Source: Pelotomaculum sp. (lineage in GTDB: Bacteria; Bacillota; Desulfotomaculia; Desulfotomaculales; Pelotomaculaceae). Taken from it: 64,000 bases of DNA. How positions within the stretch are numbered: position 1 is the stretch's first letter; the number at the start of each line of letters is the position of its first letter. A model generated the notes under the pieces. That model searched no databases. It had not been told where the DNA came from and saw only the letters and a list, made by a program, of their open reading frames with translations. Position numbers and translations under genes: made by a program. Shown piece by piece: positions 1 to 64,000 of this stretch. The stretch spans positions 28,669 to 92,668 of the forward strand of contig DAOURR010000003.1 of the NCBI GenBank assembly GCA_030627625.1. Reading direction: 5' to 3'.

Positions 1-400
1 CTTCCATCAGCGAAGTCAGCACTGTGGCAGCCAAGCCCGATGAACTGTGAAACCTCATCAGCTCAGACAATGTTTCGGACTTGATCAGAGGTGTGTCGCC
101 GCACAGTACCAGCAGTTGCCCGCTGGTTCCTTTCAGAACAGTTCCAGCCTGCATCAGCGCGTGGCCTGTTCCCAGCTGTTCGGACTGAAGCGCAACCTGC
201 GCCCTGCCTTCGACTTCGCGGGCCACCTGATCAGCGCCGCAACCTACCACCACCACTGTTTTTTCAATACCTGCGGCGGACACGGCATCCATAACATACG
301 AGAGCATTGAGCTGCCGCTAAGTTTGTGCAGGACTTTTGGCAGCTTTGACTTCATCCGCGTGCCTTTTCCGGCCGCCAGAATAACCGCCGCCAGATTCAT
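1..400 (-). CDS. glmU: GlmU (UDP-N-acetylglucosamine pyrophosphorylase / GlcN-1-P acetyltransferase), N-terminal part, truncated by the window edge
   Basis: Not in the ORF track because it runs off the window. The reverse complement from ATG at 400-398 reads [33 protein letters not shown], the GlmU nucleotidyltransferase G-loop. It lies downstream of spoVG, as in B. subtilis. Confidence 0.85.
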
Positions 401-473
401 CCGGCGACCTCCTTTATTTTCTGCTTATTCACATTATTAGCTTATTCAACAAAAAATTTTCATTTCCTTTAAT

Positions 474-503
474 CATAAACAAAAAGAGAGCTCTGCGCTC
501 TCC
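474..503 (-). terminator. Weak intrinsic terminator after spoVG
   Basis: Minus strand reads GGAGAGC-GCAGA-GCUCUCU followed by UUUUUGUUUA; stem is 486-491/497-502. Confidence 0.45.
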
Positions 504-520
504 AAAAAGTCTTTAGATAG

Positions 521-775
521 TTAAATAACCGAGGTGTATGCTTCAAGAACTGCGGACTGGATTACCTCACGGGCAGAGGAAGTGATCGGGTGAGCAATGT
601 CACGGAATTCACCATCCGGAGTTTTTCTGCTGGGCATGGCCACAAACAGTCCGTTTTGTCCTTCTACCACCTTGACATCATGAATTACAAAAGCATCATC
701 AAAAGTTACCGATACTATTGCTTTCATTTTTCCTTCAGTTAATACTTTTCGAACTCTTACGTCGGTAACTTTCAT
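521..775 (-). CDS. spoVG: Septation/sporulation regulator SpoVG
   Basis: [11 protein letters not shown]...[42 protein letters not shown] is the canonical SpoVG sequence, and the length (84 aa) fits. Confidence 0.95.
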
Positions 776-817
776 TTAATTCACCACCTTCCCTTCGGGT
801 TACCGCTTTAAGAGTTA

Positions 818-846
818 ATTTCTCCACCAATTGCCAAATTCCTTCT
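818..846 (-). promoter_or_regulatory. Candidate sigma-H-type promoter upstream of spoVG
   Basis: Minus strand has AGGAATTT, then GAAAT 17 nt after the AGGA. This resembles the AGGA-N17-GAAT layout I recall for the B. subtilis spoVG promoter. Pattern match only. Confidence 0.3.
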
Positions 847-880
847 TATTATCCAAATTTTTTAGAAAAGTTTTCCTTAA

Positions 881-2101
881 TTATGAAATTATTTCCGGGC
901 AGTACCCGATCTGGGATAAAACTGCCAGGATCTGGTCAATATGCTCTTGATCCCTGGTTTCCAGGGCCAGCTCAACCTCAGCCTGCTTTAAAGGAATACT
1001 TGGTTTGACGCGATCATGCGATATCGTGATGACATTTGCCCGTGCATCTGCCACGGCGCTCAACAGCTTACGGAGGTTTCCGGGCTGATCTGTTATAATT
1101 GCTCGCAGGCGGACGTACCGGCCGGACTTAACCAGACCTCGCTCAATAATAATTGATAGTATATTTACGTCAATATTGCCCCCGCTTAACAGGACGACGG
1201 TTTTAGCGCCGGACAGAGAGGTTTTTTTATGTACCAGCGCAGCTAATCCTACCGCCCCGGCGCCTTCAGCAACAATTTTTGACCTTTCCAGCAGCAGCAA
1301 TACAGAGTTTGCTATCTCCTCGTCATCAACGGTAACTATTTCATCTACATACTGCAAAATAATAGGGAGCGTCTTCTCTCCCGGCTTCCTGATTGATATT
1401 CCGTCTGCGAAGGTACAAGTATGGTCGATTTCTTTGCGCCCGCCTTCCTTGAACGAAAGACTGGCAGCCTGAGCGCCGCAGGCCTGTACTCCAATGATGC
1501 GGATGCCGGGCCTGAGCTTCTTCAAGGCGACCGACATACCTGCTATCAAACCGCCGCCGCCTACGGGTATCAATATTGCTTCCATTTCCGGCATATCTTC
1601 GATTAATTCCAGGGCAATGGTTCCCTGCCCTGCCATGACCTCAACATCATCAAATCCATGCACATAAGTGGCTCCACTCAATTCCTGAAGTTCAAGAGCA
1701 AGACGGTAGGCCTCTTCATAACCCCCTTCTGCCAGAACAACTTTGGCGCCATATCGCCGGGTTGCCATCACTTTAGAGATTGGAGCGCCGTCCGGCATTA
1801 CGACGGTGCACGGCATTCCCGCCCTGGTTGCGGCATAGGCTACACCCTGGGCGTGATTTCCAGCGGAGGCCGCAATGACCCCGTGCCTTCTCTCGTCCTC
1901 GCTAAGGCTCATCACCTTGTTGTATGCCCCGCGGATTTTAAATGAGCCTGTTTTTTGCATGTTTTCAAGCTTCAGGAATACGGAGTTCCCGGTCATCTCA
2001 CTAAATGTGTTGGAAAAATCCAGGGGGGTATGGTGTGCCACTCCGGTCAGCCTTCTCCTGGCTTCAACTATTTTCTCCAGGGTCAAATTACCTGCCGTCA
2101 A
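881..2101 (-). CDS. ilvA: Threonine ammonia-lyase (threonine dehydratase), short form with one C-terminal ACT-like domain
   Basis: PLP-lysine motif SFKIRGA, glycine loop GGGGL, 406 aa with a regulatory C-terminal domain. Confidence 0.88.
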
Positions 2102-2120
2102 AACATTTCCCCCTCTCCTT

Positions 2121-2846
2121 TTAAGCCTCAGTTACTATTTTGAGCGAGCCGGCCCATGCCTCCGGAGGCACTACACGATACACGCGGTTATTTACGTAAT
2201 AGTCGCTTCCCATCAATATTTTTTTCTGTAAAATACCCGGCCCCTGATCCGCTACTACCCTGTAGATATTCCAAATGTTTTTATATCCCAGGTCAGTGGC
2301 AACCTCAGTAGTAAGAATCCAGGCCAGTTGTGGCGCTTTGACCAGCACCCCGGGCTCTACCAGGCGAGCAGCCAGCATTCTGATCTCATTCTGGGGCTCG
2401 ATATAACCACAAGTATAGGCGCCCTCGAAAACATCTGACATTGTAGTCTGCTTTCCATCCATCATTACCGGCCCGATGATCTCGCTGGTCTTGTCCAGGG
2501 TGGACTGGTCTACGATCAGGTAATTCCCTATGCGTGTATTAAACTGTTCTTCCAGACACTCCCTCAGCCCGTCCTTGCCAGACCTTGCGTATATCTCTGA
2601 GATGGTGCTGCCGGCGCCGCCCTGAGAAACATGAACAAAAACCGGTACGCCAATGATCCCAACTGGTTCACTCGCGCCGCTGACGCTTAGTACAGTTACA
2701 GCTTTCAGGCGGTCTTTTTCAGTCCAGATGATTAAGGTATTATTATAAGCAATCGGCCCGGCAAGAGCATACGTGGCCCAAAAGTGGGCAGAAAGGACAA
2801 TAAGCAGGGTAAAAAAGGACAAACTCCAATAGCTCCTGGCACGCAT
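2121..2846 (-). CDS. Membrane-anchored protein, tentatively a degenerate LytR/CpsA/Psr (LCP)-like protein
   Basis: N-terminal TM helix (WSLSFFTLLIVLSAHFW). The segment ...GKDGLRECLEEQFNTRIGNYLIVDQSTLDKTSEIIGPVMMDG resembles the LCP core pattern. The family assignment is not verified. Confidence 0.5.
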   Translation of the reverse strand: MRARSYWSLSFFTLLIVLSAHFWATYALAGPIAYNNTLIIWTEKDRLKAVTVLSVSGASEPVGIIGVPVFVHVSQGGAGSTISEIYARSGKDGLRECLEEQFNTRIGNYLIVDQSTLDKTSEIIGPVMMDGKQTTMSDVFEGAYTCGYIEPQNEIRMLAARLVEPGVLVKAPQLAWILTTEVATDLGYKNIWNIYRVVADQGPGILQKKILMGSDYYVNNRVYRVVPPEAWAGSLKIVTEA

Positions 2847-2913
2847 ATAATAAATAGCCTCCTTTATCTTCCAGGAGTAGTATAAGACTCATAATGAAAT
2901 TTTATTCTGATTA

Positions 2914-3960
2914 TTATATAAATGGTAATTTATATACTCTGTAGGTTCTGCTCCTGCTCACGCCCTCTATACTTTGAATAACCCTGTTCATCATGGAGTT
3001 GTTCTCTTCAACCAGGGAAAATTCCATACCGGTCAACCCCTTAAGGCGGGCCCGCCTGGAAAGTTCTAGGAGTAGAGCTGCTTCAAGCCCTTTGAAGCGA
3101 AACTGCGGCAGAACCGCCAAAACAGCCAGACGGGCATCGCGCTGACCCGGAAAGAAAGCTGCTCTTTTCAAAGGGCAGACAGTCAGGCAAAGCCCGGCCG
3201 GCTGCCCGCTTATTTCAGTAAACAGAATCAGCTCGGTCTCACAAAAACCCTTAAGTCTATGCAATATTGCGGCGCCTTCACCAGGCGACAGGGGAGCAAA
3301 CCCCCAGATCTCCCTCATTGAACCGTTATGAATTTCAGAAAACAGTTTTCCTTCGCGGGACAAGTCGTTAAGGTTCAAGCCCCGCAACAGCATCCCTTTT
3401 ACGCGGCAGGCACGGGAGGCAACCCGCCCCAGCTTTTCCGGCAGTGGCCGGTGTAAATTATAATAGTAGGAATAAAGGTCTGTTTCTTTAACGAGGCCGC
3501 ACCCGTCAAGAAGCGGCGCGTAATAAGGCGGGTTAAAGGGCATCCCGGGAAGATGGCTGCCCCCAAAACCTTCTAACAGCAGCCCCAGGCGCTCGTGAGG
3601 AGTGAAATCCACAGGACCGGTCATTTGTTTTTTCCCCCTGGCGGCCAGCCATCTGGAAGCTCCTTCTAATAATGCTTTAACCACTTCAGTGTCATTATAT
3701 ATTTCGAGGTGCCCGAAAAACCCGTCGGAAACATCCTGGTGAGCGCTGGCGGTGATCCGCCCAACCAGGAATCCATCCCTAAGCGCCAGGAAAGGCTGTG
3801 CTTCGACACTTGCAAACAAAGGATCTTCCCTCGGGCCTTGCCCGCCTGCTAACGGGTATATGGGCGCCATGTAGAAGTTCCTGTAAATGTTACGTGGAAA
3901 AGAATTAAAAGCACGCACTTCATCTTGAGATGAAACCTTTATTACCTTTACAGACATCAA
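2914..3960 (-). CDS. GNAT-like N-acetyltransferase family protein (two-lobed, 348 aa)
   Basis: The C-terminal VLAVLPQFRFKGLEAALLLELSRRA resembles the GNAT acetyl-CoA motif A. Coding potential is good; function is tentative. Confidence 0.55.
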   Translation of the reverse strand: MMSVKVIKVSSQDEVRAFNSFPRNIYRNFYMAPIYPLAGGQGPREDPLFASVEAQPFLALRDGFLVGRITASAHQDVSDGFFGHLEIYNDTEVVKALLEGASRWLAARGKKQMTGPVDFTPHERLGLLLEGFGGSHLPGMPFNPPYYAPLLDGCGLVKETDLYSYYYNLHRPLPEKLGRVASRACRVKGMLLRGLNLNDLSREGKLFSEIHNGSMREIWGFAPLSPGEGAAILHRLKGFCETELILFTEISGQPAGLCLTVCPLKRAAFFPGQRDARLAVLAVLPQFRFKGLEAALLLELSRRARLKGLTGMEFSLVEENNSMMNRVIQSIEGVSRSRTYRVYKLPFI

Positions 3961-4076
3961 GCTACCCCCGGCTTTTTAATCACAGGGTATGCCGCCAGGT
4001 ATAACTTTGCCACAAAATAAAAAAAGCCCGGTTTTTTACCGGACAAGCCCTTAACGGTTTGAAGTGATCACACTTG

Positions 4077-4829
4077 CTACTTCATGGTCTTGAGAACCAG
4101 CTCCAGATCTCCTGGTTTATCCACATCAACCCCAACTTCAGGGAATGCTGAAACTACCACAATTCCCCTGATCCCGCCCAGCAGCTGTGATACTTTTGCC
4201 TGAGCCTCCCGCAGGGATAGGGTGCGCAACAGAAACTTAATCACAAAACCCAGACCCAGCAGCCTGCAGAGCCGCAGCGGGCTTTTGCGTAGGGTAATAA
4301 TCTTTTTGCCGTTCTCAGCACACTTTTTAAAAACAGCAGGATTAATCAGGAACAGGTTCCCCCCGGTAAAAACGTCCTCCTTCATTCTCACATACGTCCG
4401 CCTGGTTGAAGGAAATTTTTCTTCAACCACCTGTTTTTTTATGACTGGATAATACAGATCCCCGGACATGTCCCCGCAGAGATCGAGGAAATCATCTACT
4501 GCCCTGGAGGTCAGCATAGGAATATCAGAGGTGACCAGCAGCACCCTTTTTGCTTCAGGCAGGCCGTTTAAGCCTGACTCAATGTTTTCCATAATGCCGC
4601 TGCCGGAGTTTGCAACAGCTACCCTTTCCCCCCTGAAAATCTGAGAAAGTTCTGCAACCGGACCAATCACCAGCACATTGCGGATATGTTTTGAGCCCAG
4701 CAGCGCGTCCACCACATATTCCACCATGGCCTTGGAGCCAACCGGTATCAAAGCCTCGTAGCGTGCCGAACTGCACTCCTTAAGCGGGCCGTCGTTGCCA
4801 CTCCCGGCAAGGACAACGGCATCAACCAT
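4077..4829 (-). CDS. MobA-like NTP-transferase domain protein (nucleotidyltransferase family)
   Basis: N-terminal VVLAGSGNDGPLK plus LLVTSDIPML are typical of the NTP_transf_3 fold. Its start overlaps the stop of the upstream GntR gene by 1 nt. Confidence 0.7.
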   Translation of the reverse strand: MVDAVVLAGSGNDGPLKECSSARYEALIPVGSKAMVEYVVDALLGSKHIRNVLVIGPVAELSQIFRGERVAVANSGSGIMENIESGLNGLPEAKRVLLVTSDIPMLTSRAVDDFLDLCGDMSGDLYYPVIKKQVVEEKFPSTRRTYVRMKEDVFTGGNLFLINPAVFKKCAENGKKIITLRKSPLRLCRLLGLGFVIKFLLRTLSLREAQAKVSQLLGGIRGIVVVSAFPEVGVDVDKPGDLELVLKTMK

Positions 4830-5503
4830 TAAGCCTCTTCCTCTCTAAGGGCATCTAAAAGATTCTGTTCCGCGTTTTCCATATGCTCCCTGGCCAGATG
4901 CTGGGCCAAGTCCACATTGCGGTCACATATAGCCTCAACAATTTTCTTGTGTTCGTCTATGGCAATCTTAAGCCGTCCCGGCTGTGACAGGGAAGTCATT
5001 CTGAAACGGAAGATCTGCTCTGCCAGAAGCGTAATAATATGAAGCAGGCGGTGGTTTCGTGATGTCTTGTAGATTAAATCATGAAAGGTGGAGTCTACCT
5101 CGACAATAGCACTGATATCGTCACCGCTTACATTAATTTTAACCAGTGACATTTCAAGCTGGTCCATTTCTTCATCGGTGATCCGCTCCGCAGCCAGGCC
5201 GGCGGCAAGACCCTCCAGTGCTGCCCTGACTTCAAACACGTCAGCTATATCCTTAACGGTGACACCGGCAACATACGCGCCCTTGCGAGGAACCATCGCA
5301 ACGAAACCTTCCAGTTCCAGCTTGCGGATAGCCTCCCTGACCGGCGTGCGGCTTACACCCATTTCTTCTGCGAGCTGGATTTCCATTAAACGTTCCCCCG
5401 GCTTGAGCCTGCCCAGAATGATAGCTTCCCGGAGGGACTCAAAAACCATTTCCCGCAGGGGCTTGTAATTATCCAGTTTTATTGGCACAAGTCTTGACTC
5501 CAT
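4829..5503 (-). CDS. GntR-family transcriptional regulator (FadR/FCD subfamily)
   Basis: Winged HTH: LKPGERLMEIQLAEEMGVSRTPVREAIRKLELEGFV, followed by an all-helical FCD-like C-terminal domain. Confidence 0.9.
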   Translation of the reverse strand: MESRLVPIKLDNYKPLREMVFESLREAIILGRLKPGERLMEIQLAEEMGVSRTPVREAIRKLELEGFVAMVPRKGAYVAGVTVKDIADVFEVRAALEGLAAGLAAERITDEEMDQLEMSLVKINVSGDDISAIVEVDSTFHDLIYKTSRNHRLLHIITLLAEQIFRFRMTSLSQPGRLKIAIDEHKKIVEAICDRNVDLAQHLAREHMENAEQNLLDALREEEA

Positions 5504-5585
5504 AATTACCCTCCCGATAATAGTAATAAAAATGAAATTAATACTATTTTAACTTTTCAAGGCTTCATCTGCAAGCATGCTGTTT

Positions 5586-6443
5586 TTATGGGTTAAATGT
5601 GCCGCTTACCAGCACCTGCTCACCGGAACCCTGATAGCGTCCGGCGACCAAGTGTGCAGCTTCCAGGTCAGCTGCCAGCCCAAAAACTGTCGGGCCGCTG
5701 CCGGACATGACAGCGTTTATAGCTCCTGCCTTGATGAGTTTTTTCTTTATTGACAAAATATCCGGGTGCATCCTGATGGCTACCGGCTCCAGAGCATTTG
5801 CCAAAAGACCGGCAATCCTGGACAAACTGCCTTCAAATATGGCTTCGGACATAGCACGGCTGTCGGGCTTCACCTGCACTGAACCGGTAGAAAAGGCGCC
5901 GTATACGGAAGCGGTGGAGATGCCGAACGGAGGCTTTACCAGTACCAGTCCCAACCGGGGGCAAGGAGAAAGCTGCTCCAGTTTTTCTCCTCTACCCTTT
6001 GCCAGCGCCGTTCCGCCCACCAGGCAAAACGGCACATCAGAACCCAATTGCTCCCCGAGTGTCAAAAGCTCGCTCAGTGAAAGCCCGAGTCCCCACATCT
6101 TATTCAAAGAAACGAGTGTTACCGCAGCGTCTGCCGAGCCTCCGCCCAAACCGGCCTCAACTGGAATATTTTTAACCAGGCGAATATGCACACCCGTCCT
6201 GATTTTGCAATACGCGCGCAGGAGAGACGCTGCCCGGTAAACCAGGTTGTCTTCTCCAGGGGGGACACTGCTGCCCACAACCGCAAGAGAAATGTCATCC
6301 TCTCCGGTGGGACTGAATTCCAGCTGGTCGTGCAGTTCTATGGACTGCATCACCATCTCTACCTCGTGGTAGCCATCCGGCCTTTTCCAAAGAACATCCA
6401 GGGTCAGGTTTATTTTCGCCCTGGCTGGAACCTTTAAAATCAT
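5586..6443 (-). CDS. ispE: 4-diphosphocytidyl-2-C-methyl-D-erythritol kinase
   Basis: KINLTLDV, the GHMP kinase motif PVEAGLGGGSADAA, and a conserved position relative to spoVG and yabG. Confidence 0.95.
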   Translation of the reverse strand: MILKVPARAKINLTLDVLWKRPDGYHEVEMVMQSIELHDQLEFSPTGEDDISLAVVGSSVPPGEDNLVYRAASLLRAYCKIRTGVHIRLVKNIPVEAGLGGGSADAAVTLVSLNKMWGLGLSLSELLTLGEQLGSDVPFCLVGGTALAKGRGEKLEQLSPCPRLGLVLVKPPFGISTASVYGAFSTGSVQVKPDSRAMSEAIFEGSLSRIAGLLANALEPVAIRMHPDILSIKKKLIKAGAINAVMSGSGPTVFGLAADLEAAHLVAGRYQGSGEQVLVSGTFNP

Positions 6444-6633
6444 GGGCGCACCCCGCTTCTTTCCGGTATAAGTTAGCTGCCATCTTGCAAAAATCCTTTT
6501 TAAAAATTAATTAAAATGTTCAATAAAAAGTTTTGCTTCATAAGATTTAAAGAGGCTTTGTACAAACAGCACAGTTTTAATTTTAAGGTCAATGTACCTT
6601 GACTACTATGTACAGTAAAGGAGGAAAATATTA

Positions 6634-7191
6634 GTGGTTAAGATGGCGCGCTCATTTGGCAGTCAAATAACTGTCAACCTCGCCACCAGGCGGCTTACTT
6701 ACTTTGAGGGCGGGCACACGGTAAACAACTACCCTGTTGGTGTTGGTAAGGCCTCCACCCCGACGCCTACCGGCAGTTATATTATAGTTGTAAAAATAGT
6801 GCATCCGGGTGGAATGCTGGGAACCCGCTGGCTGGGACTCTCTATACCTACCGGCAACTACGGTATCCACGGGACCAATAACCCGTCTTCTATTGGAGGG
6901 TATGTATCCAACGGATGCATCAGGATGTATAACCGGGACGTTGAGGAGCTTTTTACCAGGGCTCAGATCAACATGCCGGTGGAAATCATTCCGGGAACCG
7001 GGGTATTAAAGCCAGAGAGCGCTCCATCCAATCCTCAGGTTGGAAAGCGGACACATGTTGTTCAGGTGGGGGATAGCCTGTGGGCAATTGCCAGGAAGTA
7101 CAGTGTGGATCTGAACCAGATCATCCAGGTTAACAATATTACCAATCCCAACGTGATATTCCCTGGACAGACTATTATAATTCCTGGTTAA
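6634..7191 (+). CDS. L,D-transpeptidase (YkuD fold) with a C-terminal LysM domain
   Basis: Catalytic HGT...SNGCIRM motif. LysM: HVVQVGDSLWAIARKYSVDLNQIIQVNNI. GTG start lies 9 nt after AGGAGG. Confidence 0.9.
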   Translation: MVKMARSFGSQITVNLATRRLTYFEGGHTVNNYPVGVGKASTPTPTGSYIIVVKIVHPGGMLGTRWLGLSIPTGNYGIHGTNNPSSIGGYVSNGCIRMYNRDVEELFTRAQINMPVEIIPGTGVLKPESAPSNPQVGKRTHVVQVGDSLWAIARKYSVDLNQIIQVNNITNPNVIFPGQTIIIPG

Positions 7192-7261
7192 TCTTTTAGT
7201 GTCCAAATGCTGATTGAGCAATATGCGACAGGGATGAACATAACTGAAAGCAGGTGGGGCT

Positions 7262-7981
7262 TTGGGAGGTATTCTGCTGCTGGGACTTATCGCCGGTCTC
7301 GGTACCTGCCTGGGCGCTCTGCTGGTCACCATGTGCGGGCGCCTGCGGCCGGGCGCCATCTCCTTGCTGCTGGGGTTTGCCTCCGGTGTTATGATGGCTG
7401 TTATTATATTTGACCTGCTGCCGTCTTCACTTCTCTACGGAGGTCCCCGGATCGCGCTTGCCGGCTTCCTGGGGGGGATTGGGCTCATGCTGACCCTTGA
7501 TGTGGCCCTAAATAGTTTATCCGCCCCCAGTTTAAAGGGAAGCGGCTACATCAAAATGGGTTATCTTATTGCCATCGGGATCGCACTGCACGATTTCCCC
7601 GAGGGCCTGGCTATTGCAGCTGGTTTTGCAGCCGCTGACAAATTTGGTCCACTGCTGGTGCTGGCTATCGGTATTCACAATATCCCGGAGGGGATGGCTA
7701 CCGCAGCACCCCTGAGGTACGGCGGAATGAGCGTGAAACGGGTGCTGGCGTTAAATGCCCTGATCAGCCTGGTTACCCCTCTGGGAGTCTTTGCCGGCCT
7801 GCTGCTGGTAGAGGCCTCACGGTCCTTTATCGGTTTGCTCCTGGCATTTGCCGCAGGAGCCATGATCTATATCGTACTGAACGAGCTGGCGCCGGAGTCG
7901 CGAAGGAATAACAAATACCTCGCCTATGCGGGTATGGTTACCGGCCTGGCCTTAATTTTAGTACTGGCATTTATTGTTTAA
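7262..7981 (+). CDS. ZIP-family divalent metal transporter (ZupT-like)
   Basis: Polytopic membrane protein with the ZIP signature HDFPEGLAIA and HNIPEGMA. TTG start follows AGGTGGGG. Confidence 0.88.
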   Translation: MGGILLLGLIAGLGTCLGALLVTMCGRLRPGAISLLLGFASGVMMAVIIFDLLPSSLLYGGPRIALAGFLGGIGLMLTLDVALNSLSAPSLKGSGYIKMGYLIAIGIALHDFPEGLAIAAGFAAADKFGPLLVLAIGIHNIPEGMATAAPLRYGGMSVKRVLALNALISLVTPLGVFAGLLLVEASRSFIGLLLAFAAGAMIYIVLNELAPESRRNNKYLAYAGMVTGLALILVLAFIV

Positions 7982-8418
7982 GAATCAACCATGCTCCCCC
8001 CGCCATCAATAGGGTTCCAAGAACGTTGTAAATGCTGAACGGGATCTTTTGCATTCCAAACAGCCCGAAGTGATCGACCAGGCCTGCCGTAAAAACCTGC
8101 CCGAGGATTATGGCTGTTGTGGCTGGCGCCACTCCTACCTTGGGGATGCTCAGAATAACAAGGTAGATAATCAATACCCCCAGTATGCCACCCAGATATG
8201 TATACCAGGGGGCTTTTAATATTTCGGTCAGGCAGCCGTCCCCAATCCTGCAGACAAATAGCAGCGCCACCACCAGCAGAAGCCCCCGTGAGCTGTACAA
8301 TAAAGGTTGTCTCCCATAAGCCCACCACCTTGCCAAGAGCTGAGTTGATAGAACCCTGGATGGCCATGGCAACTCCGGATATGGCAGCTACGACCAGGGG
8401 AAAAAGCTTCAATGACAT
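7971..8418 (-). pseudogene. DMT-superfamily DUF606 (YdcZ-like) membrane protein, disrupted by a +1 frameshift in a G5 run
   Basis: The N-terminal 46 aa (MSLKLFPLVVAAISGVAMAIQGSINSALGKVVGLWETTFIVQLTG) are in one frame. The remaining ~100 aa (LLLVVALLFVCRIG...LLMAGGAWLILKQ) are in another. The frames meet at CCCCC 8283-8287, and removing one base restores a ~149-aa protein. Confidence 0.7.
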
Positions 8419-8615
8419 AACAAACCCCCTCGACATATTACCGTAGGTCTTGAGGTTAGTTTTTTCGCTCTTACCAACGTTTATTCTAACACTTGACCAT
8501 TCTGCACAGCGGAGTTGCCAAGGACAGGCGCAATTTGTAACAGAACCAAGTATAAATTCATAAAATGATCAGAGGAATTTTATTAATTATCTTTTGATTT
8601 CGGGAGGTGAATATC

Positions 8616-8813
8616 TTGAATCGCCTTTATAACTCGCTGCTCTTCCTGATCGCGAACACGTCACGCGCAGAAAAAAACTTGGAACTCATAATGTTGATGT
8701 TGCAGTCAACAACTGAGACCATCAAGAACATCAAAAGCGGTATGGACTCCTTTCAGGCTTCTGTCTTAAAAATGACGCAGGATATGCAGGACTCATCAAG
8801 CAGCGGGGAATAA
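8616..8813 (+). CDS. Small hypothetical protein (about 65 aa)
   Basis: TTG start 8 nt after GGGAGGTG and a GC-rich hairpin after the stop. No recognisable family. Confidence 0.4.
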   Translation: MNRLYNSLLFLIANTSRAEKNLELIMLMLQSTTETIKNIKSGMDSFQASVLKMTQDMQDSSSSGE

Positions 8814-8817
8814 TCAG

Positions 8818-8847
8818 GGGCGCCTTTTTACAGGCGCCCTATTGCTT
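8818..8847 (+). terminator. Candidate terminator after the small ORF
   Basis: GGGCGCC (8818-8824) pairs with GGCGCCC (8833-8839). The U-tract is weak (UAUUGCUU). Confidence 0.4.
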
Positions 8848-8958
8848 CCTGAGATGTTATTGAATAGCCGCTTCACCGTTTAATAAGCTGGCGGCCTTTC
8901 GCCTGCCTTCAGCAACAGCGGCGGGTTTATTCGCCTTTGCCCAGCATGGTAACGCCAC

Positions 8959-9588
8959 CTAGGCCTTTTTTCGCTCTTCCAGCTGGTCCCACTTCATAAT
9001 CTTTGGAGTTTCTCTCTTCTGGCCATCATTGGCTCCCGCGCTTTTCGCGGCGGCAGGCTCAACTTTTTTTACTGACCCGGCGGCAGCGGAACCAACTGAT
9101 GCCGGCGACTGCTTTACGGCGCCTGATTCAGTTTTTTGCGCCGGCTGCGCCGGCTTTGTGCCGGAGCCCATCAAACCCGCCAGCATGCTTGTGAGGCTTC
9201 CCAGGTCTAAGTTTTGACCTCCGAGAGCCCCCAGCAGGTTCATCAGCACCGCCGGGTTGATTCCCTGCCCTCCAGGCGCTCCACCACCCTGACTTCCAAG
9301 CATTTTAACAAGCATGCTGATGATGCTGTCCAGTGAGGGGCTGTTTCCCTGAGCACCCGTCTGTCCTAACGCAGGCATAGCGGCAGATCCCGGAACAGGC
9401 AGGGATATAGTAGAGCCGCCCCCAAACCGCCGGCCGATCAAACTTAGTATACTCATCAAATTAACTGAACTGATATAGAGCAGCATGGTTTCTTGATCCA
9501 TTCCGTATCTTGACTGCTGCTCTAAAAGCCTGACTACCGGCTCCTCCAATATACCGGCCCCTTTTGTCTCTTCCGTCAAAGGTATCAA
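8959..9588 (-). CDS. Hypothetical G/A/S/P/Q-rich, probably intrinsically disordered protein, coupled to the YbaB paralog
   Basis: 209-aa ORF that starts about 12 nt after the YbaB-paralog stop. Low-complexity core (GGGAPGGQGINPAVLMNLLGALGGQNLDLGSL...) and a basic tail. The start may be TTG at 9588 or 9579. Confidence 0.55.
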   Translation of the reverse strand: MIPLTEETKGAGILEEPVVRLLEQQSRYGMDQETMLLYISSVNLMSILSLIGRRFGGGSTISLPVPGSAAMPALGQTGAQGNSPSLDSIISMLVKMLGSQGGGAPGGQGINPAVLMNLLGALGGQNLDLGSLTSMLAGLMGSGTKPAQPAQKTESGAVKQSPASVGSAAAGSVKKVEPAAAKSAGANDGQKRETPKIMKWDQLEERKKA

Positions 9589-9600
9589 CTCCCCAAACCT

Positions 9601-9903
9601 TTAAAATAAGCCCGGTATGTTAGGAATATTTAATCCACCGGTCATTTTACCGATCTCATTTTTTATGATCTGTTTTGACTCCACGATAGACCTGTTGATA
9701 GCGCTGATCACCATTAGACGCAGTGTTTCCAGATGTTCCTGATCCAGTAATTTCGGGTCTATTTGAACATCTAACACCTCCTGTTGACCGTTTATTGTGA
9801 TCCGAATCGCTCCCTCGCCTTCACTTACCTCGATTGTCATGTTTTTCAATTCCTGCTGCAATCTCTGAATTTCGACGATGATGGAGCCCATATTGTTAAT
9901 CAT
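9601..9903 (-). CDS. YbaB/EbfC-family nucleoid-associated protein, second (divergent) copy
   Basis: MINNMGSIIVEIQRLQQEL...INGQQEVLDVQIDPKLLD..DLETLRLMVISAINRSI...GKMTGGLNIPNIPGLF aligns along its whole length with the canonical copy at 36625..36942 ([13 protein letters not shown] tail). ATG at 9903 follows AGGGGAGAG. Confidence 0.85.
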   Translation of the reverse strand: MINNMGSIIVEIQRLQQELKNMTIEVSEGEGAIRITINGQQEVLDVQIDPKLLDQEHLETLRLMVISAINRSIVESKQIIKNEIGKMTGGLNIPNIPGLF

Positions 9904-9977
9904 TTCTCTCCCCTTTCCATGCAGAAGATCCATTATAGAATATATTCGTTAAAGGGGTAAAACGTTAGTTATTTTGC

Positions 9978-10008
9978 AAAAAAAAAGCTGTTTTTTCAAC
10001 AGCTTTTT
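9978..10008 (-). terminator. Intrinsic terminator after the DUF3794-CBM gene (bidirectional hairpin)
   Basis: GCTGTT (9987-9992) pairs with AACAGC (9998-10003), flanked by an A9 and a T5 run. On the minus strand the stem is followed by U9. Confidence 0.75.
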
Positions 10009-10020
10009 AATCATAGTTTT

Positions 10021-11079
10021 TTAAACCGTCAAGGGGACGCACTCAAGAACGACGTCGTCGATCTTGGCTGTATTGCAATTCCCCGCGGCAGGTGTGTAGG
10101 AGAAGCGGACCATAGCGGAGGCAACGTTATCATCGGTCCTTGGCGTTACAAACTGGACCTGGGTGTATGCAGTGTCCGGGATGGACTGGCCGGTCAGAGA
10201 CTGGGCGCCGATACCGATCTGGACACCCGCTTCATCGAAAAATACCACTTCAGCGGTCAGGGAGAAATTGCTCACACCCTGTCCGAGGACATCTTCCTTG
10301 GTCCAGAAAGTGAGGCGGTACTGGCGGCCGCCCACGATTCCATTGGTAACCATCTGGAAAAGGGAGGCCGGCAGCAGGGGATTCAACCTTCCCAGTTCGG
10401 CCGCAAACGAGCCGGAATGCACGGTGGTGGTCTGGGCTACATTGCTGGCGCCCCAGAACACCGGGTGAGTGGCGTCGGCCCAGATTTCCAGGCCGCCGTC
10501 CCTGAGACGGTTTCCGGGAGGGCACTCTCTCGGTCTCGGGCATGTTTGGACAAAGATCTGGCGGTCCTCCACCACCTTTGCAGTGAGGATAATTACGGCT
10601 GTTTGGTGCAGACGGCTCGGACGCGTGAGCTCCCAGTTTATGTCGACGTCAATGCTATGAAACTGGGCAAAAACGTCGCTCTTGTTCATCACCCTCCTGG
10701 GCTGCTTTAAATCAACCATCTTGGTGAAGGGAATATCTTCTGACGTGTGCCTGACCTCGTTATTCTTGTTGACATAGAAAATCTGCTTGTGCAGGGTACC
10801 TTTAATAATGACCTTTTTAACCATTACTTCCCTTTGGGTGTCGCCGTAAGGTATAAGCACGATATCTCCAGACTGGGTTTCATCAACAAACACCGGGGTA
10901 CCCTGCAGGTCGCGGACAGAGGCTATGATCTTGTCTATTTTGATTGCCAGTTCCGGCAGGGTTACATGGTTATCGATCACCGCTTGAACTTCGACAGCCT
11001 CAACTACTACCGGAACCTTGATTTCAACACACCTGACCGGCTGGACCTCAGTAAATAAAAATTGTGCGGGCACGGACAT
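10021..11079 (-). CDS. DUF3794-domain protein with a C-terminal carbohydrate-binding-module-like jelly-roll domain
   Basis: The N-terminal half resembles the repeats of the neighbouring SipL-like protein (V..V..EV...KI..V.....). The C-terminal ~150 aa (...GSFAAELG...QMV..GIVGGRQYRLTFWTKED...AKIDDVVLE) has the CBM4/9-type pattern. Confidence 0.7.
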   Translation of the reverse strand: MSVPAQFLFTEVQPVRCVEIKVPVVVEAVEVQAVIDNHVTLPELAIKIDKIIASVRDLQGTPVFVDETQSGDIVLIPYGDTQREVMVKKVIIKGTLHKQIFYVNKNNEVRHTSEDIPFTKMVDLKQPRRVMNKSDVFAQFHSIDVDINWELTRPSRLHQTAVIILTAKVVEDRQIFVQTCPRPRECPPGNRLRDGGLEIWADATHPVFWGASNVAQTTTVHSGSFAAELGRLNPLLPASLFQMVTNGIVGGRQYRLTFWTKEDVLGQGVSNFSLTAEVVFFDEAGVQIGIGAQSLTGQSIPDTAYTQVQFVTPRTDDNVASAMVRFSYTPAAGNCNTAKIDDVVLECVPLTV

Positions 11080-11195
11080 CTTTTTTTTAACCTCCTTATA
11101 TAAATTTAATTTGAGTTAATAAAATTACCTTACATGGGCCAGCTCAAGCCGGCCCCAAAGGACCAATTAGTTTTTCCACATGAAGCAAGCTATTT

Positions 11196-12743
11196 TTACC
11201 CCATAGCCCGGCAGGGAATCATAATAACCTGGCCAACGTCGATAACATCCGGGTTAGTAATTTGTGGATTAATATCCAGGATCATCTGCACAGTTACTCC
11301 TTTGGCAGCCGCAATCTTGCCCAGAGTATCACCAGGCTGCACAGTGTACGGAGTGGGCGGACAGGGTGTCACAGTAGGCGTAGTTGTTGGCACAGGTTCA
11401 ACGGGCACGTAAACTTCCGGCTGGGCTAATTCAGTAACCGTTGCCCTGACTTTCAGCACAATTTCCTTCTGAAGATCAATACCTACCTGTTCAACCTTAA
11501 TAAACTCAGCATCTATCCTAACATCTACATCCATGTCGGGCATAGCTCCCGGCACTTCCACAAATGTGCGGAAAGCATGCTGCTGGTGCAGGGCGTGCAC
11601 GGCCTGGTCAGGCGCTACACTGACATAGATTACTTCTACGTCGACCGTGCCCCGGATTATCACTTTGCCATCCAGGATGTTGGTATCCGTTACTTCCGTC
11701 TTATCCACCCTGGCTTCAATGACTTTCGCGACATCCGGCTTGGCATGAGGGATTTCTGATACCTCCCTCACAACCACCTGTTTTTCACCAGTGCCGATCT
11801 CGCGATCAACTTTGAGCCTTCTCTTTTCATAGCCTTCCTCGTCCTTGAGCAAGGTGGGAACATTTGTCAGCGTCCTGGTTTCAGAAACATGAACGATGAG
11901 CTTGACAATGACGTCCGCGCGCAGGGCGGGGTCGATCACCAGCTCAACATCTGCGGCTTCAACCAAGGCACGTACCTGAACGTTCATCCCGGGATAGGCC
12001 TCGGGTACTTCCACAAATTCGCTGAACTTAATGGTGTGGTGCAGGTCATGGACGGTTTGCTCGGGCTTCAGCGCCACGTACAGAACCTGAAGCTTGACCT
12101 CGCCGTCGATAATAACCTTGTTTGCAATAAGCCTTTTATCGGTTATTTCCACTTCGGCTTTGGTGGCCAGGATCTTTTCCGGATCCGGTTTTTCCTCGGG
12201 AACGTCAAATACATCGCTGACAATAATTTGTTTGGTAACTCTTTCACCAATCAGGTGCTCAACCGTTATGTCTTCGGTTTCAAGAGCCTCGTTGCTGGCC
12301 GGGGTTTCGGTCAGTATGTCCAGTTCGTCAACTTCCGAGACTTTGGCGAAAACGCTTAGCACAGCCGCAACGTCGAATTTGCGCGCGTCTTTCGTACTAC
12401 GAGTGATGCTCACATCCTCTACGCTTACATCGACGTGAACATCCATCATTGGTCTGGCGCCTTCCACGTCAACAAAGGTCGTAAAATTAATATCGCCGTG
12501 CATTGAATGAACGGACTGATCCGGCTTAAAAGCAACATACATAACCTGTAAGGTCAGGGCGCCTTCTACGATTACTTTGTTTGGGACGATGCTGACGTCT
12601 TTAACCCTGGCCTTTGCTTCTTTTGATAGAATTTTATCCACGTCCGGCTTTGCATAAGGTACTTCAATCTGTCCCCTGACGACGGTCTGGACTCTATCTT
12701 CACCCTTGACCAGATTGACTTTCAGCCGTTCGGTTCCAGCCAT
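11196..12743 (-). CDS. SipL-like spore-coat morphogenetic protein candidate: three DUF3794 repeats plus a C-terminal LysM
   Basis: Three internal repeats (...PDVDKILSKEAKARVKDVSIVPNKVIVEGALTLQVMYVA.. / ..PEKILATKAEVEITDKRLIANKVIIDGEVKLQVLYVA.. / ..PDVAKVIEARVDKTEVTDTNILDGKVIIRGTVDVEVIYVS..). LysM: YTVQPGDTLGKIAAAKGVTVQMILDINPQI. ATG at 12743 follows AAGGAGGA. Confidence 0.75.
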   Translation of the reverse strand: MAGTERLKVNLVKGEDRVQTVVRGQIEVPYAKPDVDKILSKEAKARVKDVSIVPNKVIVEGALTLQVMYVAFKPDQSVHSMHGDINFTTFVDVEGARPMMDVHVDVSVEDVSITRSTKDARKFDVAAVLSVFAKVSEVDELDILTETPASNEALETEDITVEHLIGERVTKQIIVSDVFDVPEEKPDPEKILATKAEVEITDKRLIANKVIIDGEVKLQVLYVALKPEQTVHDLHHTIKFSEFVEVPEAYPGMNVQVRALVEAADVELVIDPALRADVIVKLIVHVSETRTLTNVPTLLKDEEGYEKRRLKVDREIGTGEKQVVVREVSEIPHAKPDVAKVIEARVDKTEVTDTNILDGKVIIRGTVDVEVIYVSVAPDQAVHALHQQHAFRTFVEVPGAMPDMDVDVRIDAEFIKVEQVGIDLQKEIVLKVRATVTELAQPEVYVPVEPVPTTTPTVTPCPPTPYTVQPGDTLGKIAAAKGVTVQMILDINPQITNPDVIDVGQVIMIPCRAMG

Positions 12744-12774
12744 ACTTAATCCTCCTTTCAAAACTGTTCTATAC

Positions 12775-12801
12775 TAATATATGAGTGTGACAAGAAAAAG
12801 T
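12775..12801 (-). promoter_or_regulatory. Candidate mother-cell (sigma-K/sigma-E-like) promoter for the SipL-like gene
   Basis: Minus strand reads AC-N16-CATATATTA, which fits the AC-N16/17-CATANNNTA pattern. Pattern match only. Confidence 0.35.
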
Positions 12802-12832
12802 ACCAAAAAGAGTAGCCAACCATGTAAAAAAC

Positions 12833-12860
12833 AAAAAAAAGAGGACTAAATCCTCTTCCT
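12833..12860 (-). terminator. Intrinsic terminator after the CAP-domain gene
   Basis: AAGAGGA-CTAAA-TCCTCTT hairpin. On the minus strand it is followed by U8. Confidence 0.7.
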
Positions 12861-12980
12861 TTTATTTGCCTTTTAATATAATTTATGGAAAAATGAAACC
12901 GGGCCTTTTTACCTGCCGTAGTTTTTTTACCTAACTAATAAAAATGTTTAAAAGTTGCAATTTAACTATATAAACCGCGA

Positions 12981-14438
12981 CTAACCATTGAACATCTGCA
13001 CAAACATCTTTCCATAGCGGCCCCCGCTTACCACGCCGATGCCTACCCTGGTGTAGTTGGCGTTAAGAATATTAGCGCGGTGCCCCGGTGAATTCATTAA
13101 ATTAGTGTGCGCGCTGTCAACGGTAGGAGCGCCGGCCAGGTTCTCCCCGGCATACCGGTAACTCACCCCGTATTTTTTCATCATATCAAACGGCGAGCCG
13201 TATGTGGGCGAATTATGGTCAAAATACCCCAGGTTAATCATATCCTGCGCTTTAAGCCGGGCCAGCTTAACCAGGTTCAAATCCATCTGCAGGGGCTTTA
13301 AGCCCGCCCTTGCCCGCTCCTGGTTAACCAGGTTCAGCATCTTGCTCTCATCCGCGTTCAGACCGCTGACCGGCTGAGGCTCAGGTTGTGGTTGTGGTTG
13401 TGGCTGCGGCTGCGGCTGTGGCTGTGGCTGCGGCTGCGGCTGCGGCTGTGGCTGTGGCTGCGGCTGCGGCTGCGGCTGCTGAATTTGAGTTTGATTAAGG
13501 GGCTTGATGAACATTTGAACAAACATCTTTCCGTAGCTGCCCCCGCTTACCACACCGATGCCTACCCTGGTATAGCTGGCATTGAGAATATTGGCGCGGT
13601 GCCCCGGTGAATTCATTAAATTGATATGTGCGCTGACGACAGTGGGAGCGCCGGCCAGGTTCTCCCCGGCATAGCTGTAGCTTACTCCGTATTTCTTCAT
13701 CATTTCGAAAGGAGACCCGTACGTGGGCGAATTATGGCTAAAATATCTCAGGTTAATCATGTCCTGCGCTTTCAGACGGGCTAGCTTGACCAAATCCAGA
13801 TCAATCTGCAGGGGGCTTAACCCTGCCTTTGCCCGCTCCTGATTGATCAGTTCCAGCATCTTGCTCTCATCAGCATTCAGACCGCTGACCGGCTGGGGCT
13901 GGGGCTGTGTTTGTGGCTGTGGCTGCGCCGTTCCGGCATTTTGACTGCAGGTGAATATTTGAACAAGAATCTTGTAGGAACCTTTTGTAATTACCCCAAC
14001 ACCAATCCGGTCATATTTTTGACTGAGTATGTTAGACCTGTGACCACTTGACTCCATCAAAGCTTTAAAAGCTGAGCTGACCGAAGGGGCTTTGGCAATG
14101 TTTTCTGCGACGCAACTGTACTGCACCCCGACAACCTTCATCATGTCGGAGGCTGAACCGTAGGTTGGAGAAACATGGCCCAAGTAACCGTTGGACGCCA
14201 TATCCTGTGCTTTGATCCGGGCCAGGCCGGATAATGTTGGGTCAACTACAAGCTGTTTCAGGCCAGCTTCGGCGCGGGCGGAGTTAACCAAATCCGCCAT
14301 CTGAAGTTCGTCAACACTTATGGGCGCCCCAGCTTCCGCCGCGCTTGCCGGTGCTGCTATCCCCAATGAGAACATGATTACAAAAAGGAACAAAATCGAG
14401 ATTACGCTTAATGACAGGCTCCTTGAACGAAACAACAT
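12981..14438 (-). CDS. Secreted protein with three CAP/SCP (YkwD-like) domains joined by (PQ)n linkers
   Basis: Signal peptide ...GIAAPASA. There are three copies of the CAP pattern (..A.DM....Y..H.SPTYGS..DMM...GV.Y....ENIA......A...LM.S.GHR.NIL...Y.R.G.GV). Copies 2 and 3 are nearly identical. Confidence 0.9.
   Translation of the reverse strand: MLFRSRSLSLSVISILFLFVIMFSLGIAAPASAAEAGAPISVDELQMADLVNSARAEAGLKQLVVDPTLSGLARIKAQDMASNGYLGHVSPTYGSASDMMKVVGVQYSCVAENIAKAPSVSSAFKALMESSGHRSNILSQKYDRIGVGVITKGSYKILVQIFTCSQNAGTAQPQPQTQPQPQPVSGLNADESKMLELINQERAKAGLSPLQIDLDLVKLARLKAQDMINLRYFSHNSPTYGSPFEMMKKYGVSYSYAGENLAGAPTVVSAHINLMNSPGHRANILNASYTRVGIGVVSGGSYGKMFVQMFIKPLNQTQIQQPQPQPQPQPQPQPQPQPQPQPQPQPQPQPQPEPQPVSGLNADESKMLNLVNQERARAGLKPLQMDLNLVKLARLKAQDMINLGYFDHNSPTYGSPFDMMKKYGVSYRYAGENLAGAPTVDSAHTNLMNSPGHRANILNANYTRVGIGVVSGGRYGKMFVQMFNG
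13372..13480. repeat. Hexanucleotide microsatellite (CTGYGG)n encoding a (PQ)~17 linker
   Basis: Plus strand has ggctgtggctgtggctgcggctgcgg... over about 105 nt. It translates on the minus strand as QPQPQPQPQ...PEPQP. Confidence 0.95.
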
Positions 14439-14457
14439 TCAATTACCCCTTCCTTTT

Positions 14458-14685
14458 ACACCTCCGGAGTTAGCTGACGGGTTCGGTAAAAGATAACCCT
14501 ACCCGTTCAGTAGTCGGTCGTCGGAAGTCGGAAGTCAGTTTATTTTAGTAGGTATTCATATAGCGATTACCTCTAGACTGACATCTGACATCTGACATCT
14601 GACATCTGAATTGGGATTCACCCCTGAAAACCGGTTCCTCCGTACCCAAACCATATTTTTGGGATTCGGCTGAGATGCAGGATGG
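14458..14685 (-). promoter_or_regulatory. c-di-AMP riboswitch (ydaO-yuaA class) in the 5' leader of the CAP-domain gene
   Basis: Minus strand contains, in order, GCCGAAUCCC, the CCCAAA/UUUGGG hairpin, GUACGGAGGAACC, GGGGUGAAUCCC, a long helix, ACGGGUAGGG and CCGAACCCGUCAGCUAAC. These match the pseudo-symmetric signature blocks I recall for the ydaO aptamer. Confidence 0.75.
14513..14609. repeat. Heptanucleotide-repeat inverted repeat forming the extended riboswitch helix
   Basis: Plus strand: GTCGGTC GTCGGAA GTCGGAA GTCAG, a 39-nt loop, then CT(GACATCT)x4 GA. The arms are complementary, with mismatches or wobbles recurring every 7 nt. Confidence 0.9.
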
Positions 14686-14726
14686 CAAATAAAAAGGCCC
14701 ATACAAAGCAACCCTTGTACAAGCCT

Positions 14727-14755
14727 ACTATACTTACAATGGAGTGTTGTGGCAA
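14727..14755 (-). promoter_or_regulatory. Candidate sigma-A promoter driving the riboswitch leader
   Basis: Minus strand: TTGCCA (14755-14750), 17 nt, TATAGT (14732-14727). Confidence 0.5.
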
Positions 14756-14857
14756 AGCCGGTAATTTAATCCCAATGGTCGTATAGTTAACAATTATGGC
14801 AGTATCCTGCGAAGTTTTCAAAATAGCTCAGAAATAGCAAAGGATGTAAAAAAAAGG

Positions 14858-15271
14858 CTATACTTTAGATCCTTTTTTTACTACCGTAGCATTTATGTCG
14901 ATCATTTTCAATAGGGCCTCCGCTCCTCTGGCAGCACAGCCGCTCAGAAACAAATGCGCCTGCCCGCGGGCAATCAGCTTTTGCAAGGCCTGGCAGATAT
15001 GGGTTTCGGTGACCTCGCCCGGATCAGCCGGACAACACCCTTCTCCCAAACCCAGTGCGGTTAAAAAACCATTATTATATCCAAGCGTGCTTCCTTCAGC
15101 GTAACCTTTTTCATAACCGGACTCAAAGCCCAGGCCATAACCCGGATGATAACCCAGGTTCCTGCCTGCTCTGTAAGCCTCTTCTTCTTTTTTTTTCTTA
15201 TCTACCCAGAGTTCTTTAGGGCCATGGGCAAAGCCCTTTTCAAGATCCCCGGAAATTATGTTTTTGCCCAT
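14858..15271 (-). CDS. Hypothetical protein with G-Y-rich GxxxG/Yae1-like repeats and a Cys-containing C-terminal domain
   Basis: MGKNIISGDLEKGF...GYHPGYGLGFESGYEKGYAEGSTLGYNNGF...; ATG at 15271 follows an AAGGGCGG-like SD. Confidence 0.5.
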   Translation of the reverse strand: MGKNIISGDLEKGFAHGPKELWVDKKKKEEEAYRAGRNLGYHPGYGLGFESGYEKGYAEGSTLGYNNGFLTALGLGEGCCPADPGEVTETHICQALQKLIARGQAHLFLSGCAARGAEALLKMIDINATVVKKGSKV

Positions 15272-15359
15272 GGTCACCGCCCTTTCCCGATACCGGATGT
15301 ACTGCGTCAACCTGACCAAAATTTATACCCGGAAGCAAACTCGGAACCTTGACAGCAGC

Positions 15360-15782
15360 TTAGATTCGGGGCCGCCACTTCCGCATTGAGTCAGGCGCAT
15401 AAAATACCGCCCCCAGGCCTTCGGTAAGCACAAGGCACTCCAATCCATCTACCTCTTCCACAAAACAGGTGAGTATGAACAACTGTTTTTTTAAACCCCT
15501 ACAAAACCTTTTCATGAATAGCTCGTCAAGATTCGCAAGCTTTCCCACAATCTGCCGGGAGCCTTCCACAACAAGAGAATACCGGCCGTCGTCCTGCCTG
15601 TTTAAGGCAATTTGCACTGGTGTTTCGCGGGTATCACAGGACAGTTTATTTATTCCCTCCAGGTAATGCCGGGCCACTTTTACAGCCTCTTCCCTGCTTT
15701 TAAACCTGGGGCCGATCGCGGGTATGTTATCTCCAAGAAATGCCAGGGCAATATCTCCTGAAACAATGGACCGGTATACCAT
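15360..15782 (-). CDS. Hypothetical protein (140 aa)
   Basis: Clean ORF in the local minus-strand gene series. No recognisable motif. Confidence 0.5.
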   Translation of the reverse strand: MVYRSIVSGDIALAFLGDNIPAIGPRFKSREEAVKVARHYLEGINKLSCDTRETPVQIALNRQDDGRYSLVVEGSRQIVGKLANLDELFMKRFCRGLKKQLFILTCFVEEVDGLECLVLTEGLGAVFYAPDSMRKWRPRI

Positions 15783-15863
15783 TGGTAAGCCTCCTCATTT
15801 TTAATATATGGATGGCTTAGGGTAAAGGTGAGGCGGCCCGACCAAAATACTTCTCTTCTAGGC

Positions 15864-16868
15864 TTAAAATTCAATCTTGAGCAGATCCATGACGTTAGCA
15901 ATCCGATTAAAAACAGTAAGTTTTTCTGACCCTGCAAACAGCAAGCCTATTGCCTTTTTATCCTGGTTCAAAATTAATGAGCCGCTGTCACCCGGCTTGG
16001 AAGGTAAATCAGTTACAACCTGTTCAGTAAACCAGACCTTTTCATCTTTATCCATTTCAACCTGCAGAGTTGTGTTGACTGATTTAACGACTCCGCTGGT
16101 GACGCCTGAGGTTCTGCCGCTCTTCCGCACCTTTTCTCCTGGCTTGGCTTCTGATATGCCGTTTACTTCCCCTATTTCCAGGATAGCCGGCCTGACAATA
16201 TCCTCTGAATCCAGTTTAACTACAGCACAGTCAACAGTATTTTCAGACTTGGAGTGCTTGTAAAAACGAATTTCGTAGTCCCGCTTAAACAGGTTAATCA
16301 GCCTGGTGACTTCACGCGCCAGGCTCATTGCCACCGGGCAATCAGCCCTGGAAATGCTTTTTTCCAGCGGAACGTAGCGGGGCAGGACACCAATCCGGTC
16401 CTCAGTTTTTCCCCCGTCGTAAGGTCCGGGTTGCAGAATGGGGTCGCCTTTTTTAGCCCTTGCCTCCTGGTAAGTGGAACCGTTGGCAAGCACATGGTTG
16501 TTGGACAGAACCATCAGCTCTTTGGTTTCTCTGTCCTTAACAACAGCCCCCATTGTTCCGGCCGAAGACTGAAAATGTCCGATGCTCATCCCGGGCTGGC
16601 AGGGTCTTACCCGTTTGGTACGGTCATTGAGCATTCTTACCACACCGATTTCAACAACATCTGTTACGAGCCCGTGAATCTTTTTTGGCACAACCTGGCT
16701 CCTTTGCAGATCCGCAGCGGGCAGTTTTTTTTCTACATATAAGATAAACGCCGGTTCACCAGTACTCTCTTCGCCTACATGTTTATGGCCTATCCCTATG
16801 CCAACCACGTTCTGGAGGTCCAGCAGCTTTCCCCTGGTTTTATTCAAGGCTCTGAAATACCGGTCCAT
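15864..16868 (-). CDS. Chymotrypsin-fold (S1-like) serine protease candidate
   Basis: Candidate catalytic His in SNNHVLA and Ser in PGDSGSLIL (GDSG motif), followed by AIGLLFAG. ATG at 16868 follows GGAGG; the TTG at 16889 overlaps the SD. Confidence 0.65.
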   Translation of the reverse strand: MDRYFRALNKTRGKLLDLQNVVGIGIGHKHVGEESTGEPAFILYVEKKLPAADLQRSQVVPKKIHGLVTDVVEIGVVRMLNDRTKRVRPCQPGMSIGHFQSSAGTMGAVVKDRETKELMVLSNNHVLANGSTYQEARAKKGDPILQPGPYDGGKTEDRIGVLPRYVPLEKSISRADCPVAMSLAREVTRLINLFKRDYEIRFYKHSKSENTVDCAVVKLDSEDIVRPAILEIGEVNGISEAKPGEKVRKSGRTSGVTSGVVKSVNTTLQVEMDKDEKVWFTEQVVTDLPSKPGDSGSLILNQDKKAIGLLFAGSEKLTVFNRIANVMDLLKIEF

Positions 16869-16935
16869 TAACGAAAACCCCTCCTTCAAAATCCTAAACC
16901 ATCATATGCAGGATTTTAAGAAAGGGGTACGCGTT

Positions 16936-17865
16936 CTAATATGCCGATTTCGGTAAACCCAGGCGGTATTTGCCACGGGTTTCCATGCCGCCTATACCGT
17001 CAAGGCCGGTTATTGTCCCTGAAATAACATCTTTTATCGGAATCGGATCGTATATTGAGGTGTATGAGATCTTCTCCACCACAAAGACTGGATCGTAGGC
17101 ATGGATCATTACTCTCTTCGGGGAACTGGCAAAGTTGGCTCCTGCCGACAGGATAGCCTCGTAATGTGACTGGCAGGCCCCGGCGAAAATAACCAGATCG
17201 TCCTTGCTCTTCTCATATTGCCTCGCTATTTTTACCGCCTCAACAAAATATTTTGAGGCAAAATAATTATTTATATCCGTAAAATCTTTTGTGCCTTTAA
17301 CATAGCCGTCATGACCGGTTAAAACCAGAATATCGGGCCTGTGCTTCTTTAATAAATCTTCCAGTACTTCCGGCTGCTTTTCTTCCTGGATATTGTAGCC
17401 GTCAGCAGGTATACTCAACTGTCTGTATGTGGCCAGGCAGATATCCAGGTAATCACCGTCGCCGTCGATGTGAAGAACAGAGCCGGGAACATCAAAGCCC
17501 GTCACCTTGTTTTGGTTGTTGGTTGGTTTGTTTTGTTTGTTTTGTTTGTTTTGATCGCCGTAATTTACCTGCACCTGCACCGCCCTGCTCAGAAAGAGCT
17601 CCCGCTCCCGCTCCCTCCTGGCAAAAATCCGGCTCATATGCTCAGTGTTTTTTATGGTGATGTCCCTCAGACAGTTGGCAATTTCACCCGGGTCAATTTT
17701 GACCAGGTCATCCAAAGGAGCGTCGGCGCACAATCTCAGGTACAGACCCTTTAAAAAAGCGTATTTTCTACCTTTTTTTTCATATAAATCTTTAACTTTA
17801 AAATAAACATCGGTATTATAGGACTTCCGACCGACGACGTCACCCTTTTTGATTTCCTCCACCAA
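16936..17865 (-). CDS. yabG: Sporulation-specific protease YabG
   Basis: ILVLTGHDG...DLVIFAGACQSHYEAIL.AGANFASSP.RV.IHA.DP...GGMETRG matches the YabG peptidase U57 family. It lies next to rsmA, as in Bacillus. It contains a (GTTTGTTTT)x3 repeat at 17526-17553 that encodes NKQNKQNK. Confidence 0.9.
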   Translation of the reverse strand: MVEEIKKGDVVGRKSYNTDVYFKVKDLYEKKGRKYAFLKGLYLRLCADAPLDDLVKIDPGEIANCLRDITIKNTEHMSRIFARRERERELFLSRAVQVQVNYGDQNKQNKQNKPTNNQNKVTGFDVPGSVLHIDGDGDYLDICLATYRQLSIPADGYNIQEEKQPEVLEDLLKKHRPDILVLTGHDGYVKGTKDFTDINNYFASKYFVEAVKIARQYEKSKDDLVIFAGACQSHYEAILSAGANFASSPKRVMIHAYDPVFVVEKISYTSIYDPIPIKDVISGTITGLDGIGGMETRGKYRLGLPKSAY

Positions 17866-17990
17866 AAAAACCCCTTTTATTTTTTATTTATAATATGAAA
17901 GGGGCCTTAATGTTTGTGTATGTATCACAGGTAACTTTTAAATCCTTTTTCCATATATTAGATTAGATAAATTCCGGAAGGTAGTTAAAA

Positions 17991-18770
17991 ATGATCGCAG
18001 CCGTTTTGCCTGTTCAAAATGAACAAAAAAAGATAAAAAAAACGGTTCAAACACTAATGACCGTTTCTGCCGGACTGATCATACCAGTTGTCAACGGATG
18101 TACTGATAAGTCCGGTGAGATCATCGGGAATTATCAGTCGGATAAAATTTTCCCTCTTTTTTTTAAGGAAACCCTTGGATTTGACGTTCCCAGGGCAATT
18201 GGGGCAAAGTGCGCGCTTGAAAAAGGGGCTGCCGCAGTCCTGTTTGTAGACGGGGATATGGACGGGGATATTGCCGCAAATTTAGAAGAGCTGATTAATA
18301 AGGTTACTAAAGAAAATATCGACATGGCCCTTACCAACTGTTATCCAGATGGCTGCCAGGAGATTTCCAGCCTGGCCCAGCATGTCTTACAAGCACGATA
18401 TGAGTTAAACAGGGAAATTGGACTGAAACAAGCTATTGGAGTGGCAATACCCAGCCACGGCCCGCACGCGGTTTCCCTGCGCCTGCTGCAGTCTGTTCCC
18501 CTGCGCGAACTGGCGATTCCCCCGGTATCCTTGAGCCTGGCAGCTAAAAGCGGACTGGAAATACGCGTTGGCACCAACATAGCGCATCAGGCCCTGGGTT
18601 CTCCGGAAAAAGATTTTACCCATTCGGAGCTTATTGCAGAAACCATCATCGGAGACTGCATTGAAGCCCTCAGGGTATATCGGGGCGAAGAGCGGCGCCG
18701 CGAGAAAGGCTCGGTGGTGTACAAGGGTTACCACCCTCAAAGGCGCCTGGACCTGCTGGTCGGGTTATAA
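17991..18770 (+). CDS. GT-A-fold (glycosyltransferase family 2-like) protein, tentative
   Basis: AAVLPVQNEQKKIKKTV resembles the GT2 N-terminus, and VDGDMD is a DxD-like motif. It is the only plus-strand gene in this stretch. Confidence 0.45.
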   Translation: MIAAVLPVQNEQKKIKKTVQTLMTVSAGLIIPVVNGCTDKSGEIIGNYQSDKIFPLFFKETLGFDVPRAIGAKCALEKGAAAVLFVDGDMDGDIAANLEELINKVTKENIDMALTNCYPDGCQEISSLAQHVLQARYELNREIGLKQAIGVAIPSHGPHAVSLRLLQSVPLRELAIPPVSLSLAAKSGLEIRVGTNIAHQALGSPEKDFTHSELIAETIIGDCIEALRVYRGEERRREKGSVVYKGYHPQRRLDLLVGL

Positions 18771-18822
18771 ACTGTTGGCAAATAAAAAAAACACAACCCC
18801 GGTTCTCTCAAGCCGGGACTGT

Positions 18823-19299
18823 TTACTTGGTGTGCTTATCCGCAACGGTGGATGCGCCGAAGGCCTCGGGCTTGATTTTTGCTCTAAAACCGCTCCCTGT
18901 TACCATCCCAACCACCTCACGGATGATATCCTTTGACTCTCCATGAATGCCGATATCAATATGGATTTCCACGTTCAGGTCATCAAACCCGTAATCAGCA
19001 AAAAACTTGTGGACCATCCCGCCTACTTCCAGGCTGAGCGCCGTCTCGTAGAATATCTTCTGGCGAAGGCTTTTGATTTTGCGCTGGGTTTTCTTGTGAT
19101 AGTAATATCGCGCACCCTTTCCCAGGCGGTGTACGATAACAGCGGTTACAAAGCAGGTACTGCTTCTGACCATGGAATCGGAGCCAATAATAATTTTGTA
19201 GGAAGATGTGGAAAGACCCTTGATATATTTTATAACATCAAGCATCATGTCTTCAAAACGCATCTTGCCTTTTGAAGGGCTGATAAAGTACACTGCCAC
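18823..19299 (-). CDS. YkuK/DUF458 family RNase H-like protein
   Basis: IIIGSDSMVRSSTCFVTAVIVHRLGKGARYYY fits the DUF458 core. It occupies the position that rnmV holds in B. subtilis. Confidence 0.7.
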   Translation of the reverse strand: MAVYFISPSKGKMRFEDMMLDVIKYIKGLSTSSYKIIIGSDSMVRSSTCFVTAVIVHRLGKGARYYYHKKTQRKIKSLRQKIFYETALSLEVGGMVHKFFADYGFDDLNVEIHIDIGIHGESKDIIREVVGMVTGSGFRAKIKPEAFGASTVADKHTK

Positions 19300-19311
19300 A
19301 TCCTCTTTCTT

Positions 19312-20196
19312 TTAAATTATTTCTCTCAATAATGCCTCCGTTAGATCAGCAAACTCATTAATATTTAATGTTTCACCCCGGCGCCCGGGATCGATTTTCG
19401 CATGGTTGAGAGCCCTTAGACAGGAATCCCTGCTAAAACCAAGGCCTGACCCGGAAAGTGAATTCAGCAGAGTTTTACGGCGCTGGCCAAAAGACGCCCT
19501 CACTACCTGGAAAAATGTCCTTTCATCGCTTACATTTACGGCAGGCTCCGGTCTTATTTTCAGCTTTACTACAGCAGAATCAACACCAGGCTGAGGGTAA
19601 AAAACGGTTCTGGGAACGCGGAAAAGCATTTTGGGCCGCGTGAAATAATTAACCACCACGCTGAGTGCTCCGTATGCTTTGGTACCTGGTAATGCAGCCA
19701 GCCGGGAGGCAACTTCAGCCTGGACCATAATAACTATCATGGAGATGTTAAACCTGCCAACAAGCATATGCATCAAAAGGGGGCTGGTAATATAATAGGG
19801 CAGGTTTGCCAGCATCTTGTAACTTCTCCCGCCTTGCCCAAAAACGCCTCCTGTCTTATCTGCAACCATTTCATCAAAATTAATATCCAGCGCATCACCC
19901 TGGATTAATTCGACATTCCCGGCGTGTTCCAGCATCCCGGCAAGGATACTCAGCAATCCTCTGTCCACCTCAACTGCCAGCACATTACCAGCACTAACAG
20001 AAGCCTGTGTAGTCAAGGCTCCCAAACCAGGACCTATTTCAACGACCAGATCGGACTTGTTTAATTCGGCTGCCCCTATAATTTTACGAACAATGTTCGG
20101 GTCTACTAAAAAATTTTGCCCGAGACTTTTACGGCAGGCCAGCCCATGATGCTTTAGCAAGGCCCGCACGGCAGTTGGAGAAGCAGTTTCGATCAA
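19312..20196 (-). CDS. rsmA: 16S rRNA (adenine1518/1519-N6)-dimethyltransferase
   Basis: LGQNFLVD, the SAM motif VVEIGPGLGALT, and NLPYYITSP. Confidence 0.95.
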   Translation of the reverse strand: MIETASPTAVRALLKHHGLACRKSLGQNFLVDPNIVRKIIGAAELNKSDLVVEIGPGLGALTTQASVSAGNVLAVEVDRGLLSILAGMLEHAGNVELIQGDALDINFDEMVADKTGGVFGQGGRSYKMLANLPYYITSPLLMHMLVGRFNISMIVIMVQAEVASRLAALPGTKAYGALSVVVNYFTRPKMLFRVPRTVFYPQPGVDSAVVKLKIRPEPAVNVSDERTFFQVVRASFGQRRKTLLNSLSGSGLGFSRDSCLRALNHAKIDPGRRGETLNINEFADLTEALLREII

Positions 20197-20310
20197 ACTT
20201 CCTCCCCCCGTGTAATTTAAATTTCAAAAAAAATTCGACAGGCTTAAACAGTCTTATTCTTATTATACCCATTTCAGCCAAAACGAAAAGAGGGCCTTTC
20301 GGCCCTCCTG

Positions 20311-21333
20311 TCAATTTAATATGTAAACCTTTGTTTTTCTGACCCCCCAGCTCATGGCCTGGTTGTACGTTTCAAAAAAGAGGTCAATCCTGTTTCCTTT
20401 GATGCTGCCCCCCCGGTCGAGCGCAGTGGCATAACCGTAACCTTCCACATACATTCGTGTCCCCATGGGGATCTGCGTTGTGTCAACCGCTACAACCCCA
20501 TAATAGGGAGCGACCCCTGATGCTGTATTGTAGCCCGTATATGTGTATGCAGAAGCAATCATATCCAATTCCTGCGAATACCTGATATTTTCGCCGCCCC
20601 GGGAAACCACCAACCCGCTGCCGACCATAACTACTTTTTCTGTTGGAGAGGATATCTTCTCTGAGGATAATAGCTGGCGGTCTACCTCGCTTCCATCCCG
20701 GTAAGTTACCTGCCAGTGCTTTCGCTCGGCGCCATCCCGGCCTTCCTGGGCAACCCGGGTGGTACCCTGCGGAATGCTGATAGTATACTTGTTTATTGTT
20801 TCAAATGGAACTGCTTCCTCAATAATTACATTTTCCTGGCGTACTCTCGCAACAGTGATCTTCATATCCTGAGCCAGGCTGGTTTCTTTGTCTGGCTTAA
20901 CTTCGTCCAGCGGGCCAAGATTAATATTGTATTCGCCCAGGACATCATTGACGGTGCGACCTCTGGTCCTAACCGCGAGTACGCTTCCATCGGCTGTAAT
21001 GCTTATGTCAAGCGCCCGGTTAACTCTGACTACCATCCCGTTGCTCAATGGCGTGCCCACCGGCGGGTTTATCTCGTCTTGATCCTGCAGGGCGATGCCC
21101 TGCTCTAACACAGCATCTTCAACCGTGCCGGCAAAAGTCTGGATAGTCGTTTCTGCCCCGTCAACAACCAGCGTAATAGATTTGTTGGTATGGACATAGC
21201 CTCCCATAAGCAGAACAGCCATGACAGACGCAGCTGCCGCTGATTGGACCAAGAAGCCCCGCTTTCGGGGCGCCGGTAGATATTGACGGATTTTATTCAA
21301 CAAGGATCCAAATAACTTTTTCCAACTCATCAT
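20311..21333 (-). CDS. yabE: YabE-like cell-wall protein (DUF348 repeats, G5 domain, C-terminal 3D domain)
   Basis: N-terminal TM helix, G5-like segment (..TISIPQGTTRVAQEGRDGERK..), and a 3D domain (ASAYTYTG..TASG....GVVAVD...IPMGTRMYVEGYG.A.ALDRGG.IKGNRIDLF). Located between tatD and rsmA, as in Bacillus. Confidence 0.85.
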   Translation of the reverse strand: MMSWKKLFGSLLNKIRQYLPAPRKRGFLVQSAAAASVMAVLLMGGYVHTNKSITLVVDGAETTIQTFAGTVEDAVLEQGIALQDQDEINPPVGTPLSNGMVVRVNRALDISITADGSVLAVRTRGRTVNDVLGEYNINLGPLDEVKPDKETSLAQDMKITVARVRQENVIIEEAVPFETINKYTISIPQGTTRVAQEGRDGAERKHWQVTYRDGSEVDRQLLSSEKISSPTEKVVMVGSGLVVSRGGENIRYSQELDMIASAYTYTGYNTASGVAPYYGVVAVDTTQIPMGTRMYVEGYGYATALDRGGSIKGNRIDLFFETYNQAMSWGVRKTKVYILN

Positions 21334-21619
21334 ATGCCTCCTTAAACAGGTACGGCACTAATTATAATCCTTTTTCACCACCACATCTTTAATGTTTAGC
21401 AAACTCATGAAACGCAATATTACCTGACATTTTTTTTGGATACCGTACCGTTTATTTCCTAGCACATTACATTCTACAATAAGTTGCTGGTTAAGGGTAG
21501 GCTTTATTTTGTCGTTTCAAATCGATCGGACAAACCAACTCCGGCTACAAATACTCAAAGCCCTTGTTACACAAAAGGTTGGGTATTTTATGAATTTAAT
21601 TAATTTTTTTGATTTTACT

Positions 21620-21659
21620 CTAAAAAACACAGAAACGGCCGTCACCAGATCCGTTTCTG
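21620..21659 (-). terminator. Intrinsic terminator after the UPF0158-like gene
   Basis: CAGAAACGG (21630-21638) pairs with CCGTTTCTG (21651-21659). The minus strand is followed by UGUUUUUU. Confidence 0.75.
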
Positions 21660-21683
21660 CTGTTGATATTTCATATTGATTGT

Positions 21684-22088
21684 CTAGGTGGTCTTTTCCA
21701 GCAGTTCTATTTCTCTCTCCTTAAACCACTCTTTCAGGTACTGAGCCAGCCTGCTGTTTTGAAACGTGTACCAGTTATGGCGTTCATCTTCGTATTCCAT
21801 TAATACTTTTTTAAACTTGGCGTCTGTATCAAGCTCCTTTAACAGGCGGTTTTTTAAATCGGGGTCTTCGATAGTCGAGGCGTAGTCCTGCTTGATTTTA
21901 CAAGAAAGTTCTTCGCTTAATTTTGGCAGCCTTACAAACCTGTTAGTCTGTCTTTCAAGCTTCGTGATCATCTCTGTATGTTCCGGAAAATCCAGGGGCG
22001 AAAAAAATCTCACGTCACCGTTCTGCAGATCCAGGTAATATTCGGAGTGCTGGCTGCTGTTCTCAAAAGCATTAGTAATCCAGGCCAT
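21684..22088 (-). CDS. Hypothetical protein, possibly UPF0158 family
   Basis: MAWITNAFENSSQHSEYYLDLQNGDV... The family call rests on weak recollection of the pattern. Confidence 0.5.
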   Translation of the reverse strand: MAWITNAFENSSQHSEYYLDLQNGDVRFFSPLDFPEHTEMITKLERQTNRFVRLPKLSEELSCKIKQDYASTIEDPDLKNRLLKELDTDAKFKKVLMEYEDERHNWYTFQNSRLAQYLKEWFKEREIELLEKTT

Positions 22089-22172
22089 AATGACGGAAAC
22101 CTGTCGCATTCACCAAACCCTCCTATTCATAAATTCATCTTTCCCAACGGTAAGGTTATTCTCTAGCTTTTG

Positions 22173-22757
22173 TTAATATTCGATCCCCTTCTGGGCGGGG
22201 ATTCCCTGAGTAAACGGGTGCTTTATCTCACGCATTTCAGTAACCAGATCGGCGCGCTCGATGATTTCCGGCGAAGCATTGCGCCCGGTCATAACAAGGT
22301 GGAGACTGCCTGGTTTTTTGTCTAGCAAGGCCAGCACGTCATCCAGCGCAACGAGGCCGTAATGAATGGCGTAAAGAATCTCGTCAAGGATAATCATATC
22401 GTATTTTTCTGAGGATATTTCCGCCCTCGCAGCATCCAGAGCTTCTAAAGCAGCGTGGCGGTGTTCATCAAGAGACTGATCGTCTTTCCCTTTGATAAAT
22501 CCGCCGCCCATCTGGCGCATTTCAAAGTTTGCGCCCAATTTTTCAGCTGCCTTTAATTCGCCGTATTTCCAGCCTCCTTTGATAAACTGGATGACAAGAA
22601 TCTTCATACCCTGTCCCCAGGCGCGAAGAGCCATTCCCAGCGCAGCGGTGGTTTTACCCTTGCCGTTGCCGGTATTAACCAAAATCAATCCCTTTTTTTT
22701 CTGCTCGTCCAAAACATAACCTCCCTTACGATTCAACCTCCATTTGGGCAGTTGCAT
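22173..22757 (-). CDS. cobO: Cob(I)yrinic acid a,c-diamide adenosyltransferase (CobO/BtuR type)
   Basis: NTGNGKGKTTAALGMALRA.G.G..V.V.QF.KG; ILDE..YA. The likely true start is TTG at 22712 (6 nt after GGAGG), not the ATG at 22757. Confidence 0.85.
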   Translation of the reverse strand: MQLPKWRLNRKGGYVLDEQKKKGLILVNTGNGKGKTTAALGMALRAWGQGMKILVIQFIKGGWKYGELKAAEKLGANFEMRQMGGGFIKGKDDQSLDEHRHAALEALDAARAEISSEKYDMIILDEILYAIHYGLVALDDVLALLDKKPGSLHLVMTGRNASPEIIERADLVTEMREIKHPFTQGIPAQKGIEY

Positions 22758-22793
22758 AATCCTTTACTGGTCAATTTCTTAACAATTATATAT

Positions 22794-23564
22794 TCAAGCA
22801 ATTCTGAATAATCTCCTGCCGTTTTCTGTACATATCCTGGCTAATTCTTCGGTCTTTATCCCCCTGAGCCGCGCGATCTCTTCGGCAGTGAACAATACAT
22901 ACGCCGGCTCGTTTCGCTTACCCCTGTGCGGCAGCGGTGTGAGGTACGGCGCATCCGTTTCAATCAAAAGACGGTCAGGATCAATGCGGGCGGCAATATC
23001 TTTCAGCTTGGGAGCTTTAGGGAAGGTAACGGGCCCGGCGATAGAAATATAAAAACCCATTTCAATGCATTCGACGGCCATTTCCCAACTGCCGGAATAG
23101 CAGTGCATTACCCCGCCGGAAGGCCCCAGGCCCTCCCTGCGCAAGATTCCCATAATGTCGCCATGTGCATCACGATCGTGTATGATCACAGGTTTATTTA
23201 ACTTTTTGGCCAGGGCCAGCTGCTCCTGAAACACCCTGCGCTGAACTAGCCTCGGGGACAAGTTCCGGTAATAGTCCAGGCCCATCTCGCCGACCGCTAC
23301 TACCTTGGGATGGGCCGCAAGCCTTTCCATCTCATATAGATACCTGGGACCAGCTTTTGCAGCGTCATGAGGGTGAATCCCCACAGCGGCGTAGATCAGG
23401 TCATACTCATCCGCCAGCTCTATGGCGCGCTGGGATGATTCTAAATTATAGCCTGCATTCAGGATATGGGCCACCCCGGCAAGCCGGGCCCTGCGGATCA
23501 TATCGTCCCGGTCGGCCTCGTAGACATCGTCATCCAGATGGGCATGCGTATCAAAAAGGATCAT
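22794..23564 (-). CDS. tatD: TatD-family metal-dependent hydrolase (YabD)
   Basis: MILFDTHAHLDD...GEMGLDY...HDRDAH...ETDAPYL. ATG at 23564 follows AAGGAG. Confidence 0.93.
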   Translation of the reverse strand: MILFDTHAHLDDDVYEADRDDMIRRARLAGVAHILNAGYNLESSQRAIELADEYDLIYAAVGIHPHDAAKAGPRYLYEMERLAAHPKVVAVGEMGLDYYRNLSPRLVQRRVFQEQLALAKKLNKPVIIHDRDAHGDIMGILRREGLGPSGGVMHCYSGSWEMAVECIEMGFYISIAGPVTFPKAPKLKDIAARIDPDRLLIETDAPYLTPLPHRGKRNEPAYVLFTAEEIARLRGIKTEELARICTENGRRLFRIA

Positions 23565-23583
23565 GGATGTCTCCTTTTCCATT

Positions 23584-25131
23584 TTATTTATTGGTACCTG
23601 TATCGATCCTGGGGAACAGCCCCTCCCCGCGCTTTACAACCGTGCCCGGGGGCAGTTTGCCCCAGCTCAAAGACTCCCATATTTGAAGCTCGTGACGGTC
23701 CGGAATGCCAAGCTGAGTCCAGACCCTAGCCGGCAGTAAGGGCATAAAAGGCGAAGATAAAATAGTTATAAACCGCAGGCTCTCCGACAGGTTGTACATG
23801 ACGGTGGACAGACGATCCCTCCTGGCAGGGTCCTTGGCTAACGTCCAGGGAGCAGACTCGTCCACATACTTGTTAGCCCGGCCCACCAGCCGCCAGATAG
23901 CAGCCAATGCGCTGGACAGATCCAACCTGTCCATACACTCCTCCACTGCCAGCGGGGTTTGTTCAGCCAGGTCGATAAGCTCCTGGTCGGGCCCTTCCGG
24001 CGCGGCTGCAGGTTGAACTATACCACCAAAATATTTTTCCACCATGGCAATGGAACGGCTGACCAGGTTTCCCAGGTCGTTGGCCAAATCTTTGTTGATC
24101 CGCTCCACCAGGGCGTCTTCGCTATAGTAACTGTCAGAACCAAAAGGCAATTCTCTGAGTAAGTAATACCTGATCGCGTCTACCCCGTACTTGTCGACCA
24201 GGACATGGGGGTCAACAACATTTCCCTTGGACTTGGACATCTTTCCGCTTTCGAGCATTAGCCAGCCATGGGCCACTACCTGCCTCGGCAGCTCAAGCCC
24301 TGCAGCCATCAGCAGCGCCGGCCAGATGATACTGTGGAACCGAACGATATCTTTGGCCATCAGATGCACGTCAGCAGGCCAGTACTTCTTGTAGAGGCTG
24401 TCGTCCTCAGTGCCGTAGCCCAGGGCGGATATGTAGTTGGTAAGGGCGTCAATCCAGACGTAAATGACATGTTTATGGTCAAAAGGAACTGGAATCCCCC
24501 AGTTGAAAGTAGTTCTGGAAACACAAAGGTCCTCGAGCCCGCTTTTTATGAAACTTACCATCTCATTGCGCCGGGAAGGCGGCTGAATGAATTCGGGATG
24601 TGCTTCAATGTGTTCGAGCAGCCTGCCGGCGTATTTTGACATCCGGAAAAAATAGCTTTCCTCCTGCAGCATTTCCACCGGCCTTCCGCAGTCAGGGCAA
24701 GCGCCCTGGTCAAGTTTGCTTTCAACCCAGAAGGCCTCGCAGGGCGAGCAGTACCAGCCCTCGTAGCTGGCTTTATAGATATCCCCCTGGTCATAAAGCT
24801 TCTGGAAGAGCGTTACGACCACCTTTTTGTGTCTCGGCTCGGTTGTACGGATAAAATCGTCATACTCAACTTCAAGACGCCCCCACAAAAGCTTGAAACC
24901 TGCCACAATTCTATCAACATGCTGACCAGGAGTCATCCCCTTTGATTTTGCCGCTCTCTCAATCTTCTGGCCGTGCTCATCCGAGCCGGTCAAGAACCGG
25001 GTGTCATAGCCCGTCATTTTTTTAAAGCGTGCAATCGCATCGGCTGCCACAGTCGTGTATGCGTGCCCGATGTGCAGGTTGTCGCTAGGGTAATAAATGG
25101 GAGTTGTAATATAAAACTTCCCCTTATGCAT
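23584..25131 (-). CDS. metG: Methionine--tRNA ligase (short form, no C-terminal tRNA-binding domain)
   Basis: HIGH motif (NLHIGHAYT), KMSKS motif, and a CxxC...CxxC knuckle. Confidence 0.97.
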   Translation of the reverse strand: MHKGKFYITTPIYYPSDNLHIGHAYTTVAADAIARFKKMTGYDTRFLTGSDEHGQKIERAAKSKGMTPGQHVDRIVAGFKLLWGRLEVEYDDFIRTTEPRHKKVVVTLFQKLYDQGDIYKASYEGWYCSPCEAFWVESKLDQGACPDCGRPVEMLQEESYFFRMSKYAGRLLEHIEAHPEFIQPPSRRNEMVSFIKSGLEDLCVSRTTFNWGIPVPFDHKHVIYVWIDALTNYISALGYGTEDDSLYKKYWPADVHLMAKDIVRFHSIIWPALLMAAGLELPRQVVAHGWLMLESGKMSKSKGNVVDPHVLVDKYGVDAIRYYLLRELPFGSDSYYSEDALVERINKDLANDLGNLVSRSIAMVEKYFGGIVQPAAAPEGPDQELIDLAEQTPLAVEECMDRLDLSSALAAIWRLVGRANKYVDESAPWTLAKDPARRDRLSTVMYNLSESLRFITILSSPFMPLLPARVWTQLGIPDRHELQIWESLSWGKLPPGTVVKRGEGLFPRIDTGTNK

Positions 25132-25163
25132 CTTGGTTCTACCTACCTTCCTATCGTTGAATC

Positions 25164-25420
25164 AAAAAAAATTAAACCTCACCCCTATCTTTTGTGAGGG
25201 GCGAAGTTTTTAAACTCTCGCGGTACCACCCTTATTTGCCTGCTCCTCGCGAAGCCTGGCCTCTACGGTACAGGGAAGCGCTCCCGATACTGCGGCATGG
25301 TAACGGCGCCCAACCCGGCACGGCTTACGATAAATTTCAGCCGCTCAGCTCCAGAGCCATGTTCGGCCAGCTTTCCCCGGCGGGCTTGCACCTTCCCCCG
25401 CTCTCTGTACGGGTATTATT
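25164..25420 (-). promoter_or_regulatory. T-box leader (Met specifier) with terminator/antiterminator, upstream of metG
   Basis: Minus strand has the AGAGA GA-motif at the stem I base and a specifier loop GAAC-AUG-G (AUG at 25360-25358). The T-box core is AAGGGUGGUACCGCG (25231-25219). The terminator is CCUCAC/GUGAGG followed by UUUAAUUUUUUUU (25164-25202). Confidence 0.85.
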
Positions 25421-25473
25421 TGGCTTACTCTTCTCCTTCATTGCTGTTATCTTGATAGCATAATAACATATAG

Positions 25474-25503
25474 ATTTTAAAATGATTGCTGGCAACTTGT
25501 CAA
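25474..25503 (-). promoter_or_regulatory. Candidate sigma-A promoter for the metG T-box leader
   Basis: Minus strand: TTGACA (25503-25498), 18 nt, TAAAAT (25479-25474). The -35 lies inside the palindrome AACTTGTCAAGTT. Confidence 0.45.
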
Positions 25504-25552
25504 GTTTTCACCAAATCATGCAAAAATATTGTATAATTTTACAAAAAGCATC

Positions 25553-25581
25553 TTGACTTTTAATGGAATCATTGGTACCAT
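25553..25581 (+). promoter_or_regulatory. Candidate sigma-A promoter of abrB
   Basis: TTGACT (25553-25558), 17 nt, TACCAT (25576-25581). Confidence 0.55.
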
Positions 25582-25606
25582 TTACTTGTAAAAAAAATCA
25601 ACTATT

Positions 25607-25623
25607 TGTCGAAAAATGTCGGA
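25607..25623 (+). promoter_or_regulatory. Tandem Spo0A-box-like sites downstream of the abrB promoter
   Basis: TGTCGAA (25607-25613) and TGTCGGA (25617-25623) start 10 nt apart. This matches the TGNCGAA consensus and the tandem arrangement known for B. subtilis abrB. Confidence 0.55.
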
Positions 25624-25639
25624 TAAGGAGGGACAGAAT

Positions 25640-25894
25640 TTGAAATCAACTGGTATTGTCAGAAAGGTGGACGAGCTTGGCAGGGTAGTTATCCCGATCG
25701 AGCTGCGGCGGACTTTAGGCATTGACGAAAAGGACGCCCTGGAAATCTACGTTGACGCGGAAAAAATTATTCTGAAAAAATACGAGCCCGCCTGCGTCTT
25801 CTGCGGAAATGCCTCGGACGTACAGCACTACAAAAACAAATTGGTCTGCCGCGAGTGCTCTACGGCCATGTTTGAGAACACTAAAATTAGCTAA
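25640..25894 (+). CDS. abrB: Transition-state regulator AbrB (SpoVT/AbrB swapped-hairpin N-domain, Cys-rich C-terminus)
   Basis: (L)KSTGIVRKVDELGRVVIPIELRRTLGI.EKDALEIYVD.EKIILKKY is almost identical to B. subtilis AbrB residues 1-48. TTG start follows AAGGAGGG. It is divergent from metG, as in Bacillus. Confidence 0.92.
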   Translation: MKSTGIVRKVDELGRVVIPIELRRTLGIDEKDALEIYVDAEKIILKKYEPACVFCGNASDVQHYKNKLVCRECSTAMFENTKIS

Positions 25895-25900
25895 CTGATT

Positions 25901-25940
25901 GAGAAGAGAGACTTAAAAAACTGTCTCTCTTCTTTATTGA
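25901..25940 (+). terminator. Intrinsic terminator after abrB
   Basis: GAGAAGAGAGAC (25901-25912) pairs with GTCTCTCTTCTT (25923-25934), then TATT. Confidence 0.7.
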
Positions 25941-25994
25941 AAAGTAAAATATGATGCAACTGCTTTGCTTTAACCGCACCTCAACCGGGGTGCA

Positions 25995-26855
25995 TTATTT
26001 ATTATCTACGACCGCCCGGTAGACTTCCCGCCTGGGAAGGCCGCGCACGCGCGCCACGTCACGAATGGCCTCCTTGCGGCCTATTCCTTCAGCTTCCAGC
26101 TTGGCTACATGGGCAGCCGGCTCCAGGTCGAGCCAGGTGTCTTCTTTGATTTGATCGCTCTGCTCACCTTGCGCTCCCGATACCACCAGGGTGACCTCCC
26201 CACGAGGTTCGTTTTCTTCAAAATGTTTGATCAGCCCTACCAAATCTCCCCTGATGATTTCCTCAAATTTTTTGGTCAATTCCCTTGCCACCGCCGCCTG
26301 CCTGTTGCCAAACACTTTAAGCAATACGTCCAGGAACGACTTCAGGCGGTGTGGGGCCTCGTAAAAAACAAGGGTCATGCGCAAACTGCTGACCTCAACC
26401 AGTTTCTCATGGCGAGCTTTTTTATTCAAAGGCAGGAAGCCTAAAAAAACGAAGGATTCCGTTGGAAGACCTGAAACTACCAGTGCTGTAACAGCCGCAC
26501 TGGGTCCGGGGACGGGAACTACTTCGCATCCATTTTCCAGTGCCATGGAAACCATTTCCGACCCGGGATCAGAAATCCCCGGCAGGCCTGCATCGGTCAC
26601 CAGGGCGACATTTTTTCCGGAGGATAGCAACTCCAGCAGGTAGTCGCCTTTTTTCCTGCGGTTGTGCTGGTGATAGCTGGTGAGAGGTGTGTGGAGGTCA
26701 TAATGACTTAGCAGCTTACGGGTGTGGCGAGTGTCTTCCGCAGCGATCAGATCAGCCTCCCGCATTACCCTCAAGGCACGCAGGGTGATATCTTCCAGGT
26801 TGCCTATAGGTGTCGCGCAGAGATAGAGCACCCCTTTCTTTTGTTCCCCGGTCAA
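25995..26855 (-). CDS. rsmI: 16S rRNA (cytidine1402-2'-O)-methyltransferase
   Basis: LYLCATPIGNLEDITLRAL..L...DLIAAEDTR....LL, a tetrapyrrole-methylase-fold RsmI. This is the YabC position. Confidence 0.93.
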   Translation of the reverse strand: MTGEQKKGVLYLCATPIGNLEDITLRALRVMREADLIAAEDTRHTRKLLSHYDLHTPLTSYHQHNRRKKGDYLLELLSSGKNVALVTDAGLPGISDPGSEMVSMALENGCEVVPVPGPSAAVTALVVSGLPTESFVFLGFLPLNKKARHEKLVEVSSLRMTLVFYEAPHRLKSFLDVLLKVFGNRQAAVARELTKKFEEIIRGDLVGLIKHFEENEPRGEVTLVVSGAQGEQSDQIKEDTWLDLEPAAHVAKLEAEGIGRKEAIRDVARVRGLPRREVYRAVVDNK

Positions 26856-26908
26856 ACCAGCCTCACCTCTTTAATTTGCTATCACCTCAAGCCAGGTTTA
26901 AATAAAGT

Positions 26909-27223
26909 TTACCCGGAAGCAGACTGATCAGCTGCAGGTTCCCGGCCCTTTCTCAAAAACGCCATGCAGTAAAGGCACTCCCCCGACCTCTTGTGCCCAA
27001 AGCTAAGGTTGCAGATGTGAAAATTTTGATCATAAAGTTCCAGCAGGTTAAAAAAGCTATATGACGAGACGCTTGTTTCCACACCGGTTGAATTACATGA
27101 AAAACCCTCACGATGAACGGCAGCCAACTCTCTCCTGAGCCGGCTGTTTTCATCCTCCATCTCCCTTACCTTGTTTTTTAATTCCTGCATTTCCGCAAGA
27201 AGCGCATGCAGCTTTGCTTCCAT
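26909..27223 (-). CDS. yabA: DNA replication initiation control protein YabA
   Basis: N-terminal coiled coil (LLAEMQELKNKVREMEDENSRLRREL) and a C-terminal Zn motif (FHICNLSFGHKRSGECLYCMAFL). Confidence 0.85.
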   Translation of the reverse strand: MEAKLHALLAEMQELKNKVREMEDENSRLRRELAAVHREGFSCNSTGVETSVSSYSFFNLLELYDQNFHICNLSFGHKRSGECLYCMAFLRKGREPAADQSASG

Positions 27224-27253
27224 ATTTCTTGCCAGTTTAAAATTTGACTGCAC

Positions 27254-28123
27254 CTAAATTCTCTCCTTGCCGGACTGCTCCGGGCACTCCTTTTTATTCC
27301 TGCAGGCTTTTGACTGCCCTTCTTGAAGCGTTATTTCCTCGCATCGGTATTCCTTTATAATCTTGCTTTCCTTTAATTCCACACTCAGGCTGTTTTTCAA
27401 AATATTAATTCCGACAGCCCGGCCTTCTCCATCAGGCGTGATCACCAAGCTGCCAAGTTCTGGGAAACTCTCCCTGGCGTGCTCGTACGCCTCGTTTTCG
27501 TACTTCAAACAGCACATCAACCTGCCGCAAATACCGGATATTTTTGTGGGATTCAGGGACAAGTTCTGATCCTTGGCCATGCGGATAGAAACCGAAGCAA
27601 AATCTGAAAGCCAGGAAGAACAGCATAATTCCCTACCGCAGCAGCCCAGCCCTCCAATCATTTTAGCCTCATCCCTGACTCCGATCTGGCGGAGCTCGAT
27701 TCGCGTCTTAAAAACCGAGGCCAGGTCTTTTACCAATTCCCTGAAGTCAATCCGGCCATCCGCGGTGAAATAGAAAATAATTTTATTCCCATCAAAAGTC
27801 TGCTCCACACCAACAAGTTTCATGGGCAGGTTATGGAGGGCTATTTTCTCCAGACCCACCTTGAAAGCTTTGTTCTCCTTCTCCCGGTTGGACACAAGCT
27901 GCTGGCAATCCTGGCTGATGGCCTTGCGCATAACCTTTTTCAGAGGCGAGACTACATCCTCTTCTTCTATTTTTAAAGGCCCGGCAACCACCTGGCCATA
28001 TTCGACCCCCCTGGCAGTTTCAACAATTACCCCGTCACCCTCCGCAAGAAGGTGCTCACCCGGGTCGAAGTAATAAATTTTGCAGGCCTTTTTAAAGCGC
28101 ACTCCTACTACTGTGACTCCCAT
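27254..28123 (-). CDS. ricT: PSP1-domain protein RicT/YaaT (stage 0 sporulation protein)
   Basis: VVGVRFK.A.KIYYFDP...CGR.LCC and LMCCLKYE motifs. Located next to holB. Confidence 0.9.
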   Translation of the reverse strand: MGVTVVGVRFKKACKIYYFDPGEHLLAEGDGVIVETARGVEYGQVVAGPLKIEEEDVVSPLKKVMRKAISQDCQQLVSNREKENKAFKVGLEKIALHNLPMKLVGVEQTFDGNKIIFYFTADGRIDFRELVKDLASVFKTRIELRQIGVRDEAKMIGGLGCCGRELCCSSWLSDFASVSIRMAKDQNLSLNPTKISGICGRLMCCLKYENEAYEHARESFPELGSLVITPDGEGRAVGINILKNSLSVELKESKIIKEYRCEEITLQEGQSKACRNKKECPEQSGKERI

Positions 28124-28138
28124 TTATATTAATCCCTC

Positions 28139-29152
28139 CTAGTATGCCGTCGACTGCCCCGGTCCAGCGGGGCCTCCGGACAGATATAAAAACAGCGCCT
28201 CGAGGGCCAGCCTGGTATTGGCGCTGGCTTCGATTTTATTTTTGGTTGCTTCTATATTCTCTATTATTTCCACAAGGCGGGAGGTTTCAAAGCATTCCGC
28301 ATCCCTTTCCAGATTTGCTGCGCGGTCCTGGTTATATAAAAACCCGTTTGACCCTGCTTCCCTGGACACCAGCAGGTCACGGTACCAGCAGGTAAGCATC
28401 TCCAGCATGAAGCGGGCCTTTTCCCTGCTCTCAGCACATTTTTCAGCCATTTCCAGGGCCCGGCATGGTCCTGCTTCAGCCAGTTCCTTGATCAGCGCAT
28501 AAGCCGCTCCGCGTTCATCTTGAAACGAACCGGCCGAATATAACAGGGCCCTGCCCATGCTCCCGCCCGATAGCGCCGCTGATAATAGCGCGTCTTCCGC
28601 CTTCAGGCCATGAAGCGAAACAAGGCCGTGGGCAAGTTCGGAAACAGGTACGGCATGGAATGAAACCTGCTGGCAGCGGGAGAGAATGGTCGGCAGCAGG
28701 GCCTGGGGACGCGAAGAAACCAAAATAAAAATTGTATTCCCAGAGGGTTCCTCCAGTGTTTTCAACAGACAGTTGGCCGCTTGTTCGGTCATCGTCTCCG
28801 CCTGGCAGATTATAAATATCTGCCGGTTTCCCTGATAGGGCAGATATGCGGTTTTTCGCTGAACAGACCTTATTTGTTCAATTTTTATCGAAGCTCCGGC
28901 AGGCTGGACCCACTGCAGATCAGGGTGATTCCGGTTTTCTGCCTGCCTGCACTCACGGCATTCGCCGCAGGCGTCACCGCTGCCCGGCCGGGAACAAAGC
29001 AGCGCTCTGGCAAAAGCAAAGGCAGCTGTTTCCTTGCCCACTCCCTCAGGCCCGGAAAATAAATAGGCATGAGAAACCCGCCCGTAGGCAATGGCATTCA
29101 ACAGGATATTAATAACCTGCCTGTGGCCTACTATTTCTCTCAGGAACAGCAT
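28139..29152 (-). CDS. holB: DNA polymerase III delta' subunit
   Basis: HAYLFSGPEGVGK, a Zn module CxxC..C..C, LKTLEEP and SRCQ. Confidence 0.9.
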   Translation of the reverse strand: MLFLREIVGHRQVINILLNAIAYGRVSHAYLFSGPEGVGKETAAFAFARALLCSRPGSGDACGECRECRQAENRNHPDLQWVQPAGASIKIEQIRSVQRKTAYLPYQGNRQIFIICQAETMTEQAANCLLKTLEEPSGNTIFILVSSRPQALLPTILSRCQQVSFHAVPVSELAHGLVSLHGLKAEDALLSAALSGGSMGRALLYSAGSFQDERGAAYALIKELAEAGPCRALEMAEKCAESREKARFMLEMLTCWYRDLLVSREAGSNGFLYNQDRAANLERDAECFETSRLVEIIENIEATKNKIEASANTRLALEALFLYLSGGPAGPGQSTAY

Positions 29153-29775
29153 TCCAGAACTCCTTCGACTGCTTTGAGAATATCAAGGTGCACCTGTTCA
29201 ATGGACCTGTTGGCGTCGATAACCCTGTAGCGGCCAGGATCCCGGGCTGCGATGTCCAGGTAGCCGGACCGGACCTTCAGGTGGAATTCCCGCGCCTCCC
29301 GCTCAATCCTGTCAGTCCCGCGGCCGGAACGGCAGATCCTGTCCTTTCCGGTCTCACAACAAAAATCAAGCAGCAGGACCAGATCTGGAATAAGGCCCAT
29401 GGTGGCCGGTTCGTTCACCTGTTTCAGCAGGTGAATTTCCATATCCCGCCCATATCCCTGGTAGGCCAGGGTGGAATCAATATAGCGGTCGCACAGCACA
29501 AGATTGCCCGCAGCCAGGGCCGGTAAAATAACCTCTGAGACCAGCTGAGCCCTGGCTGCGGCATACAGCAAAGCCTCAGCCCAGGGGACCAGTCTGCCGT
29601 ACTCCGGATTCAGCAGGAGATCCCGGATCGATTCACCCAGCTTGGTGCCGCCGGGCTCCCTGGTGTAAAATACCCTGCGCCCCCGGTTTTTCAGGTATTC
29701 TCCCAAAAGGTTTAGCTGGGTTGTCTTTCCGGACCCGTCAATACCCTCAAAAACAATTAACTTGCCCTTACTCAA
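29140..29775 (-). CDS. tmk: dTMP (thymidylate) kinase
   Basis: FEGIDGSGKTTQ P-loop, DRY motif. Overlaps holB by 13 nt. Confidence 0.95.
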   Translation of the reverse strand: MSKGKLIVFEGIDGSGKTTQLNLLGEYLKNRGRRVFYTREPGGTKLGESIRDLLLNPEYGRLVPWAEALLYAAARAQLVSEVILPALAAGNLVLCDRYIDSTLAYQGYGRDMEIHLLKQVNEPATMGLIPDLVLLLDFCCETGKDRICRSGRGTDRIEREAREFHLKVRSGYLDIAARDPGRYRVIDANRSIEQVHLDILKAVEGVLECCS

Positions 29776-29807
29776 TTAGGTGACTCCAATTCATTGTGGT
29801 TATAATG

Positions 29808-31256
29808 CTATTCTATCACAACTTTAATAGTTTTTAATGTCCGATCGTACGGACCCTGACAGGGCAGTCCCATATCGCTGATCAACGTCAGGTATTCCAG
29901 TATATCGGGCGTTATTTCTTCACCAGGGCCCAGTACAGGTATCCCCGGCGGGTAGACCGCTACAGTCTCCGCGCTGACCATGCCGCCCGCTTCAGCAAGA
30001 GGTATTCCCCGTGAAGGCAAAAACCAGGCTTCGCGGGGCTTCATTACTTTTTTGTAACAGCCGGGGGCGCCGGGCAGAGGAGTCTTAGCAGGCTGCCTTT
30101 CTCGTGCCGCGATATCTTCCATCGCGCTTGCCAGCGACTCACAATCGCGAAAGGTTGTGCCGATGGAAAGAACCGCCACGATGTTGGCAGCGTCGGCCAT
30201 TTCTACGAAAACATTATACCTCCGGGCCAAAAGCTTTTCCACCTGGTACCCTGTCAGGCCCAAGCTTTGAACGGATATAACCAGCTTGGCCGGATCGATA
30301 CCGAGTGAACTATCCCGCAAGTGAGCCTGGCTTAAAATGGATAAACCCCTGACCTGCGACAGCCGCTTGCGCAGCCACCGCGCAAGTTCCAGCGTTCTCT
30401 CCAGTAGCTGTTCCCCCCGGAGAGCCATCTGGCGCCTGGCCAGGTCCAGTGAACCCATCAGGATGTAAGACGGGCTTGTGGTCTGCAGAAGCTGCAAAGC
30501 GACCGCAACCCTTTCACCGTCATCCACCCCGTGTTTTAAGTGCAGCATGGAACTCTGTCCCAGTGACCCCCCCAGTTTGTGTGTGCTTTGTACAGATGCG
30601 TCAGCGCCGGCGGACATAGCGTCTTGGGGCAGGTCCCGGTGAAAACGCAGGTGCGCGCCGTGGGCTTCATCTGCAAGCAGCAGCCTGCCCGCCTCATGGA
30701 CCATATGGACCTGACCGGGCAGGTCTCCTGCCACCCCGTAATAGTTTGGCCGGACGACAATTACCGCGGCCGCGCCAGGCCGTTCTTCCAGCGCCAGGAG
30801 AATCTTTGCAGGCGGCACGCCGCAGTCTGCCCCGAACTCCGGAATGACCTCGGGCATTACATAATACGGGTCAGCTCCCGACACTATGAGGCCCCCTAAC
30901 ACCGAACGGTGTGCGTTACGAGGCACGATCACTTCCCCCTGCCCCGCGTACGCGGCAAGCAGCGCCTGGATTCCCACAGTAGTGCCGTTGACTAAAAAGA
31001 AACTCCTGCCCGCCCCATATAATTCTGCGGCCAGTTCCTGAGCAAGGGCTATTGGGCCCCCTGGATTATGCAGGTCATCAAGGCCAGGTAATTCTGTCAT
31101 GTCCAAGGAAAACAGAGCCTGTCCGCCAAGCGCGGCCAATTCTTCAGGTAGTCCCTGTCCCCGGCAGTGCCCCGGTATGTGAAAACCGGCGGGGGATCCG
31201 GATGCATGCTCCAAAAGAGCCTCGAAGAGTGGTGCGCTGCACTGCTTTTCAAACAA
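29808..31256 (-). CDS. Orn/Lys/Arg decarboxylase family PLP enzyme (YaaO-like)
   Basis: PLP-lysine motif QSTHKLGGSL, 482 aa, located next to tmk like B. subtilis yaaO. Confidence 0.85.
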   Translation of the reverse strand: MFEKQCSAPLFEALLEHASGSPAGFHIPGHCRGQGLPEELAALGGQALFSLDMTELPGLDDLHNPGGPIALAQELAAELYGAGRSFFLVNGTTVGIQALLAAYAGQGEVIVPRNAHRSVLGGLIVSGADPYYVMPEVIPEFGADCGVPPAKILLALEERPGAAAVIVVRPNYYGVAGDLPGQVHMVHEAGRLLLADEAHGAHLRFHRDLPQDAMSAGADASVQSTHKLGGSLGQSSMLHLKHGVDDGERVAVALQLLQTTSPSYILMGSLDLARRQMALRGEQLLERTLELARWLRKRLSQVRGLSILSQAHLRDSSLGIDPAKLVISVQSLGLTGYQVEKLLARRYNVFVEMADAANIVAVLSIGTTFRDCESLASAMEDIAARERQPAKTPLPGAPGCYKKVMKPREAWFLPSRGIPLAEAGGMVSAETVAVYPPGIPVLGPGEEITPDILEYLTLISDMGLPCQGPYDRTLKTIKVVIE

Positions 31257-31439
31257 AAAAATAAACCTCCGAAATACTAATTATTTTCAAGAGATGCAAG
31301 TTTTACCTAACACGTTATTTTATCATAAATATCAAGGCGTTACCAAGGCTATCCTTTTATTTTGCCATCAGTTTGTTCTTATAGATACCCTGTTCACGGC
31401 TACAATAACAAAACAGAATATTAAAAAGGAGTGATTACT

Positions 31440-31703
31440 GTGACCGGTGACCGGAAGGTGGAGGAAAAAAAACTTTGCAAGAAATACCGCACCAATGTGG
31501 GCAGGCTGATCAGGGCATGGAAGCAGGGCCTTTCGGATCAAGAAATAAATTTAAAAACCGGGATCAAGATGTCCACGCTCTACCTGATCAAACAAGACAT
31601 TGAGCTTACTCACAGAAAAGAGCGACTGGAGAGAAGAAAACAGAAATTATTGCGGTGTCATTCGTTTGACCTGGACCAGATTTTCTTCAACCCAAACATA
31701 TAG
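31440..31703 (+). CDS. Small basic hypothetical protein, possibly HTH-containing
   Basis: GTG at 31440 lies 8 nt after AGGAG. GLSDQEINLKTGIKMSTLYLIKQ looks HTH-like. Its 3' end overlaps the gin/csfB 3' end by 46 nt. Confidence 0.4.
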   Translation: MTGDRKVEEKKLCKKYRTNVGRLIRAWKQGLSDQEINLKTGIKMSTLYLIKQDIELTHRKERLERRKQKLLRCHSFDLDQIFFNPNI

Positions 31704-31849
31704 GTTTCATAATCAGGGTCTTTTCTCGACAGTAAAATAATTTTGTTTTCACAATCCTGGCAGATATAATGGCCCCTTACTGAAAGACCCTGATTGCAGT
31801 CCATACGTAAACACTGACACAGGATACATGCCGGAGATTCTACAGCCAC
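31658..31849 (-). CDS. csfB: Anti-sigma-G factor Gin (CsfB)
   Basis: CILCQ...HYICQDCENKIILLSRKDPDYETYMFGLKKI parallels B. subtilis CsfB (C.IC....FIC.DCERKV.....DPDY..Y..KLK.I). The genomic position is syntenic. Confidence 0.75.
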   Translation of the reverse strand: MAVESPACILCQCLRMDCNQGLSVRGHYICQDCENKIILLSRKDPDYETYMFGLKKIWSRSNE

Positions 31850-31973
31850 TTACTTTCACCACCTTAAAGTCTCAGCCCCGCAGGGCAAGATAGGGTTGTA
31901 ATTTAGAATATGAACAGAAAGGGTGTTTGGTGAGAACATTATCAACAACATACCGAACAATTGTGAGGTCATG

Positions 31974-32228
31974 TTAATGTTCTTTTGTTTTCTTTTTGTC
32001 GAGCCTTAAGGCACAGTCAGGGCAGATGTTCTGACAGATTCCGCAGGCGATGCACCTGTTGTCTGCTTTCACCGAGGGCGTACCGTAAGCCCCCAGGACA
32101 TCGCTCCAGTCAATACAGTCCACGGGACATTTTTCTATACAAAGGCCGCAGCCCTTGCATAAATCCGGGAATACCGTCCAGTATCCCTTTTCCAGATCCA
32201 TGGTCCTGCCTACGAATTCAAGTGTCAT
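31974..32228 (-). CDS. 2-oxoacid:ferredoxin oxidoreductase delta subunit (2x[4Fe-4S] ferredoxin)
   Basis: CKGCGLCIEKCP and CIACGICQNICP cluster motifs. Start overlaps the gamma stop (ATGA). Confidence 0.88.
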   Translation of the reverse strand: MTLEFVGRTMDLEKGYWTVFPDLCKGCGLCIEKCPVDCIDWSDVLGAYGTPSVKADNRCIACGICQNICPDCALRLDKKKTKEH

Positions 32229-32899
32229 GATTGGCCTCCTGTTAAAGAGTGGGATGAGACATGAGATTCGGCTGCCCGCGCTTTTCCACCGGCGCCATCA
32301 GAATCTGCATTTACCCGGGTGGCTACGCCTGGTTCCGGACTGGTCCGCACCAGCCCCACTCCCCGCTCTAACGCTGCAAAATTTAAGTCTCTGAGCGACG
32401 GCTCTTTGGCAAACTTGTATCCCAGCTTCTTTTCAACAGCCGCCCTGGCCTGTTTCAAGGTTATAGCATCCGTAGCGCCAATAATTGCGCCCAAGATCAC
32501 AATATTGAAGACCCGGGGGTGAAACTCTTTTTTTGCCACTTCGATAGCCGGAATACCCAGCAATCTGCCTGCGTTTTCAGGCAGTTCCCCCTCGGCGCCC
32601 TGCATCCCGCTGTCATAAATATAGGTTGTTTCCGGCCCGACGTACTGCCGGGTGCGATAGACGGCCCGGTCGCTTAAAGCCACAACTACGTCTCCGGTCT
32701 GAAACTTGGGTGACCCTATCGGATCGTCGCTGATCTGTACAAAAGCCAGGGAAACCCCGCCTCTCTGTTCAACCCCGAAATTTGGTATGTACAGGGCCTG
32801 CCTTCCTTCTTCGTTAGCCGCCTCTGCCAGGATTTCAGCCACGGACTGGACACCCTGGCCCCCTTCTCCGGCCAGCATAATTTTTATGGCCTTACTCAT
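32225..32899 (-). CDS. 2-oxoacid:ferredoxin oxidoreductase gamma subunit
   Basis: MSKAIKIMLAGEGGQGVQSVAEILAEAA is the typical gamma N-terminus. ATG at 32899 overlaps the beta stop (ATGAGTAA). The track ORF start at 33055 is an upstream extension. Confidence 0.88.
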   Translation of the reverse strand: MSKAIKIMLAGEGGQGVQSVAEILAEAANEEGRQALYIPNFGVEQRGGVSLAFVQISDDPIGSPKFQTGDVVVALSDRAVYRTRQYVGPETTYIYDSGMQGAEGELPENAGRLLGIPAIEVAKKEFHPRVFNIVILGAIIGATDAITLKQARAAVEKKLGYKFAKEPSLRDLNFAALERGVGLVRTSPEPGVATRVNADSDGAGGKARAAESHVSSHSLTGGQS

Positions 32900-33659
32900 C
32901 AGCCCTGACCTCCCCCTGCCCGGAACCAGGCGTTTTAAACTCTCCCGTCTTGAAGTGGCCGTGCATCTCCTTATCAATGAAGCTCCAGGTCTCAGACGCA
33001 TTGGTCCGCCAGTTGGTTGGGCAGGCGGATAGGGCTTCGACAAAGGAAAAACCATTTCCTTCTATCTGATTGACCAAAGCTTTTTTAAGGTAGCCGGTCA
33101 ACTGCCTCATATTAGAAATGCTGCCCCTGGCCACATAGGCGCCCTCCCTGGCAATAGCAGAAACCATCTCTGGGCCCTGAAAGGGAAATCCGGTTACTTC
33201 CGGATCCCGCCCGTAAGGGGTGGTTTCAGTTTTCTGGCCTGGTAGTGTAGTCGGAGCCATCTGGCCGCCGGTCATAGCATACTGGGTATTGTTTGCCAGG
33301 ACAACGGTGATTTTTTCATTGCGGTGAACCGAGCTTACCAGGTGCTGAACTCCGATGGAGTAGCCTCCTCCGTCACCCATATAGGCGATACAGATCAGCT
33401 CCGGCCTTGCCCTTTTGATGCCGGTCATTACAGGTGTAGTACGGCCATGGTGGGTCTGAACGGTATCGAGGTTGAAAAAATCCCAGGACAGCAGTGAACA
33501 GCCTATATCGCAACCATAAACAACCCTGTCCTCAATCCCCAGCTCATCGACAGCCTGTCCCAGGCATTTCAGAATCAGACCATGCCCGCACCCGGGGCAG
33601 AATTTGTGAGGTTTGGTATCAACCCGCCAGGACCTGGGCATAGCAGGCTGTAGCTGCAT
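32892..33659 (-). CDS. 2-oxoacid:ferredoxin oxidoreductase beta subunit (TPP-binding)
   Basis: FCPGCGHG and GDGG...IG..H TPP motif. Confidence 0.9.
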   Translation of the reverse strand: MQLQPAMPRSWRVDTKPHKFCPGCGHGLILKCLGQAVDELGIEDRVVYGCDIGCSLLSWDFFNLDTVQTHHGRTTPVMTGIKRARPELICIAYMGDGGGYSIGVQHLVSSVHRNEKITVVLANNTQYAMTGGQMAPTTLPGQKTETTPYGRDPEVTGFPFQGPEMVSAIAREGAYVARGSISNMRQLTGYLKKALVNQIEGNGFSFVEALSACPTNWRTNASETWSFIDKEMHGHFKTGEFKTPGSGQGEVRADE

Positions 33660-33703
33660 GATAACCCTCCTTTAATATGGAAAATATAATCTTGTAATCC
33701 TAT

Positions 33704-34804
33704 CTAATGTAACGGTTTTTGTAATATCTCCCTGGCCCTGGCCTCGACTTCTCCGGAGGTGATCCCTACGCCGGGCTTGAAGAGCGTGTGAATTTCGGCA
33801 TTAGCGCCGTACACCGCTTCCGTTACCAACCTTGCCAGCTGGCCGTACGCGGACTCGACAATAAGTATTTTTTTAACTTCACCGGCAAGCGACTTGAGCT
33901 GGGGCACGGGCAGGGGACGCAGAGTGACCGGCCGGAAATAGCATACTTTTATACCTTGTTCGCGAAGGACATTGACGGCCTCCCTGACTGCTCTAAAAAC
34001 AACCCCGTGCCCCACTATTGCCAGTTCGGCGCCTTCAACGCCGGAAGATTGGAACTCGGCCAGTTCAGGGATTATTTTTTCATAATCCCTGACATCGCTC
34101 ATCAGTTTTTCAAAAAGCTCTTCTTCCAGGTTGTAAGTATTCCTGTACTGGGCCGGGGGCCGGTCCTTCCCCGGCGACCCTTTTTGACCGACAAAGGGCT
34201 CCTGTTCAACCAGTTGGATCCCCCGGGCCTCTGGATCATACAAGGTCAGGGGTTCCCGCATTTTGGCCTGGTATCCGTCTCCAAGCACAAAAGTTGGGAA
34301 GCGGTATTTCCAGGCTGTGTTAAAAGCTTTAATTGTATAATCGTAAAGCTCCTGGTGTGTGGCCGTGGAGTAGACAATCCTCAGGCCTTCACCATTGCCG
34401 CCCATGGTGGTCAGATTTACTTCCTGCTGAGAGTAAATTACGGTGGCAGTAGAAGGGCCGCCTCTCTGCTGAATAACCGCCACAACAGGCAGGCGCATCA
34501 TTTCAGCCATGGACAGAGGTTCCTGCATCAGGATATTGCCCGTGCCGGCTGTGGCTGTAAACGCCTTGCGGCCCGACATGACCCCACCTGCCGCCGCAAA
34601 GCCGGCTGAAAGCTCGTCTTCCGTCTGAAGAAAACTTTTGCCGTATTTGGGAGCAAGTCTTGTCCAGTAATGCATGATCTCGTTTTGAGGCGTGATTGGA
34701 TAACCAAACATGATCTCAGCCCTGGCTGCCAGCGCTGCCCAGGCTACCACCTCGTTGCCTGTCATGAACGCTCGTTTTTCTTCCTGGATAACTTTTTGTA
34801 ACAT
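33704..34804 (-). CDS. 2-oxoacid:ferredoxin oxidoreductase alpha subunit
   Basis: MTGNEVVAWAALAA......GYPITPQNEI. ATG at 34804 lies 8 nt after GGAGG. The track ORF start at 34870 reads through the heptad-repeat hairpin. Confidence 0.9.
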   Translation of the reverse strand: MLQKVIQEEKRAFMTGNEVVAWAALAARAEIMFGYPITPQNEIMHYWTRLAPKYGKSFLQTEDELSAGFAAAGGVMSGRKAFTATAGTGNILMQEPLSMAEMMRLPVVAVIQQRGGPSTATVIYSQQEVNLTTMGGNGEGLRIVYSTATHQELYDYTIKAFNTAWKYRFPTFVLGDGYQAKMREPLTLYDPEARGIQLVEQEPFVGQKGSPGKDRPPAQYRNTYNLEEELFEKLMSDVRDYEKIIPELAEFQSSGVEGAELAIVGHGVVFRAVREAVNVLREQGIKVCYFRPVTLRPLPVPQLKSLAGEVKKILIVESAYGQLARLVTEAVYGANAEIHTLFKPGVGITSGEVEARAREILQKPLH

Positions 34805-34821
34805 TTTGAACCTCCAGTTCT

Positions 34822-34917
34822 GGGACGTGAGATGTGAGAAATGAGACGTGAGATTGAAAGATAGTGCCAAGGGTCAAAGACCATAAAAAATACAGATGTT
34901 CCCACGTCCCACGTCTC
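34822..34917. repeat. Intercistronic hairpin built from heptanucleotide repeats
   Basis: Plus strand: GGGACGT GAGATGT GAGAAAT GAGACGT GAGATTG, then about 41 nt, then GTTCCCAC GTCCCAC GTCTC. The arms are complementary in at least two registers 21 nt apart (three heptads). Confidence 0.85.
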
Positions 34918-34920
34918 AAA

Positions 34921-35586
34921 TCACCAGAACGCTTTCTGCATCATCCTCTGCAATGGGCGAACAGGGTTGCCCATGCAGTCCGCATGACCAATTTTTTTAG
35001 CTATCCCGTCACATACGGCTGTGGCTACTACAGGCAGGCCCAAAATTTTCGCGGCATTCGAGACCGTTCGCGCGCCTTCCTGCACCAAATCAACGGTAGT
35101 TTCTTCCGCCATGTGGGTGTTGTTAATCAGTCCGTTCACCCGTGCCATTTGTTGCACATCTAAAACAATATCCTCTACGGTAGAAGTCCATGGGCGTGAA
35201 CAATTGATAACGGCTATTACCATGAGGTCCTGGTCGGCTGTGGAGCCCTCTACAAGGTTCAGGGTTCTGGCGCCCTCCACTCCGTAGCCGATATCCAGAA
35301 TGATGTCACCGGCGCGCCGCAGCGCCCACCTGGCGGCAGGCTTAATAACCGTGCCTGCTTCACCCAATCCCAGGGTTTCTTCTGTTTTCCAGGCGATAAC
35401 CTCTACACCAAGACGGCTCAGAGCCTTTTGCAGCGGCCGCAGGGTGTAAAATGGCTCAACAAGATCAAGATCCACCAGGGTCACCATTCTGTCCTGGCCG
35501 GCCAGCCCAATGGCGCGGTTCAGGGCATTCTCGCTCTTGCCCGCAGCGTACTCGCCAACATACGCCTCTACAACCCTATCAGTCAT
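34921..35586 (-). CDS. P-loop NTPase-like protein of unknown function
   Basis: Walker-A-like GEYAAGKS near the N-terminus and a hydrophobic strand VTLVDLD (Walker-B-like). No confident family assignment. Confidence 0.55.
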   Translation of the reverse strand: MTDRVVEAYVGEYAAGKSENALNRAIGLAGQDRMVTLVDLDLVEPFYTLRPLQKALSRLGVEVIAWKTEETLGLGEAGTVIKPAARWALRRAGDIILDIGYGVEGARTLNLVEGSTADQDLMVIAVINCSRPWTSTVEDIVLDVQQMARVNGLINNTHMAEETTVDLVQEGARTVSNAAKILGLPVVATAVCDGIAKKIGHADCMGNPVRPLQRMMQKAFW

Positions 35587-35700
35587 AGTATGCTTACCTC
35601 ACTGTTTTTTAAGCATTTATGCTTAAAAAATAAAGGGGACAGAATTAACTGTACCCTTTTAAGGTTACCGGTATGTTGTCAATATTTTCCTCATAAGTAA

Positions 35701-35967
35701 TTAACCTATCAGCAAACAATTTACCAATACCAGCAGTACTATTCCCGGCAGCTGTAAAATACCGGCCGTAAGTATTGTCACGGGATTGATCGCGATGTGA
35801 AAGCCAAATTGTCCGAAAACCGCATTAATTACCGCCAGAAAGGCTCCCCCCAGTAATGCCCAGGCAGACAGGCGAATAATAAACCTCAGGGGGTGGAACA
35901 AAACAGTTCCAACCAGGTAAAGCCCGAATAGTCCGGTCAGGCCGATAATTATGTATTTCCATTCCAA
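35701..35967 (-). CDS. bofA: Pro-sigma-K processing inhibitor BofA
   Basis: 88-aa two-TM protein (...LLGGAFLAVINAVFGQFGFHIAINPVTILTAGILQLPGIVLLV) at a syntenic position after recR. Confidence 0.85.
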   Translation of the reverse strand: MEWKYIIIGLTGLFGLYLVGTVLFHPLRFIIRLSAWALLGGAFLAVINAVFGQFGFHIAINPVTILTAGILQLPGIVLLVLVNCLLIG

Positions 35968-36018
35968 GGCCCAAGCACCTCCTCAAAACCATTATATGGC
36001 CCTGAATGAAAAATATTC

Positions 36019-36621
36019 CTATTTCATTTCCTGCCTGCCTTCCAGTGCCTTGCTGAGCGTTATCTCATCAGCATACTCCAGGTCTGCGCCTACAGGCAGC
36101 CCGTGTGCAATCCGGGTAACCCGGACCCCCAGCGGCTTGATCAGTCCGGAAAGGTAGATAGCTGTGGCGTCACCTTCTATATTGGGATTTGTGGCAAGAA
36201 TCATCTCCTTTACCTCCCCGCCCTCAAGGCGCCTCAACAGCTCTCTTATATGCAGCTGGTCGGGGCCAACTCCTTCCATTGGTGAAATGGCCCCGTGCAG
36301 CACGTGGTACAGACCCTTAAAACTCCTGGACTTTTCCATGGCCACCACATCCCTGGGGCGCTCCACCACACATAGAACATCCCGTCTGCGCCGCTCGTCC
36401 CGGCAGATAAAACAGGGCTCCTCATCGGTAAAATTGCCGCAAACAGTGCAGTATTGAATCGTGCTTCTGGCTTTTTCGATGGACCTGGCGAGGTTATAAG
36501 CTACCTCGGCCGGGACGCCCAGAAGGTAAAAGGCCAGTCGCTGCGCCGTTTTCGGCCCGATACCGGGGAGCTTGGACAGCTGGTCAATGAGGTGGGCAAC
36601 CGGTTTGGCATAATAATTCAT
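36019..36621 (-). CDS. recR: Recombination protein RecR
   Basis: [14 protein letters not shown], the C4 zinc finger C..C......C.IC, and a Toprim segment. Confidence 0.96.
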
Positions 36622-36624
36622 TAC

Positions 36625-36942
36625 TTAAAGCAAGCCCGGTATGTTAAGTCCACCGGTAAGCTTGCCCATTTCCTGGGCCACCATCTCCTGCGCCTTTTTC
36701 AGGGCTTCGTTAACCGCAGCCATGATCAGGTCCTGAAGCATTTCCACATCTTCGGGGTCCACAGCTTCCGGTTTAATTTCCATCGAGATAATCTCGTTTT
36801 TTCCATTTACCACAACTCTTACCACTCCGCCGCCGGCTGTGCTCTCCACCGTCCGGCTGGCCAGTTCCTCCTGCAGTTTAACCATATCCTGCTGCATTTT
36901 TTGAACCTGTTTCATCATTTTGCCCATATTGCCGCCCATCAT
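36625..36942 (-). CDS. ybaB: Nucleoid-associated protein YbaB/EbfC (canonical copy, YaaK)
   Basis: [21 protein letters not shown]...GGG.V.V..NG...I....[19 protein letters not shown] and a GGLNIPGL tail. Located between dnaX and recR. Confidence 0.95.
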
Positions 36943-36967
36943 AATTGAGTACCCCCTTAATAATTAA

Positions 36968-38722
36968 TTAAAATAACGTTCCCTCGGAATCGTCGTCCAG
37001 TATAATTTCTTCACCGCCAAAGCGTTTCTTCACATCAACCACCGGGGCTCTGGCAGCCCGGTCTTTTTCAGGCAGGTTAATCCTGCCCTGGTAAGATGTG
37101 AACGCCACCTGCCATTTCCCATCAAAAAACTTGCCCATTAACTCTTCCAGGTATTTTTTATGATCTGGCCGCCCGGCCATTTCCCTGGCAAGGGCTTCCT
37201 CTTCGGGAAAGCCTATCACAAGGCCCCTGCCTCTCAATGTGAGCGGAAAAGCTTTTGTATAGTTATGGTATAGGGGCAGGCGCTCCTTCCGTAAAACATT
37301 AATTATCTCACTCCAGGCCCCTTTGACCTGTTCAAGTGTAACCTCACCTGCAGAGTCAGACGCCGGATCTTTTATGCCCTGTTCCTGGCGCTGCGGCCGT
37401 TCCACAGGAGTGTCCCGGGCCACCCCGGATCCAGCAGGCTTGTTCTTCGCCACAGAGGGGCCGGCCGCTTGAGCGGGGCTGACCGGGGCTTTAGCAGGCC
37501 TGGACTTTTCCCAAAGTGGTTTATTCTCTCCGGGCTGTGCCTCCCTGGTGACCATGGTCTTCCCTTTCAAACCTGTATGCGATTTAAGTTTTTCCTCCAC
37601 GGCTTCAAGCCTGGAGTACAGTGCCGTCATATCGCCCCGGACTTCGGCGCGGCAGGCCTTGACCAGGGCAAGCTCAAGGATGACACCAGGCATGGTGCTC
37701 CATTTCATATCCTGCTCCGCAGCAGCAATTAATTCCACCACACGCAGCAGCCCGTCCTTTGAGAACTCCGCCGCCAGGTTCGCCATCTGGGCGGGGTCGT
37801 CCCACACCTCGGCCGCAGAAGCGCCGGGAGCGAGTTTATCCAGTAGGAGCGCTCTCAGGTAACCTGCCATTTCCCTGGCAAACAGCCGCAGGTCTTTGCC
37901 CTCCTTGGTCAATTCGGCCACCAGGGTCAGGGCCGGGCCCGCCGAGGCGGCGGCCAAATATCCGGCCATCCGGCTCAAGGCGTCCACGCGCACTGTCCCC
38001 AGTATATTATGAACGTCCCCGGCCGTTACTTTCATCCCCCCGAAGGAGGCTGCCTGGTCCAAAATGCTCAGGGCGTCCCGCAGGCCTCCCTCGGCTGCCC
38101 TGGCGATCAGTCTTAGCGCTTCCTCCTCCGCTTCCAGCTTGGCCCCGGCGATTACTTCTTTGAGCCTCTGGATGATGTCACTGGGAACGATGCGTCTGAA
38201 ATCAAACCGCTGGCAGCGGGAAAGTATCGTTAGTGGTATTTTATGCGGCTCAGTAGTAGCCAGGATCAACATGGCCTGCCGGGGAGGTTCCTCCAGCGTC
38301 TTCAGCAGCGCGTTAAAGGCCTCATGTGTGAGCATATGGACTTCGTCGATGATATATATCCTAAAATTCCCTGCCGCTGGGGCAAACTTGATTTTTTCCC
38401 TCAGGTCCCTGATCTCGTCAATACCCCGGTTCGAGGCGGCATCTACCTCAATGACGTCGACGGAAAGTCCCTCGTTGATGGCTGTACAGGAACTGCACCG
38501 GTTGCAGGGCTCGGCCCCTTCACGATCAGGGCAGTTCAGCGCTTTTGTGAAGACCTTCGCGGTAGTGGTTTTGCCTGTGCCCCGGGTGCCGCAAAAAAGG
38601 TAGGCATGACCGACCCGGCCGGACTCAACCGCATTTTTCAATGTCCTGGTAATGTGTTCCTGCCCGATGATCTCCCCAAATGTTCTGGGACGCCATTCCC
38701 TGTACAAAGCCTGGTAAGCCAT
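36968..38722 (-). CDS. dnaX: DNA polymerase III tau/gamma subunit
   Basis: HAYLFCGTRGTGKTT, Zn module C..C..C, IDEVHML and SRCQRF. Confidence 0.96.
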   Translation of the reverse strand: MAYQALYREWRPRTFGEIIGQEHITRTLKNAVESGRVGHAYLFCGTRGTGKTTTAKVFTKALNCPDREGAEPCNRCSSCTAINEGLSVDVIEVDAASNRGIDEIRDLREKIKFAPAAGNFRIYIIDEVHMLTHEAFNALLKTLEEPPRQAMLILATTEPHKIPLTILSRCQRFDFRRIVPSDIIQRLKEVIAGAKLEAEEEALRLIARAAEGGLRDALSILDQAASFGGMKVTAGDVHNILGTVRVDALSRMAGYLAAASAGPALTLVAELTKEGKDLRLFAREMAGYLRALLLDKLAPGASAAEVWDDPAQMANLAAEFSKDGLLRVVELIAAAEQDMKWSTMPGVILELALVKACRAEVRGDMTALYSRLEAVEEKLKSHTGLKGKTMVTREAQPGENKPLWEKSRPAKAPVSPAQAAGPSVAKNKPAGSGVARDTPVERPQRQEQGIKDPASDSAGEVTLEQVKGAWSEIINVLRKERLPLYHNYTKAFPLTLRGRGLVIGFPEEEALAREMAGRPDHKKYLEELMGKFFDGKWQVAFTSYQGRINLPEKDRAARAPVVDVKKRFGGEEIILDDDSEGTLF

Positions 38723-38811
38723 TATGCAAATCCCTTTCTTAGCTCATCTTTTATTGTGCCTTTATATTTCGTCACATAAACTGTATTTCCTGTTTTTCTG
38801 ATGGCGTATTA

Positions 38812-38853
38812 TGGTAACAAAAGACCGCCTCGCGTAATCTTGGAGGCGGTCTT
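38812..38853 (-). terminator. Intrinsic terminator after the SRP RNA
   Basis: AAGACCGCCTC (38821-38831) pairs with GAGGCGGTCTT (38843-38853). The minus strand is followed by UUUUGUU. Confidence 0.7.
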
Positions 38854-38866
38854 TAGTAACAATAAA

Positions 38867-39135
38867 GGCCGTGCACCTGCCTTCGAATATTAACTTCCGG
38901 GCGGTAAACCCGCAGGTAGCTCAGACCAGGCACCCTCGCGGCACCCGGAGGATTTCCCTTAGTGCTGCTTCCGTCAGGACCTGACACGGTTCAGGAAGCT
39001 CCGTCGCACGAGACCCAATCGTCAACACCCCTTACGGATGCCGGACCCCACAAGCTAAACCCTCGGGCGGGAATTCAACCCCGCTGCAGCGGTTTGCGGG
39101 TACAGGGCACCGCTACCTCCCCGTCTAGCACGGCC
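38867..39135 (-). ncRNA. ffs: Signal recognition particle RNA, long Bacillus type (about 269 nt)
   Basis: Minus strand runs GGCCGUGCUAGACGGGGAGGUAGCGGUGCCCUGUACCCGCAA...GUGUCAGGUCCUGACGGAAGCAGCACUAAGG...GAAGGCAGGUGCACGGCC. It has the domain IV GGAAGCAGC motif, Alu-domain-like ends that pair, and sits upstream of dnaX, as scr does in B. subtilis. Confidence 0.9.
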
Positions 39136-39161
39136 AAAACTTTTAATTGAGAGTAATATAC

Positions 39162-39251
39162 TGGCGGAGAGAGTGGGATTCGAACCCACGAGACAGTTAC
39201 CCGTCCACACGCTCTCCAGGCGTGCGCCTTCATCCACTCGGCCATCTCTCC
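39162..39251 (-). tRNA. tRNA-Ser (anticodon GGA) with a long variable arm and encoded CCA
   Basis: Minus strand: GGAGAGAUGGCCGAGUGGAUGAAGGCGCACGCCUGGAGAGCGUGUGGACGGGUAACUGUCUCGUGGGUUCGAAUCCCACUCUCUCCGCCA. Anticodon loop is CUGGAGA. The T-loop (GGUUCGAAUCC) and acceptor stem pair correctly. Confidence 0.93.
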
Positions 39252-39269
39252 GTGCACTACGTAAAGAAC

Positions 39270-39298
39270 ATTATACCTTTATTTTAGCTTATCTGCAA
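39270..39298 (-). promoter_or_regulatory. Sigma-A promoter for tRNA-Ser / SRP RNA
   Basis: Minus strand: TTGCAG (39298-39293), 17 nt, TATAAT (39275-39270), about 19 nt upstream of the tRNA 5' end. Confidence 0.7.
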
Positions 39299-39580
39299 GT
39301 AAATTTACGCGCCGCAGGCATGGGTTTTTTTACCACATGCGCAGCATACCGGGGCTGCCGGCATTGCCCACCGCTCTGTAATTACATTAGTTCTCTATTA
39401 TCAACAGTTTAACATAATAATCACGTTTATTCACCAGCCTGCATACCACTTCGACAGGATTCCCCGGGTGGACTCCTGCGGTAAAAATTAAAGCTCCACG
39501 ACTATTAACGTGGAACCCGGCAGGATGCTGTCACCATATTTGTATAAACTAACTGTGGCTTTTTGCCGCACCGTGTAAAC

Positions 39581-40570
39581 TTACTGCCCACCTTCAAAAA
39601 GATTGGCATAATCGCCGTATCCTTCTTCTTCTAAATTTTCCTTAGGGATGAAGCGTAAGGCAGCGGAATTGATACAGTAGCGCAGCCCGGCAGGGGTAGG
39701 CCCATCCTTAAAAACATGTCCCAGGTGCGAGTCCGCTCTGCTGCTGCGCACCTCTGTGCGGTATATAAAGTGGCTCAGATCCTTTTTCTCTGTAACAACC
39801 TCCGCCCTTATTGGCCTGGTAAAGCTCGGCCAGCCGCTTCCCGAATCAAACTTATCTTTGGAACTGAACAGCGGTTCACCGGTCACGACATCAACGTAAA
39901 TACCTTCACGCTTATTATCCCAGTATTCATTATTAAAAGGAGGCTCGGTGGCACTGTTTTGCGTCACCTCATACTGCACCCTGGTCAGTGTCTCCTTCAA
40001 GCGCTCTGCTTTTTTCTCTTCCGCCCAGTTTTTTTCGATATAAGCGTCCCGGCCTGAACCTCTGCGATACCTTTCATACTGCAGCGGGTTCTTTTTGTGG
40101 TAACCCTGGTGGTACTCTTCCGCAGGATAAAACCTGGATGCCGGCAAAATCCCCGTTGTAACGGGCCGGTTGAAGCGGCCGCTTTCATCCACTGCGTTTC
40201 TGGACATTAACGCCTTCTCTTTTTGTGTTTCATTATGGTAAAAAATAGCTGTCTGGTAGGGTTGTCCGCGGTCATAAAACTGGCCGCCAGCGTCAGTTGG
40301 ATCAATTTGCCTCCAGTATTGATCGAGAAGCTTTTCATACGTTGTAAACGCCGGATCATAGGTGACCTGTACCGCCTCATAATGACCAGTCGCCTGGGAG
40401 CAAACTTTTTCATAAGTGGGGTTTTCAACATGTCCCCCGGTGTAGCCGGAAACGACACTGACAACCCCTTCCATTTTTTCAAATGGCGCTACCATGCACC
40501 AGAAACACCCTCCGGCGAAGGTCGCAAGCTCATAGCGATCATCCCCTGCGATATCCGCCATGCCTTTCAC
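39581..40570 (-). CDS. msrAB: Bifunctional peptide methionine sulfoxide reductase MsrA/MsrB
   Basis: MsrA active site GGCFWC at the N-terminus. The MsrB half has GSGWPSF and RYCINSAAL. Confidence 0.93.
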
Positions 40571-40704
40571 CTGCCCTTGAGAGAATGGTCGTTAGTTTTA
40601 TCCGCACGAAATTATTGTTCCCCAAAATCGATTTCTATTCTTATCTTGATTCCAGGCATAAACGAAGCGGCGCCGCCTGGTGATTCTGTTATGTTTTAGC
40701 GATA

Positions 40705-40986
40705 CTACCGCCTTAACAGGCACAGGTACCTGTAATAAACGTACACAAAGGCCGCGTAGAGAGGTATGGACAGCAGGTACTTGCTTTTGGAAGGTATCCA
40801 CGGGACAGTAAAAAATACCACCCCTAAAACAGTTACCGCCAGCGCCATCAAGCCCCATTTGGTTTTTTCTGACTTATTAATAGCTTTCTCATTTGTTTTG
40901 CTTACGATTATGATTTCCGGCTTTCTCTTTGTCTTATCCTTTATGATATCCGGCTTTCTCTTTGTCTTATCCTTTTTTTTGCTCAC
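40705..40986 (-). CDS. Small membrane protein with a duplicated K/R-rich N-terminal motif
   Basis: GTG start after GGAGAGGG. KKDKTKRKPDII / KDKTKRKPEII tandem repeat, then two TM helices. Confidence 0.5.
   Translation of the reverse strand: MSKKKDKTKRKPDIIKDKTKRKPEIIIVSKTNEKAINKSEKTKWGLMALAVTVLGVVFFTVPWIPSKSKYLLSIPLYAAFVYVYYRYLCLLRR
40916..40975. repeat. Tandem 33-bp duplication inside the small membrane-protein gene
   Basis: tccggctttctctttgtcttatcctttatgata (40916-40948) is repeated at 40949-40975 and then diverges. Confidence 0.9.
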
Positions 40987-41172
40987 GAGTGTTCCCTCTC
41001 CATACGTTCCGATTTTCTATTGCCTGCGCCAGATGTTTTATTTCCCGCAAGCCATGCGTTTTCCTGCAAATCTTGTTTGAAATGAGCCTCTAATCATGAC
41101 TAAGGGGGCTATCGCTTTGATCAGCGCCAGCCCCCTCAATAACTAATAACTTTGTTACCCGGTACCCTTAAG

Positions 41173-42627
41173 TTATTGATATTTGGTATTTCGGTTGTTA
41201 AAACGGCTTTTGCCCCTGAACCCGCCAGACCGCTCTGGTCCTTTTTTGCCGCTTCCGCCTTTATAGTAACCCCTTTTTTCTGTACCTGCGCTTCTAGCCT
41301 GCTTTATTCTGAGCGGCCTCTCCTCGGTTAATGTAACAGGGGTTAGGTTGGATTCTTTGGTCAATATCTTCAGGGCTGCTGAAACAAGGGTAACCGGATC
41401 ACTTTCTTCAAGTAATCTCTCGGCCAGCGCCTTGTAATTGGCCATATCCCCTGTCTCAACGGCATTCAGAAGTTTATCCACTGCCAGCCGCTGCTGCCCC
41501 TCGAAGGCGTCCCTTGGCGTCGGTACGGGCTTGCGCTCTATTTTCCCCCTGGTCATGTTTTCAATCACTTTCAGGTGGTGAATCTCCCTTGGTGTAACAA
41601 ACGTAATAGCCTCGCCTGTTTTCCCGGCGCGGCCGGTACGTCCGACGCGGTGGACATAGCCTTCCGGGTCCTGGGGGATGTCAAAGTTATAAATATGGGT
41701 CACATCGGTGATATCCAGCCCCCTGGCAGCGACATCAGTAGCGACAAGCAGTTCGATGGCGCCATCCTTAAACTGCCGCATTACCAGGTCCCGCTTAGAC
41801 TGAGGCATTTCCCCGTGAATCCCTTCGGCTGAATAGCCGCGTTTTTTCAGCGCCTCGTAAAGTTCGTCCACCCGGCGCCTGGTCCGGCCGAAAACAATAG
41901 CCCGTTCAGGTGGCTGGGCATCAAGCACCCGGCAGAAAACATCAAATTTTTGTCTTTCTTCGACTTGAATGTAGCTTTGCTCGAGGGTTGGGACAGTAAC
42001 CTGCCTGGACTCGATTCTGATTACCTCCGGGTTTCTCATGAACCGCAGGGCCAGTGATTGGATCGTCCGGGGCATTGTAGCGGAAAAAAGCAAGGTCTGG
42101 CGCTCCCCAGGGATCTCCTTCAGGATGGTTTCAATATCCTCGATAAAGCCCATGTTCAGCATCTCGTCCGCTTCGTCCAAAACCACCATCGTGACCTGGC
42201 CCAGGCGGATTGTTCTTCGCCTCATGTGGTCCATGAAACGGCCCGGCGTCCCCACAATAATGTGAGGTCTGCTTTTAAGCGCCCTGATCTGACGGCCGAT
42301 CTCCTGCCCGCCGTAAACCGGCAGCGCCAGGATACCCTTATACTGCCCGATCTTGTTCAATTCCTCAGCCACCTGGACGGCCAGTTCACGGGTGGGTGTA
42401 AGGACAACCCCCTGGATCTGATCCCGCTCAACTTTCAAAAACTCAACCAATGGTATGCCAAAGGCCGCTGTCTTTCCGGTCCCGGTGTGGGCCTGCCCGA
42501 TAAGGTCCCTGCCTTCTAAGCCCACAGGAATAGCCTGCACTTGTATGGGAGTCGCTTCTTCAAAGCCCATAGTATTGAGCGCCCGGATAACAGGTTCGGT
42601 TAAACCAAATTCATTAAATGCTGTCAT
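41173..42627 (-). CDS. cshA: DEAD-box ATP-dependent RNA helicase (CshA-like)
   Basis: Q motif (F.EFGL...), AHTGTGKTAAF, DEAD (VLDEADEM), SAT, HRVGRTGRAG, and a basic RG-rich tail. ATG at 42627; the track start at 42753 is an upstream extension. Confidence 0.92.
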   Translation of the reverse strand: MTAFNEFGLTEPVIRALNTMGFEEATPIQVQAIPVGLEGRDLIGQAHTGTGKTAAFGIPLVEFLKVERDQIQGVVLTPTRELAVQVAEELNKIGQYKGILALPVYGGQEIGRQIRALKSRPHIIVGTPGRFMDHMRRRTIRLGQVTMVVLDEADEMLNMGFIEDIETILKEIPGERQTLLFSATMPRTIQSLALRFMRNPEVIRIESRQVTVPTLEQSYIQVEERQKFDVFCRVLDAQPPERAIVFGRTRRRVDELYEALKKRGYSAEGIHGEMPQSKRDLVMRQFKDGAIELLVATDVAARGLDITDVTHIYNFDIPQDPEGYVHRVGRTGRAGKTGEAITFVTPREIHHLKVIENMTRGKIERKPVPTPRDAFEGQQRLAVDKLLNAVETGDMANYKALAERLLEESDPVTLVSAALKILTKESNLTPVTLTEERPLRIKQARSAGTEKRGYYKGGSGKKGPERSGGFRGKSRFNNRNTKYQ

Positions 42628-42765
42628 CTTTTCTTTTACTCTACCTCTCTTTTTTAGCTGTACATCTATATGATAACCAGGATCAACGAAAAAAAGCACC
42701 GCATGGGAAATAACAGGGGCTGGGCCTGGTTTAACTATAATCTTTACCAACACTGTAAAAAAAAT

Positions 42766-43698
42766 TTACCGGTAATGCCGGTTTAGCTCGGAGGCATACC
42801 GGGCCCCCACTGAGGAGGCATTTACTGCCAGCCACTCACTCAGTCGTGTCTTCCCCGTGGGAGGACCGGCTGAAACCAAAAGGCCCGCCATTAAGCCATC
42901 GACTTCTTCCCGGGTTAATACCACATCCCTGACAACGGCGCTGACCAACCTGGCTAGGAAAAGCGCCAGGCCCGGACTCAAATGCAATATCCTGGCCCTG
43001 CTGCCCACCTTTTCACGTATCAAATGCACCAAGTCATTAAACGTAAATATTTCCGGACCTACGGCATCAATAATCATATTTTTTTCGTTTTCAGCAGCGC
43101 GAACAACCAGTTCAGCCATATCTTCAACAAATATGGGCTGCAGTTTGTAATTACCCGGGCCTGGAACTGTAAACACGGGGAACCGCCTGAGCAGCCAGGC
43201 AATATTGTTGATAAGAATATCTTCATTACCGAAAATAACGGTCGGCCTGATAATAGCATGAGACATCCTGGAGTTAACAATGACATTTTCCAGAATTCCC
43301 TTCCCTTTGAAATAAGGCAGCGGCGAATTCATGGAGGCCTGGGTTATGCTGACATGCACAAACCTGTGAACGCCGGCGTCTTCAGCCGCTTTTATAAGTA
43401 TCTTGGTGTTGGCGACCGCTTTGTCGTAAGTGACCTGCCCGTAAGTAAAACGAACCCAGTAAGTGTTTATAAATGTGGTCGCTCCCCGCAAGCTCCTGGT
43501 TAATTCGGCCGGGTTTTCAAAATTTAACGGAGCAACACCGACACTACTACCAAAAGGATGCCGGCGTTTTGGGTGACCGGTAAGGGTCTTGACTTTTTTC
43601 CCCCTGTCCAGCAGCAGGCGTGTAATATATTTACCGGTGTAACCAAAAGCCCCGGTTATTGCATATAGCTCCTGATTATTCATAATCGGCGCCTCCAC
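42766..43698 (-). CDS. NAD(P)H-binding SDR/NmrA-like oxidoreductase
   Basis: Rossmann motif ITGAFGYTGKYI and a family-typical length. Confidence 0.8.
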   Translation of the reverse strand: MEAPIMNNQELYAITGAFGYTGKYITRLLLDRGKKVKTLTGHPKRRHPFGSSVGVAPLNFENPAELTRSLRGATTFINTYWVRFTYGQVTYDKAVANTKILIKAAEDAGVHRFVHVSITQASMNSPLPYFKGKGILENVIVNSRMSHAIIRPTVIFGNEDILINNIAWLLRRFPVFTVPGPGNYKLQPIFVEDMAELVVRAAENEKNMIIDAVGPEIFTFNDLVHLIREKVGSRARILHLSPGLALFLARLVSAVVRDVVLTREEVDGLMAGLLVSAGPPTGKTRLSEWLAVNASSVGARYASELNRHYR

Positions 43699-43719
43699 AG
43701 GATTAATTCGATGCTTTAT

Positions 43720-44334
43720 TTACCCCTTGGGCATACCATATTCTTTATCCCCCTGCTTCACAGGGGCGAGCAGTTTGAACATCTCCGCCGCCGCTTTTAG
43801 CTGGTCGGAGTTCATAGTTGAAACAACCTCCACCACGCTATCCAGCAGGCGATAAAACTCCTGCAGCATATTCAAACGTTCCAGCACTGTATGCCTTTTA
43901 TTAGACGAATCCGCCTGCTTCGCCAGCTGTACACTTTCCTCCACCAGGAGAAAGGACTGGTCAAATTCTGGTTTGTGCCGCAACCCCAACACCGAACGGG
44001 TAATTTTATAAAAATCGGTCTCGGGCTCAAAAAACACCCTGCGGTCCCCTTTTTGCCAGGAACGCCGCACCATTCCCAGCTGCTCCAACTGGCGAATGGC
44101 GATGCTGACATTTCCTTTAGTTACTTGCAAGCTTTTTGCGATCTCTTCAAGAGAAACCGGTTCTGGGCTAAAATACAGCACAGCGTACATCTCCCCGGCT
44201 GTCTTGCCCAGTCCCCAAAAGGAGCTCTGACGCCCAAATGCCTGAATTAAAGCATTACGGGATTGCTCCAGATTACCATCCACCCAGGCCACCTCTTTAA
44301 AAGATTTAGTACGTTTTAAATGTATTATATCCAA
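43720..44334 (-). CDS. GbsR/MarR-type winged-helix transcriptional regulator
   Basis: FWGLGKTAGEMYAVLYFSPEPVSLEEIAKSLQVTKGNVSIAIRQLEQLGMVRR matches the GbsR-family pattern. Confidence 0.75.
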   Translation of the reverse strand: MDIIHLKRTKSFKEVAWVDGNLEQSRNALIQAFGRQSSFWGLGKTAGEMYAVLYFSPEPVSLEEIAKSLQVTKGNVSIAIRQLEQLGMVRRSWQKGDRRVFFEPETDFYKITRSVLGLRHKPEFDQSFLLVEESVQLAKQADSSNKRHTVLERLNMLQEFYRLLDSVVEVVSTMNSDQLKAAAEMFKLLAPVKQGDKEYGMPKG

Positions 44335-44387
44335 TAAACATTACTAAAGCAACTTCTTTTTAGGTTCTAACGATTCAGACCGCTTGA

Positions 44388-44723
44388 TTAACTTCGCCAA
44401 CCCTGCCAAATCTCGGGATGATAGCCGATCGCAACCTTGTGTCCATCCCTTACAATCGGAGTTTTGAACAACAGCGGGAAGGCCAGCAGCATCTCCTCCG
44501 TGTCGTGGACAATATATTTTAAATTGCGTTTTGTATATTCCTTCCCCTCGGTATCAATAAGGTTTTCCAGACCCACCGCCGACTTGACCTTATCCAGTTC
44601 ACCCTTACTGAGACCTCGCACGGTCAGGTCAATATACTGGTAAGGAATGGCGCGCTCCTTAAAATACCGTTCTGCTTTCCTGGTATCCTGGCACCTTTTT
44701 ATACCGAATATCTGGATGTTCAT
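44388..44723 (-). CDS. ArsC/Spx-family (arsenate-reductase-like) protein
   Basis: MNIQIFGIKRCQDTRKAERYF..R.I.YQYIDL is the family N-terminus. ATG at 44723. Confidence 0.8.
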   Translation of the reverse strand: MNIQIFGIKRCQDTRKAERYFKERAIPYQYIDLTVRGLSKGELDKVKSAVGLENLIDTEGKEYTKRNLKYIVHDTEEMLLAFPLLFKTPIVRDGHKVAIGYHPEIWQGWRS

Positions 44724-44733
44724 CCCTTCCGCC

Positions 44734-44928
44734 TCACTCAATAACTTCCTGAACTCTGCCCACTATTCCATTTTCCAAACGGACCTTTATCCCACGTTGG
44801 TGGACGGCGCTATTGGTAAGAATATCTTTTACTACACCATCAGTTACCTGCCCGGTACGCTGATGCTGTTTTTGAACAATTTTAACCCTGCATCCCTGTT
44901 TAACATTCTTTCGCTGAGTACCATTCAT
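44734..44928 (-). CDS. ywbE: YwbE-family small protein (DUF2196)
   Basis: R.NVKQG..V.IV.K.HQRTG..T.G.VKDILT.S..H.RGIKV.LE.G.VGRVQE. Confidence 0.8.
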   Translation of the reverse strand: MNGTQRKNVKQGCRVKIVQKQHQRTGQVTDGVVKDILTNSAVHQRGIKVRLENGIVGRVQEVIE

Positions 44929-45065
44929 AGCAATTTTCCTTTTAAAGTATATTTTGGCAACACTGATATTTATTATATCTCATCCACAGGTGTCTATGTC
45001 AAAAAAAAGCGCCTCTTTACAAGACGCCAAATAAACGCCATAGCTTAGGTTTCCGTTACCGCAAC

Positions 45066-45353
45066 CTAATGCAGTTTAATATTACTTGTTTTGGTAAAAA
45101 GGTGCTCCATACCTGCAGGGATATCTTTACCAGAGCTATCGCCTTCGCAATCACTTCCTTTATCGTTGATATAAAGGTCAGTTACTATATTAGTAAGGCA
45201 GGTTATTTTATCGGTCTGTTTGAGGATTAACGCGAGGTACCTTGCCGCCCATTTATTATGATCGCACTCTAACGCCAACTGCGCATAGCCTCTAATTACA
45301 GCAATATTCTCATTAAGCTCTAAAAGCATCCATTTAAGTTCATCCTTTTTCAT
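45066..45353 (-). CDS. Hypothetical protein (95 aa)
   Basis: Clean ORF with a helical N-terminal half. No recognisable family. Confidence 0.45.
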   Translation of the reverse strand: MKKDELKWMLLELNENIAVIRGYAQLALECDHNKWAARYLALILKQTDKITCLTNIVTDLYINDKGSDCEGDSSGKDIPAGMEHLFTKTSNIKLH

Positions 45354-45610
45354 ATCACGGCTCGACCTCCCTTGATTTTATATATCTTTAAACGACTTAT
45401 AAAACAATACCTGATAAGAATTAAGTTTTTATTAGCAAGATCTTTCTTTTTCCTTAATTTTTCAGAATATGGATCAACTGGTTGGCAAAGGAAGTGCGGC
45501 CTTAAATAAAACCTGCTAATAACCTGTGGCTTATTGCCCGCCAGGGTACTTCTGTGAAAATACTTTTTGATAGCTTAGCAACATAGGTGCCCGGTACATG
45601 ATGCGCCCTG

Positions 45611-48600
45611 CTAACTACCTGCAATAATAGTTTCCTCGGGTAATCGGCCTTGTTTCTTCTTCCCGCGTTTTTGAATCCAGTCATCGAATATACTATAAAC
45701 AACCGGCACCAGAATTAAAGTTATAAAAGTGGACACCAGGAGCCCGCCTATAACTACCGTAGCCAGGGGAGCATTAGTCTCTCCTCCTTCACCTAGCCCC
45801 AAAGACATGGGCACCATAGCCAAAATGGTAGTTAAAGCAGTCATTAATATGGGCCGCAGCCTGGTCCCCCCTGCTTCAATAATTGCTTCATTCTTGTCCA
45901 TGCCGGATTCCCGCAACTTTTTAAGGTAATCAATTAATATAATGGCGTTAGATACAACTATACCAGCTAACATTATTATTCCTATAAAAGCGTTTACACT
46001 AAAACTCATTCCCGTTATTAGCAACGCCAGTATTACCCCAATAATGGCAGTAGGCATAGATAACATGATTACAAAAGGATCAGAAAACGATTCATATTGC
46101 ACTACCATTACCACATATACCAGGAGAATCGCCAGCAATAATGCTATTAACAAGCCGGAGAAACTTTCAGCCATGGATTGGCTGTCCCCGCCCAATTTTA
46201 TTTCGTAACCGCTGGGCAAGGGAAGCTGTTTTAATTCCCTTTGTATATCCTCCATGACACTATTCAAATCTCGATTAAAAAGCTCTCCGGTAATAGTTGC
46301 CTGACGCACCTGGTCTGCCCGGCTTATTTGTACAGGCCCCCGAGACAATTCAAAAGTGGTTAATTCTTTTAAATCAACCGGTGTTCCCTGAGAGGTTAGT
46401 ATTTTCAAACCGGCAAGAGACTCCAGGGTCTGGGCCTGGTTATTCTTACTGAATACTCTTACATCTATCTCTTTTCCATCACTGCGGTAAGTGGTAGCAA
46501 CAACTCCATCAATGGCATTCTTGATTTCTGACGTAATTTGGGCCGGAGTAAATCCATAATCCACTGCTCGCTGGCGATTTATTCTTATTTGCACTTCCGG
46601 GTCGCCACTTGTTAACGAAGAAGCAACTTCCCTGGTTCCCGGAACCTGCCGCACAATACTTTCTACCTGGGAGGCTATTTCCTTTAAGGTATCCAAATCA
46701 TTTCCCTGAACAGCTAAGTTTATAGCTCCTCCCGAACCCATACTTCCGAACATGCTGGTGTCTATGCTCACCGTAGTTTTAACACCGGAGATATCAACCA
46801 GGCTATTTCTTATTTCATCTGCAACCTGCTGCACGCTATCCTTTCGCTGGCTTTGGGGCACTAGTTTTAAGGAAATTGCAGCTTCATTTACTGATGAACT
46901 CATGGACATACGTCCGGAACTGCCGATGCTGGTAAAAACTACATCAACATTGGGATTAGCCAGGAGTACATCTTCAATCTGAATAGTCATTTTCTCCATA
47001 TCATCTATTAAAGTTCCCTTATCAGCCTCAACACGGATAGAAATTTGACCGGAATCGGAAGCAGGCATGAATTCGGCTCCAATAAATGGTACTCCTATCA
47101 ATGACAAGACCATTATACCTGTGACACTGAAGACCACTAATCGACGGTGACTAAGTGCCCATTTAATAATTATTTTATATCTTACTCCCAGATTATCCAG
47201 TTGGTTGCCCATCTGGTCTACAGCCTTTATGAAACTGCCTTTGCCTAATTTCTTTTTTCCATAGCTTCATCGGTCAACATCCGGGAAGAAAGAAAAGGTA
47301 CAATAGTTAAAGCTACCAGCAGGGAACATAATATGGCCAAACACAGTGTTAAAGCCATGGGTTTAAATAAGATGCCTGCTATTCCTTCCGTCATACCAAT
47401 AGGTATAAATACTGCCATCAAAGTCAGAGTAGTAGCTAAAACTGCCCCGCCTACTTCAGTAGTACCTTTCAAAGCTGCTTCATAAGGTGATAATCCCAAG
47501 GTGCGGTGACGATAAATATTTTCAAATACTACAATGGAGTCGTCTACCATACGGCCTATGCCTAAAGCCAAACCACCTAAAGTGATGATGTTAAGAGTAC
47601 TGCCGGTATAGAAAAGCAATATAAAGGTAGCTATTATTGACAGAGGTATGGCGGTAAAAACAACCATGGTACTGCGGATATTGCGTAAAAACAACAGTAT
47701 TACGAGCACCGCGAATATTGCTCCTACACCCATGGTTCTGGCCGTAGCGTTTATGGAACTCTGAATATATTCTGATTGGTCCATAACCACTTCTACTTCC
47801 AGATCCACAGCCAGTTCGCTTTTAATTTTCTCTATTTCCTTTTTAACAGCTGTACAGGCATCTACAGTGTTAGCGTCAGTTTCTTTTTGACAGTGTATTC
47901 CTACAGCATATTTTCCTCCCGTACGTGTAATTTGTTTTACATCCTTATAACCTTCACTAATTTCGGCTATATCTTTTAGAAAAATCTTATTCCCGGTTCC
48001 GGTGACAATAGCCACTTCCCCAATATCATCTAAACTCTCAAATTCCTGGAGACTGCGAACAAAGTAGTCTCTTTCACCATAAGAAACGCTGCCACTTGAA
48101 GTGTTATAGTTTTCTGAACGGAGGTAAGATGTTATTTGGCTCAAAGTTAACCCATAATTTTCGGCTTTTACCGGGTCAACTTCCACCTTTACTTCTTTTT
48201 CCCTGCCTCCGGTAATAGTTACTGAAGATACTTCCGGTATTCTCAATAGCTGCGGTTCAATTTCGTCTTCGGCCAACTGTTGAAGATCAGCCAGGGATAG
48301 ATCACTGTCAATAGTAAGCTGTATTACCGGCATCATATTAGGATCCATTTTCACTATCATGGGTTTGCTTACCCCATCAGGCAACCTGCTATCTACCAGG
48401 GCAACTTGATCTCTAATACTAATCATAGCCGAGTCCATATTGGTGCCATAATCGAACATAATAACAACCGTGGAAGATCCGGAACTAGAGGTGGAGTTGA
48501 TCGTGTCTATGCCGCTTACGGAACCTATAACACCTTCCATCATTTTGGTTACTTGCTCTTCAACTTCTTCCGGCCCTGCACCGGTATAAGTAGTTATAAC

Positions 48601-48744
48601 TGCTGCCACCGGTAAATCCATTTGCGGCAGGAGGTCTATAGGCAGCTTGGCCAAGTTTAAAAAGCCTAGAATAATGATGGTGGCTACCAGCACAATCATA
48701 CTGGCAGGCCTGCATACTGCAAATTGTGCTATTTTCTTAATCAT
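45611..48744 (-). pseudogene. RND efflux permease (AcrB/HAE family) split into two ORFs by a 1-nt frameshift in an A6 run
   Basis: ORF 47245..48744 (499 aa) is the N-terminal half and ORF 45611..47212 (533 aa) is the C-terminal half. The downstream frame is open back through ...GKKKLGKGSFIKAVDQMGNQ. The frames meet at T6 47253-47258, and A7 instead of A6 would give a continuous protein of about 1040 aa. Confidence 0.8.
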
Positions 48745-49877
48745 CAGGCAGTTCCTCCATCATCGGTCTTTAAGAGAGTATCCTGGTTGATGAGAGTATT
48801 CCCTTTGGTGACCACCCTTTGATCTTTCTCAAGTCCCTCTACGATTTCTACATATTTGCCGTCAGTTATGCCAATTTCAACCTGGACTTCACAGGCTCTG
48901 CTCTCATCGGTAACTATATAAACAGAACTCCGGCCTTCCTCAGGAATAACGGCAATCAAAGGTATGCCCAGAACATCGTGTTTTTTAAGTGTGGCTATCT
49001 TAATGTCGGCAAACATGCCTGATTTAATCCGGCCTTCCACATTGGGCAGTGTGATGGTCACCGGATAACTATGAGAGCCGGCCCTGGAGATTGTAGCCAC
49101 GTTTTTTACCAGGCCCGTAATTGGGTCAGAGCCAATGGCATTTATTACTACTTCAACATCACTCCCCGGTTCAACAAAACTAATATCTGACTCTCCTACC
49201 ATAATTTCTACTATTAATTCGCCGGTATTATTTACAGCTGCCACCGGGGTTTGCTGACTGGTAACATCTCCAACTGAAACATCTATACGCCCCACTACTC
49301 CATCTATGGGGGAGGTTATTTGGTAGTTTTTCATCTGCTGCTCCAGGGCGGCCAGAGCTGCTTCAACCTGGGCTACACTGGCTTCCACCGTTCCGCTGCG
49401 CAAAGATTCATATTGATCTTGAGCTGCTTCCAACTCCTTATTAGTAGCTACTCCAGCCTCATGCAGTATTTGAATTCGCTCTAAATTGCGCCTGGCAGAT
49501 TCTAGTTGTATTTCACTGGAGGTTTGGGCGGCTTTAGCAGATGCCAGGCCGGCTTGAGCTTGTTTAACAGAAGACTCAATATCACTCCCGTCCAAAGTAA
49601 AAAGCAGTTGACCGGCTTTAACCTGCTGGCCGGGTTCCACATGGACGGCAACTACCCTGCTTGATACTTTTGGTATTATGGAGGTTTCATTGCTACCCTT
49701 CACACGGCCTGAAAAACTGGCATATTTGCTAATATTCATAATTTGCACCTCTGCGGTATCCACCATCAGGGCATTTTCCGTAACTACTGGCGCAGAATTA
49801 CTGCCACAACCTCCTAGAGCTATAACCATTTGTAACATCAATACAATCACTAATACGCTTCGATATAATCCGTTCAT
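48744..49877 (-). CDS. RND efflux periplasmic adaptor (membrane fusion protein, HlyD family)
   Basis: Lipoprotein-like signal (LGGCGS), coiled-coil hairpin and beta-barrel domains. Its stop overlaps the RND start. Confidence 0.9.
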   Translation of the reverse strand: MNGLYRSVLVIVLMLQMVIALGGCGSNSAPVVTENALMVDTAEVQIMNISKYASFSGRVKGSNETSIIPKVSSRVVAVHVEPGQQVKAGQLLFTLDGSDIESSVKQAQAGLASAKAAQTSSEIQLESARRNLERIQILHEAGVATNKELEAAQDQYESLRSGTVEASVAQVEAALAALEQQMKNYQITSPIDGVVGRIDVSVGDVTSQQTPVAAVNNTGELIVEIMVGESDISFVEPGSDVEVVINAIGSDPITGLVKNVATISRAGSHSYPVTITLPNVEGRIKSGMFADIKIATLKKHDVLGIPLIAVIPEEGRSSVYIVTDESRACEVQVEIGITDGKYVEIVEGLEKDQRVVTKGNTLINQDTLLKTDDGGTA

Positions 49878-49892
49878 CCGGGGTACCCCTCC

Positions 49893-49921
49893 TAATTGAC
49901 TTGTTGGCTTGTTAATTGACT
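49893..49921. promoter_or_regulatory. Direct repeat TAATTGACT x2 upstream of the MFP gene (possible operator)
   Basis: Copies at 49893-49901 and 49913-49921 start 20 nt apart, followed by CAATTGAATTG. Confidence 0.3.
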
Positions 49922-50034
49922 CACAATTGAATTGAAAGCAAATATTAATTTAGCTTAAATATCAGTAATGTTTGAGACAGCTGGAATAATATGCTGCAAA
50001 TTCTTAAACCCATAAAGTAGCCCTTTCTTGCCTT

Positions 50035-50634
50035 CTATCCGCCACAACCTTTTTGATTATTCTTATTTTTTCTTATTTCGCTTTCAGGACTGATAGTCCC
50101 GTACATGAACACTTTCCAGAACTCTTTAAGGATCTGGTCCGTATTTAAATCACTGGTGTCAATATTGAACAACGCATCCACACAGGTTTGCATAATGATC
50201 TCAAGCATGTCAAGATCTATATCTGGCCTGATATTTCCACTGACCACTCCCTGCTCCATAAATTGTTTTCTGTGTTGTGAAAGAAATTTTTGCATATCCA
50301 TGACTTTTTTCCATTCATCCGGGAAATGTTTTTTAAGTTCAAAGGCCAGTTGATCGTTATTTGACGGTCCCTCGCTGATAATCGCCGTCATTTTATCCAG
50401 CCAGGTACATTCGGCTGTTAGAATTTTAAGGATTTTTTCTTTTTCCGCCTCAATAAAGCTCGTACAAACAGCGCTGATAATATCGTCTTTTCCAGCAAAG
50501 TACTTGTATATTGTTTTACTGCTGATACTCAGGTCTGAAGTAATATCTCCTATCGTAAATCTCCGGAACCCGTATTTATGGATTTGCTCCACGGCTGATT
50601 GTATAATTCTTTCTCTCATCATGATCACCCCCAT
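50035..50634 (-). CDS. TetR/AcrR-family transcriptional regulator
   Basis: HTH: GFRRFTIGDITSDLSISSKTIYKYFAGKDDII. Located upstream of the efflux genes. The start may be the MM at 50622. Confidence 0.9.
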   Translation of the reverse strand: MGVIMMRERIIQSAVEQIHKYGFRRFTIGDITSDLSISSKTIYKYFAGKDDIISAVCTSFIEAEKEKILKILTAECTWLDKMTAIISEGPSNNDQLAFELKKHFPDEWKKVMDMQKFLSQHRKQFMEQGVVSGNIRPDIDLDMLEIIMQTCVDALFNIDTSDLNTDQILKEFWKVFMYGTISPESEIRKNKNNQKGCGG

Positions 50635-50663
50635 GGAAAATAAATAATTTTCCTTATTTTCCT

Positions 50664-50719
50664 ATACTAGCATTCACACCCATCGTGGTCAAGCTTAAAT
50701 TTGGTACGGGCACCAAATT
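50664..50719 (-). promoter_or_regulatory. Candidate tetR promoter with an adjacent palindrome (possible TetR operator)
   Basis: Minus strand: TTGACC (50692-50687), 17 nt, TAGTAT (50669-50664). A perfect inverted repeat AATTTGGT-N6-ACCAAATT lies at 50698-50719, just upstream of the -35. Confidence 0.45.
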
Positions 50720-50893
50720 ATTGCGTTTATTTAAGGCCTTACATTAACACCTCAACGAAAAGCCTGTCATAAAAGTTTGTTTTGATTTGTTATATTAATT
50801 GAGGGTTATATTGCCCCCGATTCTCGTTTAAGGAGGTGAGCGCCGAGTACGCGGAGAATATAGAATAAAATAACTCAGAATAGGGGTGGTATC

Positions 50894-52174
50894 TTGAAAA
50901 GGAAGCTCGTTATTACGCTTGCGTTCGTGCTGCTGCTGATAACTACGGCATTTTCCGCTTTTGCCGCTGAAAACATTAAGCTGCAGGTGAACGGCGATGT
51001 GGCGCCGTCACCCTCCCTGACACTTGTCGACGACGTTAGCATGATTCCCGTGGACACTTACATCAGCCTTGCCGGCGCTGATGTCAGTTGGACATCTGAC
51101 AGCGACTTCGCTATCACGGAAAATGGGGTTACCTTGAACCTGTCCCTCGGTAAGAAGGAAGCCATGCTGGGAAACAGTCCCCTAGAGCTGCCGGTCGAAC
51201 CATATAAAACGGAGGAAGGCGTGTTTATCCCGCTTCGCGCCGTCAGCAGTTCCTTTGACTTTGAGGTTGGCTGGGATGGAGAACAGCGCCTGGTTACGCT
51301 GACCCGCAACGAAACCAGGGATGGCATGACTGTGTCCGATTTACTGGTAAAGTCTTCGGTGGCGGCCAATGTGTATAATACTTACTCCATGGAAGGCCTC
51401 TTCAATATTGCCATGGACATCACGGCGGACGGGAAAGATATTGAAGATGCCCCGAAAAATATAACCTCCAAACTAATAGGCCAAATGCAGAACGAGCCTT
51501 TTCAGGCCTATATGAAGCAGGCACTCGATATGAGTGTCGAAGAAATCCCGGAAATGATTGTTGAAACGTATTTGACCCAGGAAAAAATATATATCAAGGC
51601 TCCCGGGCAGGATTGGATCGCCCAGGACATGCCGTTCTCCCCGGAATTCTGGAAAGAACAACAGGATATCCAGTCCGACCCCATGAAGGCGGCCGCACAG
51701 ATGAAGGAAATGGGAATCCTGTTGAACTTCGGCAACGATGTGACAGTTAATGGTGAGAATTACTATGTTGTGAACGCCACCATGGATATGGAAAAGTTTA
51801 TGCAGGGTTATCAAAATGTCATTCAGCAGGCGATGGGCATGACGCAGCAGATGGACTCCGAAATGCAGGAAGAAATGCAGCAGCAGATTCTGGAAATATT
51901 TAATAACGCCAGGATGGACTACAGCTACTCGGTCCTGGTCAACAAGAAAACCCTGATCAGCGACATCGTCAATTTCAACATCCGCCTGGAACTCACCATG
52001 GAAAATCCCGAACCGGCAGAGGATCAGGAACAAAATGGCGACACAACGAAAGAGATTAAACTGGACATGAACATGAATGGAAAAATAGCCATCAGCGGCC
52101 TGGACGGTCCCTTTAATGTTCCGGACGTCAGCGCCGCCGGGGAAATGACCACGCAGCCCCAGCAAATCAACTAA
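50894..52174 (+). CDS. Secreted protein: copper-amine-oxidase N-terminal-like domain plus an uncharacterised C-terminal domain
   Basis: Signal peptide (LAFVLLLITTAFSAFA). The CAO-N pattern includes IKLQVNGDV...VDDVSMIPV....LGADVSW.... and GVFIPLRAV...F...V.WD...R.V.L. TTG start. Confidence 0.75.
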   Translation: MKRKLVITLAFVLLLITTAFSAFAAENIKLQVNGDVAPSPSLTLVDDVSMIPVDTYISLAGADVSWTSDSDFAITENGVTLNLSLGKKEAMLGNSPLELPVEPYKTEEGVFIPLRAVSSSFDFEVGWDGEQRLVTLTRNETRDGMTVSDLLVKSSVAANVYNTYSMEGLFNIAMDITADGKDIEDAPKNITSKLIGQMQNEPFQAYMKQALDMSVEEIPEMIVETYLTQEKIYIKAPGQDWIAQDMPFSPEFWKEQQDIQSDPMKAAAQMKEMGILLNFGNDVTVNGENYYVVNATMDMEKFMQGYQNVIQQAMGMTQQMDSEMQEEMQQQILEIFNNARMDYSYSVLVNKKTLISDIVNFNIRLELTMENPEPAEDQEQNGDTTKEIKLDMNMNGKIAISGLDGPFNVPDVSAAGEMTTQPQQIN

Positions 52175-52212
52175 CGGGTAAGTTAGTATAAACGTAAAAT
52201 ATATAATTTTGA

Positions 52213-52250
52213 ATGCCCCTATCCCTTATGGATCAAGGGGCATTTTTTTT
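52213..52250 (+). terminator. Intrinsic terminator
   Basis: ATGCCCCT (52213-52220) pairs with AGGGGCAT (52236-52243), followed by T8. Confidence 0.85.
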
Positions 52251-52420
52251 GGTGGCCTGAATGATCCTTGACATCTTGCAAACTTCCCAATAAAAATTCC
52301 AAAAAATCGTCACCTGTGCAGCTTCTGATATTTAATTATGCTTTTTTGACAGGTGTCTATATTAAAAAAAATAAGGCGCCGCTTGAACGACGTCCATTCT
52401 GGAACAATCAAACTAGTATT

Positions 52421-53569
52421 TTACTCCATGTTGATTTCACTTTGGTTTTGCTTTATTTTTTTATTATTTTCTGCCTGCTGAATAAATACCTGCCTGGGAT
52501 AGGGAATCTCGATGCCTGCCCTGTCCAGCGCGTACTTAAACCTCCTGCGCAACTGCCGCTCGACGTCCCATTGTTCCCCCGGCAGGGTTGGCGCGACTGT
52601 GCGTATATTCACAGATGAGTCGGCCAGTTCGGTAACGCCCTGCACTTTGGGCGCATCGATAACGGCTTCAATTTCTTTAAACGCGGCTTCACCCTCTTGA
52701 GTCAAGACCTCAATTGCCTGGTCAATATCCTCTTCGTAAGCGATGCCTACCGTTACCACAGCCATCATCGGCCCCCTGTTGTAATTGGTTACCATGTTAA
52801 TCTCCCCGTTGGGAATAACATTCAACTGGCCGGTCCACTGCCGGATTTTGCACGTGCGCAGCCCTATTTCCTCCACAGTGCCGACAACCCCTGCAGTTTC
52901 CACAAAATCGCCGACATTAAACTGGTCCTCAAACAAGATAAAGAACCCGCTGATGATATCTCTGACCAGGTTTTGGGCCCCAAAACCCACTGCCAGGCCC
53001 AGGATGCCGGCGCTGGCCAGAATGGCGCTGGTGTTTACATTGAAAATTTGCAGCACCATTATTCCGGCCATAAAAAATACGATATAAGTAATCGCGCTGC
53101 GCAGTAATACCTCCAGTGTCTGCGTCCTCCGGCCGGCTGGATGGTCTTTGCTCTCGTGCTTTTCAAAGGCCTGCTTGACAGCCAGTTGGCCAAAATTGAC
53201 GGCCAGCTTGGCCCCGACCATGATACCTACTATTTTGAGTATGTTGGCGCCAAACGATTTCAAATCGTCAGGTGAAATCATATTGAAGTTATATATATTA
53301 AGTATAATTATGGCTGCGATAAAATACCCTCCGTAGATCAGCAGTGTCTGCAGCAATACGCGCACCGACCGGATTAAGCCGCCGGAAACCGCTCCTTTAC
53401 CTTCCGTCAGGCCGTCTTGTTTGTCGCCGTCCTGGCCGCCCTCCTTCAGTACCCTGTCCAAAAAACGGTGCAGCACCTTGATCAGAATATATGTAACGGC
53501 CAGCACCACCCCGACAAAGGCCAGTTTGCTTAAGAAAGCCTGCATTTGGTCAGGTGTAAACCATTGCAT
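52421..53569 (-). CDS. Mechanosensitive ion channel (MscS family)
   Basis: FNVGDFVETAGVVGTVEEIGLRTCKIRQWTGQLNVIPNGEI is the MscS beta-domain signature, preceded by several TM helices. The start is uncertain (ATG 53569 preferred; the ORF is open to 53716). Confidence 0.85.
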   Translation of the reverse strand: MQWFTPDQMQAFLSKLAFVGVVLAVTYILIKVLHRFLDRVLKEGGQDGDKQDGLTEGKGAVSGGLIRSVRVLLQTLLIYGGYFIAAIIILNIYNFNMISPDDLKSFGANILKIVGIMVGAKLAVNFGQLAVKQAFEKHESKDHPAGRRTQTLEVLLRSAITYIVFFMAGIMVLQIFNVNTSAILASAGILGLAVGFGAQNLVRDIISGFFILFEDQFNVGDFVETAGVVGTVEEIGLRTCKIRQWTGQLNVIPNGEINMVTNYNRGPMMAVVTVGIAYEEDIDQAIEVLTQEGEAAFKEIEAVIDAPKVQGVTELADSSVNIRTVAPTLPGEQWDVERQLRRRFKYALDRAGIEIPYPRQVFIQQAENNKKIKQNQSEINME

Positions 53570-53761
53570 CACCCTGGTCAAAGTTGCCTCCAACTGCTTT
53601 CCAATAATTGTCGTCACCCCGCAATACCTGATGTTGTCGGATATTATAACATAAAAGTGCAGGGTTTCCCATATGCCGGGGGGCGGGCTGACCAACTCAA
53701 ACATGTCTATAAACATGTTTAAAAACTATAAGAGCTGGCGTCACAAACATTATAGCTTAGG

Positions 53762-53801
53762 AAAACAAGGCCCCGGCAATGTCATGCCGGGGCCTTGTTT
53801 T
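53762..53801 (-). terminator. Strong hairpin terminator after helD
   Basis: AAAACAAGGCCCCGGCA (53762-53778) pairs with TGCCGGGGCCTTGTTTT (53785-53801): a 17-bp perfect stem. Confidence 0.85.
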
Positions 53802-53821
53802 GCATAATTTCCAGTCATTAT

Positions 53822-56086
53822 TTATAAGAAAGGGCTTTTTTCTCCCGTATAGTATAAAGTCAGCCGGTGAAGCGCCCTGGTGCAGGCTAAATATAGCAGC
53901 TTCCGGTCAAACTCGCTATAATAATTTTCCCTGGAAGCCCCATGTATAATGACCGCGTCGAATTCCAGGCCCTTCATCATGTAGGCGGGAATAACCATGG
54001 CCCCTTTCCAGGCATCTTTACTGTTTGCGCTGACCAGTTTTATATGCACTGAATTTTTAAGTCCTGCAAATATACTCTTTGCCTCTTCCCAGGTTTTGCC
54101 CACCACAGCGATGGACTCATAGCCCCGCTCAAGGTAATCGGCGATATCATTCTCAACAGCGTGGTCAACCTGCTTCGGGCCTTCCTTGTAAACTACCATC
54201 GGCTCTGCCTCGTGCCTCTCAAAGGAGATAAAGTCCTGCTCGCCTTTAAGCAGCTTTTGATTGAAAGTGTTTATCTCAAATGACGACCTGTAGCTTTTAT
54301 TTAAAGATAGCTTTACCGTCTTCTGCTTGTTGAATATATCAGCAGCAGTGTCATATATCGACATATCCGCGTCTTTTTCGATAGCCTGGTGGATATCACC
54401 CAGCAAGGTAAGCCTGGCCTCCCTGAACAAAAGCCGGAATACCTCGTACTGCATCGGATAATAATCCTGTGCCTCGTCAATGACAACCTGCCTGATTCCT
54501 GAAAACATGTCGGCGCCCTCAAGCTTCAGCTTGAGGTATAAAACCGGCGCGCAGTCCTCAAAATACAAATACCCATTTTCCAGGCATTCCTTTGTCCGCA
54601 ATATTGCCTGTTCAATATCCCCGGGCAGTTCCAGCCCCCCGGCAAGCTTATTAAAAAGCTCCTGCTTGTTAAATAGAAGTTTATAAAGGTCAAGATACTC
54701 CACCACGGTAAACTTTCGAAGCATGCCCAGGAATTTTTTTGATTCCTTTAAGGACAGCAGCCTGCTGAAAGACCTTACCTCCATATCGTGTCCGTCGCTG
54801 TTTTCCACTACTTTTTCAATTCTTTTGAGCCTTATTTTTCGCAGCGGGTAAACTTTTTCCAAGATCTTGTTTTCCAGCCTCTGGAGACGTTTTGCCAGAG
54901 GCATGCCAATTTTATTGTTAAGAATATGACTTTTCAGCTGATGCCTGGTAAAAAGTGTCTTGCCGTCAAAGCAAACATCTTCAAAGGCAATCAGGCGCCT
55001 TTCATACAGTTGTATTAACCTGTCAAGAATTTTAGCAAACTCTCTCGAACCTTTCAGTTCAATGCCCTGCCTTCTAATCTTCTCCTCCTCGCCGCCGCGC
55101 GAAGTAATCAAAGATTCAAACTGCTCGTTCCTGGTCTCCGCTCTCATCCGCCCGTCAATAAGCCCGGCCGCGATCTCATCAAAGGTCGTTCGATCTACGT
55201 TTTCCTCTCCCAGCTCAGGCAGGACACCTGATATATATCTGCTTAAAATAGGGTTGGGAGAAATGATGGTAATGTTGTTGGCGTCCACTTTAGAATTCAT
55301 GCCTTCATAAAGCAGGAAGGCAATGCGGTGCAGGGCAACAGAGGTTTTGCCGCTTCCCGCCACACCCTGCACAATCAGGAGTTCGTTTTCCGTATCCCTG
55401 ATGATCAGGTCCTGCTCTTTTTGAATGGTCTTAACGATGTTTCTCATCTTTGCGGATGAGGTGCGGCTTAACACCTCCTGCAGGATCTCATCGTTAATAT
55501 TTACAGTGCTGTCAAAGAAGTACTTGAGCCTGGAGTTTATTATTTTGTACTGCCTTTTTAACCAGACATCACCTGATATGGTGCATGAGGGAGCATCATA
55601 TGAAGCCCTGCCAACTTCGAAACGGTAGAACAAGCTGGAGATTGGCGCGCGCCAGTCATACACAGCTATTTTGTGTGTTTTGGAATCGTTTACATTACAG
55701 AGGCCAATGTATATCTTTTCCCTCTCTGTAGAACCTTCCTCCGAGAAATCAAACCTGCCGAAATATGGCGTGCCAAGAATTTTGCTGTATTTTTCTATAC
55801 GCTTCAATGTATTTCCGTAATCACAGGCCTGATTATTCACTTCGGCCAGGTACTGGTTGATTTCCGGCAGCCTGTCAAAGTCATTCGAAAAATGAACTGT
55901 ATTTTCCCACATATCTTTTCCCAAAGCAATCAGCCTGGCCTTTTTGCCTGCCAGCGCGGTGGTTTCCAGAGCCAACTCTCTTTTAATAAGGTCAATTGTT
56001 TCCTCCAGATATACCGTTTCTTCCTGGAGCTTTTTTTGATAAATTTCCACCGTATCGACTCCCGATATAATTTTTATAAAAACCAT
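53822..56086 (-). CDS. helD: HelD-like UvrD-family helicase (RNA polymerase recycling ATPase / helicase IV type)
   Basis: Walker A VQGVAGSGKTSVALHRIAFL about 240 aa in, VVIDEAQD, and C-terminal GLEFD.V. The N-terminal coiled-coil-like domain and 754-aa length match HelD. Confidence 0.8.
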   Translation of the reverse strand: MVFIKIISGVDTVEIYQKKLQEETVYLEETIDLIKRELALETTALAGKKARLIALGKDMWENTVHFSNDFDRLPEINQYLAEVNNQACDYGNTLKRIEKYSKILGTPYFGRFDFSEEGSTEREKIYIGLCNVNDSKTHKIAVYDWRAPISSLFYRFEVGRASYDAPSCTISGDVWLKRQYKIINSRLKYFFDSTVNINDEILQEVLSRTSSAKMRNIVKTIQKEQDLIIRDTENELLIVQGVAGSGKTSVALHRIAFLLYEGMNSKVDANNITIISPNPILSRYISGVLPELGEENVDRTTFDEIAAGLIDGRMRAETRNEQFESLITSRGGEEEKIRRQGIELKGSREFAKILDRLIQLYERRLIAFEDVCFDGKTLFTRHQLKSHILNNKIGMPLAKRLQRLENKILEKVYPLRKIRLKRIEKVVENSDGHDMEVRSFSRLLSLKESKKFLGMLRKFTVVEYLDLYKLLFNKQELFNKLAGGLELPGDIEQAILRTKECLENGYLYFEDCAPVLYLKLKLEGADMFSGIRQVVIDEAQDYYPMQYEVFRLLFREARLTLLGDIHQAIEKDADMSIYDTAADIFNKQKTVKLSLNKSYRSSFEINTFNQKLLKGEQDFISFERHEAEPMVVYKEGPKQVDHAVENDIADYLERGYESIAVVGKTWEEAKSIFAGLKNSVHIKLVSANSKDAWKGAMVIPAYMMKGLEFDAVIIHGASRENYYSEFDRKLLYLACTRALHRLTLYYTGEKSPFL

Positions 56087-56116
56087 TTGACACAGCTTAA
56101 AGAGTTATGATAACAT
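56087..56116 (+). promoter_or_regulatory. Candidate plus-strand promoter abutting the helD start codon
   Basis: TTGACA (56087-56092), 18 nt ending in TGA, then TAACAT (56111-56116), an extended -10-like arrangement. Confidence 0.35.
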
Positions 56117-56165
56117 ATTTATGTAAAACTTAATTTAAAATTAGGTTAAGTGTGCCCATCTTTCC

Positions 56166-56194
56166 ATTATACACGAAAAAGGTGTTCAGGTAAA
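56166..56194 (-). promoter_or_regulatory. Candidate helD promoter
   Basis: Minus strand: TTTACC (56194-56189), 17 nt with a TG, TATAAT (56171-56166). Confidence 0.4.
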
Positions 56195-56217
56195 GCTTAA
56201 ATACCTCTTATATTTTC

Positions 56218-56257
56218 AAATTAAGGGTTTCGCGTCTAACCGCGAAACCCTTAATTT
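56218..56257. terminator. Orphan 17-bp perfect hairpin in the divergent intergenic region
   Basis: AAATTAAGGGTTTCGCG (56218-56234), loop TCTAAC, CGCGAAACCCTTAATTT (56241-56257). Both flanks are U-rich. Confidence 0.6.
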
Positions 56258-56311
56258 ATTCAACTCATAATAAATCCTTTACATAATCGTGTTCTATTTG
56301 GCAATTTTTAC

Positions 56312-56340
56312 TTGAAAACATTATTACAGAGGGGTATACT
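56312..56340 (+). promoter_or_regulatory. Candidate sigma-A promoter for the lipoprotein gene
   Basis: TTGAAA (56312-56317), 17 nt, TATACT (56335-56340). Confidence 0.5.
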
Positions 56341-56414
56341 TTTTAAAACGAATTATTTGGTTGATTGTAACAAGTTGTGATTAATATGGAAAAATTTTAA
56401 AGGAGGGGTCTGTT

Positions 56415-57110
56415 ATCGTTTTTCGAAGCATTAAAGCAAAAAATAACATCGTTCCGTTACTGTTAGCTTTACTCCTGGTTGTTTTGCTTACCGGTTGTGG
56501 AGGTAAAACTCAAAAGGCAGCAGACAACGGGCAGCCGGCATCGAAAGCCGATCCGGTTCCGGCCGAACAACTTATTTCCAAAGGTAAAAATGTGGACGGT
56601 TTTTCCTATGATTATGTTCTGACCATGCCCGACGGTACAAAGATGACTCATAAAGTTTGGGTTGAGAGCGGCAACATGCGCAGCGAGATGAGCAATCCGG
56701 CCGGCGGAGAGCCTACCCTGGCCATTGTTAATATGACTGAGAAAGCAATTTATCTTTACCAGCCATCAATGAATCAAGCGACCAAAATGCCAATCGAGCA
56801 ATCAGAGGTTGATACAACTTCACCAAAAGATTACCTGGGGGAAGCAGAACCCTCATCAATGCTGTATATGACGAGAGAAACCTTTGATGGTAAAGACTGC
56901 CTGGTTTATGAAACAAACACCGATGGCGTCAAAGGGAAAATGTGGATTTGGGAAGAGTACGGGATGCCGCTGAGGGTTGAATCACAAAGCGGCGGAGATA
57001 AAGTGGTCGCTGAATTCCTCAACTTTAAAATTGGAGACATAGACGATTCTTTATTCAGATTGCCTGAAGGCACAAAAATCACTGATTTCAGCGCTATGTT
57101 TCAACAGTAA
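56415..57110 (+). CDS. Lipoprotein (LolA-like/DUF4367-like fold guess) with a probable non-canonical ATC start
   Basis: The track ORF starts at TTG 56484 (MLTGCGG), inside the lipobox. The frame is open from 56385 and encodes (I)VFRSIKAKNNIVPLLLALLLVVLLTGC, a complete lipoprotein signal peptide. ATC at 56415 lies 8 nt after AGGAGG. Confidence 0.65.
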   Translation: MVFRSIKAKNNIVPLLLALLLVVLLTGCGGKTQKAADNGQPASKADPVPAEQLISKGKNVDGFSYDYVLTMPDGTKMTHKVWVESGNMRSEMSNPAGGEPTLAIVNMTEKAIYLYQPSMNQATKMPIEQSEVDTTSPKDYLGEAEPSSMLYMTRETFDGKDCLVYETNTDGVKGKMWIWEEYGMPLRVESQSGGDKVVAEFLNFKIGDIDDSLFRLPEGTKITDFSAMFQQ

Positions 57111-57114
57111 GCTT

Positions 57115-57159
57115 AAAAAAGAGCTTCCCTGAAGTAAATCGATGGAAGCTCTTTTTTTT
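57115..57159. terminator. Bidirectional terminator between convergent genes
   Basis: AAAAAAGAGCTTCC (57115-57128) pairs with GGAAGCTCTTTTTT (57144-57157). Confidence 0.85.
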
Positions 57160-57178
57160 CTAATACTCATTAGTCGCT

Positions 57179-58324
57179 TTAATTTTCATTGCCCAATTTC
57201 CTTTCCTTTGTTAATTGATTATAGCCGCAGTCTCCATATGGCTGCAGCTTTTCAAGCCACTTTGCCTCTAGCTTTTTTAGCTCCTCCCGCCTGTCAAAAT
57301 AACCCTCTTCCTTTTCCTCTAAAACCTCCAGCACTTCAAATACAAAGGCTTCCGCGCCAAATTGCTTCCATTCCTTCTGGAGTTCTTTATTCATAAATCC
57401 GCCCATCCGTCTTCCGTTTATGGTTTTTAAATTTGGAGTGGCAACCAGAAGTATCTTCTGGTTTACTGTATTCCTGACCTGGTAAACTCCAGCTTCTGTT
57501 TTCATCTCTTTATACTGTTCTTTTAATTCTTTTTTCCGATCCATGTCTTCTTCCTCCGTTCCATTTGAATCCCCTGTCAGCCAGTACCGGCTGCCATCCG
57601 GTTTTCTTTCCATAAATCCATACTCGATCAAATACCTTCGCAATGTGGCAGAATCATCATGGGCCGTTTTCAATATTTCGTTAACTACCTTCTCATTATA
57701 AAATCTTTTTGCTTCGAATCTCTTTGCTATTTCCCTTAAAACGATCAGTTTGCTTTTTTCTTTCATATCTAAAGTTTTTAATGGGCCGTCCGCACCATCA
57801 GGGAAATATTTTTTGATAATTTTTTCGCTTTCTTCCTGTGTGATATTGTAACGGTCATCTATCTTCCCGGCCGTTTTATGCGGAGGCAAATATCCCGGCG
57901 AACGCTTATTCTTATCCTTTAAAAGTTCCATCAGCGCCAGAAACACTTTGGCCTGTCGTTCTTTCTCCTTTAATACAAAACGGTGATTGCGGATCGTGGA
58001 TGCGCTGCCGATGCCCATTTCCTTTTGTACTTCTACATCGCTCTTTCCCAGGTAAAATAGCTGGAGGAGACTTTTCTGATGGTCTGTAAGGCCTGTAAGT
58101 CTTTTGTCCAGATTGATCAAGTGCTCAAATACTGATTCATGTTCCCTCTCAATATGGACACGCATATATCTTCCGGCTTCGAAGAGCATGCCTTCCTCGG
58201 GATAGACAATCCCCTTTTCAATCTTTTTATTACAGAGCAGACACATATAATAATCCTCTTCTTCAATATACCCGTTTTTGAGTTCCTCTGGTGAAGCTTT
58301 CCAAAACAGGTCTGATGTTTTCAT
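57179..58324 (-). CDS. Multidomain regulator: Cys/His-containing N-terminus, LuxR/sigma-70-region-4-like HTH, DUF2087-like domain, C-terminal GIY-YIG nuclease-like domain
   Basis: LTDHQKSLLQLFYLGKSDVEVQKEMGIGSASTIRNHRF (HTH); KVVNEILKTAHDDSATLRRYLIEYGFMERKPDGSRYW (DUF2087-like); GVYQVRNTVNQKILLVATPNLKTINGRR...FVFEVLE (GIY-YIG-like). Confidence 0.65.
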   Translation of the reverse strand: MKTSDLFWKASPEELKNGYIEEEDYYMCLLCNKKIEKGIVYPEEGMLFEAGRYMRVHIEREHESVFEHLINLDKRLTGLTDHQKSLLQLFYLGKSDVEVQKEMGIGSASTIRNHRFVLKEKERQAKVFLALMELLKDKNKRSPGYLPPHKTAGKIDDRYNITQEESEKIIKKYFPDGADGPLKTLDMKEKSKLIVLREIAKRFEAKRFYNEKVVNEILKTAHDDSATLRRYLIEYGFMERKPDGSRYWLTGDSNGTEEEDMDRKKELKEQYKEMKTEAGVYQVRNTVNQKILLVATPNLKTINGRRMGGFMNKELQKEWKQFGAEAFVFEVLEVLEEKEEGYFDRREELKKLEAKWLEKLQPYGDCGYNQLTKERKLGNEN

Positions 58325-58501
58325 TCATAAACACATCCTTGTTTTGATTGTATATTTATAAACATATTATTATTTTGTTTTAATTCTGTCAACCGTCAGG
58401 ATCAAAAAACTGCACTTTTCACTTGGCGCCGCGCCTACAACGTCATTTATTACTTTTTGTCTTCTTCGGCGACTGGCTTCGGCCTAATCCGCACCCGCAA
58501 A

Positions 58502-58543
58502 AGAAAAAGACTTCCCGCCATTAAACGCGGGAAGTTTTTTCTT
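58502..58543. terminator. Orphan terminator-like hairpin between divergent genes
   Basis: ACTTCCCGC (58510-58518) pairs with GCGGGAAGT (58527-58535), flanked by AGAAAAAG and TTTTTTCTT. Confidence 0.6.
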
Positions 58544-58641
58544 GTTAGTGTTTATTATTTAAGAAAATATTAAGATTTTAAAATATGTCAGTTAAGAAAT
58601 GGATCGTATTATTGTAAAAACAACAACAAGGAGGTCTTCAC

Positions 58642-60270
58642 ATGAAGAACAAATGGTTCGCGGCATTCGGAATTTTAATGCTTCTTTTTGTCTTTACGCT
58701 TTCCCCGGCGTCCTATGCTGCCACACCTGTCAAATTGATTATTAACGGGCAGGAGATTTTACCGGACGTGACCCCGCAAATTATGGAGGGACGGGTTATG
58801 GCGCCTGTCAGGTCAATTGCGGAAGCGTTAGGGGCAAGTGTAGAGTGGGACAATGACTCAAGAACCGTTACTGTAACAACTAAAACTGAAGACATTAAGA
58901 CGGATCAAGATTTAATCGCTGGTATCTGGCAGGGGACCCTGGCGTTTAGCGGACAAGAGATCAGAATTGTATTCCAGATCACCTCAAACGCTGATGGCAC
59001 TCTAACTGCCGCCATGGATAGCCCCGATCAGGGAGCCATGGGCTTACCTGCCGATAAGGTGACTTTCGAGAATGGAAGCGTGTACTTGGAAGTGAATTCC
59101 GGTTTTATAATTTATGAAGGCAAAATGAATGAAGACGGGCTATCTATCGAAGGGTTGCTGAAAGAGCCTAAAATGGGAGTATCCCTGCCTCTTATGCTGA
59201 ACCGGGTTGATCAGGCGCCTGGCCTGAACAGGCCTCAGGAACCGAAAGCGCCCTATCCCTATGATGAAGAAGAAGTAGTCTACGAAAATGAACAGGCCGG
59301 CATTAAACTGGCCGGCACACTGACCCTCCCACGCTCGGAAGGACCACATTCGGCCGTGCTGCTCATCACCGGCTCCGGCCCCCAAAACCGGGATGAGGAG
59401 GTATTTGGACACCGTACCTTTTGGGTGCTGGCAGACTATCTGACACGCCAGGACATTGCCGTGCTACGGGTGGATGACCGCGGCGTGGGCGGTTCAACCG
59501 GTGATTTTTCCAAGTCGACCAGCGAAGATTTCGCAGGTGACGTGCTGGCCAGTGTTGAATTCTTAAAGAGCCGTAAAGAAATTAACCCTGAACAAATCGG
59601 ACTTGTCGGCCACAGTGAAGGAGGTATGATTGCCCCGATGGCGGCAGCCCAATCTCTCGATGTGGCTTTCATTGTAATGATGGCGGGACCCGGCCTGCCC
59701 GGGGCGGAGCTCCTGCAGCTGCAGGCAGCCCTAATCCACAGGGCAATTGGTGTGAGTGAAGAAACCATAGCTATCAACAGCGCCCTGCAGGAACAGGTAT
59801 TTACCGTTGTCAAACAGGAAAAAGACAGGGAAACTGCCGAAAAGAAACTGCGGGAGTTAATCACAAACGAAGTGGAAAAAATGAGTGAAAAGGATAAAGA
59901 GGTGCTTGGCTATTCGTCCCCGGAAAGCATTGAAGCAGAGATCCAGCAAGTGTTATCGCCATGGCTGAGCTACTTTATTACCTACGACCCAAGGCCGGCT
60001 CTCACGCAAGTTAAAGTCCCCGTACTGGCAATCAACGGGGAAAAGGATTTGCAGGTGCCGCCAAAAGAGAACCTCAGCGCCATTGAAGAGGCTCTTAAGG
60101 CCGGCGGGAACAAACACTATACTATTTTGGAGCTGCCCAATCTAAATCACCCGTTTCAAACCGTGACAAGCGGTTCGGGCCTGGATTATGCACAAATTGA
60201 AGAAACCATTTCACCGGAAGCACTGAAGGTCATGGGCGACTGGATCCTTAAACAGACTAGTGACTTATAA
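58642..60270 (+). CDS. Secreted alpha/beta hydrolase with an N-terminal copper-amine-oxidase-N-like domain
   Basis: Signal peptide, VKLIINGQEI...GRVMAPVRSIAEALGASVEWD...RTVTV, then the nucleophile elbow GHSEGG and a hydrolase-length C-terminal region. Confidence 0.8.
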   Translation: MKNKWFAAFGILMLLFVFTLSPASYAATPVKLIINGQEILPDVTPQIMEGRVMAPVRSIAEALGASVEWDNDSRTVTVTTKTEDIKTDQDLIAGIWQGTLAFSGQEIRIVFQITSNADGTLTAAMDSPDQGAMGLPADKVTFENGSVYLEVNSGFIIYEGKMNEDGLSIEGLLKEPKMGVSLPLMLNRVDQAPGLNRPQEPKAPYPYDEEEVVYENEQAGIKLAGTLTLPRSEGPHSAVLLITGSGPQNRDEEVFGHRTFWVLADYLTRQDIAVLRVDDRGVGGSTGDFSKSTSEDFAGDVLASVEFLKSRKEINPEQIGLVGHSEGGMIAPMAAAQSLDVAFIVMMAGPGLPGAELLQLQAALIHRAIGVSEETIAINSALQEQVFTVVKQEKDRETAEKKLRELITNEVEKMSEKDKEVLGYSSPESIEAEIQQVLSPWLSYFITYDPRPALTQVKVPVLAINGEKDLQVPPKENLSAIEEALKAGGNKHYTILELPNLNHPFQTVTSGSGLDYAQIEETISPEALKVMGDWILKQTSDL

Positions 60271-60370
60271 ACCTTTCATTCACCATGAGTTGACGGCTTA
60301 TAAATATAAGTGAGCCTTGGGTTCGGAAGGGGTTATTCCCCTACCAAACCCTTAGAGCGAACTTTATGTT

Positions 60371-60435
60371 GGGGACATTCCTCCGACCCTAAAGACATGC
60401 TTCAAAGAGAGGTGTGTCCCCTTTCCTTAATCTTT
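60371..60435 (+). terminator. Candidate terminator after the hydrolase gene
   Basis: GGGGACA (60371-60377) pairs with TGTCCCC (60415-60421), with inner CCTC/GAGG pairs, followed by TTTCCTTAATCTTT. Confidence 0.45.
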
Positions 60436-60554
60436 ACAGCCTGTTTATCCCCGACCTTCAAGAACGCAGTCTTACAGGCTGTTAACGAGATAAAGATATC
60501 CACCCTGGGGGAGGCCGCTCCTCCGGGGTCTGACATAGAGAGAAGGGATTATTT

Positions 60555-61253
60555 TTGAGTGCTAAAATATTAGTGGTAGATGATGAGACAGAAATTGTGG
60601 ACCTCCTCTCCGATTACCTTGCAGCCGAAGGTTACAGCGTAACTGTTGCCTCAAATGGCCGGGAGGCCCTGGAAAAAGCAAAGAAGGAAAAACCCGACCT
60701 GGTGATACTGGATATAATGATGCCGGGCCTGGATGGATTTGAAGTCTGCCGCGCACTCCGGGCATATTCCAATATACCCGTTATCATGCTAAGCGCCAAA
60801 CAGCAGGAAGGCGACAAAATACTGGGACTTGGCCTTGGCGCCGACGATTATATCGCCAAGCCCTTCCGCCCCCGCGAAGTTGTCGCCCGTGTCAAGGCGC
60901 AGCTCCGGCGGGCAACTGTACTGGCGGGAAGCAGCAATCAGGATGATGTGCTGCGTTTCCCCGGACTTGAAATTTATCTCAAAGAATACCGGGTGGTGGC
61001 CGGCGGAAGGGAGATCCTCCTTCAGACAAGGGAATTTGAGTTGTTAAGGTTTATGGCGCTTAATAAGAGGCAGGTTTTAAGTAAGGAACTGCTTTTTGAG
61101 AAGGTTTGGGGCGAGGAGTATCTGGGAGACCCCAATACTCTATCCGTTCATATCAGGCGCCTCAGGGAAAAAATTGAGGAGGACCCGGGCCGGCCCAGAT
61201 ATATCAAGACAATTTGGGGCGCGGGGTATAAATTTGAAGGTGACCCGCTATGA
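60555..61253 (+). CDS. OmpR-family response regulator
   Basis: Receiver domain ILVVDDE...[14 protein letters not shown]...SAK, winged-helix output ([13 protein letters not shown]...IKTIWGAGY). TTG start. Confidence 0.93.
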
Positions 61254-62686
61254 GCTTAAAAACCGGTTTCGGCATAAGAACAAAATTGATCGTTGCTTTT
61301 ATCCTTACCATTACTCTACCCATCGGGACATTGGCAGGCTTTTATTTTCTATCCATGAAACATGTCGCCCTAAACACCCAGGCCAAAATAGTCATGCCCG
61401 AATTTGTCACGGGAATAGCCGGAAATATCGAGAGCGAATATTTAAAAACAGGGAGTTTAAGAAATGCTTCAGCCGTTCTCAATGATTTTGAATTGCCACC
61501 CGGCGGACGAATTGAAGTACTTAACGCAGACGGCATGATTGTTTACGATACAGATGGAGCCAGCGCGGGAATAAAATTATCCTACCCGGAATTCACCAGA
61601 ATAGTAACAACTCCCTCCAATGTTCCCAGGGAACAGCTAAATGAAACAAGAGATACTATATTGGCCCCTTTAACTGTCAACGGTACTGATATAGGCGTGG
61701 TATTGATTTCTTTTCCCAGGAACGTGGCCCTGGAGCCTATCATGAAATTTCTTACCATTACCGGACTGGCCGGCGCAGGTACCGCTGTACTGGTAATCAC
61801 CCTGTTGGGGTGGCTGCTTTCAAAAGGAATTATTTTTCCACTACAAAAATTGGTAACTGCCACCGAGAAAATATCCCAGGGAGAATTTGACGCCGGAGTT
61901 GAAGTGAAAAGCAAGGATGAGTTGGGCCGTTTGGCTTCAGCCTTCAACCGGATGGTGGAAGATTTGAAAAACGCCCGGGAGAAGGAGAAGTCCCTGGAAT
62001 ATTCCAGGCGGGAACTGGTAGCCAACGTTTCCCACGACCTCAGAACGCCCCTTTCTTCCATCCGGGGATATGTGGAAGGCCTGATGGACGGGGTGGCTGC
62101 GGATCCTGAAAAAACCAGGCGGTACCTGGAAGTTATTCACGAAAAAGCACTCAGCCTTGAAAGGATGATTAACGACCTTTTTGAGCTGTCACAGCTTGAA
62201 GCCGGCCAGCTCAAGATGGAGTTTGTCAAAGTAAATGCCGGGGAAATGCTAAAGGAACTATGCGAGATATTCAGCAGGGACGCGGCAATAGCGGGTCTTT
62301 CTTTCAATTACCGCCCGGCTGGGAGCCTCCCTTTTGTTAATGTTGATCCAGGCAGAATTGAGCAGGTAATGGTAAACCTGCTTCAAAATTCCTTCAGGCA
62401 CACTGGCCAGGGTGGAGAAGTTTCCGTTAAGGCGGAAGTTGCGGAAGGGGAAATTTTTATTTCTGTACAGGACAATGGGGAAGGCATCGATCCTGAGGAC
62501 CTTCCCCATGTCTTCGACCGGCTCTTTACAGGAGAAAAATCCCGGTCCAAAATTAAAGGCGGCACGGGCCTGGGCCTTGCTATCGCAAAGGAAATTGTCC
62601 ATGCTCATGGCGGGCGGATATGGGCCAAAAGTGAAAAAGGCCGGGGCAGCACCTTTAATTTCACCCTTCCCATACTGGAAAACTGA
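61250..62686 (+). CDS. Sensor histidine kinase (two TM helices, HAMP, HisKA, HATPase_c)
   Basis: H-box [16 protein letters not shown]-box LLQNSFRH, G-boxes DNGEGI and [12 protein letters not shown]. Overlaps the response regulator gene by 4 nt. Confidence 0.93.
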
Positions 62687-62884
62687 CAGTTCCGGTAACC
62701 CAAATATGACTGGCTCTGAGACAAATATTAATCTTTCCTGAAAATCGCTCCTATGGATTAGAGAATCTCATGGGGCGGTTATTTTTTTGTGTAACTCAAA
62801 ATTTATATTGACATAATGTTTGTTATAACATATATTATGAATAAGACGTGGCCGCGTTAAAATTTTAGTTTGGGGGTTAAAAGT

Positions 62885-63850
62885 ATGAATATTTTTTCGA
62901 AGATTTTAGCCGTTGTTGTTTTGGCCTTTGTCGTTTTGAACATTGTCCTGGTAGCCCGGTTTTACGTGGGAAAGAAAAACATTGCTGTGAACAACCGCGA
63001 GATGACACAACATAATATTGACCTTGCACCGGTAGAACATTTAACAGTTCTCCCCATAGTAGATCTGCTGGCTGAAAGTGAAAATTATAAAACTGAACCG
63101 GGAACATCCTTTCTCATTAAGACAGATAATGATAGTATTCTGTTTGACGTTGGTTATAACATAAAACAAGAGGAAATTTCACCTTTAATACACAATTTAA
63201 ATGAATTGAATATCAGCCTGGACGATATAGACGCTTTGGCTATCAGCCACAACCATGCTGACCATGTCGGGGGCTATTGCTTCCGGGATAAGAGGGTGGA
63301 GCTAACCAGGGGCAAAGTTGACCTGAACGGCAAAGCAATTTTTACACCGGTACCCATGACCTGCGAGACGGCTGTAGCCAGGACAATTGACCGGCCAACA
63401 CTTATCACTAAAAACATTGCCAGTACCGGGCCGTTAGCTGAGCAGATGTTTATCCCCGGTAAACTTAACGAACAATCATTACTGGTAAATGTTAAAGGGA
63501 AAGGTTTGGTGCTGATTTCGGGCTGCGGGCATCCCGGTATCGTTACCATGGTTGAGGCGGCTCAAAAAATAACCGGCATTCCCGTTTATGCGGTTGTTGG
63601 AGGTCTGCACCTGTATTACACCCAGCCCAAGGCAGGATTTTGGGGCAATATCTTTGGCAGCAGTAAATTATACTGTGGGACCCCCAGCCAAAAAGAAGTG
63701 GCAAATATTATTGATGAGCTTAAGCAACTAGGAGTTAAAAAAGCATTTATATCTCCACATGATGCTGACCAACCCACATTAGAGATATTTGCAGACAAGT
63801 TTGGCCCGGATTTCGAAGCACTTAAAGTAGGCTGGCCGGTCACATTCTAA
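62885..63850 (+). CDS. MBL-fold metallo-hydrolase with an N-terminal membrane anchor
   Basis: ISHNHADHVGG (HxHxDH motif) and GCGHPG. ATG at 62885. Confidence 0.85.
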   Translation: MNIFSKILAVVVLAFVVLNIVLVARFYVGKKNIAVNNREMTQHNIDLAPVEHLTVLPIVDLLAESENYKTEPGTSFLIKTDNDSILFDVGYNIKQEEISPLIHNLNELNISLDDIDALAISHNHADHVGGYCFRDKRVELTRGKVDLNGKAIFTPVPMTCETAVARTIDRPTLITKNIASTGPLAEQMFIPGKLNEQSLLVNVKGKGLVLISGCGHPGIVTMVEAAQKITGIPVYAVVGGLHLYYTQPKAGFWGNIFGSSKLYCGTPSQKEVANIIDELKQLGVKKAFISPHDADQPTLEIFADKFGPDFEALKVGWPVTF

Positions 63851-63875
63851 AAGACGAGAGGAAAGAGGCAGGTTA

Positions 63876-64000
63876 ATGTATTTAAGAGTTAAAAAGGACA
63901 GTGTTACCAGTATTCTTCTCTTCATCTTTAACGTGTTCTTGGTGGAACGGGGAATAAACTCCGTTCCACTCAAGAAAATATTCAGGCTTCTCGAACCTTT
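63876..64000 (+). CDS. Possible start of a further gene, truncated by the window end
   Basis: ATG at 63876 after GAAAGAGG. The frame stays open to the window end (MYLRVKKDSVTSILLFIFNVFLVERGINSVPLKKIFRLLEP). It is too short to judge. Confidence 0.25.
   Translation, partial: MYLRVKKDSVTSILLFIFNVFLVERGINSVPLKKIFRLLEP

What the first reader, a model, noticed from the sequence alone, without database searches (positions are those of the whole stretch)
14458..14755. c-di-AMP (ydaO-class) riboswitch with a hyper-extended heptad-repeat helix, controlling a triple-CAP secreted protein
The minus-strand leader of the 12981..14438 gene carries signature blocks, in the expected order, that I recall from the B. 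subtilis ydaO aptamer. They are GCCGAAUCCC, a CCCAAA/UUUGGG hairpin, GUACGGAGGAACC, GGGGUGAAUCCC, then ACGGGUAGGG and CCGAACCCGUCAGCUAAC. B. subtilis has only a tiny hairpin between the GGGGUGAAUCC and GGUAGGG blocks. This leader has a ~97-nt helix there (14513..14609). Its 5' arm is (CAGAUGU)x4 and its 3' arm is GACUUCC GACUUCC GACGACC, so mismatches recur every 7 nt. No U-tract terminator lies between the aptamer and the SD (AAAGGAAGGGG), which suggests translational or Rho-dependent control. A TTGCCA-17-TATAGT promoter lies about 35 nt upstream of the aptamer. A cell-wall/sporulation-type CAP protein would be a plausible c-di-AMP regulon member. The repeat-built helix is something I have not seen described for this class.
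Basis: partly seen in the sequence, partly recalled or inferred. Interest (0 to 1): 0.7.

Follow-up and report, generated by a model that had tools for sequence, protein, structure and literature searches.

The report
c-di-AMP riboswitch with heptad-repeat arm
This is a genuine c-di-AMP-sensing riboswitch in front of a sporulation-type secreted protein gene, and one of its outer hairpins has grown to about 114 bases through tandem 7-base repeats on both arms. That repeat habit is shared by related Pelotomaculum riboswitches and also occurs outside riboswitches in the same genome.

Summary
Rfam RF00379 (c-di-AMP/ydaO) matches window 14681..14444 (-) full length at 69.6 bits, against a gathering score of 38. 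About 105 extra nucleotides sit in one hairpin. That hairpin (14615..14502) has (CAGAUGU)x4.6 on its 5' arm and GACUUCC GACUUCC GACGACC GACUACU on its 3' arm, so each heptad gives about 5 pairs and 2 mismatches.

The gene downstream encodes a signal-peptide protein with three YkwD/CAP domains. There is no terminator. The aptamer's pseudoknot and P1 abut the Shine-Dalgarno sequence, so a translational OFF switch is the likely mechanism (inferred).

Ten orthologous leaders in Pelotomaculum-clade genomes carry the riboswitch, with 27-208 nt at the same site. Most are again 7-periodic with species-specific units. Two riboswitches with the same heptad helix sit in front of TrkH/KtrB-type sequence; the downstream gene of a third is not on the stored locus.

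A second heptad hairpin lies at window 34817..34931 in an unrelated intergenic gap and is absent at that site in three relatives. I therefore read the helix mainly as a lineage-specific heptanucleotide-repeat expansion tolerated in a permissive peripheral hairpin. A conserved NAG phase and a recurring A·C mismatch keep a functional role open. It is a known riboswitch class with an unusual variant, of moderate interest.

The parts
14727..14755 (-). Sigma-70-like promoter: TTGCCA (14755-14750), 17-nt spacer, TATAGT (14732-14727).
   Evidence: Consensus scan, 10 of 12 matches. The block TTAAATTACCGGCTTTGCCA-N17/18-TATAnT is conserved in 9 orthologous leaders, including the riboswitch-less P. thermopropionicum.
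14685..14726 (-). Conserved leader hairpin (AGGCUUGUACAAG...UUGUAUGGGCCU, 14726-14695) followed by a U-rich run. It starts directly after the -10 box. Its role is unknown.
   Evidence: Terminator-like hit with 14 pairs. The sequence is conserved in orthologs and present where no riboswitch exists.
14444..14681 (-). c-di-AMP riboswitch aptamer (RF00379), full length.
   Evidence: 69.6 bits against a gathering score of 38. The helices are supported on 13 related sequences: 93.7% of cells paired, 7 of 21 pairs with compensatory changes, slid controls at most 54%.
14645..14663 (-). P2 hairpin (CCCAAA...UUUGGG) of the 5' half.
   Evidence: Read. Pairs covary (CG to UA), helix 2.
14502..14615 (-). 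Extended hairpin of the 3' half (CCC...GGG closing pairs). It is the counterpart of P2 by sequence symmetry (GAAUCCC...GGGUA). It is 114 nt here, against a 4-bp stem and 7-8-nt loop in the Rfam consensus.
   Evidence: -36.4 kcal/mol. The same site holds 27-208 nt in the relatives.
14578..14608 (-). 5' arm heptad array: CAGAUGU x4, then CAG.
   Evidence: Tandem Repeats Finder: period 7, 4.6 copies, 100% matches. Lag-7 identity 0.93.
14509..14536 (-). 3' arm heptad array: GACUUCC GACUUCC GACGACC GACUACU.
   Evidence: Tandem Repeats Finder: period 7, 3.6 copies, 83% matches. Lag-7 identity 0.71. It pairs in register with the 5' arm.
14486..14493 (-). Pseudoknot 5' strand, in the loop of the last hairpin (UCUUUUAC).
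   Evidence: Complementary to 14459-14452 (read). Loop-tail complementarity of 6-11 bp is present in all 13 related leaders, with covariation in L082 and L083. The homologous pseudoknot exists in the crystallised RNA (sequence and text in PMC5393176).
14452..14462 (-). P1 3' strand (GGUG, 14462-14459) and pseudoknot 3' strand (GUAAAAGG, 14459-14452).
14446..14456 (-). Shine-Dalgarno region AAAGGAAGGGG, 7 nt before the AUG (14438-14436). It overlaps the pseudoknot 3' strand.
   Evidence: Read. Conserved as AAAGAAAGGGG in orthologs.
12981..14438 (-). Regulated gene: a 485-aa protein with an N-terminal signal-peptide-like segment, three YkwD/CAP domains and (QP)n linkers.
   Evidence: Pfam CAP x3. 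TIGR02909 spore_YkwD x3, 512.8 bits. Conserved synteny with YabG, a NAL1-like protease and SipL/LysM genes.
34817..34931 (.). Second heptad-repeat hairpin, not in a riboswitch. Plus strand: GGGACGT GAGATGT GAGAAAT GAGACGT GAGATTG ... CCCACGT CCCACGT CTCAAAT.
   Evidence: Tandem Repeats Finder period-7 rows at 34827-34854 and 34900-34915. Folds at -39.3 (minus strand) and -36.5 (plus strand) kcal/mol. Absent at the orthologous site in three relatives.

Best explanation
The leader of the triple-YkwD/CAP gene is a c-di-AMP riboswitch of the ydaO/kimA class, transcribed from a conserved sigma-70-like promoter.

It has no terminator. The 3' strand of P1 and the 3' strand of the aptamer's pseudoknot (GUAAAAGG) run straight into the Shine-Dalgarno sequence. 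Ligand binding should therefore lock the pseudoknot and P1 and hinder ribosome access, which makes it a translational OFF switch. This step is inferred, not shown.

The long helix is an expansion of the peripheral hairpin of the 3' half. It was built by tandem duplication of 7-nt units on both arms, as in heptanucleotide simple-sequence repeats. The aptamer tolerates it because this hairpin points away from the conserved core. The same repeat habit is active elsewhere in this lineage's intergenic DNA, so the helix most likely has no direct part in ligand sensing. Selection appears to keep the two arms in register and imperfectly paired.
For: Class membership: RF00379 scores 69.6 bits full length. 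Helices P1-P6 are supported by covariation on 13 relatives. The pseudoknot is conserved and covaries, and it is homologous to the one in the crystallised RNA.

OFF-switch behaviour of the class is documented (PMC6488665; PMC5575661). A terminator-less, probably translational member is documented (PMC9960051). No terminator lies here, and the Shine-Dalgarno sequence abuts the pseudoknot in all CAP leaders.

Expansion segment: the same hairpin holds 27, 52, 79, 81, 89, 96, 112, 115, 122, 142 and 208 nt in orthologous leaders, while the core is nearly invariant. Mean lag-7 identity is 0.56 (5' arms) and 0.51 (3' arms), against 0.19-0.30 at other lags. Units are uniform within a species but differ between species: CAGAUGU, GAGACGU, GAGAAGU, CAGAAGU, CGGAAGC. 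That is the signature of ongoing duplication and turnover. Heptad position 1 covaries (C-G, G-C, U-A).

Lineage-wide habit: heptad arrays or hairpins occur outside riboswitches at window 34817-34931, L098:2283-2345 and L083:2758-2795. The window copy is missing at the orthologous site of three relatives.

Heptanucleotide repeats are the commonest long simple-sequence repeats in many bacteria and are sporadic across lineages (Mrazek 2007, as summarised in PMC4679880). The twin hairpin P2 accepts foreign hairpins without disturbing the fold (bioRxiv 10.1101/2020.05.05.078014).
Against: No ligand binding or regulation was measured.

The helix is not a random expansion. A and G at heptad positions 2-3 (NAG) are kept across species. 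The A usually faces a C (31 A·C against 6 C·A among aligned cells) instead of the easily reached A-U. Positions 4 and 5 tend to carry a second mismatch in each heptad. The antisense strand folds better in 10 of 14 inserts. Neutral slippage with selection for pairing does not predict these regularities.

In L089 the heptads lie outside the hairpin.

I could not measure how common long inserts at this site are across the whole family. Tolerance of this particular hairpin is inferred from P2 and from the Rfam consensus, not from a structure.
Confidence: 0.6

Rival explanations
1. The 5' arm is a protein-binding array. NAG triplets spaced every 7 nt would be read by an oligomeric RNA-binding protein of the HutP, TRAP or cold-shock-protein kind. 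The 3' arm would mask the array. Protein binding would open the helix and add a second input to the riboswitch, or control RNA stability.
For: HutP recognises three XAG motifs 7 nt apart. It reads A and G specifically and ignores the spacers (PMC2425495). CspB binds heptamer direct repeats, one protein per heptamer (PMC4679880).

NAG is kept in phase in 2-5 consecutive heptads in the window, L002, L003, L004, L082, L083, L084 and L090, while the other positions drift. The A is usually left unpaired opposite C. Arrays also occur in a leader outside the hairpin (L089) and inside a terminator-like hairpin (L098).
Against: No candidate protein was identified. The two small conserved upstream ORFs have no family match and are present in genomes without the riboswitch.

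The 3' arms are as periodic as the 5' arms. The window's second hairpin has its NAG array on the non-coding strand. L005 and L007 mostly have CGG instead of NAG. The array is predicted to be base-paired, whereas the HutP site I is single-stranded.
Confidence: 0.15
2. The helix is a copy of a dispersed, hairpin-forming repeat element (REP- or MITE-like) that inserted into the loop of the riboswitch hairpin. It was then inherited by orthologs and paralogs, so it did not grow in place.
For: A very similar hairpin (GAGACGT/CCCACGT units) lies in an unrelated intergenic gap of the same window, 20 kb away. That gap is only 8-35 nt in three relatives, so the hairpin is an insertion there.

The conserved mismatch and strand asymmetry would fit recognition as a single-stranded DNA hairpin. 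All riboswitch copies share one orientation.
Against: Only two hairpins were found in 64 kb, and a handful in about 157 kb of clade DNA. I saw no terminal inverted repeats or target duplications beyond the heptads.

The basal heptad is continuous with the aptamer stem, and orthologs form a graded series from 2 to 5 or more units, as expected for growth in place. The base of the 34.8-kb hairpin pairs with the end of the upstream coding sequence, which looks locally built. No transposase was linked to it.
Confidence: 0.15
3. The mismatched helix is a tuned conditional element. The periodic A·C oppositions (possible protonated A+·C wobbles) and the second mismatch in each heptad would keep a long duplex marginal. 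Its formation would then depend on pH or temperature. Alternatively, the mismatches let it escape RNase III, or it delays transcription of the 3' half. Any of these would modulate aptamer folding or mRNA life.
For: A·C is the commonest non-standard opposition, and the A is nearly always on the 5' arm, flanked by G-C pairs. In L004, L082 and L084 the heptads would be fully paired if A·C counted as a pair. About two mismatches per heptad are kept even when their positions change (A·A with C-G, against A-U with U·U or A·C). A heptamer repeat in a 5' UTR that acts through RNA structure and RNase III is documented in Haemophilus (PMC12721329; title and abstract seen).
Against: This is purely inferential, because no energy model or experiment here treats A+·C. 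The length varies 8-fold among orthologs, which argues against a tuned device. L006, L008 and L089 lack the pattern yet keep the riboswitch.
Confidence: 0.1

Closest known systems
ydaO/kimA-class c-di-AMP riboswitch (Rfam RF00379), e.g. B. subtilis kimA and ktrAB, B. thuringiensis kdpFABC, and the crystallised Thermoanaerobacter RNA
   Same: It is a full-length match with the conserved core, helices and pseudoknot. The class is an OFF switch tied to K+ transport, cell wall and sporulation genes. Related heptad-bearing copies in L082 and L083 sit in front of TrkH/KtrB-type sequence.
   Different: The known examples cited use an intrinsic terminator, and there is none here. The crystallised RNA has a 7-bp stem with a tetraloop at this hairpin (sequence), and the Rfam consensus has a 4-bp stem and short loop. 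Here the hairpin is 114 nt and built of heptad repeats.
Corynebacterium glutamicum nlpC c-di-AMP riboswitch (PMC9960051)
   Same: It lacks a terminator, lies in front of a secreted cell-envelope protein gene, and is proposed to act on translation through pairing with the ribosome-binding site.
   Different: It comes from a different phylum and a different gene family. No repeat-built helix is reported. Its mechanism is also only proposed.
Bacterial heptanucleotide simple-sequence repeats, e.g. TAACTGA repeats of Beggiatoaceae and cyanobacteria (PMC4679880)
   Same: These are tandem 7-nt units in intergenic or 5' UTR DNA, restricted to particular lineages, with variable copy number. Slippage is the proposed origin, and RNA-binding proteins are the proposed readers.
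   Different: Those are almost all direct repeats without a partner array. Here the arrays come as two complementary arrays that form a hairpin. One such hairpin is embedded in register in a riboswitch stem.
HutP binding sites in the B. subtilis hut leader (PMC2425495)
   Same: XAG triplets with a 7-nt period, three or more in a row, associated with an RNA hairpin.
   Different: HutP sites flank a terminator and site I is single-stranded. Here the array is one arm of a long helix inside an aptamer. No hutP gene was looked for or found.

Membership tests
c-di-AMP riboswitch (RF00379, ydaO/kimA class) | Covariance-model score at or above the curated gathering score, over the full model. | tested here: met
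   69.6 bits against 38, model positions 1-134 of 134, E 4.5e-14.
c-di-AMP riboswitch (RF00379, ydaO/kimA class) | Conserved nested helices (P1, P2, P3, the central helix and the two 3'-half hairpins) supported by covariation. | tested here: met
   On 13 related leaders, 93.7% of cells are paired and 7 of 21 pairs show compensatory changes. Covariation score is 0.268 against 0.131 in shuffles (0 of 500 reach it). Slid controls pair at most 54%. The sequences are related, so the shuffle control is generous.
c-di-AMP riboswitch (RF00379, ydaO/kimA class) | Pseudoknot between the loop of the last hairpin and the 3' tail. | tested here: met
   UCUUUUAC (14493-14486) pairs with GUAAAAGG (14459-14452). 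Complementarity of 6-11 bp is found in all 13 leaders and covaries in L082 and L083. The homologous CUCCUUC/GAAGGAG pairing is in the crystallised sequence.
c-di-AMP riboswitch (RF00379, ydaO/kimA class) | Binds two c-di-AMP molecules and changes expression in response. | not testable with these tools
   This needs in-line probing or ITC and reporter assays.
c-di-AMP riboswitch (RF00379, ydaO/kimA class) | Expression platform that couples the aptamer to the gene. | tested here: inconclusive
   There is no terminator. The Shine-Dalgarno sequence abuts or overlaps the pseudoknot and P1 3' strands. Occlusion is inferred, not shown.
Heptanucleotide simple-sequence repeat | Three or more tandem copies of a 7-nt unit, more than chance gives. 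| tested here: met
   Tandem Repeats Finder: 4.6 copies at 100% and 3.6 copies at 83%. Shuffles give 0.25 hits against 3 observed. A lag-7 peak appears in most relatives.
Heptanucleotide simple-sequence repeat | Copy number varies between close relatives. | tested here: inconclusive
   Copy number and unit sequence differ between species. No strain-level relatives were available: the closest protein is 69% identical, and the only other contig is identical.
HutP-type XAG-N4 protein-binding site | Three or more XAG triplets at 7-nt spacing. | tested here: met
   Five CAG triplets in phase at 14608-14578.
HutP-type XAG-N4 protein-binding site | A cognate hutP-like gene in the genome, and an accessible (unpaired) first site. 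| not tested
   No genome-wide protein search of the clade was possible. The array is predicted to be paired.
REP/MITE-like dispersed hairpin element | Many dispersed copies with defined ends (terminal repeats or target duplications). | tested here: inconclusive
   There are two hairpins in 64 kb and a few more arrays in about 157 kb of clade DNA. One is an insertion relative to relatives. No defined ends were seen.

The most novel reading that the evidence does not exclude
The heptad-repeat hairpin is a functional RNA module of the Pelotomaculum lineage. It would be a phased NAG array held half-open by conserved A·C oppositions and read by an oligomeric RNA-binding protein. Placed inside a c-di-AMP aptamer, it would give a riboswitch with a second, protein-mediated input. 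The same module would be reused next to ribosome-binding sites and terminators of other genes.
Probability: 0.12. Interest if true: 0.8.

Novelty: new variant of a known kind. Interest (0 to 1): 0.42.

Why it matters
The riboswitch itself adds one more member to a well-known class. It also shows a recent recruitment. The aptamer sits between a conserved promoter with its leader hairpin and the ribosome-binding site of a sporulation-type YkwD gene, in only part of the Pelotomaculum clade.

The unusual part is the helix. It shows that a peripheral stem of a complex aptamer can take in more than 100 nt of tandem repeats on both arms and keep them in register across species. That is useful for engineering, as a natural grafting site. 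It is also a clean natural case of paired simple-sequence-repeat evolution in a structured RNA. If the conserved NAG phase and the A·C oppositions turn out to be read by a protein, or to act as a conditional helix, this would be a new way of adding an input to a riboswitch.

Tried and rejected
1. 3' arm as an anti-Shine-Dalgarno sequence. CUUCC x2 in the window matches the GGAAG of the ribosome-binding site, and CCUCC occurs in L004 and L082. However, L002, L003 and L083 (CACGACC / GACGACC units) have no such match. Rejected as not conserved.

2. 5' flank as an anti-Shine-Dalgarno sequence or extended P1. The minimum-free-energy fold pairs CCAUCCUGCAUCUC with the Shine-Dalgarno region, but the flank is not conserved in orthologs. 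Not pursued.

3. Riboswitch-CAP linkage as a general rule. No RF00379 hit was found in the 51 other CAP loci scanned (L009, L011-L061, L085-L087, L091-L093), nor by eye in P. thermopropionicum. L062-L081 and L088 were not scanned. The linkage therefore looks clade-specific.

4. DNA-level operator made of 7-bp repeats, as for omega-protein heptads on pSM19035 (title seen). The arrays are in register with an RNA stem and separated by about 40 nt, so I did not favour this.

5. Metagenome scan for GGGGTGAATC-N4-8-(AGANGTN)x2. It gave only 3 loci. These were useful but too few for statistics.

6. Viral-contig scan for (AGACGTN)x3. It gave 9 loci of mixed nature, about what chance plus ordinary tandem repeats would give. 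One is a heptad hairpin. Not informative on function.

7. L011 array (GAGAATT...). It has no partner arm. Dismissed.

8. Strain-level copy-number comparison. No close relatives exist in the collections, and L001 is identical to the window.

9. The primary ydaO papers (Block 2010, Nelson 2013, Gao & Serganov 2014, Ren & Patel 2014, Jones & Ferré-D'Amaré 2014) are not held. Helix numbering and any published remark on variable stems could not be checked.

Full report
**What is there**

On the minus strand, 14681..14444 matches the Rfam c-di-AMP riboswitch model RF00379 over its whole length. The score is 69.6 bits against a gathering score of 38, with E 4.5e-14.

The alignment places 105 extra nucleotides inside one hairpin, the one between GGGGUGAAUCCC and GGGUAGGG. 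The model consensus has a 4-bp stem and a short loop there. By sequence this hairpin is the 3'-half twin of P2 (GAAUCCC...GGGUA occurs twice). I could not check its published number because the primary papers are not held.

**The helix**

The hairpin spans 14615..14502. Tandem Repeats Finder reports a period-7 array at 14578-14609 (4.6 copies, 100% matches) and a second at 14512-14536 (3.6 copies, 83%).

The 5' arm reads CAGAUGU four times and then CAG. The 3' arm reads GACUUCC GACUUCC GACGACC GACUACU.

The insert folds into a single long imperfect helix: -27.9 kcal/mol, z -3.68, with none of 200 shuffles as stable. With its closing pairs it reaches -36.4 kcal/mol.

**Surroundings**

The ORF 12981..14438 (-) begins with a signal-peptide-like segment. 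It carries three CAP domains that NCBIfam places in the sporulation-associated YkwD family (TIGR02909, three stretches, 512.8 bits).

Its neighbours are a SipL/SPOCS-LysM protein, a NAL1-like serine protease and YabG. This is a spore-envelope neighbourhood, and it is conserved across Desulfotomaculales.

The TTGCCA-17-TATAGT promoter at 14755..14727 is part of a block conserved in nine orthologous leaders: TTAAATTACCGGCTTTGCCA-N17/18-TATAnT-AGGCTTGTACAAG. Directly after the -10 box comes a conserved hairpin plus a U run (14726..14685). This element is also present in P. thermopropionicum, where no riboswitch follows and the ribosome-binding site comes next. The aptamer therefore seems to have been inserted between an older leader and the ribosome-binding site.

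**Relatives**

The best protein match is Pelotomaculum propionicicum at 69% identity. Ten orthologous CAP leaders carry RF00379 at 70-88 bits: L002-L008, L010, L089 and L090.

The 51 other CAP loci scanned do not carry it. These include Bacillus, Sporolactobacillus, Desulfoscipio, Desulfallas and Desulfofundulus. L062-L081 were not scanned.

In the ten leaders the same hairpin holds 27 to 208 nt, while the aptamer core is almost invariant.

Most inserts are again 7-periodic on both arms. Mean lag-7 identity is 0.56 and 0.51, against 0.19-0.30 at other lags. The units are species-specific:
- GAGACGU with CACGACC in L002
- CAGACGU with GACGACC in L003
- GAGAAGU with CCUCCCA in L004
- CAGAAGU and similar in L090
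- CGGAAGC in L005

L006, L008 and L089 lack the pattern.

A metagenome scan for the aptamer block followed by two AGANGU heptads gave three further loci. Two are full riboswitches at 97 and 93 bits. L083 has an intrinsic terminator and is followed by a TrkH/KtrB gene. L082 is followed by an open frame whose sequence resembles the C-terminal part of such a transporter, though it was not scanned against Pfam. The third, L084, is cut by the end of the stored locus. The heptad helix is therefore a feature of a small group of c-di-AMP riboswitches, not of this gene.

**Regularities**

Across species, heptad position 1 covaries (C-G, G-C, U-A). Positions 3, 6 and 7 are almost always G-C, G-C and U-A.

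Position 2 is A on the 5' arm and usually C on the 3' arm. Either position 4 or position 5 tends to be mismatched as well.

Among aligned cells, A·C is the commonest non-standard opposition: 31 cells, against 6 C·A and 23 G·U or U·G. The antisense strand folds better in 10 of 14 inserts. Simple slippage plus selection for pairing does not predict this.

**Not only in riboswitches**

A scan of all DNA in hand found a second heptad hairpin at window 34817..34931. On the plus strand it reads GGGACGT GAGATGT GAGAAAT GAGACGT GAGATTG, then about 45 nt, then CCCACGT CCCACGT CTCAAAT. It folds on either strand.

It lies between a 221-aa ORF and the alpha subunit of a 2-oxoacid:ferredoxin oxidoreductase. 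In three relatives that gap is only 18, 8 and 35 nt, so the hairpin is an insertion there.

Further arrays lie at three sites:
- L098:2283-2345, inside a terminator-like hairpin.
- L083:2758-2795.
- The L089 leader, just upstream of the aptamer.

In about 469 kb of non-clade DNA the same scan gave only AT-rich or dissimilar hits.

Heptanucleotide repeats are a known, sporadically distributed kind of bacterial simple-sequence repeat. Polymerase slippage and RNA-binding proteins have been proposed as their cause and their reader (PMC4679880).

**Mechanism**

The class is documented as an OFF switch. A terminator-less, probably translational member is also documented.

Here no terminator exists. 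The pseudoknot between the last hairpin loop (UCUUUUAC, 14493-14486) and the 3' tail (GUAAAAGG, 14459-14452) is conserved. It covaries in 13 leaders and corresponds to the pseudoknot of the crystallised RNA.

Its 3' strand and the P1 3' strand run into the Shine-Dalgarno sequence (14456-14446). An alternative 9-bp register covers it entirely.

I therefore propose ligand-stabilised occlusion of the ribosome-binding site. That step is inference. For the helix, I propose tolerated, lineage-specific repeat expansion in a permissive hairpin. Two points support the idea that it is permissive: the 8-fold length range in orthologs, and the fact that the twin hairpin P2 accepts grafts.

**Rivals**

Three other readings remain open:
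- A phased NAG array read by a HutP-like or Csp-like protein. The geometry matches HutP sites.
- An inserted dispersed hairpin element.
- A conditional helix tuned by A·C oppositions.

None can be excluded with the data at hand. Each is given above with its evidence and the result that would refute it.

**Verdict**

The finding is correct as an observation and in its class assignment. The riboswitch is ordinary. The heptad-built arm is an unusual variant that I could not find described. It belongs to a wider repeat habit of this lineage, which lowers the odds that it is a riboswitch-specific device. Interest is moderate.

Noticed in passing
window 34817-34931: A second heptad-repeat hairpin (GAGAYGT-type units paired with CCCACGT units) lies between a 221-aa ORF and a 2-oxoacid:ferredoxin oxidoreductase alpha-subunit gene, about 10 nt upstream of that gene's GGAGG. 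It is absent at the orthologous site of three Pelotomaculum relatives.
   Followed up: partly
window 14685-14726, and orthologous leaders (L003, L005, L006, L007, L010, L089, L090, L099): A conserved hairpin with a U run starts right after the -10 box of the CAP gene promoter and contains the palindrome CTTGTACAAG. It is present even where no riboswitch follows. It could be a 5' stabiliser, an attenuator or an operator.
   Followed up: partly
L099 and L100 (P. thermopropionicum-type contigs); L085-L087 and L091-L093: The orthologous YkwD/CAP gene has no c-di-AMP riboswitch in P. thermopropionicum, Desulfoscipio, Desulfallas, Desulfofundulus or a Clostridia MAG. The riboswitch is therefore a recent acquisition in part of the Pelotomaculum clade.
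   Followed up: partly
L089:1253-1276: In P. terephthalicicum the heptads (GACGTCA x3) lie in the leader just upstream of the aptamer instead of inside the hairpin.
   Followed up: no
L098:2283-2345 and L083:2758-2795: Further heptad arrays occur outside riboswitches. CAGGAGT/CAGAATT x5 lies within a terminator-like hairpin after the POR alpha gene of P. isophthalicicum. GACGTTC GACGTTC GACGACT GACGACC lies in an intergenic gap of a metagenome contig.
   Followed up: no
L106:549-640 (IMG/VR contig): A phage-assigned contig carries a compact heptad-repeat hairpin: AAGACGT GAGACGT AAGACGT TAGAAGT GAGACGT paired with ACGTCTT ACATCTT ACATCTC CCGTCTC.
   Followed up: no
window 13371-13479 and 13891-13925: Hexanucleotide repeats (GGCTGY on the plus strand) encode the (QP)n linkers between the three CAP domains.
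   Followed up: no
window 25194-25450 (-), 38869-39133 (-), 39165-39251 (-): A T-box leader (113 bits), a large bacterial SRP RNA (210 bits) and a tRNA, all found by Rfam.
   Followed up: no
L008:3953-5760 (-): Group II intron domains lie downstream of the CAP gene in one relative.
   Followed up: no
window 40908-40975: A 33-bp tandem repeat, 2.1 copies, 97% identical.
   Followed up: no
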